This document shows, one piece after another, positions 1 to 64,000 of a stretch of DNA of 64,000 bases; the first letter of the stretch is position 1, and every line of letters begins with the position of its first letter. The stretch lies in the NCBI RefSeq assembly GCF_988243305.1, contig NZ_OZ547136.1, one strand, 5' to 3'. The notes below the pieces were generated by a model, which had not been told where the DNA came from, did not search any database, and worked only from the letters and a program-made list of their open reading frames with translations. A program made the translations under genes and the position numbers.

Positions 1-109
1 CCTGAAGAAGAAAACCAACCCAGGTTACTCCGCAATTGGTCGTCTGAAAGGCCTGGCCGAAGTTCGCGGTGTCGAACTGGCGATCCAGCGCGCTTTCTTT
101 AGCCGTTAA
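1..109 (+). CDS. uxuA: Mannonate dehydratase UxuA, C-terminal fragment (gene starts upstream of window)
   Basis: Frame starting at nt 2 translates to ...[35 protein letters not shown], stop at 107-109; sits directly upstream of uxuB as in the uxuAB operon. Recognised from memory. Confidence 0.8.
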
Positions 110-189
110 TATCCACCGGCATGGCTGCGCGCCGTGCCGGTTCCTTCTTCCTTGCCGTCACTCTCTGAAGACGGATTCTGGAGTTTACG

Positions 190-1650
190 ATGACTACTAT
201 TGTTGACAGCAATCTGCCGGTTGCCCGCCCGTCATGGGATCATTCTCGTCTGGAATCACGCATTGTGCATCTCGGTTGCGGGGCGTTTCACCGCGCGCAC
301 CAGGCGCTGTATACCCATCATCTGCTGGAAAGCACCGACAGCGACTGGGGTATCTGCGAAGTTAACCTGATGCCAGGTAACGACCGCGTGCTGATCGAAA
401 ACCTGAAAAAACAGCAACTGCTGTACACCGTGGCGGAAAAAGGCGCAGAAAGCACCGAGCTGAAAATTATCGGTTCGATGAAAGAAGCGCTGCATCCGGA
501 AATCGACGGCTGCGAAGGTATTCTCAACGCGATGGCGCGTCCGCAGACGGCGATTGTCTCCCTGACGGTCACAGAGAAAGGTTATTGTGCCGATGCGGCA
601 AGCGGTCAGTTGGATCTCAATAACCCGCTGATCAAGCACGATCTGGAAAACCCGACTGCGCCGAAGTCCGCGATTGGTTACATCGTCGAAGCCTTGCGTC
701 TGCGTCGTGAAAAAGGGCTGAAAGCGTTTACGGTGATGTCCTGCGACAACGTGCGTGAAAACGGTCATGTGGCGAAGGTCGCGGTTCTGGGGCTGGCTCA
801 GGCGCGTGATCCACAGCTGGCGGCATGGATTGAAGAGAACGTCACCTTCCCGTGCACCATGGTTGACCGCATCGTTCCGGCGGCGACGGCAGAAACCTTA
901 CAGGAAATTGCTGACCAGCTGGGTGTTTACGACCCATGCGCCATTGCCTGCGAACCGTTCCGTCAGTGGGTGATTGAAGATAACTTCGTTAATGGTCGTC
1001 CGGACTGGGATAAAGTGGGCGCACAGTTCGTTGCAGACGTTGTGCCGTTCGAAATGATGAAACTGCGTATGCTGAACGGCAGCCACTCTTTCCTGGCGTA
1101 CCTCGGTTACCTCGGCGGCTATGAAACCATTGCCGACACCATGACTAACCCGGATTATCGCAAAGCGGCCTTCGCCCTGATGATGCAGGAACAAGCGCCA
1201 ACGCTGTCGATGCCGGAAGGTACAGACCTGAACGCCTATGCGACGCTGCTGATCGAGCGTTTCAGTAACCCGTCTCTGCGTCACCGTACCTGGCAGATTG
1301 CGATGGACGGCAGCCAGAAGTTACCGCAGCGTCTGCTGGATCCGGTGCGTCTGCACCTGCAAAACGGCGGTAGCTGGCGTCACCTGGCGCTGGGCGTGGC
1401 TGGCTGGATGCGTTACACCCAGGGCGTGGATGAGCAGGGTAAAGCTATTGACGTGGTCGACCCGATGCTGGCGGAGTTCCAGAAGATCAACGCGCAGTAT
1501 CAGGGCGCAGACCGCGTGAAAGCGCTGCTGGGCCTGAGCGGTATCTTTGCCGATGATCTGCCGCAGAATGCCGACTTTGTTGGCGCGGTGACGGCGGCAT
1601 ATCAGCAGCTGTGCGAACGCGGTGCGCGCGAGTGTGTGGCTGCGCTGTAA
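190..1650 (+). CDS. uxuB: D-mannonate oxidoreductase (fructuronate reductase)
   Basis: 486-aa ORF; GGAG Shine-Dalgarno upstream of ATG; mannitol dehydrogenase-family N-terminus (HLGCGAFHRAHQA); operon position after uxuA and before uxuR. Confidence 0.92.
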   Translation: MTTIVDSNLPVARPSWDHSRLESRIVHLGCGAFHRAHQALYTHHLLESTDSDWGICEVNLMPGNDRVLIENLKKQQLLYTVAEKGAESTELKIIGSMKEALHPEIDGCEGILNAMARPQTAIVSLTVTEKGYCADAASGQLDLNNPLIKHDLENPTAPKSAIGYIVEALRLRREKGLKAFTVMSCDNVRENGHVAKVAVLGLAQARDPQLAAWIEENVTFPCTMVDRIVPAATAETLQEIADQLGVYDPCAIACEPFRQWVIEDNFVNGRPDWDKVGAQFVADVVPFEMMKLRMLNGSHSFLAYLGYLGGYETIADTMTNPDYRKAAFALMMQEQAPTLSMPEGTDLNAYATLLIERFSNPSLRHRTWQIAMDGSQKLPQRLLDPVRLHLQNGGSWRHLALGVAGWMRYTQGVDEQGKAIDVVDPMLAEFQKINAQYQGADRVKALLGLSGIFADDLPQNADFVGAVTAAYQQLCERGARECVAAL

Positions 1651-1674
1651 CTAACTGATTACCCTACAGACTTA

Positions 1675-1719
1675 CTGGTCAATCAAACGCATATTTGGTT
1701 GACCAGTTTTCGTTTTTTT
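1675..1719 (+). terminator. Putative rho-independent terminator downstream of uxuB
   Basis: Inverted repeat ctggtcaa...ttgaccag followed by a T-run (ttttcgttttttt). Confidence 0.5.
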
Positions 1720-1787
1720 GCCCACCTGTACGTGCCAACTTCCAGTGCTAATGGTATAGTTTGAGATTAACGGGTGCCGTAAAATTG

Positions 1788-1830
1788 CCCGTTGTAGGCC
1801 GGATAAGGCATTCACGCCGCATCCGGCAAA
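1788..1830. repeat. REP-like extragenic palindromic element
   Basis: gtaggccggataaggc...cgccgcatccggca motif, typical of E. coli REP sequences, in the uxuB-uxuR intergenic region. Confidence 0.55.
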
Positions 1831-1863
1831 ATTTGATTAACCGCACCTAACGGACACAACACC

Positions 1864-2637
1864 ATGAAATCTGCCACCTCTGCGCAAAGACCTTACCAGG
1901 AAGTCGGGGCGATGATCCGCGATCTGATCATAAAGACGCCGTACAATCCTGGCGAACGGCTGCCGCCGGAGCGTGAAATTGCAGAAATGCTTGATGTCAC
2001 GCGGACGGTGGTACGTGAAGCGCTGATCATGCTGGAGATCAAAGGGCTGGTGGAAGTGCGCCGGGGTGCCGGTATTTATGTTCTTGATAGCTCAGACAGC
2101 CAGAACACAGACAGTCCGGATGCCAACGTCTGCAATGATGCCGGTCCTTTTGAGCTGTTACAGGCGCGTCAGTTACTGGAAAGTAACATCGCGGAATTTG
2201 CCGCCCTGCAGGCTACCCGCGAAGATATCGTCAAAATGCGTCAGGCATTGCAACTGGAAGAGCGTGAGCTTGCTTCCAGCGCGCCGGGCAGCAGCGAAAG
2301 TGGTGACATGCAGTTCCATCTCGCCATTGCCGAAGCGACGCATAACAGCATGCTGGTGGAGCTATTCCGTCAGTCCTGGCAGTGGCGGGAAAACAATCCG
2401 ATGTGGATCCAGTTGCACAGCCATCTGGATGACAGCCTGTATCGCAAAGAGTGGTTGGGCGATCACAAACAGATCCTCGCCGCGTTAATCAAAAAAGATG
2501 CCCGTGCGGCGAAGCTGGCAATGTGGCAGCATCTGGAAAACGTTAAGCAACGTCTGCTGGAATTCTCGAACGTTGACGATATTTATTTTGACGGCTATCT
2601 GTTTGATTCATGGCCGTTGGATAAAGTCGACGCCTGA
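1864..2637 (+). CDS. uxuR: GntR-family transcriptional repressor of hexuronate utilisation
   Basis: 257-aa ORF with N-terminal GntR-type winged HTH and FadR-like C-terminal domain; position after uxuB. Confidence 0.92.
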   Translation: MKSATSAQRPYQEVGAMIRDLIIKTPYNPGERLPPEREIAEMLDVTRTVVREALIMLEIKGLVEVRRGAGIYVLDSSDSQNTDSPDANVCNDAGPFELLQARQLLESNIAEFAALQATREDIVKMRQALQLEERELASSAPGSSESGDMQFHLAIAEATHNSMLVELFRQSWQWRENNPMWIQLHSHLDDSLYRKEWLGDHKQILAALIKKDARAAKLAMWQHLENVKQRLLEFSNVDDIYFDGYLFDSWPLDKVDA

Positions 2638-2648
2638 CTGATTATGAT

Positions 2649-2680
2649 AAGCGCAAGGGTAAACGTTCCTTGCGCTTTCT
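2649..2680. terminator. Putative hairpin terminator between convergent uxuR and yjiC
   Basis: Inverted repeat aagcgcaagg...ccttgcgctt followed by tctt; lies between the stops of two convergent genes. Confidence 0.45.
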
Positions 2681-2777
2681 TAAATTAAGAAGTCGCAATG
2701 AGTATTACTTTGTAAATTGCAGGGTATTGTTTAAATATCTGTATAACCTGAATGTTAGTACTCATTCTTCTCAGTAG

Positions 2778-3608
2778 TCATTTACCAATATAATTCCATT
2801 CACCATTTTTTAATTCAAACAGTTCTGGAAGAGATGACGGTTGCAGAGTCATGCGTTTGAGTGGCGCATCTTCATCACCGGGGATAACTTTATATCCCAT
2901 TTTTGCATGGATCTCCGCGGTACCTGGATAGGCTTCTATACCAATTATTGGGTCATTTCCCATTCCAATATTAGCATTAAGTAATGCGGCAAGGGCGAAT
3001 CCGGAAGAATTTGCTACCCCGGTTACCGTCATTATCTGATCAATATAGATATCAATTCTTGGCTGCTCATTGGTCCATCTTTTTGCCTGAGAAGCTGGAA
3101 GGGTTGAAATATATCCTATCGTGGTTCCGGCATAACCAGGAACATTGCAACCAGGGCCTAATGTTATTTCATGAACTGTATAGTCCTCAACAGGATCGAA
3201 AGGGCTCTTCATAAATAAATTTAGCCGTAAACCTTCTGCTAACTCTGTGGCAGCATGCGCCTTTTTACATATACCACCATATATTTCGTCTAAAGCTGAG
3301 GTGATTTTCAAGTTTCGATAGAGCATACGCCCTGTTGTTGTAATACCATTGAATTCGCTGCATGTTTCTGTTACATAATTAAATGGCCAGGACTGTTTGC
3401 CAATATTAAGTTTTCTAATTTCGACAACGCTTTTTCCATCGTAATTATGGTTATTGCCACGAGTAAGAGGCAGAAGATAGATATTTTCCGTATCCATGCG
3501 TGCATATTCATATCGACGTGTTAACTCATTGTCGACTTTTGGGTGATGAAGGAAGTGATTATTTGTATTGAATTGGTTATTAGCGGCATTGCTTAATGGC
3601 ATAGACAT
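2778..3608 (-). CDS. yjiC: Uncharacterised protein YjiC
   Basis: 276-aa ORF in the conserved position between uxuR and iraD; AT-rich codon usage. Function unknown. Confidence 0.8.
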   Translation of the reverse strand: MSMPLSNAANNQFNTNNHFLHHPKVDNELTRRYEYARMDTENIYLLPLTRGNNHNYDGKSVVEIRKLNIGKQSWPFNYVTETCSEFNGITTTGRMLYRNLKITSALDEIYGGICKKAHAATELAEGLRLNLFMKSPFDPVEDYTVHEITLGPGCNVPGYAGTTIGYISTLPASQAKRWTNEQPRIDIYIDQIMTVTGVANSSGFALAALLNANIGMGNDPIIGIEAYPGTAEIHAKMGYKVIPGDEDAPLKRMTLQPSSLPELFELKNGEWNYIGK

Positions 3609-4280
3609 AATAGTTACCTTTTATGAGTATTTCAATGATGTTTAGAAAAATAGATAAATTTTTCTGTAGTAAAAAGAGAAGTAAACAAATGACATGCATG
3701 TTTCTGTTGTAGTGATATCAACTCTACACGGTGATATTAAAGGGTGGGAAACACTATAAAGTATCAAAAAACGCTCATTTAAAATTATTTGCATGCAATT
3801 TAAAAGCATATCTTATTACTAATTGGAATTTGATGTTGCTATATTGATGTCTATATTAATAATGCCTGTGAATGGTATTTTTGATGTATTTGATATGTTA
3901 TCAATTTATATTATTTACAAACTAATTGTTTCAAATAATACATGGCTGATTATGCGAAGATAAATAATTGCTTTCCGGGATTATGTAGCGACGGTGACAA
4001 GTATTTTCATCTACGTAACTATTCGGAATATTCAGAATATACTAGCAGTTTTTTTTTGAGTTTGATGATTTTTATCAAATCATGACTTTTTTCCTGAAAA
4101 GTCAGTAGATATTCATAGGCAAGTAAGGTTTTATACTTTGCTGACAGGATTCAGGCCTGTCTCAGACTGACATGGATGTAATGAACAAAAGGGAATGGCT
4201 ATGGAAAATGAGCATCAATACAGTGGTGCCCGGTGTTCAGGGCAAGCCGCATATGTTGCTAAACGTCAGGAGTGCGCAAA

Positions 4281-4673
4281 ATGATGCGCCAATCACTTCA
4301 GGCTGTTTTACCTGAAATTTCAGGCAATAAAACGTCATCGCTGCGTAAATCGGTATGCAGCGATCTCCTCACTCTTTTTAATTCTCCTCATTCGGCATTA
4401 CCGTCATTACTTGTTTCAGGCATGCCCGAGTGGCAAGTGCATAACCAGAGCGACAAACATCTTCAGAGCTGGTATTGCCGTCAGCTGCGTTCTGCACTGT
4501 TATTTCATGAGCCACGGATTGCGGCGTTGCAGGTCAATTTGAAAGAAGCGTACAGCCACACGCTGGCGATCAGCCTTGAGATAATGCTGTACCACGACGA
4601 TGAACCGCTAACGTTTGATCTGGTCTGGGATAATGGCGGTTGGCGTAGTGCGACGCTGGAGAATGTCAGCTAA
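4281..4673 (+). CDS. iraD: Anti-adaptor protein IraD (RpoS stabiliser)
   Basis: 130-aa product [17 protein letters not shown]...; start placed at ATG 4281 rather than the in-frame upstream GTG at 4272 used by the ORF track. Confidence 0.85.
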
Positions 4674-5577
4674 GCACAATCTCCAGCTCGCGCAGTTCAC
4701 GCCAGAAGCGTTCGGCAACGGGATTCATACGGGTGTTCATCCGGTATGCGTAGGCCTGAATCGGGATCACCAGTTCGTCCCGATTAAGCACAACGAGCTG
4801 CCCGCTGCGAATTTCTTGTTGGATGGCGTACTCCGGCAGCCAGGCAATCCCACAGCCGTCGAGGGCAACCTGCTTTAATAGCTCGCTCATCGAAGAGACA
4901 AAAAAGGTGCTGAAACTTAACTCGCTGTGGCGCGTCAGGGTGCGATTAATCAATCGCCCCATGTAGGAGTTGCGGCTGTAATTCAGTAACGGAAAGTGTG
5001 GCTGCGCGAGGTTAAACAGTGCTTCTCCGTGTTCGTCACTGGCGCAGACGGGGAATAATTGAGATTCAAATAAGCGAATGTGGTCAAACGGCGCTTCCAG
5101 CAAATCTTCGTCGTGAAAGGAAAAAATACAGTCACTTTGCCCTTCACGCAGTTTATCGACCGCTTCATCGACATCAATGGCTTCAATCGCCCAGGTAAAG
5201 AACGGCGGCATCTGGCTGATAATGGACGGTAACAGGCCGAGGGAAAGAGAGTGTGCAGCGGCTATCTTGATTTTACGTTGCGCGTAATCGCTGCCGCCAC
5301 GCAGCTCTGCCAGGTTGCTTTCTAACTGTTGCAACAGATGGCGGATCTGCGAATGGAAGATTTTCCCTTGTTCCGAGAGTTGCAGCGGCGTCACCTGGCG
5401 GTTAAACAATTCAACGCCAATCGCCTGTTCCAGTGCACGGATGCGGCGGCTGAATGCCGGTTGTGAGACGTTGCGACTGACTGCTGCCTGGGAAAAGTTG
5501 CGGCATTTTTCCAGGGTCAGAAAATCATAAAGCCATTTTGTTTCAATATTATGCAAAACCGCACCACAGTCATCCAT
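4666..5577 (-). CDS. hypT: LysR-family transcriptional regulator HypT (YjiE)
   Basis: 303-aa ORF with N-terminal LysR HTH ([23 protein letters not shown]) and LysR substrate-binding domain; convergent 8-nt overlap with iraD. Confidence 0.88.
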
Positions 5578-5641
5578 TACGTTTTACTCTGTCAGCCGCC
5601 CTTGCGGGCATTCTACGTCCATTCGGGCGGCTGACAACCGT

Positions 5642-6814
5642 TTAAGCCATTTCAAACGTTCCTTTCACGCAGGCTTTGCCGTCTTTGACCATCAGTTTGC
5701 CGCGAGCGTATACCTGCTCAATGCGCAATTCTGGCGTCATGACCAGTAAGTCTGCGTCATTGCCTGGCAGAATTTCGCCTTTCCCGCTCAGGTTAAGGAA
5801 ACCGGCTACGCTACTGGTGAGCGGGCGCAGGGCATCGCTGATACTGAAATCATAGTCTTTGACCAGCACCTGCACGGTTTCCAGCAACGTTTCAAAACCT
5901 GCAACACCGATATGGGTTAAATTCCCTTCGTCATCGAAGAACGGCTGGCTACCGTTGCCGTCGGAGCTGAGGGTGACGCGTGCCAGCGGAATACCGGCCT
6001 GAACGGCGCGGGCAATACCTTCGGCAGGGGCAACCGGTTCGTCAATGCTGCTGGTGATGTCGATAGTGCCGCCTTTGCGCGCGAACTCCAGCGCCTGCTC
6101 AAACAACGGTACGTTGCGGTTAACGTGGGTCGGCAGCAGCTTGCTGATCGGCACATCGCAGTTTTCCAGCAGGTCATAGACAGGCTGTAACGCCTTTTTA
6201 CTGTCGCCCATGTGGAACACGGTGACGCCAGGTTTACCGCCGAGCAAACCGCCAACGCGGGATTCTGCCGCCATATTAGCCAGGTGATAAACGTCCGGTG
6301 CGGCAGAACGGTGATCAGAGATGGCGCATTTCACGCCAATCACACGATCGATAATCGCCACGTCTTTTTCCACGGAACCCGTAATAGTGCGGGAAGGGAC
6401 ATGATAAGCGCCGGTCAGCATCCAGGCGCTGATGCCTTCTTCATTGAGCGCACGGGTCTTGGCGAGCAGGGATTCCGGGTGACGAGAGATAGAGTCAGTG
6501 CCGAGCAGACCAACCACTGACGTGACGCCCGCTTCCGTCAGACGACTTAACGCCACTTCCGGCGTGCGCGTCGTGGGACCTGCTTCACCGCCACCGCCAA
6601 TTAAATGAACGTGTTGATCAATAAAACCTGGGCAGAGGATCTGCCCGCTGAGATCGACAACCGTGCAGTCCGGTACAATATCAGAAGGGATATTACTGGC
6701 AACGGCGATAATTTTGCCGTTAGCGACGAGGACATCGCAAACTCCCCGATCTTCCGGCGCATACAAATGCGCTCCCTGCAGCAGGGTAAAACCGGCTGCG
6801 GTATAATCAATCAT
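5642..6814 (-). CDS. iadA: Isoaspartyl dipeptidase
   Basis: 390-aa amidohydrolase-fold protein (HVHLIGGGGEAG metal-binding motif); conserved position. Confidence 0.9.
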   Translation of the reverse strand: MIDYTAAGFTLLQGAHLYAPEDRGVCDVLVANGKIIAVASNIPSDIVPDCTVVDLSGQILCPGFIDQHVHLIGGGGEAGPTTRTPEVALSRLTEAGVTSVVGLLGTDSISRHPESLLAKTRALNEEGISAWMLTGAYHVPSRTITGSVEKDVAIIDRVIGVKCAISDHRSAAPDVYHLANMAAESRVGGLLGGKPGVTVFHMGDSKKALQPVYDLLENCDVPISKLLPTHVNRNVPLFEQALEFARKGGTIDITSSIDEPVAPAEGIARAVQAGIPLARVTLSSDGNGSQPFFDDEGNLTHIGVAGFETLLETVQVLVKDYDFSISDALRPLTSSVAGFLNLSGKGEILPGNDADLLVMTPELRIEQVYARGKLMVKDGKACVKGTFEMA

Positions 6815-6826
6815 GGTAACTCCTTG

Positions 6827-7288
6827 TTAAACAATAAGCTGCATAACCCAGATCGACAGCAATGCGTTAATCACGCAGACCGTAATGATATGCGGGTAAT
6901 ATTTGGCATTCACTTCGGCTGTCCCCAGGCAGCGACCGACATTTTGCACCGGGTTGCCCATTAAATACATCGCGGGCAGTAAAACGGTGACATCGTGACC
7001 GGTTAATGCGCCAGCGGTTGCCAGACTGGCGGCAACACCGACTGCGCCACCCATACTCATTAATGCGGCTAAAAGGACGGTTGCCGCTTCACCTGGCAAT
7101 CCCCACAGCGCCATTACCGGTTCACAGATATGCCCCACCCAGTCGAGCAGGCCGGTAATTTTCAGCGCCTGAATGATGACAAACGCCATCACCACGTTTG
7201 GTAGCAGGTTGGTGGTGGCGATAGTAAAGCCACGGCGCGCGCCATCGATAAACATATCCATGACGTTTTTGCGGACCTGAGTTGTCAT
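6827..7288 (-). CDS. yjiG: Inner-membrane protein YjiG (nucleoside-transporter/SpmB-like)
   Basis: 153-aa hydrophobic ORF; 4-nt overlap with yjiH start suggests a yjiH-yjiG operon. Confidence 0.85.
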   Translation of the reverse strand: MTTQVRKNVMDMFIDGARRGFTIATTNLLPNVVMAFVIIQALKITGLLDWVGHICEPVMALWGLPGEAATVLLAALMSMGGAVGVAASLATAGALTGHDVTVLLPAMYLMGNPVQNVGRCLGTAEVNAKYYPHIITVCVINALLSIWVMQLIV

Positions 7289-7980
7289 GCTTGCGCTCCT
7301 TGCGTTGGGTTGCGACGTTCTTCGAAGTTAAGCCAGACGCGCAAAATGTTGGCTCCGACAAATTTAAACACCAGGATGACTGCTAAAGGTACGATTACGG
7401 ACGTGCCCAGAAAGGCAAACACCGCGACGCCGGAAGAGAAGTAGTTGGTGATGATGGCGCTACCACTGGTTTGATATGCGGCGAAAATCACTTTATCGCG
7501 TTCGGTAATTTCACCTTCCTGCGCCAGCTCTTTGGTCATACCGGCGGCGGCATCAGTGTTTTGCAGGTTAGCGATCAGCGCCAGCGAGCAGATCCCTGGA
7601 ATACCCAACAACGGTTTTAGCACAGGTGTCATTAACTGCTGCGCGGCGCGTAATCCACCAAGACCATCGGTAATTGAAATAATCCCCAGAGAGAGAATGA
7701 CTGACGGTGCCAGCTCCAGCGCAAAGAGAAAGCCATCTTTAGCCCCCGCGCCACCCGCGCCGCGAAACGAGGTGGTGGCTCCGTTCGCACCAGGCAGTTG
7801 CCCAAACGATCCGTTCAGCACGGAAAAATCAAAAACGCGCCACCAACTGTCTGTCCCGGAAAAAACACCGGAAAAAAAGATTATGGTGAGAAAAAAAGCC
7901 AGATACCCTTTAATGCCCACTTTTTCTGTCGCCAGCTCCCCGGCTACAGCATCCCCTTGTTGTGTCATAACAATCCCCAT
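7285..7980 (-). CDS. yjiH: Inner-membrane protein YjiH
   Basis: 231-aa hydrophobic ORF upstream of and overlapping yjiG. Confidence 0.85.
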   Translation of the reverse strand: MGIVMTQQGDAVAGELATEKVGIKGYLAFFLTIIFFSGVFSGTDSWWRVFDFSVLNGSFGQLPGANGATTSFRGAGGAGAKDGFLFALELAPSVILSLGIISITDGLGGLRAAQQLMTPVLKPLLGIPGICSLALIANLQNTDAAAGMTKELAQEGEITERDKVIFAAYQTSGSAIITNYFSSGVAVFAFLGTSVIVPLAVILVFKFVGANILRVWLNFEERRNPTQGAQA

Positions 7981-8217
7981 TGTTTTTTTGTGTTTGTGTG
8001 TTGCTTGAGCCAGGAAAATTCCTGGAGCTGAAAAACCTTATCAGCCATGTGGGTATGGGGAAAATGCAAGTATGTTTCTGGCTATGCGTTTTTTGCATAG
8101 CGGAAAAATTACGCTGTGGGGAAAAGGTTCTGCGCAGGATTGAGTTGCAGTAAATTCATAAACCCAGTGACAATGACATCAGTAAATTAAAGCAGAAAAT
8201 CCAGGGACGAAAACGAG

Positions 8218-8802
8218 ATGGCAAAGTACAACGAAAAAGAGCTGGCGGATACGAGCAAGTTTTTAAGTTTTGTCCTCCGACACAAACCGGAGGCGATTGG
8301 TATCGTACTGGACCGTGAAGGATGGGCGGATATCGATAAGCTCATACTTTGTGCCCAAAAATCGGGCAAGCGGTTAACCCGTGCATTGCTGGATACCGTT
8401 GTCGCCACCAGCGATAAAAAGCGTTTTAGTTATTCCAGTGATGGTAGGTGCATTCGCGCGGTTCAGGGGCATTCGACTTCGCAGGTCGCCATTTCCTTTG
8501 CCGAAAAAACACCGCCACAGTTTCTTTACCACGGTACGGCAAGCCGTTTCCTTGACGAGATAAAAAAACAGGGGCTGATTGCAGGGGTGCGTCACTACGT
8601 ACATCTCTCTGCTGATGAAGCAACGGCACGCAAAGTGGGAGCAAGACACGGATCGCCGGTTATTTTAACCGTCAAAGCACAGGAAATGGCGAAACGAGGC
8701 CTCCCTTTCTGGCAAGCGGAAAACGGGGTCTGGCTGACATCAACGGTTGCTGTTGAGTTTCTTGAGTGGCCGTTCATGCCGGCTGGGGTACAAAAACAAT
8801 AA
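8218..8802 (+). CDS. kptA: RNA 2'-phosphotransferase (Tpt1 family)
   Basis: 194-aa [31 protein letters not shown]...; Tpt1/KptA family recognised from memory. Confidence 0.85.
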
Positions 8803-8827
8803 ATTCAATATATTGCAGGGGTTATAT

Positions 8828-8858
8828 AGGCCTGATAAGCGCAGCGCATCAGGTAATG
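8828..8858. repeat. REP-like extragenic palindromic element
   Basis: aggcctgataagcgcagcgcatcaggtaatg immediately downstream of kptA. Confidence 0.55.
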
Positions 8859-8922
8859 TAGCGTTTGTTATCAGTCGGAAAGGATACCCTCGCACAAGGG
8901 TATCCTTAATAACCTACTAAAA

Positions 8923-11900
8923 TTAAAGTGATTTACGGCAGGCGGTCAGTTGGGGGCTGGAATCAGCGTCGCTTCCAGTCATACCCGTTAGCATCTGCAC
9001 ATAGTAGTGCCGATTGTAATCATCAGATTCACTTGTCCAGTAAGCTCCTTGTGTAAATTGCGAATTACTGGAAAACGCTCCAACGTTCCCCCATTCACCA
9101 TACAGTGATCCCTGCGTGCGTTTGTTTTCGCCAGACGTCAAATGTGTGATGCCAGGAAGATTATATCCATCATTTTTAGCATGACAGAGCGCATTGGCAG
9201 CTAGCCAGATATTGGTATGATTTCCATTATTCACCCACCAGCCTTTCAGCTTAATTAAGGTCTGGTAGGTTGTACCTCCTTGTCGGGGAACAGCGCTTAT
9301 TGTGACTGACGTTTGATCGCCGATATTTGCGAAAGAAACCTTACCTGAAGCATCGACCGACACCCAACTCTGTGAACTTGAAAACATATAATCATCAACG
9401 GTTTTACCCGCTTCAAAGTTATCATTGTTGAGTGTGTAATACGCTCCTGCAAAACCTTCGCTCGGGAATTGAGCCGTGGAGAAGGTATGGTTGTTTGCAG
9501 TGACATGACCGGACATTTCTTTTATCGAGCGGATGAGATTCAGCGATACGCTTAAGTTTGCCTGATGAACCCCGTTCAGCATGGGAATGAGAGTCGCTGT
9601 TCCCTCTTTTCCGCCAGTGACAGTCACGGTGTACTCGCCATAATTTCTTTGGCTGTAATCAATATCGCTCAACTTGAGAAAGTTCACGAAGGGACCTGAC
9701 TGGACAAATTCCAGATGATCAGACGTCACTATCGGATTACCGTACTTGTCTTGCAATGTTAGCGTAAGTTTCGCGCTATGCTGGTAGTCAGCCATCAGAG
9801 TGCCAACGTCGGATTTCAATAATGACTTACTTTCATCCGCCGTGCTGGCAAGCAAGGTAATAGCTGCGGATTGGTTGGCTGTACCAGGAACTTGCACATT
9901 GACCGTTAAGGTTTCTGCCAATGTACTGGTTATTGTCGCCGTGACTTGCCCGGACTGATCGGTACGCGTAGTTGGAATATTAACTACCGGGCGACCTTTG
10001 GTGTCTAAGGCGTAACGAACATCGACACCTTCAACCGGGAATCCGTAATCATCTTCTACTCGTGACGTGACGGTGCTGCTATCGATGCCGTCGGCGGTTA
10101 TGGTGTCAGGAGAAGCCACGACGCTCACAACATGTGCCGTTTTAGCATCTGCCTTAACCGCAACCGTTACCTGGCTCTGAACGGGAACATCTTTGCCCAT
10201 TGTGGCCGTAACGGTATAGACATTCACTTTGTCACTGGTCAGCGTTACTTTGGCCTGACCATACTGGTCAGTAAGGACTTCCCCTGTATTGCTTAGCGTT
10301 GCACCTTCAGGCGTTACGCTAAAGGTGATAATTTGCCCAGGCATTAATTCATCCCGAGCATTTCTCACCGTTGCGGTCAGCGTAATACCTTCACTGTTAT
10401 GGACCGTGGTTTCTGGCTTCGATGATGTTAACTCGAGCTTGCCATTTGCCACATTCACGTCAACCTTACTACTACTGTTATTGTCCAGCGTTGCCGTCAC
10501 CTGATAAACCCCTGGCTGGGTGCTAATAAGGTTAACGTACGCGTAACCGTTATTATCGGTGTAAGCCGTATCGCCTATCGTAATGTGAGCTGTTGGCTGC
10601 GCACTTAATCTGACGCGTTGACCCGCTATTACATTGTTAAACGCGTCCTGGACGAGTATCCGTAGTGTGATGTTTTCGCCAACCGTTATCGTTTTTTCGG
10701 CTCCGGTTATACTTATTACCTTCGCCGAACTTTCATCCGGCAGCACTGATAAACTAAACGTTTTATTATCGGAGGGTTGCGCTTTCCGGCTCACCACGAC
10801 GTTATGTTGTCCGGCAATATTGCTGGTCATTGTTACCGTCGCCTGACCCAGCGTATTGGTGGTGACTTCTGTTCCACTTAGAGTGACATCGTTACTCTGG
10901 AAAGTGACCAGCTGGTCTTTAAGCGGATTTTGGTAAGCGTCCAGGATCGTTGCAGTCAGGGTACTCCCCGTACTGTTACCCGCAACAATGGTATTTAATG
11001 AGGCAGTCAGCGGCTGGAGCTGCGCGCTGTTTGTATCCCCAATAAAAGTGACTTGCTGATGAGCAACGGTATTATTTCTGGTCAGCGTCGCCGTAACTGT
11101 AAACTCACCCGCTTTTGTGCCACGCAATGTGACCACGGCATCGCCGTTTGCATCGGTGCGGGCGGTTTCACTACTTAGCGTGAAGTTCCCGGTCATAGAG
11201 GCTGGCAAGGTAAATTTCACATCCTCATCCGGCAACGGGTGTCCATAAACATCTTTCACACTGGCTGTCAGGATAACGGTATTTGTATTGTTAGCGATCG
11301 CACTGCCTGACCCGGCATTTAAGGTCATTACCGATTGTTCCCTGTTTGGGACCACGGTGATCGTGACCGACTGGTGAATATTTTTATCCGCCTCAAGCGA
11401 GGCATCGACGGAATAGCTACCAGCTTTTGAACTGGTCAGGTGCACTCGCACAATACCGGACTGGTCTGTTGTGGCGGACGTGTTGTCCAGTTGCGAGCCA
11501 CCAGGTGCCACAAAATTCACTTTCATATCTTTTAACGGGTTGTTATGAAAGTCTGTGACGGTGGCGGTCAGAGTACTGCCCTGGCTGTTGCCAGCAATAA
11601 TGGTATCTGGATCGGCAACCAGTTGTTTGAATTTTGGCGTACTCGAATCGCTAACGAATTTCGCAATTATCCGTTGTGAGAAACCATTTGGCAGCGTGGC
11701 ACTAATCGTATTTTCTTCCGCAACCTGACTTACCATGTTGATTGTGGCAACACCATATGCATCCGTATTTTGCTGCGGCGGTTCGACAAATTCAGCGCTT
11801 CCTTTTTCATTCTTAAAGGTGACCTGATGATTTGTCAGGGGATTATCACTCTCATCAGTGACGTTGATAGTGAGGGTATTAAATGTCTTTTTATCGGCGT

Positions 11901-24521: not shown

Positions 24522-25479
24522 ATGACAAACTTCACAACCAGCACGCCGCATGACGCATTATTTAAATCCTTTCTCACGCACCCTGACACCGCGCGGGATT
24601 TTATGGAGATCCACTTACCCAAAGATTTACGTGAACTGTGCGATCTCGACAGCTTAAAACTGGAATCCGCAAGCTTCGTCGATGAAAAATTGCGGGCGCT
24701 ACACTCCGATATTCTGTGGTCGGTAAAGACCCGTGAAGGTGATGGTTATATTTACGTAGTGATTGAACATCAGAGCCGCGAGGATATCCATATGGCCTTT
24801 CGCCTGATGCGATATTCCATGGCGGTGATGCAGCGCCATATCGAGCATGATAAACGCCGGCCGCTACCGCTGGTCATCCCGATGCTGTTTTATCACGGTA
24901 GCCGTAGTCCTTATCCCTGGTCTTTGTGCTGGCTGGACGAATTTGCCGACCCGACTACTGCACGGAAGCTTTATACTGCAGCGTTCCCGCTGGTGGATGT
25001 CACTGTCGTGCCGGACGACGAGATTGTGCAGCACCGCAAAGTCGCCCTGTTGGAGTTGATCCAAAAGCATATTCGCCAGCGCGATCTAATGGGACTTACT
25101 TGATCAACTGGCAGTATTACTGGTTACAGGGTGCGCTAATGACAGCCAGATAACCGCGCTGTTAAATTACATTTTACTGACTGGCGATGAAGCGCGTTTT
25201 AAAGAGTTTATCAGCGAACTAACCAGTCGAATGCCACAACAAAGGGAGCGAATAATGACGATTGCAGAGCGAATTCATAATGATGGATGGCTGTTGGGAA
25301 GGGAGAGGGGGAGGAAAGAAGGGAAAGTAGAAGGGGAACGGAGCCTCCTCCGATTGTTGTTGCAGAATGGGGCCGATCCTGAATGGATACAACGATATAC
25401 CGGACTTTCGGCAGAGCAAATGCAGGCATTAGATCAGCCCTTGCCTGAAAGCAAGCGTGATCCATGGATCGAGTACTAA
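24522..25479 (+). pseudogene. rpnD: Rpn-family recombination-promoting nuclease, frameshifted (equivalent of yjiP/yjiQ)
   Basis: N-terminal part in frame 24522..25103 ([29 protein letters not shown]...), C-terminal part continues in another frame to 25479 (...[37 protein letters not shown]...[11 protein letters not shown]...); frame change localised to about 25084-25103. Confidence 0.75.
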
Positions 25480-25578
25480 TCAGAGACGGATGACAAACGC
25501 AAAGCAGCCTGGTGCGCTACGCTTATCAAGTCTACATAACCCATTAAATATATTGAACTTTAAAGATTTTGTAGACCT

Positions 25579-25637
25579 GGTAAGGCGTTCACGCCGCATC
25601 CGGCATGAACGAAGCGCATTTTGCCTAAGCCATGCCG
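25579..25637. repeat. REP-like extragenic palindromic element
   Basis: ggcgttcacgccgcatccggca...gccatgccgg motif between rpnD and yjiR. Confidence 0.5.
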
Positions 25638-25721
25638 GAACGTGGCGATGTCGCTATAAAGATAAAACGAGTTACAGGCGATTCGTGAGAGTAAATCAGG
25701 GGGCTCGGCACTAATTCGAAT

Positions 25722-27134
25722 TTATTCCATTGCCCGATACACGGCCTCGCCAATTTGCTTCAGTGCTTCGCGATAGGTTTCGCTGAGCGGCAAAGCGCAG
25801 TTGATGCGCAGACAATTACGGTATTTGCCGGAAGCTGAGAAAATCGAGCCTGCCGCCACCTGGATTTTCATGCGGTACAGCTGCCGCGCGACGCAGACCA
25901 TATCGACCTGTTCAGGCAATTCTATCCACAGTAAAAATCCGCCTTTCGGGCGCGTAATACAGATTTCGCAGGGAAAATATTCCCGTATCCAGCAGGTATA
26001 AAGCGCCAAATTGCGCTGATAGATCTGCCGCATCCGCCGGATATGGCGATGATAGTGACCTTCCAGCACAAACGTTGCCGCCGCCATTTGCGTGGACGGT
26101 ACATTAAAGCTGCTGATGGCGTATTTCATATGCATCAGTTTATCGTGATAACGCCCCGGTGCGACCCAACCCACGCGCAGGCCAGGTGCAATACTTTTAC
26201 TGAATGAGCTGCACAACAGCACTCGCCCGTCGATATCCCAGGAATGAATGGTCCGCGGGCGCGGATACTCCGTTGCCAGTTCGCCGTAGACATCATCTTC
26301 AAAAATCACAATATCATGACGCTGAGCGAGAGAGAGAACGGCCCGTTTGCGCGCGTCCGGCATAATAAATCCCAGCGGATTATTACAGTTTGGCACCAGA
26401 ATGATGCCTTTAATCGGCCACTGTTCCAGCGCCAGTTCCAGCGCTTCAACGCTGATGCCTGTTTCTGGATCGGTTGGGATTTCAATCACTTTCACGCCCA
26501 TGCCACGCAGCATCTGCATCGAACCGTAATAACAGGGGGATTCGACCGCGACAATATCGCCCGGTTTACACACCGCCATTAACGCCAGCGACATCGAGTT
26601 ATGGCAGCCGCTGGTGATGATGATGTCATCGGCAGTGACCACCGAGCCGCTGTCGAGCATCAGGCGGGCAATCTGCTCTCGCAACACTCGCTGACCGGCT
26701 AACAAGTCATAACCGAGAACGGTTTGCAGATTATGCTGCACCACCCGGCTTAGCTCCCGCCACAGCGGTTTCAGGCTGGGCGTTTCGACATCCGGCGTGC
26801 TTTTACTTAACGGAACAATGGAACTGTCGCTATGCGCCTCCAGCATATCCAGCACCTGATCCCACTGGGTAATTTCCACCGGGCGCTGCACCGGACGCGT
26901 CATCGGCGGCACTGGCGGCTGGGCTTTACGTTGTGCGACAAAATAACCCGAACGCGGCTGTGGGGTGATGAGCTTCATCGTCTCCAGCGTCTGATACGCC
27001 TGCTGCACGGTGCTGATGCTGACGCCGTGCTCCTGACTTAAGCTGCGCACCGACGGCAATTTCTCCCCGTGACGATACAGCCCCTGCTCAATCCGCTCGG
27101 CAAGCAGAGTCGCCAGATGTTGATAACGCGTCAT
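25722..27134 (-). CDS. yjiR: MocR-type regulator (GntR HTH fused to PLP-dependent aminotransferase domain)
   Basis: 470-aa ORF; N-terminal GntR HTH (YRHGEKLPSVRSLSQEHGVSISTVQQAY), C-terminal class-I aminotransferase fold. Confidence 0.85.
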   Translation of the reverse strand: MTRYQHLATLLAERIEQGLYRHGEKLPSVRSLSQEHGVSISTVQQAYQTLETMKLITPQPRSGYFVAQRKAQPPVPPMTRPVQRPVEITQWDQVLDMLEAHSDSSIVPLSKSTPDVETPSLKPLWRELSRVVQHNLQTVLGYDLLAGQRVLREQIARLMLDSGSVVTADDIIITSGCHNSMSLALMAVCKPGDIVAVESPCYYGSMQMLRGMGVKVIEIPTDPETGISVEALELALEQWPIKGIILVPNCNNPLGFIMPDARKRAVLSLAQRHDIVIFEDDVYGELATEYPRPRTIHSWDIDGRVLLCSSFSKSIAPGLRVGWVAPGRYHDKLMHMKYAISSFNVPSTQMAAATFVLEGHYHRHIRRMRQIYQRNLALYTCWIREYFPCEICITRPKGGFLLWIELPEQVDMVCVARQLYRMKIQVAAGSIFSASGKYRNCLRINCALPLSETYREALKQIGEAVYRAME

Positions 27135-27310
27135 GCTGTATTCCTTATGTGGACCATACAGAGAGAAAAACCGGTACAGATGAGGCTAAAAAACCGGATG
27201 CAGATGCTGTTTTAACCTGTCTGTATGTTAAATAAAACTAATATTTGCATCTGTATTGTGAACTGCCAGAAGACGGATGATGAAGCCTCTGAAAGATGAG
27301 GAGGCAGCAG

Positions 27311-27475
27311 ATGGAATTTCACGAAAACAAAGCCAAAACGCCGTTTATCAGACTTGTGCAACTCTGGCAGGCGGTGAGGCGTTGGCGGCGGCAAATGCAG
27401 GCCCGGCGGGTGTTACAGCAGATGAGTGATGAGCGGTTGAGGGATATTGGGTTACGCAGGGAGGATGTGGAGTGA
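27311..27475 (+). CDS. yjiS: DUF1127 small protein YjiS
   Basis: 54-aa ORF MEFHENKAKTPFIRLVQLWQAVRRWRRQMQARRVLQQMSDERLRDIGLRREDVE with a GAGGAGG Shine-Dalgarno 8 nt upstream; below the 60-aa cut-off of the ORF track, found by reading the sequence. Confidence 0.7.
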   Translation: MEFHENKAKTPFIRLVQLWQAVRRWRRQMQARRVLQQMSDERLRDIGLRREDVE

Positions 27476-27550
27476 TAGAGGATGTTGAGAATAAATCAGG
27501 ATATTAACTTTTTATATGTACCCAGGAAGAAACCAGGGTACATATAGATA

Positions 27551-28264
27551 TTAGTTGAATTTAATATCAGCAATCAATTTTTTGATATAATCTTCTGGTT
27601 TCATCTTTGTTTTTTCTTTTATTTGCTGATAAGTTTCTTTCTTAATGTTGATTTCAATTGTTTTATTTTTATTGATAATGCACGCAATTGGTAATAGTAG
27701 CAATAATGTAATAATTATAATTATAAGAATTATTTTTGAATTTCCATGTGAGTCCGATTCCTTCATTTTTTGGAATATTCTTCTCATGACTGGATTAACT
27801 GCTGAAGAAAACATAATCATAATGATAAAAACAGCCAAAAAATCTAATGTATATTTTGCGTAGTAACTTTCAGTATTCATCTCAAAAAACAGCAACCACG
27901 CCAGAGCACAAAACAATGTCATGCCAAAACATATAAATGAAATAATAAAGCCAATTTGTTGCGTTCTTTTATCTAGTTCAGAGAGAAATTTCTCACCAAC
28001 TCTTTGACCTTTATAAGGTGAAATAAGTGTGTGGGCGGCATTGAAAAATACATTTGTGCAAATCAAAACAAAGAATATATTGATTGGCATAAATCCTATA
28101 AGTGTATAAAAGAAGAAGTCTTGTTGAAGATAGTACGGTAATTGATTATCAACTTCCATTAACAATGTAAATATAAAACCGAAAGAAACATAAAAAAACA
28201 AACCTTCTTCACGTAATTTTTTAATGTATTTTTTGAATTTAAAATCTTTAATCATCTTCAGCAT
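27551..28264 (-). CDS. Uncharacterised AT-rich multi-pass membrane protein immediately downstream of hsdR
   Basis: 237-aa ORF with four to five hydrophobic segments; very AT-rich codon usage unlike the core genes; same strand as the hsdMSR operon, 64 nt after the hsdR stop. Confidence 0.6.
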   Translation of the reverse strand: MLKMIKDFKFKKYIKKLREEGLFFYVSFGFIFTLLMEVDNQLPYYLQQDFFFYTLIGFMPINIFFVLICTNVFFNAAHTLISPYKGQRVGEKFLSELDKRTQQIGFIISFICFGMTLFCALAWLLFFEMNTESYYAKYTLDFLAVFIIMIMFSSAVNPVMRRIFQKMKESDSHGNSKIILIIIIITLLLLLPIACIINKNKTIEINIKKETYQQIKEKTKMKPEDYIKKLIADIKFN

Positions 28265-28328
28265 AGCTATTCCTAATTGTAAACAATATGGCCGGGGTAG
28301 AAAGTGCGACCCCGGCTATCAACGTGTT

Positions 28329-31300
28329 TTATGTTGGCAAAGCAATTTTCCCCGTGAGCATATCAAACATCAGATAAGCAAAGCCCTTTGCCCGAACTGG
28401 ATCGGATAAATATTGCAACATAAATTCTTGCCGAGCGTCATTACTGTCCATTACAGCATTATCAACTGCCTGGAGGAAATCACCAAGAATCGCTTGTTCT
28501 GGCGGATTGTTTTTAATTTGTGTCATAACATTTTCATTTTCAGTTATTTTGTTATACACCGAAAAAGCATTGCTGATCATATCTTTCTCGGTCAAATGGT
28601 CGCTAATGAATAATTCATTCATCCGAGAAAGCACCTGCGATAAAAATTCCTCTTTTTTATCTTTCGCTTTTGCCGTACCAATATCATTACTTGCATCCAG
28701 CGTATAGTCAGGCGTTTCTTCCTGTAAACGTAAATCTTGCTCATGGATTTTCGATAAACGATAGTGACTCATCTCTACATTACTGAGATCAATTTCATCC
28801 TCTTCCAGACGTTGCTCATGCAGCAGCGGACGCAGATGACGGGCAAACAGGCTTAGCTTTTCCAGATCTTTGTCATCGTATTCGACGATCTGCGACATAA
28901 ATTCGTAAAAGCGAACAAAGCTGCCGAGATCTTTTTTGAATATTTCCAGACGATCTTTTTCCTGCTTACAGGCTTTAAAACTGTTTTCCGCATTAGTGAT
29001 TAACACCGTATCGCCCGTTTTTTTGGTGCGCTCGAACATCTCTTTGGCGGTCAGATAAGCGTCTATCGCCATCAGATAACGCTTTTTCCAGCGTTCTACC
29101 GCCGGTTTGCATATATTACTGATCGCTGCATTCGATTTATTTTTGATGAAGAATGCCTCGCAGAACTGCTCGACTTCATGCCACTGAAAGATCTGCGTGG
29201 CGCGCAGTTTTTCAAACAGATCGAAAACCTGCTGCGGATCGCTGACATCGGTCAGTTCCGCCGTCTGGAAATAGGGCTGGAACGCGCCGAGGATCTCGTC
29301 CGGATCGTTATAAAAATCGAGAACAAAAGTGCCTGATTCCGCTTTGCCCGGATAGGTGCGATTCAGGCGGGAGAGCGTCTGCACGCACTCGACGCCGCCG
29401 AGGGCTTTATCCACGTACATCGCGCACAGTTTCGGCTGGTCAAAACCGGTCTGGAATTTATTGGCGACCAACATGACCTGATAATCATCGCTGTCGAAGG
29501 CTTTGCGCATATCCCGCCCTTTCAGGCCGGGGTTCATGTTTATTTCAGTAAATTTCTGGTTTAACAATGCCAGGCTGTTATGGTCGCCTTCCTGGAATTC
29601 AACTTCCCCGGAAAACGCCACCATCGCGCTGATTTTCTGGTAATTGTTCTCGCTAATGTATTTATCAAACGCCAGCTTGTAGCGTACAGCGGCTTTGCGT
29701 GAACTGGTGACCACCATCGCTTTAGCCTGGCCGCCAAGCAGGTGCATCACATGTTTGCGGAAGTGCTCCACAATCACCTTCACCTTCTGCGAGATATTGT
29801 GGTCGTGCAGTGTCACCCACTGGTTGAGCTTAATCTTCGCCCGTTTGCTATCGACTTCGCGGTCTTTGTCTTCCAGCTTTTGCAGCAACTGATACGCCAC
29901 TTTGTAGTTGGTGTAGTTTTTCAGCACGTCGAGGATAAAGCCTTCTTCGATTGCCTGGCGCATGGAGTAGACGTGGAAGGCCTCAGGTTTATTGGTTTTT
30001 GACGCCGGTTCATCGGGACGTGGACGGCGACCAAAAAGTTCGAGGGTTTTGGATTTTGGCGTGGCGGTAAAGGCGTAGTAGTTCAGGTTACTGCTGCCTT
30101 TCCGGGCGGCAATGGTCGCATCCAGAATATCTTCTGACGACAGCACCACGTCATTATCCATTTCTTCGCTCATCAGCACTTCTTTAAGCTGACGGGCGGT
30201 GGAACCGCTCTGCGAGGAGTGCGCTTCGTCGGCAATCACCGCATATTTACGCTGCTTCAGGCTGACGCTGTTTTCGATTGCTTTCAGTACGAATGGGAAC
30301 GTCTGGATGGTGACAATAATGATCGGCTGCGAGTTTTCCAGCGCGCTGGCCAGCTTTTCCGATTTGGAGCCGTCGCCCTCTTTGTTATTGATGCGCCCGA
30401 CCACGCCGTCGGCGTGTTCGAACTGCCAGATGGTGTCCTGAAGCTGGTCGTCCAGCACCGTGCGGTCCGTCACCACGATAATGGAGTGGAACTGTTTTTC
30501 CCCGTTCACGTCGTACAGACGAGAAAGCTGGTGGGCGGTCCAGGCAATGGAGTTCGATTTACCGGAACCGGCGCTGTGCTGGATCAGGTATTTATGGCCG
30601 GTTCCTTCAATCGTCGCGGCCTCCAGCAGTTTGTTGACCACATCCCACTGATGATAACGCGGGAAAATCAGGCTCTCTTTCTTCGCTTTCAGCCCGTTCC
30701 ACTCCTCTTTTTCTTCAATATGCAAATGGACAAAACTGGCGAGGATTTTTAATAAGTTGTCCGGCAGCAGCACTTCATTCCACAGATAATCTGTGGCGTA
30801 GCGGTGGGTATCTTCGGGGATCTCGTTGCCTGCGCCGCCGTCTTTGGTGCCTTTGTTAAACGGCAGGAAGAAGGTGCTGTCACCCGCGAGTTTGGTGGTC
30901 ATAAAGACGTCATACTGGCTGACGGCAAAATGCACCAGCGCGCCGCGCTTAAAGGTCAGCAGCGGTTCCGGTTTATTGGTGGCGGGATCTTTCGGCAGGC
31001 GGGTCTTTTTGTACTGCGCAATGGCGTTCTGCACCGCCTGTTTGAATTCGGATTTCAGCTCCAGCGTGGCAATTGGCAGGCCGTTGATAAACAGCACCAG
31101 GTCGATGCGCCATTTTTTGGCTTTCACGCCCGTTTCTGCAAAGACGCTATTTGAGGCATACGGGCTGTAGACCAGTTCCGGCACGATACGGCAGATATTC
31201 TGCTGATAGCGCGCCAGCGTTTCCGGGTTGAGATTATGTTCCGGTTTAAACTGACACAGCGAAAAACGGGCATTGCGGATTTTCAGTCCGTGGCGAAGTA

Positions 31301-31592
31301 CGCCGAGCGTACCCCAGGTGCGCGACTGGATGTCGGTGGCGTTGCTGTCGGCTTTTTTTAACTGCGCAACCAGCGCGTCGAGGAAATGGCGCTCGGTGTC
31401 GTTGGGGTAAACGCGGGCGAATTTCTCCCACTCCTGTGGTTGGGTGATTTGTACAAAGAGCAGGGCGTCTTGTGCGTATAGCGCACGTTCACGATCGTAG
31501 CCGTCGCCTTTGCCGACAATCCAGCCTTTTGCTGCCATCTGCGCGATGATGTCGTTTTGTAGGTTGACCTCTTTTGCAATGTCGTTGCTCAT
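28329..31592 (-). CDS. hsdR: Type I restriction enzyme R subunit
   Basis: 1087-aa ORF; N-terminal PD-(D/E)xK-type nuclease region (IDLVLFINGLPIATLELK), SF2 helicase Walker A (HSAGSGKSNS) and DEAH box (IADEAHSS); start overlaps hsdS stop (ATGA). Confidence 0.88.
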   Translation of the reverse strand: MSNDIAKEVNLQNDIIAQMAAKGWIVGKGDGYDRERALYAQDALLFVQITQPQEWEKFARVYPNDTERHFLDALVAQLKKADSNATDIQSRTWGTLGVLRHGLKIRNARFSLCQFKPEHNLNPETLARYQQNICRIVPELVYSPYASNSVFAETGVKAKKWRIDLVLFINGLPIATLELKSEFKQAVQNAIAQYKKTRLPKDPATNKPEPLLTFKRGALVHFAVSQYDVFMTTKLAGDSTFFLPFNKGTKDGGAGNEIPEDTHRYATDYLWNEVLLPDNLLKILASFVHLHIEEKEEWNGLKAKKESLIFPRYHQWDVVNKLLEAATIEGTGHKYLIQHSAGSGKSNSIAWTAHQLSRLYDVNGEKQFHSIIVVTDRTVLDDQLQDTIWQFEHADGVVGRINNKEGDGSKSEKLASALENSQPIIIVTIQTFPFVLKAIENSVSLKQRKYAVIADEAHSSQSGSTARQLKEVLMSEEMDNDVVLSSEDILDATIAARKGSSNLNYYAFTATPKSKTLELFGRRPRPDEPASKTNKPEAFHVYSMRQAIEEGFILDVLKNYTNYKVAYQLLQKLEDKDREVDSKRAKIKLNQWVTLHDHNISQKVKVIVEHFRKHVMHLLGGQAKAMVVTSSRKAAVRYKLAFDKYISENNYQKISAMVAFSGEVEFQEGDHNSLALLNQKFTEINMNPGLKGRDMRKAFDSDDYQVMLVANKFQTGFDQPKLCAMYVDKALGGVECVQTLSRLNRTYPGKAESGTFVLDFYNDPDEILGAFQPYFQTAELTDVSDPQQVFDLFEKLRATQIFQWHEVEQFCEAFFIKNKSNAAISNICKPAVERWKKRYLMAIDAYLTAKEMFERTKKTGDTVLITNAENSFKACKQEKDRLEIFKKDLGSFVRFYEFMSQIVEYDDKDLEKLSLFARHLRPLLHEQRLEEDEIDLSNVEMSHYRLSKIHEQDLRLQEETPDYTLDASNDIGTAKAKDKKEEFLSQVLSRMNELFISDHLTEKDMISNAFSVYNKITENENVMTQIKNNPPEQAILGDFLQAVDNAVMDSNDARQEFMLQYLSDPVRAKGFAYLMFDMLTGKIALPT

Positions 31593-32992
31593 GCGCTGGC
31601 CTCCGTGGGTGTTTCTGCTTTGGGGATGGGGGCGGTCCAGTTGCGTAGGTCGATTTTTCCGGTGACGGCAGCGGAGATAAGGGCGGTGCGGCGTTCCTGG
31701 ATTAGCATTATTGCTTGATTGGTTTTAAATATTATGAGATCAATTTGTGCGCATTTTTCATTCAAGGCGTTGACGATTGATTGTGCTTCACCCAATGGGG
31801 GAAATATAAACTTGGTTGTTTTAAAGTCACCTAATGAAACTCTTTTTCTTGTTCCCTCAATACTAATGTTATTAATGGTTTGTCGCCCAAAATTTGAGTT
31901 CAATAGATATGCTATGAAATGTGCATTGAAGGTTTTTTTATTAACTCTTACTCTCATAACATCTTGCGTTATGACAGCATCTGGTTCATTTTTAGGATAA
32001 ACGCACGCTTCTCCTGGGGGATCTCCGACTTTTGAAAAAATCACATCATTTGAGGATAATTTACATATTTCAAGCTGTTGGGCTTTTTGATGAGTAACAT
32101 ATACAGTACTTTTTCTGTTATAACCTGTCGCTTTTATATCTCGAATGTATACGACAGGTACCCCTTCTTCTTTCAATTCACTTGCTAGTAAATCACTTCC
32201 AAATGGCCCATTTACGAAGCATCCTTTAGTTTCATCACCAGTATTGGCTAATTTACTCTTAAACCAGTGGGAGGGTGCTTCGCCTAATCCTGTTAAACCA
32301 GAATCTTTCATCGGCACATCAGGATTTAGCCCTTTGGTCACCGCATGGCTAATCACTGCCTGACGTTTTTCTTTAAGTAGTTCAATGAGTTGTTGTTGTT
32401 TCTCGATCAGGTCATCGATTTTTGCTGTTTCATGATCAAGGAAAAGTGCAATCTTAGAAGATTCATCATTACGAGGTTTTGGGCATTGTATATCGCCTAA
32501 AAGTTCAAGGTTTAAACCGTCTCGTAAATCACCGCCAGCCATGTTACGTATATTCTGATAATTAGAAATGAGCCACCAAAATATATAGCGAGATTGATTC
32601 TTTTTATACAATACAATGGCCGCCATGGATTGGTTACAAGTGGTATTAATACCAAGTTGTGCAACCATACCTTTGGTTTTTCCCTGCCCAGCTAAAGCGA
32701 CAACAAGTGCCCCTTTTGGTATCCACTTGGCACTACTATTTTCAAGTGCAGCGTTAGATATATATGTGGATGGCTCGACTATATAACCTTGATTTACTGC
32801 TCCAGAACTAATCCAGGGAACTGTACCATTCTCCCAATAATCAATAACATTTTTGGAGGGAGTTCCTCCTGCAAAAATATTGGATAGCCACCTCAGCTTA
32901 GTTTTTTTCCAGTTTAGTGGTAATTCATTACACCACTCCATCCCAGAATCCCTATACTCCGGATACGCCTGATATTTATTTAACCCCGCCAT
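31589..32992 (-). CDS. hsdS: Type I restriction-modification specificity subunit (two target-recognition domains)
   Basis: 467-aa ORF between hsdM and hsdR with overlapping stop/start codons on both sides; two-TRD architecture with central and C-terminal conserved helices, as expected for HsdS. Confidence 0.8.
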   Translation of the reverse strand: MAGLNKYQAYPEYRDSGMEWCNELPLNWKKTKLRWLSNIFAGGTPSKNVIDYWENGTVPWISSGAVNQGYIVEPSTYISNAALENSSAKWIPKGALVVALAGQGKTKGMVAQLGINTTCNQSMAAIVLYKKNQSRYIFWWLISNYQNIRNMAGGDLRDGLNLELLGDIQCPKPRNDESSKIALFLDHETAKIDDLIEKQQQLIELLKEKRQAVISHAVTKGLNPDVPMKDSGLTGLGEAPSHWFKSKLANTGDETKGCFVNGPFGSDLLASELKEEGVPVVYIRDIKATGYNRKSTVYVTHQKAQQLEICKLSSNDVIFSKVGDPPGEACVYPKNEPDAVITQDVMRVRVNKKTFNAHFIAYLLNSNFGRQTINNISIEGTRKRVSLGDFKTTKFIFPPLGEAQSIVNALNEKCAQIDLIIFKTNQAIMLIQERRTALISAAVTGKIDLRNWTAPIPKAETPTEASA

Positions 32993-35337
32993 CAGGAATG
33001 TACCTCCTGCAACAGTTTCATAATCTCAGCGCTTACCGCATCCAAATCAGCATCAATCTCCTCCAACGGTCGCGGCGGTGTATAAACATAAAAATGACGA
33101 TTAAACGGAATTTCATACCCCACAATCCCGATATCCCCATCTTTCGCATCGCGTTTATCGGCATTGATCCACGCATCCGCAACATGCGGCAATACTTCCG
33201 CTTTGAAGTAATCCTCGATCAACTCGTTGGTAGATACCGCCGGATTTAACGGCACATTCTCGTTATCACGCAGGTCGCCATCCGATTCAAACTCCACAAC
33301 CTTTCCGTGGTACTCAAACGCGCCGTACAGCGGTTGGGGCGCTTCTTTCAGAACCTTGCTGATTACCGGCTCGGCGTCCGGGTTTTTGCGGGTGATAGCA
33401 TCGATAAACTGCTTGTTCTCTTTCGCATCCAGCTTCACGCCTGCGGTTCTGAGCGCCTCTTTCAGCGTCAACTGGAACTGATTAAAGTCATTGCTAACAG
33501 TCTCTTTGCCACCCGCCAGCATCCTCATCGCTGCCTGAATACGCCGCGCTTTTTCCATTAACCCGCGCTGGGCCAGCCATAATTTGCTGTCGAGCAGATC
33601 TTTAATTTGCTTCTCTTTCAGCTCGCTAAAATCGGCTTTAAGAATGGCGCGGGCTTCACTTTCTACCGCTGTTAAGTCGCCGTAATTACCGTCCTGCCAC
33701 TGGAAAGCAAAGGCGTCATACAGTTGCGCCATCGGCGCGTTAAACGGCTTCGGCGCAAAGCGCAATGTGGCAATGGCGTCATCACTTATCTGAGCCGACA
33801 GGCGTAACGGGCGCTCAACGGTGATGCGACGATAGCCAAACTCGGTGCTGTGAAAGACTTTGCTGGCAAAGGTTTTTGCCGCCTCGGTTTTGGTTGTTGC
33901 GGGCTGGCGTCCCCGGCTGGATTTTTGTTCGGGTGCTTTCTCCAGGCCTAACGCCGCAAGCGTAGTGGTGGCAACGGGTTCGAAATCGCCAAACGTGCGG
34001 GTGATTAAACCAATATCCTCCTCCCCGAGAATATTACGTTTTGATCCCAGCGATTTACGCATCTTTCCGCACAGGTTGCTGCCGTCGATTAGCTGGACTT
34101 TACCTTTGCGTTCTGGCGCTTTTTTGTTAGACAGCACCCAAACATAGGTAGCGATACCGGTGTTGTAAAACATATCGGTGGGCAGGGCGATAATGCCTTC
34201 CAGCAAATCCGCTTCCAGAATGTAGCGGCGGATCTCGCTTTCACCGCTGCCTGCGCCGCCGGTGAATAACGGCGAACCATTAAGAATGATGCCGATCCGT
34301 CCGCCACCGCTTTTGGCATCGCGCATTTTGCTGATCAGATGCAGCAGAAACAGCAACGAACCGTCGGAGACTCGGGGCAGGCCGGGGCCAAAGCGACCAT
34401 CAGCACCTTTGAGTTTGTGCTCGTTGTTGATGTCGGTTTCTATCTTTTTCCAGTCCACGCCGAAAGGTGGATTAGAGAGCATGTAATCGAATTTTTCTGC
34501 GGGGAGCTGATCGTTGGAAAGGGTGTTGCCGAGTTTGATAAGGCTGACATCCTGGCCCTTAATCAGCATGTCGGCTTTGCAGATGGCGTAGGATTCCGGG
34601 TTTAACTCCTGACCAAACGCGCGCATCACGGCATTGGGGTTTTGTTTGTGGACGTACTCCATGCCGGAGGAGAGAAAGCCGCCGGTTCCCGCCGTTGGGT
34701 CGTAAATGGTGCGAATGATACCGTCTTTATTGAGTGCATCATCATCATCGAAAAACACCAGCGAGGTGGTCAGATTGACGATATCACGCGGGGTAAAGTG
34801 CTCCCCGGCGGTTTCGTTAGAACTCTCGGCAAAACGTCGGATCAGCTCCTCAAATACCAGCCCCATATCGTGGTTGGTGACGTGCTCCGGGTATAAATCT
34901 GCTTTAGCGAATATTTGCACCACTTTGAACAGTAAGTTTGCATCCGCCAGCTGTCCGACAAACTCGCTGAACTTGAAGTGTTCGAAAATTTCGCGGGCAT
35001 CCGAAGAGAACGACTGGATGTAGTTTTCCAGGTTGTCCTGTATGCCATTTTGCCCCATTTTGCTGAGATCCATCGCTGAGGCATTGAAGAACGTGAGGCC
35101 ATTAGTCGCCCGCAGGATCATTTTCTCCTGGGCTTCCTCCGGCAGTTTCATGGCTTTTACTTTTTGCGCCTCGGTAATGACCGCGTCTTTCGTTGTTTCG
35201 AGTACGCATTCCAGACGACGCAAAAGGGTAAAAGGAAGAATAATTCGTCCATATTGTGATTGTTTAAAATCGCCGCGTAACAGGTCGGCGACAGACCACA
35301 GGAAGGCTGCAATCTGGCTGAAATTAGTTGATGACAT
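32992..35337 (-). CDS. hsdM: Type I restriction-modification N6-adenine DNA methyltransferase subunit (long form)
   Basis: About 781 aa from the ATG at 35337 (AGGA 9-12 nt upstream; an in-frame ATG also exists at 35346); SAM-binding ([10 protein letters not shown]) and catalytic NPPF motifs; long C-terminal extension. Confidence 0.88.
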
Positions 35338-35621
35338 AAAAAGCATTCCTTGCCCTGAAAAAGAGGGGGATATTCAATGTGAAGTGAATGCTTTGTTATA
35401 TCAAACTATTGCTGTGATGATCAAAAACACGATCATTTTCAATACGTTATAAATATGAATTGGAAATATTAATTGTTCTAATGAATGCGTGTTGAGGTGT
35501 TTCTTAATATATTTTGATTTATCCTGGAATGGTATTTTTGCAGAAACAAAGACGCTAACTTTTATTTTTTATTCGCAGCATAATGACGCCGTTTGCCAGT
35601 GCAATTTGACAGGAGTCATTC

Positions 35622-37721
35622 ATGAAAGCCACCGAAGCCCGATTACTCGATTTTCTAAAACGCTCTCAGCAATTCGTTATTCCCATTTATCAGCGTACTT
35701 ATTCATGGTCAGAGGAACAGTGCCGCCAGCTCTGGGACGATGTAATACGTGCCGGGCAGCGTGATGATATCCCGGCGCATTTTATCGGCTCGGTGGTGTA
35801 TATCGAACAGGGCCTATATCAGGTTTCGGGGATCTCTCCCTTACTGGTGATTGACGGTCAGCAACGCCTGACAACGGCGATGTTATTGCTGGAAGCGTTG
35901 TCCAGACACCTTGGCGATGACGAGGTGATGGATGGTTTCTCCGCCATGAAATTACGAAACTATTATCTGCTCAATCCGTATGAATCGGGCGAGCGTGGAT
36001 TTAAGTTACTGCTTACGCAAACGGACAGAGAGAGCCTGCTGGCATTGATTAGACAAAAACCGCTGGCAGAAAATTGCTCTCTACGCGTGAAAGAGAATTT
36101 TGAGTTTTTCCATGAGCAAATAGGCAAACTCCACGGCAATTTCACCGCGTTATGTCAGGGCCTTTCCAAACTGCTGATTGTGGATGTCGCCTTGAATCGC
36201 GGTCAGGATAATCCGCAACTAATCTTTGAAAGCATGAACTCAACAGGAAAAGCGCTGAGTCAGGCGGATCTAGTACGCAACTATGTTCTGATGGGGCTGG
36301 AGCCAGAACATCAAAGCCAACTGTACGACGATTACTGGCGGCCCATGGAGCTGGCGTTTGGTCAGAAGGGATACACTGACTATTTCGACAGTTTTATGCG
36401 TAATTACCTGACGGTAAAAACAGGTGAGATTCCGCGAATTGGTGATGTCTATGAAGCCTTTAAACGCTATGCGCGAAAACCTGGCGTAATAGATAGCGGG
36501 ATGGAGGCGCTGGTTGCGGATATTCGTACCTATGCGGATTATTTTTGTGCGATGGCGCTGGATAGCGAAAAAGACAAAATATTAAAGATGGCGTTTCAGG
36601 ATCTACGTGAGCTGAAAGTCGATGCCGCCTGGCCGTTCCTGTTGGTGCTTTATCACGACTATAAACAGGGAATTCTTTCTGCCGCGGATTTTTTAAGTGC
36701 CACGCGTTTAATTGAGTCGTATATCTTCCGGCGCGCAGTCTGTGCCATTCCCACTAACTCATTTACTAAAACCTTCGCCACGTTTTACAAAGTGCTGGAT
36801 AAAGAGCGTTATCTGGAGAGCATTGCGGCACATTTGCTGGAACTGCCTTCCTACCGTCGTTTCCCGGATGATGATGAATTTCAACGTGAACTGAAAACTC
36901 GCGACCTCTACAACTTCCGTAATCGCAGCTATTGGCTACGTAGATTTGAAAACCACGATCGTAAAGAACGGGCCTATGTTGACACTTATACGATTGAACA
37001 TATCATGCCGCAGAACCCTAATTTATCGGCGAAGTGGCGCGATGACCTTGGTCCGGAATGGAAGCGAATCCATAAAAAGTGGCTCCATACGTTGGGTAAT
37101 TTAACGTTAACTGGCTATAACTCAAGCTACAGCGACCGTCCATTTGCGAAGAAGCGAGATATAAAAGGTGGCTTTAAGGAAAGTCCATTACGCCTGAACA
37201 CGGGGTTAGGGCAATGTGAAATATGGGATCGTGCAGCGATACAAAAGAGAGCGGAACGTCTGTCCGAGCTGGCAATAGACGTCTGGGCGATCCCCAAACT
37301 TTCGGAAGACGTGTTGGCTCGTTATCGCACCGTCGTTGAACGAGGAACGGGATATGTCCTTGCTGATTTCCCGCAACTTGAAGAAGGTACGCACATCCGC
37401 GTACTTTTTGACAGCCTTTCTGATGCCGTTATGACGCTGGACGCTGGGGTTACGCGAGAAATATTGAAGCTCTATGTTGCCTTCAAAGCGGAGACGAATT
37501 TTGTTGATGTGGTGCCGCAAAAAAGTCGCTTACGTTTATCACTAAATATGCCATTCCATGAACTGGTTGACCCAAAATGTATGGCTAAAGATGTCACAGA
37601 TATAGGCCGTTGGGGCAATGGCGATGTTGAAATAGGTTTCAGCGATCTTTCTGAGCTTCCTTATGTGATGGGATTAATTCGTCAGGCATTTGAAAAGCAG
37701 ATGGATAACGCGATGGTTTAA
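35622..37721 (+). CDS. GmrSD-like DUF262/DUF1524 protein (putative modification-dependent Type IV restriction endonuclease, BrxU/SspE-like)
   Basis: 699-aa ORF; N-terminal DUF262/ParB-like NTPase motifs (IPIYQRTYSW...VIDGQQRLTT); central His-Me/HNH-like DUF1524 region (YTIEHIMPQNPN...W...HTLGNLTL); AGGAG Shine-Dalgarno; divergent from hsdM. Confidence 0.8.
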   Translation: MKATEARLLDFLKRSQQFVIPIYQRTYSWSEEQCRQLWDDVIRAGQRDDIPAHFIGSVVYIEQGLYQVSGISPLLVIDGQQRLTTAMLLLEALSRHLGDDEVMDGFSAMKLRNYYLLNPYESGERGFKLLLTQTDRESLLALIRQKPLAENCSLRVKENFEFFHEQIGKLHGNFTALCQGLSKLLIVDVALNRGQDNPQLIFESMNSTGKALSQADLVRNYVLMGLEPEHQSQLYDDYWRPMELAFGQKGYTDYFDSFMRNYLTVKTGEIPRIGDVYEAFKRYARKPGVIDSGMEALVADIRTYADYFCAMALDSEKDKILKMAFQDLRELKVDAAWPFLLVLYHDYKQGILSAADFLSATRLIESYIFRRAVCAIPTNSFTKTFATFYKVLDKERYLESIAAHLLELPSYRRFPDDDEFQRELKTRDLYNFRNRSYWLRRFENHDRKERAYVDTYTIEHIMPQNPNLSAKWRDDLGPEWKRIHKKWLHTLGNLTLTGYNSSYSDRPFAKKRDIKGGFKESPLRLNTGLGQCEIWDRAAIQKRAERLSELAIDVWAIPKLSEDVLARYRTVVERGTGYVLADFPQLEEGTHIRVLFDSLSDAVMTLDAGVTREILKLYVAFKAETNFVDVVPQKSRLRLSLNMPFHELVDPKCMAKDVTDIGRWGNGDVEIGFSDLSELPYVMGLIRQAFEKQMDNAMV

Positions 37722-37764
37722 TATGGAATAATATCCTCTTTACCATGCAATCAAGGATCCTCTA

Positions 37765-38499
37765 ATGACAACCAAACTACTGGACCTGAGCTGGAATGCA
37801 AATGCCATCCCGGCGATGCAAATTGTCGGTACGCGCGCGGCCTTGTTTACCTTCAAAACGCATATGGCAGGGTTTGTCTGGGATGCCGCGCAACTGGAAA
37901 ATAACCCCTATACCTTTGTTGAAGTTAAAACGCTGCTCGATGGCGTCACCGTTGGCGGGCATAAGGTCAGTGATACTGAGCAGGTGTTGAACCTGGCAGA
38001 TAGCGCAAAAAAACTGATTGAACTTGTGCAATCCGGGCGTTTCGATCTTGATAAGAAAACGTTCACGTTGCTTAACGGCATTATTGCGCGTAATGAGGCG
38101 CTGGAGTGGGGCGTTTTTCGCGGCGAAGGTGATGAGTTACATTACAATGCGCGCGTTCACCTCGGCGAGTTGGGCACCCATTTCCCACCAGCCACAGAAG
38201 CAGGTGCACCTGAACTGAATCGAATATTCGCCGCAGGTGTGGCACAAATAAAAGAGATGCCACCGTTCGAAGGGGCGCTGGCAATGTTTTTATTTGGTGC
38301 TTATTTTCAGTTTTTCTTTGATGGCAACAAGCGTACCAGTCGCCATATGATGAACGGCTGGTTAATGCGCCACGGTTACAATCCCATTAGTGTACCCGCA
38401 GCTCGTGCGCTGGAGTTCAACAGCAAAATGGTGCGCTTTTATCACAGCAAAGATGCCAGTGAAATGATGGCATTTTTGGTGGATTGCTATCAGGTTTGA
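37765..38499 (+). CDS. Fic/Doc-like protein with non-canonical active-site motif (Q-x-F-x-DGNKR)
   Basis: 244-aa ORF; segment AMFLFGAYFQFFFDGNKRTSRHMMNGWLMRHGYNPISV matches the Fic/Doc core (HxFx(D/E)GN(G/K)RxxR ... LL.RHGY.P) except that His is replaced (Gln/Phe); starts 44 nt after the GmrSD-like gene with AAGGA Shine-Dalgarno. Confidence 0.6.
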   Translation: MTTKLLDLSWNANAIPAMQIVGTRAALFTFKTHMAGFVWDAAQLENNPYTFVEVKTLLDGVTVGGHKVSDTEQVLNLADSAKKLIELVQSGRFDLDKKTFTLLNGIIARNEALEWGVFRGEGDELHYNARVHLGELGTHFPPATEAGAPELNRIFAAGVAQIKEMPPFEGALAMFLFGAYFQFFFDGNKRTSRHMMNGWLMRHGYNPISVPAARALEFNSKMVRFYHSKDASEMMAFLVDCYQV

Positions 38500-38637
38500 A
38501 TAAGTGCTGGATGGTGTCCCAATGCTGCCATCCAGCCCCTTCATATCAACTTCCCTATCTTTTCCTAAAACGTGATGCTATTTCCAACATTCGAATCATC
38601 AGTGCACGAAAAGCAGATCGTAAAGAGAGGAATCGCT

Positions 38638-38940
38638 ATGAGCATGGTTAAACATAAACGAGGGACCTCCTCTACACTCGATGTGCAGCATGAGGCCGAA
38701 TTGAAGGCGCTGGCGAATAAATTCGACGAAGAGATTGATTACAGCGATATCCCACCTTCCAGCGATGAGCAATGGTCTAACGCAGAACGCGGTAAGTTTT
38801 ATCGGCCATTGAAAACCCAGGCTTCGGTGCGTATTGATGCTGATGTGATGGAATGGCTGAAGCGACCTGGTAAAGGCTATCAAACTCGCCTGAACGCAAT
38901 TTTACGTGAAGCGATGCTGCGCGATCAGAACAAAAAATAA
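38638..38940 (+). CDS. BrnA-like (COG3514) ribbon-helix-helix antitoxin-family protein
   Basis: 100-aa product from the ATG at 38638 (AGAGAGG Shine-Dalgarno); C-terminal RIDADVMEWLKRPGKGYQTRLNAILREAM resembles the BrnA antitoxin signature; no BrnT-like (DUF497) partner ORF adjacent. Confidence 0.65.
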   Translation: MSMVKHKRGTSSTLDVQHEAELKALANKFDEEIDYSDIPPSSDEQWSNAERGKFYRPLKTQASVRIDADVMEWLKRPGKGYQTRLNAILREAMLRDQNKK

Positions 38941-38973
38941 TTCAGGCCGCCACATGGCGGCCATCATCCAAAA

Positions 38974-39930
38974 TTACTTCCTCAACCCCGCAAACGCCGC
39001 CCGAATCTCATCCTCCGGCAGCTGAATCCCGATAAACACCATCGTGCTATGCGGTTTTTCATCGCCCCACGGCCTGTCCCAGTCGGCGCTGTAGAGGCGC
39101 TGGACGCCCTGGAACAGCAGGCGGTTAGGTTCGCCGTCAATCCACAGCATCCCTTTGTAACGCAGCAGTTTATCTGCCGATTCCAGCAGCAGGTTTTCCA
39201 TCACGCGGGAAACTTCGCTGATATCTACCGGGTAATCCAGTTCCACCACAATCGACGAAATATCGTTTTGTTTATCCGCGATAAAGTGGAAACGCGGTTT
39301 GGTGCTGACGACGTTTTCTTCCAGCATAAAACCGTTGGTGTTGAACAACAGGCCCAGGTCGATGTCGCCGTGGGTGACGGTGTAGACCGGCGCGCGGGCG
39401 TTGATGCGTGCCAGACGTTCACGCAGTTTCTCTGCTTCGCCTGCGACGTCGGTTTTAGTCAGCAGAATACGGTCGGCGTAGCCAACCTGGGACTGGGCGA
39501 TGGTGAACTGGTTCATCTGCTCATCGGCATGTACCGCATCCACCAGCGCAATCACGCCGTCCAGCAGGTAGCGCTGGCATAAAATCTCATGGGAGAAAAA
39601 GGTCTGAATAATCGGGCCAGGATCGGCCATGCCGGTGCATTCAATGACCAGACGGTCGAACTGAATATTGCCCTTGTCGAGATTGTCCAGCAGGTCGAGT
39701 AGCGCGTCCTCCAGCTCGTTGGAGCGCGAACAGCAGATGCAGCCGTTGGTCAGCGTTTTGATCTGCGTGGCGCGGTCGCCAATCAGTTGATCATCAACGG
39801 AGACTTCGCCGAATTCGTTTTCAATCACGGCAATCTTGTAGCCGTGTTGTTCGTTAAGAATATGGCGCAGCAGGGTAGTTTTGCCCGCGCCTAAAAAACC
39901 GGTGAGTAGGGTCACTGCAATCGGGTTCAT
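38974..39930 (-). CDS. yjiA: CobW/P47K-family GTPase YjiA
   Basis: 318-aa product from MNPIAVTLLTGFLGAGKTTLL (P-loop); GGAGAG Shine-Dalgarno; the track ORF start is an upstream in-frame extension. Confidence 0.88.
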   Translation of the reverse strand: MNPIAVTLLTGFLGAGKTTLLRHILNEQHGYKIAVIENEFGEVSVDDQLIGDRATQIKTLTNGCICCSRSNELEDALLDLLDNLDKGNIQFDRLVIECTGMADPGPIIQTFFSHEILCQRYLLDGVIALVDAVHADEQMNQFTIAQSQVGYADRILLTKTDVAGEAEKLRERLARINARAPVYTVTHGDIDLGLLFNTNGFMLEENVVSTKPRFHFIADKQNDISSIVVELDYPVDISEVSRVMENLLLESADKLLRYKGMLWIDGEPNRLLFQGVQRLYSADWDRPWGDEKPHSTMVFIGIQLPEDEIRAAFAGLRK

Positions 39931-39940
39931 GCTCTCTCCA

Positions 39941-40144
39941 TTAACAACAGCGCATACCGCCTTTACCATCGCCGCCGTAGCGCGCGTTCTGGCGTTCGCG
40001 GAAGAATTCTTCATAGCTCATGTACGGCTTGTCGGGATGGTTGGTCTTCATATGCTCGACGTAGTTGTCGTAGTCTGGAATGCCAATCAACATCTTCGCC
40101 GCCTGGCCGAGATATTTTTTTGCCTGTCCTAAGTTACCAAACAT
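39941..40144 (-). CDS. yjiX: Small protein YjiX (CstA-associated, DUF466)
   Basis: 67-aa ORF immediately downstream of btsT, ending in a cysteine-rich tail (GGMRCC). Confidence 0.85.
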
Positions 40145-40193
40145 AGTTCACTCTGATAAGAACAAAGCCCCGCCGAAGCGGGGCTAAACACGG

Positions 40194-42344
40194 TTAGTGG
40201 TGCGAAGAGATCTTCACGCCGCCTTCCGGGATTGGAACGTACGGTGTTTCTTTGTCAGTACGTTTGTCGCTGTTACGCACCGCAAGCCAGGTTTTGAAAC
40301 CATAGAAGATGATGCTGTACACCACGATCAGGAACAGAATACTCAGACCTGCGTTGGTGTAGTTATTCACAACGATGTGGTTCATGTTGGCAATCTGCTG
40401 CGCCGTCAGGTCAGTACCGTTAGCAATCTTCTCTTTGTACTGGCTTGCCATGTAGAAGAAGCCTTCCATCTGCGGGTTGGTACTGAACAGTTTCAGGCCC
40501 AGCGCCCAGGTGGTGCAGATAAGCAGCCATACAGCCGGAACAACAGTTACCCAGATGTATTGGGTGCGCTTCATCTTAATCAGCACAACGGTACCCAGTA
40601 CCAGCGCCACGGCGGCCAGCATCTGGTTGGAGATACCGAACAGCGGCCACAGGCTCTTAACGCCGCCCAGCGGATCGACCACGCCCTGATACAGCAGGTA
40701 GCCCCACAGACCCACACAGCCCGCAGTACCGATGATACCAGCAACCAGAGAGTCGGTTTTTTTCAGGAACGGGATGAAGTTACCCAGCAGGTCTTGCAGC
40801 ATAAAGCGGCCAGAACGGGTACCCGCATCCAGCGCGGTCAGGATGAACAGGGCTTCGAACAGAATACCGAAGTGATACCAGAAGCCCATGTCAGCCATCG
40901 GCAGTACTTTGTGGAACACGTGAGCGATACCTACCGCCAGCGTTGGCGCACCACCTGCACGGTTCAGGACAGAAGGCTCACCAATGTCTTTCGCGGTTTG
41001 CAGGATCTGCTCTGGCGAAATCACGAAGCCCCAGGAGCTGACGGTCGCTGCCGCGTGTGCGGTAACGTCTTTCAGCTGCGCCATGATGATCGGCGCGTTC
41101 TCGCCACCCATTTCATGCAGGTTAGGCATGGTGATGCCAAGGCCAGCAGGCGGGGTATTCATCGCGAAGTAAAGACCCGGTTCGATGATGGACGCAGCAA
41201 CCAGCGCCATAATCGCCACGAAGGACTCCATCAGCATTGCGCCGTAGCCAATGAAACGCGCGTCGGTTTCATTAGCCAGCAGTTTCGGTGTCGTACCGGA
41301 AGAGATCAGTGCGTGGAAGCCAGATACCGCACCACAGGCGATGGTGATGAACAGGAACGGGAACAGAGCGCCTTTCCACAGCGGGCCAGTACCGTCAATG
41401 TACTGGGTCATCGCAGGCATTTTCAGTTCCGGGTTCAGCACCACGATACCCAGCGCCAGGCCGACGATAACGCCGATTTTCAGGAAGGTTGCCAGATAGT
41501 CGCGCGGTGCGAGGATCAGCCACACTGGCAGCAGTGCGGAAACAAACGCATAGCCAATCAGCGCGAAGGTAATGGTGGTGTCTTTAAAGGTCAGTGCCGG
41601 ACCCCAGTACGGATCGTGAGCAATCACGCCACCGAAGTAGATAGAGGCAACCAGCAGCACGATACCAATGACAGAGACTTCACCCACACGCCCCGGACGG
41701 ATAAAGCGCATGTAGATACCCATAAACAGCGCAATCGGTACGGTTGAGCAAACGGTGAAGACACCCCACGGACTTTCGGCCAGGGCTTTAACCACAATCA
41801 GCGCCAGGACGGCGAGGATGATGATCATGATTAAGAAACAGCCAAACAGCGCGATAGTCCCCGGTACTGGTCCCATCTCTTCTTTGATCATCTCACCGAG
41901 AGATGCGCCGTTACGGCGAGAGGAGATAAACAGCACCATAAAGTCCTGTACCGCACCGGCCAGCACGACCCCCGCCAGCAGCCACAGCGTGCCAGGCAGG
42001 TAGCCCATCTGCGCGGCGAGAACCGGACCCACCAGCGGACCAGCACCGGCGATAGCGGCGAAGTGGTGACCAAACAACACGTAACGGTTGGTCGGAACAT
42101 AGTTCAGACCGTCGTTGTTAATAACCGCAGGCGTCGCTCGCGTGGGGTCGAGTTTCATTACCTTCTGGGCGATGTACAGACTGTAGTAGCGATAAGCCAC
42201 CAGATACACCGACACAGAGGCGACCACGATCCACAGGGCACTGACGTGCTCCCCCCGACGTAATGCAACTACCGCGAGGCAGAATGCACCGATGATTCCG
42301 AGAATCACCCAGGGTATGTGCTTGAATAGTTTTTTCGTATCCAT
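40194..42344 (-). CDS. btsT: Pyruvate/H+ symporter BtsT (CstA family)
   Basis: 716-aa product from MDTKKLFKHIPWVILGIIGAF...; CstA-family polytopic transporter; start set at the internal ATG 42344. Confidence 0.9.
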   Translation of the reverse strand: MDTKKLFKHIPWVILGIIGAFCLAVVALRRGEHVSALWIVVASVSVYLVAYRYYSLYIAQKVMKLDPTRATPAVINNDGLNYVPTNRYVLFGHHFAAIAGAGPLVGPVLAAQMGYLPGTLWLLAGVVLAGAVQDFMVLFISSRRNGASLGEMIKEEMGPVPGTIALFGCFLIMIIILAVLALIVVKALAESPWGVFTVCSTVPIALFMGIYMRFIRPGRVGEVSVIGIVLLVASIYFGGVIAHDPYWGPALTFKDTTITFALIGYAFVSALLPVWLILAPRDYLATFLKIGVIVGLALGIVVLNPELKMPAMTQYIDGTGPLWKGALFPFLFITIACGAVSGFHALISSGTTPKLLANETDARFIGYGAMLMESFVAIMALVAASIIEPGLYFAMNTPPAGLGITMPNLHEMGGENAPIIMAQLKDVTAHAAATVSSWGFVISPEQILQTAKDIGEPSVLNRAGGAPTLAVGIAHVFHKVLPMADMGFWYHFGILFEALFILTALDAGTRSGRFMLQDLLGNFIPFLKKTDSLVAGIIGTAGCVGLWGYLLYQGVVDPLGGVKSLWPLFGISNQMLAAVALVLGTVVLIKMKRTQYIWVTVVPAVWLLICTTWALGLKLFSTNPQMEGFFYMASQYKEKIANGTDLTAQQIANMNHIVVNNYTNAGLSILFLIVVYSIIFYGFKTWLAVRNSDKRTDKETPYVPIPEGGVKISSHH

Positions 42345-42736
42345 AGTAAAACCTGGCATTTTACTCGTCGTCTTTTGGCTTACAGGTGCGGCAGCTGCGT
42401 TCGTTCACCCCTGTCACTTACTGTTGTAAGCTCCCGGGGATTCACTCACTTGCTGCCTTCCTGCAAACCAAAATCCATAGAGTAATTTGTTAATCATAGG
42501 CCGAAGCCGTTCTAGGTTTGCGTTGCGTTTGAGGAGGTAAATTGACCGCTATCCTGCAGTGATGTTGCCAGAGATACGCGCGCGTAAAGTAAGGTAAATA
42601 ACTGAGTGGTTATTTTAGGGATGTAAGCGGTCAGGAATGGCGGTGAGCGGTTGGGCAAGAATTATTCATCGGGTGGATATGTGATTGAGATCACAATAAA
42701 AATGCCCCTTCGACGAATGCGTGAAGGGGCTGGAGC

Positions 42737-43249
42737 TTAAATCGCAGCTTCCATTTCCAGCATCACCGGATGGAAACGGCGTTTAAAGTAGATAAGTCCG
42801 TGACCTTCTGCACTGAGGATGATGTTTTTAATCTCCACCAGATACACCAGATGTGTGCCAATTGCCTGCACATCGCGGATCTCACCTTCAAGACTGGCCA
42901 GCGAACCTTTTAGCACCGGCTGCGCCAGCGGACCTTTTTGCCAGCATGAGAGGCTAAAACGCTCTTCCATCGCCATGCCTGTCATGCCCGCGAAGTGGCG
43001 TGCCATCAGTTCCTGCTCATGGTTGAGGACGTTGACGCACAACTTGCCGTTGCCCTGAAAAACCGGGTTCATCGCACTGTTGGCGTTAATGCACACCATC
43101 AGCGACGGTGGTGTATCCGTGACCGAGCAGACAGCCGTTGCCGTAATCCCGCATTGTCCGGCGTCGCCCTCGGTGGTGATAATATTTACCGCTGCCGACA
43201 GGCTGGCCATTGCGTCACGAAAGCGCAGGCGTTGTTCATCTAATTGCAT
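42737..43249 (-). CDS. hpaC: 4-hydroxyphenylacetate 3-monooxygenase, flavin reductase component
   Basis: 170-aa flavin-reductase-fold ORF immediately downstream of hpaB. Confidence 0.9.
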   Translation of the reverse strand: MQLDEQRLRFRDAMASLSAAVNIITTEGDAGQCGITATAVCSVTDTPPSLMVCINANSAMNPVFQGNGKLCVNVLNHEQELMARHFAGMTGMAMEERFSLSCWQKGPLAQPVLKGSLASLEGEIRDVQAIGTHLVYLVEIKNIILSAEGHGLIYFKRRFHPVMLEMEAAI

Positions 43250-43266
43250 CTTAACCTCCTGCTGCG

Positions 43267-44829
43267 TTATTTCAGCAGCTTATCCAGCATGTTGATATCG
43301 TCGTTGTTGTGCAGGTGCGGCACAGTCCAGCCGTTCTGGTCGTATTCCGACAGGCAGCGATCAACCATCGCCATCATCTTGTCCATATTGCCGGAGCTTT
43401 GTGCCTGGCGCAGACACTGCAGGCGAATCTCATCCTGGCTACCGGAGTAGTTGATTTCATACAGTTCGTGACGACCACCAAATTCGCTGCCAATAGCATC
43501 CCACATCAGTTTGAGGATCTTGATGCGCTGGACGTGATCCATACCGTTCGAACCGCGCACATACTTCGCCAGATACTGGTCGATCTGCGGATTGTTCAGG
43601 TCACGGGCACTGGAAGGGAGATAGATCAGGCCACTGGTAACGTTGCGTTCGATAATGTTTTTGATCTTCGCGTAGGCCATTGGTGCCAGTACGCGATAGG
43701 TTTGCAGTGCGGCATGATCCGGTAAATAAGCCCCGTTGACCCACGGCGTCGCTTCTGAACACATCGAGTCACTCAATGCCCAGAAGGTGTTGCGCCACGC
43801 CACCACTTCACCGAGATCGGCCTGCACACCACGGAACTCCAGGGTGCCGGTACATTCGAGTGATTTTTTCAGCAGTGCCGTAATGAAGTCGAGTTTCACT
43901 GCCAGGCGCACACAGGCTTGCAGCGGATACATACGGGCGAAACCGCCTTCCATCGTCCAGCGACGGCAGCGATCAAAATCGCGGTAGATCAGCACGTTTT
44001 CCCATGGGATCAGCACGTTATCCATCACCAGAATCGCATCGTTCTCATCGAAGCGGCTGGAGAGCGGGTAGTCGTACGGCGAGCCGGTAGCACCCGCGAC
44101 CATCTCATAAGAGGCGCGGGAGATTAATTTCACGCCATCGGCATCCATTGGCGCAACGAACATCAGTGCGAAGTCCGGGTTTTCGCCCATCACTTGTGCC
44201 GAGCCGAAGCCAATCATGTTGTAGTGAGTCAGCGCCGAGTTGGTGGCAACCACTTTCGCACCGCTGACGATAATCCCGGCGTCAATCTCTTTTTCCAGCT
44301 TGATGTAAACGTCTTTCACTTTATCGGTCGGCAAATGACGATCAATCGGTGGGTTAACAATCGCGTGGTTAAAGTAGAGGCCAGTTTCCTGAATACGGGT
44401 GTACCAGTTACGGGCGTTCTGCTCGAACTGACCGTAAAAGCCCGGATTCGCGCCCAGTGCGCAACCGAAAGCAGCCTTGTAGTCTGGGGTACGGCCCATC
44501 CAGCCATAGCTCAGGCGTGACCACTCAGCGATGGCGTCGCGTTGCTGGCGCAGGTCGTCGGCACTTTTCGCCACGCGGAAGAATTTATGGGTATAGCCGC
44601 CGCTGCCGGTGTCGGTGTTCCAACACAGAGAGTCCTGCATCTCCGGTTTGTGCAGCGCGTCGTACAGTTGGGCAACAGACGCTGCCGCATTACGAAATGC
44701 CGGATGAGTGGTGACGTCTTTCACTCGCTCGCCATAGATATAGATCTCGCGACCATCCTGCAGGCTTTTCAGATACTCTTCCCCGGTGAACGGACGTTGG
44801 GTACTGGCGCGGAAATCTTCTGGTTTCAT
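43267..44829 (-). CDS. hpaB: 4-hydroxyphenylacetate 3-monooxygenase, oxygenase component
   Basis: 520-aa ORF recognised as HpaB (FADH2-dependent two-component monooxygenase large subunit). Confidence 0.92.
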   Translation of the reverse strand: MKPEDFRASTQRPFTGEEYLKSLQDGREIYIYGERVKDVTTHPAFRNAAASVAQLYDALHKPEMQDSLCWNTDTGSGGYTHKFFRVAKSADDLRQQRDAIAEWSRLSYGWMGRTPDYKAAFGCALGANPGFYGQFEQNARNWYTRIQETGLYFNHAIVNPPIDRHLPTDKVKDVYIKLEKEIDAGIIVSGAKVVATNSALTHYNMIGFGSAQVMGENPDFALMFVAPMDADGVKLISRASYEMVAGATGSPYDYPLSSRFDENDAILVMDNVLIPWENVLIYRDFDRCRRWTMEGGFARMYPLQACVRLAVKLDFITALLKKSLECTGTLEFRGVQADLGEVVAWRNTFWALSDSMCSEATPWVNGAYLPDHAALQTYRVLAPMAYAKIKNIIERNVTSGLIYLPSSARDLNNPQIDQYLAKYVRGSNGMDHVQRIKILKLMWDAIGSEFGGRHELYEINYSGSQDEIRLQCLRQAQSSGNMDKMMAMVDRCLSEYDQNGWTVPHLHNNDDINMLDKLLK

Positions 44830-45055
44830 GTCGACCTCTACAGTATTAATCGGAATACGATTGTTAATTTTGTGTGTTGTTTTTGTTATTCAATTGAATC
44901 GTTGAACGCGGTTGTCGGGAAGAGACGTTTCAGGCGAACGTTGGTACTTTTCGCCAGCAAGGTGGAGTTAAATAGTAAACTGCGATCGTGATCAACTTAC
45001 AGTAAGGCAAATCATAATATTCCCCGCTAACAAGGGCTAACGGGGACGGAATTGT

Positions 45056-45994
45056 TTATGGGGCGAATGGAATGGTAATCGTCATATTTTCATGACCAAC
45101 GACGATAGGGCCTGAATAGTTTTTCTGTGCTTCTTGCTTCCATGTTTCATCCGGAACGGTGATTGGTACCAGGTGGCTAAGGATGAGTTTTTTCACTTTT
45201 GCTTCATTGGCAATTTTGCCTACATCCTCAATAGTCGTATGGTGAGAAGCAATGGCTTTTGCCAGTGTTTTACCATTGCCAATACTGTCTGCCAGCTTAG
45301 CGACGGAGGGCTCATGTACGGCCTCATGCACAAGTATATCAGCGCCTTCTGAGAAAGTTGCCAGTGGGGGAAAGTACGAGGTATCTCCTGAGAAGACAAT
45401 TCGCTTGCCTTGTGTGTCGAAGCGATAAGCAAAAGCCTCACCGTCAGGGAAAGGAGAATGAGGAACCTTTAATGCAGTCACGGTCACGGTATCATCTTTA
45501 TAAACTACGCCTTCACCAACATCTTGAGCTGTAACGAGCTTGCGAGGATCGGGTTTTCCTTCTTCTTCCATACGCAGTGTGATGTCCCGATCGAAGACCT
45601 GCCAACTGGCAGCGGTCATGGCTCGGGTACCTGGCGGACCGAACACATGAATATTTTTGTCCTGCAGACCGCTAGCCCATGCATTCATTAAGACTGAGGG
45701 ATAGTCCAGAATATGATCACTGTGTAAATGGGTGAGTAAAATATTATCAATCTGGCGCAGTGGAATATTATTTTTTACCAGTTGTAAGCTGGCCCCGTAA
45801 CCAGCATCAATTAACCATGTTTTATTGCCAATAATAAGTGCCGTTGCCATCGGCAAACGGTCAGCTTTTAATAAAGAAGGGCCACCTTTCGTTCCAAGTA
45901 GTACAATTTTCATTTCTTGCAGTTCGGAGGCGTAGGTGAATGCCACTGGCGCAATCAGGCACGCCACAAATAGTGAGCGTAAAGATATTTTCAT
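45056..45994 (-). CDS. Metallo-beta-lactamase-fold hydrolase with signal peptide (function unknown)
   Basis: 312-aa product from MKISLRSLFVACLIAPVAFTYA (signal-peptide-like); HxHxDH motif (THLHSDH); lies between hpaA and hpaB. Confidence 0.75.
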   Translation of the reverse strand: MKISLRSLFVACLIAPVAFTYASELQEMKIVLLGTKGGPSLLKADRLPMATALIIGNKTWLIDAGYGASLQLVKNNIPLRQIDNILLTHLHSDHILDYPSVLMNAWASGLQDKNIHVFGPPGTRAMTAASWQVFDRDITLRMEEEGKPDPRKLVTAQDVGEGVVYKDDTVTVTALKVPHSPFPDGEAFAYRFDTQGKRIVFSGDTSYFPPLATFSEGADILVHEAVHEPSVAKLADSIGNGKTLAKAIASHHTTIEDVGKIANEAKVKKLILSHLVPITVPDETWKQEAQKNYSGPIVVGHENMTITIPFAP

Positions 45995-46020
45995 GTCGAG
46001 TCTCTCAGGTTGATAAATGG

Positions 46021-46914
46021 TCAGCGACCACGGAATTGTGTTGGTGAGCAACCCATCATTCGGTTGAAAAAACGGGCGAAATAGGCGGGATCTTTGTAGC
46101 CAAGATCAAGGGCAATCTGGTTGATGCTTTGCTCGCTATAGAGCAGAAGCCGTCTGGCTTCCCGGCTCATTCGTTCGAAAATCAATCTCTTCGGCGATTG
46201 ATTGGCAAAACGTCGGCATAGCTCGGTAAGCCGTGATTCACTCATACCGAGCATTGCTGCATATTCAGGGACCATTAAATGTTGGCGATAATTTTCGTCA
46301 ATCAGCCGATTAAACTTCTGGAATAAACACATCTCGCCGCGCACGCTGCATGTTGAAATATCATTTGGTGGTGCTTCACGCAGTAGGATTGTAAAAATAC
46401 TTTGCGCCAGTGATTGCAATAGAATTTCCCGTCCTGGCTTATTTTGTTGAAACTCCAGGGATATTATCGGCCAATAATGATTTAATGCCGCCAGTGTATG
46501 TTCCATTCCCTCCAGCGACAGACAGATACCTTGTAGCATTGCGGCATCTCCACTACCAGGCCAGAGCTTTTCTACCAGGGGCCAAATTAACTCCTGACGT
46601 ACGGTCAGAACATGCCCGTCGCTATCAGGCTCAGTAAAGAAAGTATGTGGCACCGATGGTGGTGTTAGTACAAAAAGCGGTGCGCGCACAGAATAGAAGT
46701 GCTCATCCAGCTGTAAAGTAATGCGTCCAGTGACCAGATAATGGAGTTGAAAATATCTATCGTGCCAGTGAGGGCGCATATCGCGTCCAAAGAAATTCGC
46801 TAACCTGGCAAATGTTTCATAATGCACATCTTCACCAGCGTAGCGGGCATCATATTCCCGGACCAAATCAATATTTTCATAACCATGTTCAAAGATAGCT
46901 TCACTGGACATCAT
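46021..46914 (-). CDS. hpaA: AraC/XylS-family activator of hpaBC
   Basis: 297-aa ORF with N-terminal cupin-like sensor and C-terminal AraC-type HTH (QIALDLGYKDPAYFARFFNRMMGCSPTQFR). Confidence 0.85.
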   Translation of the reverse strand: MMSSEAIFEHGYENIDLVREYDARYAGEDVHYETFARLANFFGRDMRPHWHDRYFQLHYLVTGRITLQLDEHFYSVRAPLFVLTPPSVPHTFFTEPDSDGHVLTVRQELIWPLVEKLWPGSGDAAMLQGICLSLEGMEHTLAALNHYWPIISLEFQQNKPGREILLQSLAQSIFTILLREAPPNDISTCSVRGEMCLFQKFNRLIDENYRQHLMVPEYAAMLGMSESRLTELCRRFANQSPKRLIFERMSREARRLLLYSEQSINQIALDLGYKDPAYFARFFNRMMGCSPTQFRGR

Positions 46915-46920
46915 GACTCC

Positions 46921-48288
46921 TTATTGCGGTTTTGGTGCGATAAGTTCAGATGAAAGAGAGTGTTCCCGACTCCCCATAGGAATTCGGGTCATGACTAACG
47001 CGCCCAGTACCAGTAATCCTGCTACAAACCACAAACCTGAGCTAAAACTGCCGGTTGCATCTTTCAAAATACCGATAAGTAATGGACTGACTGCTGAACC
47101 TACATTACCGACAGCATTGATGACAGCCATCGCAACGGCACGCGATTGCAAGCTTATTACTTGATCCGGTGTCGTCCAAAAGATAGCCATTGCGGTAAAT
47201 GATCCCATTGAGGCCATAATGATGCCGCTCAGTTGAATGAGGCTGTGATCAGTCGCAGAAGCGAGTAACCATCCGGCAGCGGCAAACAGGTAGGGAAGAA
47301 TCGTATGCTTTTTGCGTTCTTTAAGACGGTCGGAACGACGACTCCACCAGATCATGCCAAAAATTGTGCAGAATTGGGGGATGGCCGCCAGCAAACCAAT
47401 CATGATGTTGCTACTGCCAGTATTGAAACTCTGTAGGATTTGCGGCGTCCAGATATTAATCGCACTCAGAGTATTGGTCAGGCAAAAATAAGCAAGTGTA
47501 TATAGCATGATGGCTGGGGTCAGGACTTCACGTAAGGTTGAGCGTGGAACAGATGCATGGGCAAATGCACTCTCTTGTTCACGGAGAATCATCGTTTTTA
47601 AAGCCTGTTTTTCGTTTTCATCAAGCCAGGTCGCCTGGTCTGGTGTATCGTTGAGATAAAACCAGGTGACGACACCAAGAATGACCGATGGCAGACCTTC
47701 CAGCAAAAAGAGCCATTGCCAGCCTTTTAGATTCCACAGTCCATCCAAGGCCAGAATGTAGCCTGAAAGGATCGATCCCAGCATCATAGTGACTGGCATC
47801 GCTATCATAAATAAGGCATTGGCTCTGGCCCGATGATATGCCGGGAACCACCAGGTCAGATAAACCAAAATACCAGGTAAAAAACCCGCCTCAGCAATAC
47901 CAACCAGCATACGCAGTAGATAGAGTGTTTCGGGGCTTGTTGCAAACATTGTGCAGGTGGAAGCAACTCCCCAGACCACCATGATCCCAGCGATCCATCG
48001 ACGAGCGCCAATTTTCGCTAACATCATATTACTGGGGATCCCGCACATGACGTACGTGACATAAAAGAGTGTCGCGGCGAGGCCAAACATTGTGGACGTC
48101 AGGCCAAGATCCTTGCCCATTGTCAGTCCGGCAAATCCTATATTGATGCGATCAAGAAACGAAAAAACAAACAGAATAAAAAGAAAAATGATTAGGCGAC
48201 GAAATAATTTATTAATGACACGATGTTCAATTTCAACAGTTTTATTATCTTTATATTGCAGGGTAGAGGTCGTCATGATGCGCTCCAC
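46921..48288 (-). CDS. hpaX: 4-hydroxyphenylacetate MFS permease
   Basis: 455-aa 12-TM MFS transporter in the expected position of the hpa cluster. Confidence 0.85.
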   Translation of the reverse strand: MERIMTTSTLQYKDNKTVEIEHRVINKLFRRLIIFLFILFVFSFLDRINIGFAGLTMGKDLGLTSTMFGLAATLFYVTYVMCGIPSNMMLAKIGARRWIAGIMVVWGVASTCTMFATSPETLYLLRMLVGIAEAGFLPGILVYLTWWFPAYHRARANALFMIAMPVTMMLGSILSGYILALDGLWNLKGWQWLFLLEGLPSVILGVVTWFYLNDTPDQATWLDENEKQALKTMILREQESAFAHASVPRSTLREVLTPAIMLYTLAYFCLTNTLSAINIWTPQILQSFNTGSSNIMIGLLAAIPQFCTIFGMIWWSRRSDRLKERKKHTILPYLFAAAGWLLASATDHSLIQLSGIIMASMGSFTAMAIFWTTPDQVISLQSRAVAMAVINAVGNVGSAVSPLLIGILKDATGSFSSGLWFVAGLLVLGALVMTRIPMGSREHSLSSELIAPKPQ

Positions 48289-48297
48289 ATCGTACGT

Positions 48298-49101
48298 TTA
48301 GTAGACAGAGTTGTTGTTTTGCTTCGCCATCGAAATAGAAGAACTATTACCAAACCGTGCTGCCAGCGCTTCGGCGGCGCGGGCGAGCAGGGTGGTGTCA
48401 ACGCCGACGGCGACAAATAGCGCGCCCAGTTCCAGGTAGTGTTTTGCCAGTTGCTCATTGGCGATCAGGATACCCGGCGCCTTACCCGCTTCGCGGATCT
48501 GCACGATCGCCTGCTCAATCGCGGCCTGCACTTCCGGGTGTTGCGGATTACCGGCATAACCCATATCGGCGCTCAGATCCGCCGGGCCGATAAACACGCC
48601 GTCGACGCCTTCCACGTCCAGAATCTGCGGTAAGTTCTTCATTGCCTCACGCGTTTCGATCTGCACCAGTACGCACATTTGATCGTTGGCTTTTTGCAGG
48701 TAATCCGGAATACGGTTCCAGCGCGAGGCGCGTGCCAGCGCACTGCCCACACCGCGAATACCGGCGGGGGGATAACGGGTGGCGCGTACCGCTTCACGGG
48801 CTTCGTCGGCGTTTTGTACCATCGGCACCAGTAAGGTTTGTGTGCCGACGTCCAGCAGTTGTTTGATTTGCACCGGATCGTTCCACGATGGGCGTATCAC
48901 CGGCTGGCTGGGGTAGGGCGCAATCGCCTGTAGCTGGGTGAGCACGGTTTGCACGTTATTCGGCGCGTGCTCACCGTCGATCAATAACCAGTCGAATCCT
49001 GCTCCGGCCAGTAACTCTGCGCTGTAGCTGCTACTCAGCCCCAGCCATAATCCGATCTGCGGGCGGCCTGCTTTCAGCGCCGCTTTAAAACTGTTTTCCA
49101 T
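48298..49101 (-). CDS. hpaI: 2,4-dihydroxyhept-2-ene-1,7-dioate aldolase
   Basis: 267-aa product from the ATG at 49101 ([21 protein letters not shown]..., GGAGAG Shine-Dalgarno); HpcH/HpaI aldolase family. Confidence 0.85.
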
Positions 49102-49111
49102 CGTTCTCTCC

Positions 49112-49915
49112 TTAAACAAAGCGGCAGCTAATGGAGCCCATGTTGCCGTAATCGACGTGGAAGGTGTCGCCCTTACGCGCCGGAACCGGGCGGGTGAACG
49201 AACCGCCGAGAATGATTTGCCCGGCTTCCAGTTGTACGTCATACGGTGCGAGTTTGTTCGCCAGCCAGGCTACGCCGTTTGCCGGATGATTCAGCACACC
49301 AGCGGCGACGCCGGTTTCTTCAATCACGCCATTGCGATACATCAGGGCGGAGATCCAGCGCAGATCCAACTCATCGGGCTTAATGGGACGACCGCCGAGG
49401 ATCACCCCGGCGTTGGCGGCGTTATCGGAAATGGTGTCGAACACTTTGCGCGGGCGCTGGGTTTCCGGATCGATGTTGTGGCAGCGAGCGTCGATCAGCT
49501 CCAGCGCCGGGATCACATAATCCGTGGCGTTGTAGACGTCGAACAGCGTGCAGTTTGGTCCACGCAGCGGTTTTGCCAGCACGAAAGCCAGCTCCACTTC
49601 AATGCGCGGCACGATAAAGCGATCGGTCGGGATATCGCTGCCATCGTGGAAGAACATGTCATCCAGCAGGGCACCGTAATCCGGTTCGCTGATTTGCGAG
49701 CTGGCCTGCATCGCTTTCGAGGTCAGGCCGATTTTGTGGCCTTTCAGCGTACGGCCTTCGGCAATTTTCAGGCGGACCCATTCGCGCTGCACCGCGTAAG
49801 CGTCTTCGATGGTGATCTCCGGGTAATCCAGCGAGATCGCGCGGATCTGTTCGCGCTGTTTTTCTGCCTGATCCAGACGCTGGGCGATCAGGGTGTGGGT
49901 GTGTTTATCGAACAT
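49112..49915 (-). CDS. hpaH: 2-oxo-hept-3-ene-1,7-dioate hydratase
   Basis: 267-aa product from [14 protein letters not shown]...; hydratase/decarboxylase family; the track ORF start 49933 is an in-frame upstream extension. Confidence 0.85.
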
Positions 49916-49982
49916 GGCGATATCCTGTGGCATTGCCGGATGCGGCTGCGCCTTATCATCCGGCCTGGAAGCTGGTACAAAT

Positions 49983-50363
49983 TTATTTAAACAACGCGTG
50001 TACGTTGTTCTGTTTGAAATTCAACGTCGGGTGCAGCTCTGCAATCTCAAATGAAAGCGCCAGGTAACGGCTCTCCATCAGTGAGGCGAAGTGCGTTTTA
50101 ATCAGATCAAACAGCATTTCGCCTACTTCCTGACGGCTTTCCAGACTGCGCCCGCTGCCGATTTTTAGCGTCATATGCACAAAGGCGTAATCGTGCTTGC
50201 CATCAGCCATTTGCCAGGTATCGATCCAGTGCGCCCGGCTACGTATTCCCCCAAGCGGAAAAATCCCCGTCGCCGCCAGTGCAGTGTTAACACTGGCAAA
50301 CAGCTCAGGTAAGCGGGCTTCTTGACGAATATTTTCAGTACATTCCACGATAAAGTGCGGCAT
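49983..50363 (-). CDS. hpaF: 5-carboxymethyl-2-hydroxymuconate isomerase
   Basis: 126-aa [15 protein letters not shown]...; CHM isomerase family. Confidence 0.85.
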
Positions 50364-50372
50364 GGTGGTTCC

Positions 50373-51224
50373 TTACGCGGGAAGCGGGAAAACAGCGTTA
50401 ACCTGACCGGTGCCAGAGCTTGGGAACAGCTCGGTGATAAACTCTACCTTGCCGTCGTATTTATCCCAGCCGAGCATCCCCAGCAGCATCACCGTGTCGT
50501 GCATATTGCCTTCGCCGTAGCAGTAGTCAGCGTACTCCGGCAGCATATTGCAGAACTCTTTGAACTGGCCTTCGCGCCACAACTTCACCACGCGCTCGTC
50601 CATCTGGCGGTCGAACTCGCGGGTGTAGCTGTTCATCCCTTCTTCCGCACGCTGATCGTCAATAAAGCGGTGCGATAATGAACCGCTGGCAAGGACCGCC
50701 ACGGTGCCGTCGTACTGTTCGATCGCTTTCAGAATCGCTTCGCCCAGCTTGCGGCTGTCGGCAAAATCATGAACGGTACAGAATGCGGAGATGGAGACCA
50801 CTTTGAAGTGCTTGTCTTCATTCATGTAGCGCATTGGCACCAGCGTGCCGTATTCCAGTTTCAGGCTGGGAATGTTGTGCGCTTTTGCCCGCACGCCGAG
50901 CTTTAAGGCTTCATCGGCAATTAGCTGCCCCAACTCCGGGTTGCCCTCGTAGTTGTAGGTCATGTCACGAATAAAATGCGGCAGCTCGTTACTGGTGTAG
51001 ACGCCTTCAAAATGGTCTGCACAGTTGATGTGATAAGCACTGTTGACCAGCCAGTGAGTATCGAAAACGATAATGGTATCGACGCCCATTTCCCGGCAAC
51101 GCTTGCTGATCTCTTTATGCCCGTCGATCGCGCCCTGGCGGCAACCGTGGTTTTTCCCTGGCAGTTCAGAGAGATACATCGACGGTACGTGCGTGATCTT
51201 GGCGGCTAACGCTAACTTACCCAT
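50373..51224 (-). CDS. hpaD: 3,4-dihydroxyphenylacetate (homoprotocatechuate) 2,3-dioxygenase
   Basis: 283-aa extradiol dioxygenase (LigB-type) ORF in the hpa meta-cleavage operon. Confidence 0.88.
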   Translation of the reverse strand: MGKLALAAKITHVPSMYLSELPGKNHGCRQGAIDGHKEISKRCREMGVDTIIVFDTHWLVNSAYHINCADHFEGVYTSNELPHFIRDMTYNYEGNPELGQLIADEALKLGVRAKAHNIPSLKLEYGTLVPMRYMNEDKHFKVVSISAFCTVHDFADSRKLGEAILKAIEQYDGTVAVLASGSLSHRFIDDQRAEEGMNSYTREFDRQMDERVVKLWREGQFKEFCNMLPEYADYCYGEGNMHDTVMLLGMLGWDKYDGKVEFITELFPSSGTGQVNAVFPLPA

Positions 51225-51225
51225 A

Positions 51226-52692
51226 TCAGACTCCCCATTTCGGAATTGGATGGTCGCCCATGGAAATGCAGACGTTCTTCATTTCCGCGAACACTTCGAA
51301 GCTGTACTCACCGCCTTCACGCCCGGTGCCGGAGGCTTTTACGCCGCCAAATGGCTGGCGCAGGTCACGCACGTTCTGGGTGTTGACGAACACCATGCCA
51401 GCTTCAATGCCACGCGCCAGGCGTAACACTTTGCTGACATCCTGTGTCCAGATGTACGACGCGAGGCCGTACTCCACGTCGTTTGCCAGACGTAAGCCTT
51501 CGGCTTCGTCTTTAAACGGCAGCAGGCAGGCGACCGGCCCGAAAATCTCTTCCTGGGCGACTCGCATACGGTTATCAACGTCTGCCAGCACGGTTGGGCG
51601 CAGGAAGTTGCCGCCTTTCAGGTGCGCAGGCAGGTCGGACGGTTTATCCGGACCGCCCGCCAGCAGGGTTGCGCCTTCTTCAATGCCGAGACGAATATAG
51701 CCGGAGACTTTTTCCCAGTGTTGCTGGCTGATAAGCGCCCCAACCTGGGTATTCGGATCGTTCGGATCGCCCACGCGCAGACGGTTGGCGCGTTCGGCAA
51801 AGCGTTTAACGAATTCCGGGTAGATGCTTTGCTGAATAAAGATGCGCGAACCGGCGGTGCAGCGCTCGCCGTTGATCGAGAAGATGGTGAACAGGGCAGC
51901 GTCCAGCGCGCGTTCAATATCGGCATCTTCAAAAATCAGCACCGGCGATTTACCGCCCAGTTCCATGGAGTATTTTTTCAGCCCGGCGTTTTTCATGATG
52001 TTGCGCCCGGTGGCCGTACCGCCGGTGAACGACACGGCACGTACGTCATGATGACGAACCAGCGCATCGCCTGCGGTTGCGCCGTAGCCCTGTACCACGT
52101 TCAGCACGCCCGCCGGAATACCGGCTTCCAGCGCCAGCTCACCCAGGCGGTCAGCGGTCAGCGGGGAGAGTTCCGACATTTTCAACACCGCGGTATTGCC
52201 CAGCGCCAGACACGGCGCGACCTTCCATGTGGCGGTCATAAACGGCACGTTCCACGGCGATACCAGCGCACAAACGCCTACCGGTTGCACCAGCGTGTAG
52301 TTGAGCATCTTGTCGTCAACCGGATAGGTCTTGCCGTTCATCTGCTGGCAGACTTCCGCGAAAAATTCAAAGTTGTGAGAAGCGCGTGGGATCAATACAT
52401 TTTTGGTCTGATGGATCGGCAGGCCCGTGTCCGCGGTTTCCATCGCGGCGATCTCAGGCACGTTCTGGTCGATCAGATCGCCCAGACGGCGCATCAGGCG
52501 CGCACGCTCTTTCATCGGCAGATTGGCCCATTTCGGGAACGCCTCTTTCGCTGCCGCTACCGCCTGATTGATCTCCGCTTCACCGCCGGAGGCCACATCT
52601 GCCAGCACTTCACCCGTTGCCGGATTGGTGGTCTGGAAGTAGTCGTTACCTGCAACATTTTTGCCGTTGATCCAATGATTTACTTTTTTCAT
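51226..52692 (-). CDS. hpaE: 5-carboxymethyl-2-hydroxymuconate semialdehyde dehydrogenase
   Basis: 488-aa NAD-dependent aldehyde dehydrogenase ORF (ELGGKSP, catalytic Cys context GERCTAGSR). Confidence 0.9.
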   Translation of the reverse strand: MKKVNHWINGKNVAGNDYFQTTNPATGEVLADVASGGEAEINQAVAAAKEAFPKWANLPMKERARLMRRLGDLIDQNVPEIAAMETADTGLPIHQTKNVLIPRASHNFEFFAEVCQQMNGKTYPVDDKMLNYTLVQPVGVCALVSPWNVPFMTATWKVAPCLALGNTAVLKMSELSPLTADRLGELALEAGIPAGVLNVVQGYGATAGDALVRHHDVRAVSFTGGTATGRNIMKNAGLKKYSMELGGKSPVLIFEDADIERALDAALFTIFSINGERCTAGSRIFIQQSIYPEFVKRFAERANRLRVGDPNDPNTQVGALISQQHWEKVSGYIRLGIEEGATLLAGGPDKPSDLPAHLKGGNFLRPTVLADVDNRMRVAQEEIFGPVACLLPFKDEAEGLRLANDVEYGLASYIWTQDVSKVLRLARGIEAGMVFVNTQNVRDLRQPFGGVKASGTGREGGEYSFEVFAEMKNVCISMGDHPIPKWGV

Positions 52693-53978
52693 TTCGCTGT
52701 TTCCTCACTCACAATTCGGTTCACCAGGCGGCCCACGCCTTCTACTTCCACCACTACTTCATCGCCAGGCACCACGTCAGATAAGCCTTTTGGTGTGCCG
52801 GTGGCGATCATGTCGCCCGGATTCAGGGTCATAAATTCGCTTAAGTAGGCGATCAGGAAGGGCACGCTGAAGATCAGATCGGCGGTGGTGCCTTGCTGGC
52901 GTAACTCGCCGTTGACGAAGGTGCGAAGGGTCAGATTATGCGGGGCCGGGATCGCCTCTTTCGGCACGATGGTTGAAAGCATCGGCGTCAGTCCGTCGCG
53001 GCTTTTTACCCGCAGGTTAGGGCGGTAGTAGTTTTCCAGATAGTCGCGAATGGCGTAGTCGTTACACACGGTGTAGCCCGCGACATAATCCATGGCATCG
53101 GCTTCGCTGACGTTACGCGCCTGCTTGCCAATAACTACCACCAGCTCCGCTTCGTAGTGCATGTATTCAATATTGTTCGGGCGCACGGAGGTCTGGTTAT
53201 CGCCAGTGAGGGTATTCGGCGCTTTCAGGAACACCAGCGGTTCTTCCGGTGGCTTAAATTCCAGTTCGCTGGCGTGGTCGGCGTAGTTCAGGCCGAGGGC
53301 AAACAGCGTGCCGTGCGGGTGTGGCTGCGTTGGGAAGCTCTTGCGCGTGGTCACTTCACGTTCGTCCACTACCGGATTTTCCAGTGGCGGGAAACCTTCT
53401 GCGAGAACACGCACGCGATCGCCTGGCTGTATTTCCACGCGCGCCTGTGGCGTGCCGAGCAGAATGGCATCGCCTGGATTCAGCGTGGCAAATTCGCTCA
53501 GGGCGCTCAGCAACTGTGCGGCGTTACGTTGTAAATCGGCGGTATTCCAGTGATCGGCAGGACGCCCGTTGATCTCGGTATAGATAGTCAGATTATCGAC
53601 ATTGCTGAGAGCCACGGTTTCGCCAATGGGGCAGAATCCATCACGACATTTTGCTTTGATTGCCGGGCGGTAAAAGCTCTCTTCCGGCAGGCTGACGTCG
53701 TTAGCCAGCGCATATCCGGCGATGTACTCTGCCGCATCTTCTTCACGTACTTTCGTCGCCGTTTTCCCCACCATCAACGCAACAGTCGCACCGCTCAGTA
53801 CCTTTTCACCCTGTGGAAAGGGAATCCGTTCACCGCAACCAATCACCGTATTGCGCGGTTTAATAAACCAGACCGCAGTTTTAGGCGGGGTTTTGTAGGG
53901 GGATTGCTGGAACGCTTCCTGCCATGCATCAAGCTGGCTGCGATGGTTCAACGCTACGGCGAAGATAGTGCCTTTCAT
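52689..53978 (-). CDS. hpaG: Bifunctional OPET decarboxylase / HHDD isomerase (tandem FAH-fold domains)
   Basis: 429-aa product from MKGTIFAVALNH...; two fumarylacetoacetate-hydrolase-like halves; 4-nt overlap with hpaE start. Confidence 0.88.
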   Translation of the reverse strand: MKGTIFAVALNHRSQLDAWQEAFQQSPYKTPPKTAVWFIKPRNTVIGCGERIPFPQGEKVLSGATVALMVGKTATKVREEDAAEYIAGYALANDVSLPEESFYRPAIKAKCRDGFCPIGETVALSNVDNLTIYTEINGRPADHWNTADLQRNAAQLLSALSEFATLNPGDAILLGTPQARVEIQPGDRVRVLAEGFPPLENPVVDEREVTTRKSFPTQPHPHGTLFALGLNYADHASELEFKPPEEPLVFLKAPNTLTGDNQTSVRPNNIEYMHYEAELVVVIGKQARNVSEADAMDYVAGYTVCNDYAIRDYLENYYRPNLRVKSRDGLTPMLSTIVPKEAIPAPHNLTLRTFVNGELRQQGTTADLIFSVPFLIAYLSEFMTLNPGDMIATGTPKGLSDVVPGDEVVVEVEGVGRLVNRIVSEETAK

Positions 53979-54249
53979 TACCACTCCTCGGATTCGATCA
54001 TCTTAATCATTAATATGTTAATGATTACTTTTATTCCCGATTGCGTAGTTTGGCAAAAGTAAGTGATGTAAATGTGATCTAATTAACAAACTATTTACAT
54101 TTGCAGGTAATAAAATACTAAATATCAGTAAGTTAATAAAGTATGCTCAATTTTGATAAAATGAGGAATTGCGGGGATAGCTCAGTCCCGGTAACGTGAT
54201 GATTAACTGTTTCTATATTAATGATTTTGAATTTTTCAGGGGAAAGATA

Positions 54250-54696
54250 ATGCACGACTCACTAACCATTGCGTTGCTCCAGGCGCGAGAAGCGGCGATG
54301 AGTTATTTTCGCCCAATCGTTAAACGGCATAATTTGACTGAGCAACAGTGGCGCATCGTGCGTATTCTGGCGGAAAGCCCATCAATGGATTTTCACGATC
54401 TGGCGTATCGCGCCTGCATTTTGCGCCCAAGCCTGACCGGGATCCTCACGCGGATGGAACGCGACGGTTTAGTGTTGCGATTAAAGCCGATCAATGATCA
54501 GCGGAAGCTCTATATCTCGCTGACCAAAGAGGGGCAGGCGCTGTATAACCGCGCTCAGACACAGATTGAAGAGGCCTATCGGCAGATTGAAGCTCAGTTT
54601 ACTGCCGAGAAAATGCAACAGTTAACCCATCTGTTAGAGGAATTTATTGCTCTGGGTAATTCCCGACAAGAAGACATCCCGGGCGATAATGAATAA
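54250..54696 (+). CDS. hpaR: MarR-family repressor of the hpa meta operon
   Basis: 148-aa product from the ATG at 54250 (MHDSLTIALLQAREAAMSYFRPI...); MarR winged helix; divergent from hpaG. Confidence 0.85.
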   Translation: MHDSLTIALLQAREAAMSYFRPIVKRHNLTEQQWRIVRILAESPSMDFHDLAYRACILRPSLTGILTRMERDGLVLRLKPINDQRKLYISLTKEGQALYNRAQTQIEEAYRQIEAQFTAEKMQQLTHLLEEFIALGNSRQEDIPGDNE

Positions 54697-54757
54697 CTTT
54701 TTAATATCTGATAACCAGCGCCTGGTTTTTCCATGGATGGCGGGTTACACCTTTTCA

Positions 54758-54784
54758 TAAAGTTTTTCCTTTCCAGGCCGAAAA
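54758..54784 (+). promoter_or_regulatory. Sigma-28 (FliA) class-III flagellar promoter upstream of tsr
   Basis: TAAAGTTT - 11 nt - GCCGAAAA matches the sigma-28 consensus TAAAGTTT-N11-GCCGATAA, about 30 nt upstream of the tsr ATG. Confidence 0.55.
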
Positions 54785-54814
54785 TCTTGCATCGGTCCAC
54801 AGGAAAGAGAAACC

Positions 54815-56479
54815 ATGTTAAAACGTATCAAAATTGTGACCAGCTTACTGCTGGTTTTGGCCGTTTTTGGCCTTTTACAACTGACATCAGGCGGTCTGTT
54901 CTTTAATGCCTTAAAGAATGACAAAGAAAATTTCACTGTTTTACAAACCATTCGCCAGCAGCAATCCACGCTGAATGGCAGCTGGGTCGCGTTGTTGCAG
55001 ACGCGTAACACCCTCAACCGCGCGGGTATCCGCTACATGATGGATCAGAATAATATTGGTAGCGGTTCAACCGTTGCTGAGCTGATGCAGAGTGCCAGTA
55101 TTTCGCTGAAACAGGCGGAAAAAAACTGGGCGGATTACGAAGCGTTGCCGCGTGACCCGCATCAGAGCACCGCCGCAGCGGCAGAGATCAAACGTAATTA
55201 CGATATTTATCACAATGCGCTGGCGGAGCTGATCCAACTGTTAGGTGCAGGCAAAATCAACGAGTTCTTTGATCAGCCAACCCAGGGATATCAGGACGGT
55301 TTCGAGAAGCAGTATGTGGCTTACATGGAGCAAAACGATCGGCTCTATGATATCGCCGTCAGCGATAATAATGCCTCCTACAGCCAGGCGATGTGGATCC
55401 TGGTGGGCGTGATGATCGTCGTACTGGCAGTCATCTTCGCCGTCTGGTTCGGTATTAAAGCCTCGTTGGTAGCGCCAATGAATCGCCTGATTGACAGCAT
55501 TCGTCATATTGCAGGCGGCGATCTGGTGAAACCGATTGAGGTGGATGGCTCTAATGAGATGGGGCAACTGGCAGAGAGTTTGCGCCATATGCAGGGAGAG
55601 CTGATGCGAACCGTCGGTGATGTGCGCAACGGGGCCAATGCCATCTATAGCGGTGCCAGCGAAATCGCCACCGGCAATAACGATCTCTCTTCGCGCACCG
55701 AGCAACAGGCCGCTTCGCTGGAAGAGACGGCAGCCAGCATGGAGCAACTGACCGCAACGGTGAAACAGAACGCCGAGAATGCGCGTCAGGCCAGCCATCT
55801 GGCGTTAAGTGCTTCTGAAACGGCGCAACGCGGCGGCAAAGTGGTGGATAACGTAGTACAGACCATGCGCGATATCTCCACCAGTTCGCAGAAAATCGCC
55901 GATATTATCAGCGTAATTGACGGCATTGCCTTCCAGACCAATATTCTGGCTTTGAACGCGGCGGTTGAGGCTGCGCGTGCGGGTGAGCAAGGGCGCGGTT
56001 TTGCGGTGGTCGCGGGAGAAGTGCGTAATCTGGCCCAGCGCAGCGCCCAGGCGGCTCGTGAAATTAAAAGCCTGATTGAAGACTCGGTGGGGAAAGTGGA
56101 TGTTGGCTCTACGCTGGTCGAAAGCGCCGGGGAAACAATGGCGGAGATTGTCAGTGCCGTGACCCGCGTGACGGACATTATGGGCGAAATTGCTTCTGCT
56201 TCTGATGAGCAGAGCCGTGGTATCGATCAGGTTGGATTAGCGGTTGCTGAGATGGACCGGGTAACTCAACAGAACGCCGCGCTGGTGGAAGAATCTGCCG
56301 CCGCCGCTGCCGCGCTGGAAGAGCAGGCCAGTCGCCTGACCGAAGCTGTGGCAGTGTTCCGGATTCAGCAACAGCAGCAACAGCAGCGTGAAACATCGGC
56401 TGTAGTAAAAACCGTGACGCCAGCTACGCCGCGTAAAATGGCCGTGGCAGATAGCGGCGAGAACTGGGAAACGTTTTAA
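54815..56479 (+). CDS. tsr: Methyl-accepting chemotaxis protein I (serine chemoreceptor)
   Basis: 554-aa ORF; periplasmic ligand domain, HAMP, highly conserved MCP signalling domain and C-terminal NWETF pentapeptide. Confidence 0.93.
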
Positions 56480-56486
56480 TCGCCAT

Positions 56487-56520
56487 AAAAATGCCCGATA
56501 AGCAAAATGTTATCGGGCAT
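56487..56520 (-). terminator. Hairpin between convergent tsr and lgoT, probable lgoT terminator
   Basis: Perfect 10-bp inverted repeat atgcccgata...tatcgggcat with a T-run on the minus strand. Confidence 0.4.
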
Positions 56521-56527
56521 AGGGAGT

Positions 56528-57889
56528 TTAATCTTTACGCGGGTCGTTGATCGGCTGACGAACCAGGAAGATGTACGCCAGTGCCCCCGCTGCGGTGACG
56601 CAACCGCAGATGATTAGTGCCAGACGGAATGAGTGGGTGGTATCAACAATAAAACCAGTAATGATCGGCGCGAAAGAGGCGCAGATGAAGCTGGCAAAGT
56701 TCTGGATACTGCCCACCGACGCCGTCATGCGAGAAGCAACTGCGACGTGGATCAAGCCCCAGCAGGATGTTCCGGCAAAGTGAATACAAAACAGTGCCAT
56801 GCCAATCAGCAGAACCGCTGTCATGGATGTTGTCGCTTGCGGTACGACCAGCGTAAAGGCGGCAGAACAGAACATCCCGGCAATAATGCAGATCTTACGG
56901 CTTTTAATCGGAGCCATTCCCCCTTTGACCAGCCAGTCGGTAACGTAACCGTTGACCAGCATCCCGGCAGCCCCAAACAGGAAAGGGATAGCCGCCATCA
57001 ATCCTGTGCTTTTTAAATCCAGGTTATAGGCTGTTTGCAGGTAACCAGGAAGCCAGGCCAGATACAGCCACGCAGTGTAGTTGATGCCACTGAATCCGAG
57101 CATCATTCCCCACATTGTGCGGTTACGGAACAGGCTGCGCCATTCGGCAAAACTGAGCGGATCTCGGCGGGCATTGACGCTACCTGCATTGAGATAAGCT
57201 TGTTCAACGGCAGTCAGTTCTACGTGCTCGCGGTTGCGATAGAGCATATACCAGCCGATGGCGAGAAAAATCCCCAGTACACCAATGGTAATAAACATCC
57301 CGCGCCAGCCCATCACCAGCATCATCGCCGCCAGAATCGGTGGGCTTACGGCAACGCCAATGGTAGAAGCTGCGTTGAAGAAGCCCATCGGGCGTCCGCG
57401 CTCTTTGATGTTGAACCAGTCGTTAATGACTTTTACACCGCATGGGTTCATCGGCGCTTCACCAATCCCCATACCGATACGCACCAACACGAACTGCGTA
57501 AAGCTGTGCACCATGCCAGACATGGCCTGGAACAGTGACCAGAAGAACATCCCCAGTCCCAGCATCAGGCGTGGGCCTTTACGATCCAATAGTGGGCCGC
57601 AAGGAAGTTGCGCAATCCCGTAAGCGAGTGAAAACACGGAGAGCAAAGCGCCGATTTCGGTGGCACTTAATCCCAATTCTTCACGAATCGTTAAATTTGC
57701 TACCGACAGCGAACTGCGGTCGAGATAATTGATTACCGCCGCAAAAAATAATAACAACATGGCGGTGGTTTGAATGCGTTTAATTCGGGTACTGCGTTGA
57801 ACTAATCCATCTGGTGGCACGGGAATATCTGCCGACGAAGATGGAGTAAATGAAGAACGCGGATCGAGGGTGATATTTTCTTTTTCCAC
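56528..57889 (-). CDS. lgoT: L-galactonate MFS transporter (YjjL)
   Basis: 453-aa MFS transporter ORF in the conserved position. Confidence 0.88.
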   Translation of the reverse strand: MEKENITLDPRSSFTPSSSADIPVPPDGLVQRSTRIKRIQTTAMLLLFFAAVINYLDRSSLSVANLTIREELGLSATEIGALLSVFSLAYGIAQLPCGPLLDRKGPRLMLGLGMFFWSLFQAMSGMVHSFTQFVLVRIGMGIGEAPMNPCGVKVINDWFNIKERGRPMGFFNAASTIGVAVSPPILAAMMLVMGWRGMFITIGVLGIFLAIGWYMLYRNREHVELTAVEQAYLNAGSVNARRDPLSFAEWRSLFRNRTMWGMMLGFSGINYTAWLYLAWLPGYLQTAYNLDLKSTGLMAAIPFLFGAAGMLVNGYVTDWLVKGGMAPIKSRKICIIAGMFCSAAFTLVVPQATTSMTAVLLIGMALFCIHFAGTSCWGLIHVAVASRMTASVGSIQNFASFICASFAPIITGFIVDTTHSFRLALIICGCVTAAGALAYIFLVRQPINDPRKD

Positions 57890-58103
57890 GCCGGACTCCT
57901 GTATTTATAATTTTAATTGTTTACGTAATTGTGCATTACGCAAGGTTGACATTAACGGCAGGTTAAAGTTTTAGGACTTTACTACCGCTCACAAAAACAT
58001 TTTTAGTCGACTGATTGTGAGCATAGGTAAGCGGGAATTTCCCGGTATTTATCTTTTGATAAAACCGTGCACCCGCTAATAGTTTGCTGTTTTTAATCCG
58101 TAC

Positions 58104-59018
58104 TTAATGAGCATAACGCGTGTTCTCATTAATGGATCGAATCATTGATTGTTTAGCTGAATTCAAATGGTTACGGAGCGCAAGGGTGGCATCAAGGTCA
58201 CTGCGGCAAATCAGAGCGCTGAGAATGGTCATATGCTCATCGACGGCAATGATATTGCGCTGTTTAAGATCGCTTTCGTCCCATTGATAGTGAAAATGAA
58301 AGATGACTGAGATGATCTCAAGCGATTGATCAAAAAAGATATTGTCGGCAGCTGAAAGCAGTAAGGAGTGAAAATCTCTGTCAAGTTGCGAGAACATGCG
58401 AAAGCTATTGCCGATGTTGTCACGCAGTAGCCGATGACGTTCGAGCATGGTTTTCGCCTGCAGCCAGCGGGGATCATGATCAGGCAGGTTGAGAAAGTGC
58501 TGAAGTGAATGAGTTTCGAGCATTTCGCGTAGCTCAAACAGCTGCTCAGCGTAGGATTGATCGAATTGCTTCATGCTCCACTGGCCGCGCTTTTCGCTTT
58601 GAATAAGATTATAACGGCCGAATTTTAAAAGATATTCTCTTACTACAACCGGGCTGACACCCGCGGCCCGAGCCAGTTGCAGTTCAGAAAAAGTTTCCCC
58701 AGGGCGTAACTGACGCTGGTTTATCATCGTGAAAAAAGCCTGCTCAAACACTTTGTTTTGTTCACTCATTGAAGCGGTAGTACAGGCGAAACCGTCATCA
58801 TGGTCAGGTTTACGCGCAATAACATAGTCGTTTCCAACCTGCGTTAAGACGCCGCATTCGCGTAAGTGGCTGAGAATATGACGCACTGTAGTGCGGCTGA
58901 TGTTGTACATTTCCGCCAACGCACTTTGCGATGGAAGTGGGGAAGGGATATGACCCCGCGCCATATCATCAATGACCTGGTTAATCACATTGTGGCGTAA
59001 ATTTTGTGAACGACTCAT
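58104..59018 (-). CDS. lgoR: GntR-family regulator of L-galactonate utilisation (YjjM)
   Basis: 304-aa ORF with N-terminal winged HTH; divergent from lgoD. Confidence 0.88.
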   Translation of the reverse strand: MSRSQNLRHNVINQVIDDMARGHIPSPLPSQSALAEMYNISRTTVRHILSHLRECGVLTQVGNDYVIARKPDHDDGFACTTASMSEQNKVFEQAFFTMINQRQLRPGETFSELQLARAAGVSPVVVREYLLKFGRYNLIQSEKRGQWSMKQFDQSYAEQLFELREMLETHSLQHFLNLPDHDPRWLQAKTMLERHRLLRDNIGNSFRMFSQLDRDFHSLLLSAADNIFFDQSLEIISVIFHFHYQWDESDLKQRNIIAVDEHMTILSALICRSDLDATLALRNHLNSAKQSMIRSINENTRYAH

Positions 59019-59156
59019 ATTTTCCTCCTTGTGAGTCCATTAAAACCCGATTTAAAACATTTTTATGCGTGTGTTTTCACAAAACAGATTTTCCGTTCCG
59101 CTGCCATTTTTCATTTTCATTGATATCTAAGGCAACAAAAAATGGAGAGCCGAATC

Positions 59157-60179
59157 ATGTCTACGATGAATGTTTTAATTTGCCAGCAGCCGAAAGAATT
59201 AGTCTGGAAACAACGCGAGATACCTATTCCGGGTGACAATGAAGCATTAATAAAAATTAAGTCTGTCGGGATTTGCGGTACCGATATTCATGCCTGGGGT
59301 GGAAATCAACCATTTTTTAGTTATCCACGGGTTTTAGGCCATGAAATATGTGGGGAGATTGTTGGGCTGGGTAAAAATATTGCAAATCTTAAAAATGGAC
59401 AGCAAGTAGCGGTGATCCCTTATGTTGCCTGTCAGCAATGCCCGGCGTGTAAAAGCGGGCGTACCAATTGCTGTGAAAAAATTTCAGTCATTGGCGTGCA
59501 TCAGGATGGCGGTTTTAGTGAGTATTTGAGCGTGCCGGTGGCGAACATTTTGCCCGCAGACGGTATTGACCCGCAGGCGGCAGCATTGATTGAACCTTTC
59601 GCTATTAGCGCTCATGCGGTGCGTCGCGCAGCCATGGCTCCCGGCGAGCAGGTGCTGGTGGTCGGGGCGGGGCCAATCGGTCTGGGCGCGGCGGCAATCG
59701 CTAAAGCCGATGGCGCACAGGTAGTGGTGGCGGATACCAGTCCGGCGCGCCGTGAACATGTGGCAACGCGTCTGGAGTTGCCCGTGCTGGACCCGTCAGC
59801 CGAAGATTTTGACGCGCAGCTGCGGGCGCAGTTTGGTGGTTCGCTGGCGCAGAAAGTGATCGACGCGACAGGTAATCAACATGCGATGAATAACACCGTG
59901 AATCTGATTCGTCACGGCGGCACGGTGGTATTTGTCGGTCTGTTTAAAGGTGAGTTGCAGTTCTCCGATCCAGAATTCCATAAAAAAGAAACGACGATGA
60001 TGGGTAGCCGCAACGCCACGCCGGAAGATTTCGCTAAAGTCGGTCGACTGATGGCGGAAGGGAAAATCACTGCCGACATGATGTTAACCCATCGCTACCC
60101 GTTCGCCACGCTGGCAGAAACCTACGAGCGTGATGTGATTAACAATCGTGAGTTGATTAAGGGTGTAATTACTTTCTGA
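59157..60179 (+). CDS. lgoD: L-galactonate 5-dehydrogenase (Zn-dependent alcohol dehydrogenase family; YjjN)
   Basis: 340-aa product from MSTMNVLICQQPKEL... (GGAGAG Shine-Dalgarno); MDR-family Zn-ADH motifs (GHE, CxxCxxC, GxGxxG). Confidence 0.88.
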   Translation: MSTMNVLICQQPKELVWKQREIPIPGDNEALIKIKSVGICGTDIHAWGGNQPFFSYPRVLGHEICGEIVGLGKNIANLKNGQQVAVIPYVACQQCPACKSGRTNCCEKISVIGVHQDGGFSEYLSVPVANILPADGIDPQAAALIEPFAISAHAVRRAAMAPGEQVLVVGAGPIGLGAAAIAKADGAQVVVADTSPARREHVATRLELPVLDPSAEDFDAQLRAQFGGSLAQKVIDATGNQHAMNNTVNLIRHGGTVVFVGLFKGELQFSDPEFHKKETTMMGSRNATPEDFAKVGRLMAEGKITADMMLTHRYPFATLAETYERDVINNRELIKGVITF

Positions 60180-60206
60180 TAAGGCGAGATTATTAAAGTT
60201 GCCATG

Positions 60207-60241
60207 CAGCGTCCGGGGAAGTGTTGGGCGCTGTTTTTTTT
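60207..60241 (+). terminator. Putative rho-independent terminator downstream of lgoD
   Basis: Imperfect GC-rich hairpin cagcgtccgggg...gggcgctg followed by an 8-nt T-run. Confidence 0.5.
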
Positions 60242-60261
60242 GTTTCTTAATAGTGTGTTGT

Positions 60262-60306
60262 AAGCCGGAGAAGGCGTGTAGGTCGCACCTTATGCGACCT
60301 ACACAT
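60262..60306. repeat. REP-like palindrome between lgoD and opgB
   Basis: gtgtaggtcgcaccttatgcgacctacac perfect palindrome embedded in a REP-like context. Confidence 0.45.
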
Positions 60307-60316
60307 CAGTCAGGAA

Positions 60317-62608
60317 TTAACCTTCACGTTCTACCACTTTAATTTCCACCATGCCGATCCCGAGCTTACGCGGCGAGTGTCCGAGGATATTCCCTTCGTT
60401 GGTTGAGACAGGTTCCGGCGGCACAATTACCAGCGTGTCGGCATCGGTTGGGTTATCGAAATGCAGCGTGGTGGTGGTCACTTCATTGCCCAGCACAAGA
60501 GTTTGTTCTTCATTGCCTACGCGTACCGGAATAGGACGGCTGGCGTTATTGCCGTATGCTTTGGCGGTAATCACCAGGTCAAATTTCTTCGGCAGCGGAT
60601 GCTTGTACTCGATTTTTACTTCGTCGCCCAGTTGCGCGTTGGACCAGCGGCCCCACGACTCCGGACGGGAAATCCCGCTAAACTGTTTCACCTCTTCTGG
60701 CGCACCGGCGACGTTAAAGATGAAACTGTCGGCTTTGTAGCGAATATCGTTATCAACAATCTTCAGCGTATCGACATTGCCTTTGTAACGCGCCATGTCG
60801 ATGACCGTATCTTTAAATGCCGTTTTGCCCTTCCATGTTGTTTTATCAACATGCTGGACAATTTGCTGACCGCCAAGCTGCCCTTGCGAGACACACCAGT
60901 CGGTGGAAAGTGCCAGTTCCGGAGCCCAGAGTTGTGCCATCTTATAGCAACGGTCAACCCAGACGAAATTGTCGCGTGGAGCGAAATCGGCCAGCTGGAA
61001 ACGCAGCGGTGCTGAGTATTCACTTTCCGGCAGCGGTTCTACGCGCTTGTCTGAAACCCGCAACAGCAGCGGCAAACGGAAATGGCTACCCGAGAAGGCA
61101 ATCATGTTTTTCTGCTGGTCGATGGTGAACTCTTTCATCTCTTTAGGGAATTTCCACAGGCGGATGATATCCGGCTTCCACGCCAATGTTTTCTCTTTGA
61201 TATTGAGGAAGATTTCCGACATCGACTGCCCGGATAAACTGCTACGACCAAGTCCGAGATAGTTATCGCCACCGAGAATGTCCAGCACCGTCGCGCCGTT
61301 ATCCATCGTGTTACGCTTCACTGCCAGCGTCTCTTGCTGCGGCTTGTCGCCACGGATGACAAAAAACAGGTTATTGCGATCCTGCTTATTAAGGTATTTC
61401 CACGCCGTGTTGTTCATCGCTAAATGGTCAGAAGAGACGACGATAACAGTATCTTTAAACCACGGTGACGCTTTGATTTTGTTGATAAACGTCGCGATAT
61501 TCTCCTGGCTGCAACTTACCGCGCTGAATGACTGATTCGGCTTACCGTCAAAATCATATTTTTTGCGGTTACAGGTACGCGAGATAAAACCATCCGGGTG
61601 ATGGGTATCGACTGTCAGGGTAAACAGTGAGAATCGCTGACCTGAGCGGGAAAGCTCTTCAAACTTTTTCCACGCTTCATCGAGAACGGTATCGTCGTAG
61701 AATCCCCAGTCGTTGCGATAGTGCGGGTCGGCCACCACGCTTTTCAGCTCTTCTGAGCCGTATAAGTGGTCGAAGCCATGCGACTTCAGGAACACATCTT
61801 TACCGGCAAAACGCAGATTCGCGCCCTGCACGAAATAGTTCTGATAACCCGAGTTTTTCAGGATATCGCCCAGACAGATGTTCTGCGGGAAGAAGCTGGA
61901 GACAGAAGCGGAGGCGTTGCCTTCAAAGGGGGCAAAAAGCGGAATGCCACACTGAGAAGCCACCATGCCCGCAATCGTGTAATCTGTTCCCGGCAGCTGC
62001 TGCGTGTGGCTGAAATCCAGGCCTTCATTTTTCAACGCGCCCAGTTCAGGCGTGAGATCCGGGAAAGCCTCGTTATCAAAATAGGTCCGCTCGAGACTTT
62101 CGCCGTAGATATAAACCAGGTTGAGTTTCGGGTCAGGGATAGTTTTCGACGGCTCTTTATAATAAGCCGCAAAGTCCGGGTCGCCGTCGCGTGACTGGGA
62201 TTTCACCAGTTCCGTTATCTGACGAAATGCCGGGCTGGCATCCACTGAGCCCAGCGCCAGTAAGAGTGCCAGCAGGCTGTAACCAAAATGGTGCGGATGA
62301 TGGCGACGACGGCGCAGGATCCAGCCCAGCGCACCGAACACCGCTGTCAGCCCCAGCACAATGCCGATACCCGGAAGAATGTATTTGCTGACGCCAGCAC
62401 CGGTCAGGCTGTTGGTTAAGGTATAGAGAACCGCGTCGTTAATACCATCGCCTGTAAAATAGTCGCTGGCAAACAGGGTGATATTTAAAACGACAAATAG
62501 CCCCAGCACCGTTAACGTGGCTGCAAACCACCAGGTGTTACGTCCCGCTTTCCATGCGTAAATCAGCACAGAGGCGAGAAAAAGGGCGAAAGAGAGTAGT
62601 TCTGACAA
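60317..62608 (-). CDS. opgB: Phosphoglycerol transferase I (osmoregulated periplasmic glucan biosynthesis)
   Basis: 763-aa ORF; N-terminal TM segments plus sulfatase-like periplasmic domain. Confidence 0.9.
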
Positions 62609-62861
62609 CGGGCGATCCTCACTAAACCGGGCCGTTTAGCCAACGTTTAAGCTTTTTGAGAAGCACAATGTAATGGCGTCGCCATATTGCTGCAATTCTA
62701 GTGTCAAAAAAATGCGATGTTGTTAGGAATTAGTTTATAAACAGACTTTTTTGATTACGGTCGCTTCCCGTGTAACAGGGGGAAAACCGTCCAGGAGCAG
62801 GGAAAAGGGCAGGAGAGAGCCGCGTCAGCCGGGTAACAGCTAAAACGCGGCGTTTCGCGGT

Positions 62862-63359
62862 TCAGGAAATGAAGTTCAGCCCCTGCTTTAACACCAGATC
62901 GCAGGCTTTGGTTTTCACCTTTTCTGCCAGCGGAGTCGTTCCGATATTATCCAGATTGAGTTGCTGACCATCTTTAGTTTTCAGCAAACCCTGAATGCCA
63001 TCCAGATAGTTGGTGTCTTCTTTTTGCTCTTCACTGTTCAGGCCCAGTTTTTCCAGTACCTGATTCTTGATGTTTTCGGCATCGGTTACCGAAGCCAGCT
63101 TTTGCTTCGCGCAGTATTGCAGAATGCCTGCGGCGTTGTTCATGTTATCTGCGCTTAAGGCCTGGTTCCCGCTGCTAAGCAAGTTAGTTAATGACGCGAG
63201 CGACCAACCGCCTTCCTGTGTCGTGCTGTTTTGGTTGCCAAGTTCGCTGGCGGCGCTGGAGAGCGCATCTTTCCAGGACGCAGCATGCACCCCGGTGGAA
63301 ATTAATGCGCTGGCGGCAATGGCACAGCACAGAAGATGTTTAACAGTTTTCATCATCAT
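62862..63359 (-). CDS. yjjA: Uncharacterised secreted protein YjjA
   Basis: 165-aa ORF with N-terminal signal peptide (MMMKTVKHLLCCAIAASALISTGVHA); conserved position upstream of dnaC. Confidence 0.8.
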   Translation of the reverse strand: MMMKTVKHLLCCAIAASALISTGVHAASWKDALSSAASELGNQNSTTQEGGWSLASLTNLLSSGNQALSADNMNNAAGILQYCAKQKLASVTDAENIKNQVLEKLGLNSEEQKEDTNYLDGIQGLLKTKDGQQLNLDNIGTTPLAEKVKTKACDLVLKQGLNFIS

Positions 63360-63404
63360 TACTCAAGGTGGAATTGTGTCGCAGTATACCGCCAGAAACG
63401 GAGA

Positions 63405-64000: not shown

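Follow-up and report, generated by a model that had tools for sequence, protein, structure and literature searches.

tsr and its surroundings

The window, meaning the whole 64,000-nucleotide stretch of DNA analyzed here, is ordinary E. coli chromosome; over 20 kb of it, the best match is 99.6% identical. Positions 54815–56479 (+ strand) hold tsr, the gene for the serine chemoreceptor (methyl-accepting chemotaxis protein I), as an ORF of 554 aa plus stop. Pfam domains in the product are TarH (residues 1–176, 7.6e-55), HAMP (217–263, 2.1e-12), and MCPsignal (327–484, 2.3e-62). With K-12 Tsr the protein shares 99% identity, and the gene order hpaR-tsr-lgoT is that of annotated genomes, with lgoT next to tsr in K-12 as well; by identity and gene neighborhood, this is the orthologue of K-12 tsr. 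Besides the repeat considered below, the substitutions from K-12 to window Tsr are E92Q, R116H, H178Y, A538T, and E548G (window numbering). R116H, in the periplasmic ligand-binding domain, was seen in the window only among four Tsr proteins aligned.

The last five residues, 550–554 (56462–56476, + strand), are NWETF, in agreement with the receptor pentapeptide motif xZxxZ, with aromatic residues at positions 2 and 5 (PMC7390727). Domain content, orthology, and this ending together identify the product as a pentapeptide-bearing methyl-accepting chemotaxis protein. CheR, with an affinity of about 2 uM, and CheB both bind to NWETF and are thereby concentrated in the neighborhood of the methylation sites (PMC7390727; see also PMC10561060). 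In K-12 Tsr the tether point is R516, and a flexible chain of 30 residues is counted from I517 (PMC10561060). With the same boundary, the flexible C-terminal tether of the window protein is I517–E549, 33 residues (56363–56461, + strand). Its disorder is taken from the literature, where both PMC7390727 and PMC10561060 cite EPR work on Tar for it.

Between the convergent tsr and lgoT is a hairpin with an 11-bp stem (56491–56520, not assigned to a strand), found by consensus scan only. Because its T run is on the – strand only, it looks like a terminator for lgoT; perhaps it serves both genes. lgoT is found downstream of tsr in the window, K-12, and most other strains, and is replaced there by TRAP transporter permease genes in LF82, APEC E18006, BEN2908, EC26, and Eco23-2678. 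In strains 500111 and 13P477T its annotation is that of a pseudogene, interrupted by an internal stop. In E. coli PCN061, tsr is without its 5' end and lgoT is truncated, each bordered by an IS1A copy, and the pair lies between two IS1 elements.

tsr also has a second repeat, upstream of the glutamine run, at 56295–56313. It has a 6-bp period (CTGCCG, 3.2 copies, 84% matches) and encodes AAAAAA, residues 495–500. This adjoins the site of a 33-bp in-frame deletion in E. coli strain 500111, by which the second methylation helix loses codons 488–498 (window numbering), in a gene that the annotation treats as intact (543 aa). The deletion abuts a GCC/GCT-rich alanine run, and includes the residue corresponding to methylation site E493 of K-12 Tsr.

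The glutamine run and its length alleles

The run of interest is Q518–Q524, encoded by 21 bp of CAG and CAA codons at 56366–56386 (+ strand; cagcaacagcagcaacagcag, a single occurrence in the window). It was recognized in the original prediction as QQQQQQQ at 56343–56390, inside a 554-aa tsr ORF, which is borne out. It is in frame, with ...TEAVAVFRI before it and RETSAVVK...NWETF after it. The last receptor helix ends just before the run, which forms the start of the tether bearing NWETF. The run had been placed in that tether, correctly, and also “just before” the C-terminal tail, which needs amending: it is the first part of the tail, 25 residues upstream of the pentapeptide. At the DNA level the best description is a perfect 9-bp period, CAGCAACAG, with 2.4 copies and 100% matches over 56366–56387 (score 44, Tandem Repeats Finder); a triplet period fits less well, with only 78% matches by the same program. 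Two identical units at 56366–56374 and 56375–56383 (+ strand) thus stand head to tail, followed by a partial unit, CAG, at 56384–56386. Tsr as a whole is 7.8% glutamine, for which about 9e-6 runs of seven or more would be expected, and none of 20,000 composition-preserving shuffles contained one; the run is therefore not a chance product of composition. An opposite-strand gene was also considered at this position and rejected, as the reverse frame reads LLLLLLL with no supported ORF.

The tsr gene of K-12 MG1655, 1,656 nt long, has CAGCAACAGCAG, or four glutamines, at this position, in a protein of 551 aa. The original prediction was right in giving K-12 a protein of 551 aa with a shorter run, and the difference in length consists of these three codons only; aligned directly, the two runs are clearly unequal, 4 Q in K-12 vs. 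7 Q in the window. HS and LF82 (a B2 strain) have three full units plus CAG, giving 10 Q and a protein of 557 aa. The K-12, window, and HS/LF82 alleles accordingly differ by exact multiples of CAGCAACAG, with 4, 7, and 10 codons in 9-bp steps, and the tethers they encode are 30, 33, and 36 residues long, respectively.

The frequencies of these alleles were surveyed in 5,426 complete RefSeq E. coli genomes, with the region matched in 5,382. The 7-codon form was found in 4,058 of these (75%), the K-12 4-codon form in 1,211 (22.5%), and the 10-codon form in 73 (1.4%), in a collection skewed to clinical lineages and laboratory K-12 derivatives (about a quarter of sampled 4-Q rows were laboratory strains). 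About 40 genomes have an interrupted form of unchanged length, QQEQQRQ; in one of them, strain N96, whose Tsr is 554 aa, the segment is CAG CAA GAG CAG CAA CGC CAG. Together these four classes account for all 5,382 genomes, with length changing in whole-unit steps. Counts were taken from BLAST identity and coverage bands, so that a hidden 6-codon allele is possible within the 7-codon band, with an upper bound of about 2.4% based on 124 sampled rows, all 124 of which had the exact 7-codon span.

Three queries were used for these counts. An 87-nt query centered on the 7-codon allele matched 4,058 genomes at ≥95% identity, and 45 of 45 sampled rows were ungapped. With a 64-nt blastn query made of the 10-codon run and 17-nt invariant flanks, 73 genomes matched at ≥95% with full coverage, and exactly 4,058 fell in the 80–90% band expected for a 9-bp gap, in independent agreement with the 87-nt query. 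For the 4-codon run, a 46-nt blastn query with the same flanks had 5,114 full-coverage matches, which after subtraction of 3,903 gapped 7-codon ones leaves 1,211; its 76 partial matches represent the 10-codon genomes. The divergent class of about 40 falls in the 90–95% band of the 87-nt query, is matched partially by the 64-nt one, and was unmatched by one longer megablast query. Counting with 78–96-nt megablast queries was abandoned as confounded: partial alignments at 100% identity, along with what were probably joined pieces, inflated the bands, and the way in which each pair of alleles aligns was made plain by local BLAST of fetched loci.

Direction and recurrence of length change

Species-representative genomes were scanned for T[E/Q]AVAVFRI, and the tails of the resulting 101 loci were translated and their codons aligned; the comparison is without the nearest outgroups, as E. 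albertii, E. fergusonii, and S. enterica subsp. enterica were not among the loci returned. Between FRI and R[E/D], the seven residues QQEQQ[R/K]A are found in Salmonella enterica subsp. arizonae and diarizonae, and also in Citrobacter koseri, C. amalonaticus, and C. sedlakii, Enterobacter, Leclercia, and others. At the position of the run, QQ[A/T]QQRQ is found in two divergent Escherichia genomes. Measured from the equivalent of I517 to the residue before the pentapeptide, the tether is 33 residues long in 54 of 92 related receptor tails ending in a pentapeptide, with a range of 30–38. Since the sister genera have seven residues here and a 33-residue tether is the commonest, the 7-codon length can be taken as ancestral, and from this it follows that the K-12 4-Q run is a derived contraction of 9 bp and the HS/LF82 10-Q run a gain of one unit. 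What is derived within E. coli is the pure-glutamine composition.

Two other tails from this group may be mentioned. Escherichia whittamii has a nine-residue QQTQQQQQQ, encoded by CAG CAG ACG and then CAACAGCAG twice; this sister species seems to have a pure-Q tandem repeat of its own. Strain SCPM-O-B-8794, titled E. coli, has a Tsr tail (QQAQQRQHEALPVV...) that resembles that of Escherichia sp. E1V33 and is unlike that of E. coli; the genome may in fact be that of a member of a cryptic Escherichia clade.

Sixteen further tsr loci, selected so that every length class was represented, were fetched, and a neighbor-joining tree of 20 alleles was built from full genes, rooted on N96, with the repeat and one unrelated deletion masked. 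Length states are scattered over this tree. By parsimony, at least seven changes are needed with a 7-codon root, and nine with a 4- or 10-codon root; the strains were picked to include minority alleles and are a non-random set, so “at least seven” is not a rate, and recombination may distort a tree of a single 1.6-kb gene. Several pairs of alleles are nearly identical apart from the repeat. HS (10 codons) differs from O111 RM9322 (7 codons) at 2 of 1,611 sites and from 101EVA (4 codons) at 7, and Eco23-2678 (10) differs from BEN2908 (4) at 4. 2014C-3338 (10) and 13P477T (4) differ at 7 of the 1,611 sites and have in common a CAT (His) codon in the last full unit. The same CAG-to-CAT change (Q to H) is present in three lengths of run, as QQHQ in 13P477T, QQQQQHQ in 2017.01.04CC, and QQQQQQQQHQ in 2014C-3338, and it serves as a marker, a sign that length has changed on a recognizable background. 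As near-identical tsr haplotypes carry different lengths, length has changed repeatedly, and on the 20-allele tree it did so on independent haplotype backgrounds. The most likely mechanism would be replication slippage.

The history that we favor, and hold to be very probable as a whole, is that of a 9-bp in-frame repeat with a majority allele of ancestral length, gaining and losing units by slippage, with near-neutral effect. It would begin with an older interrupted segment, of which QQEQQRQ (about 40 genomes) and the QQEQQRA of sister genera may be representatives, becoming pure CAG/CAA in the E. coli lineage. This purification would have created two identical adjacent 9-mers; three base substitutions suffice to derive them from an N96-type segment, a route that we infer. 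Slippage, or unequal exchange between units, could then repeatedly remove one unit (the K-12 state, 4 Q with 30 tether residues) or add one (the state of HS and LF82, 10 Q with 36 tether residues), the frame being kept each time. A change in length would be expected to shift slightly the reach of tethered CheR or CheB over the methylation sites.

Several other explanations were weighed against this one. In the original prediction, the window run was suggested to be a small expansion from a short ancestral run like that of K-12. The window allele is indeed 9 bp (three glutamines) longer than that of K-12, so the location of the run and the difference from K-12 both hold, but the direction of change does not: the 7-codon form is that of three-quarters of genomes (4,058 of 5,382), all sister genera examined have a homologous segment of seven residues, the 33-residue tether is the commonest in the family, and parsimony prefers a 7-codon root (7 vs. 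9 changes). Expansion in the window is thus highly improbable. Still less credence can be given to the run length being a sequencing or assembly artefact, as the identical 21-bp run occurs in 4,058 independent complete genomes and the same C-terminal 74 residues are in the construct of PDB 3ZX6. More serious, if unlikely, is the idea that each length arose just once and was spread among tsr backgrounds by homologous recombination. E. coli does recombine, the tsr tree departs from obvious lineage groupings, and ST131, Nissle, and ST648 share one identical tsr allele. Against this, different lengths are carried by haplotypes only 2–7 of 1,611 sites apart, and alleles of 4, 7, and 10 codons alike have the CAT marker in their last unit; spread by recombination would, in four or more backgrounds, need very short conversion tracts centered on the repeat.

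The remaining alternative is that the length alleles are under selection, with 30-, 33-, and 36-residue tethers tuning the speed and evenness of CheR/CheB modification and so the kinetics of serine adaptation. Consistent with this, in Tar, tethers of different length give measurably different CheR concentration profiles over the methylation sites (PMC10561060), recurrence of the three alleles is seen across several haplotypes, and the tether is tightly conserved at about 33 residues across genera, suggesting that length matters. However, the Tar constructs differed by 5–12 residues, rather than 3 as here; the sampled survey rows had no ecological or host association; a neutral mutable repeat predicts recurrence equally well; and chemotaxis work has K-12, whose tether is the shortest, as its standard strain. 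Selection is accordingly a somewhat weaker candidate than spread by recombination, and we are just as doubtful of the related proposal that the 9-bp repeat regenerates a natural 30/33/36 tether series that measurably retunes CheR/CheB reach to the five methylation sites, so that lineages, among them K-12 with the shortest tether of its family, differ in the kinetics of serine adaptation.

Tether reach and known systems

Our preferred reading, of a near-neutral repeat changing by slippage, can be set beside published work on Tar. With Tar chains of 22, 29, 34, and 46 residues, the position of the tethered-CheR peak shifts linearly, by 0.128 ± 0.048 nm per residue (PMC10561060). If this slope applies to Tsr, it suggests a shift in reach of about 0.4 nm per unit of three residues, and the functional effect of the length alleles is probably small and near-neutral. 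A literature search for data on Tsr length alleles themselves found none. Compared with the K-12 textbook tether, that of three-quarters of E. coli genomes is three residues longer, as is the length most often found in related genera, and the natural 30/33/36-residue series could be used to test the tethered-particle model of CheR without engineered linkers. For genome annotation there is little consequence, because the window carries the usual tsr allele of E. coli.

The 7-Q allele is already known, being annotated as tsr in thousands of RefSeq genomes. It is also in public structural records, since PDB 3ZX6, an engineered chimera (HAMP-Tsr fusion), has a C-terminal 74 residues identical to those of the window, QQQQQQQ included. 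PDB 6S1K has the K-12 form, and 1QU7 ends at QQQ520. Full-text literature searches turned up no relevant account of repeat or VNTR polymorphism in tsr from earlier work, which does not prove its absence, and no paper was found listing this repeat as a typing locus.

Two kinds of repeat with more dramatic effects were considered and rejected. A phase-variable on/off switch does not fit, as the 9-bp unit is within the coding region and all alleles are in frame and end in NWETF; a contingency locus of this kind would have a long array, and only 1.3 to 3.3 units are present in any allele seen. Nor is this an aggregation-prone polyQ or prion-like domain, for which tens of glutamines are needed and at most 10 were found in the 5,382 genomes. 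The run is, rather, an ordinary low-copy in-frame tandem-repeat polymorphism, in a linker called disordered from the literature.

Among known systems, the closest is K-12 Tsr itself (551 aa, the chain in PDB 6S1K), which resembles the window protein in domain order, NWETF ending, and position next to lgoT, and differs from it in having one 9-bp unit fewer, with 4 rather than 7 Q and a 30- rather than 33-residue tether. The C-terminal linker of Tar (34 residues) is, like that of Tsr, an unstructured tether ending in NWETF, in which changes in length move the CheR peak (PMC10561060), but it belongs to another receptor and is without a glutamine repeat, and the other lengths tested (22, 29, and 46) are 5–12 residues from wild type, whereas the steps between natural Tsr alleles are of 3 or 6. 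In-frame VNTRs of the MLVA type share with the tsr repeat a perfect short repeat, alleles differing by whole units, and changes on different backgrounds. The copy number of the tsr repeat is very low in comparison (1.3, 2.3, or 3.3 units), and it is therefore probably far less mutable than the loci used for typing.
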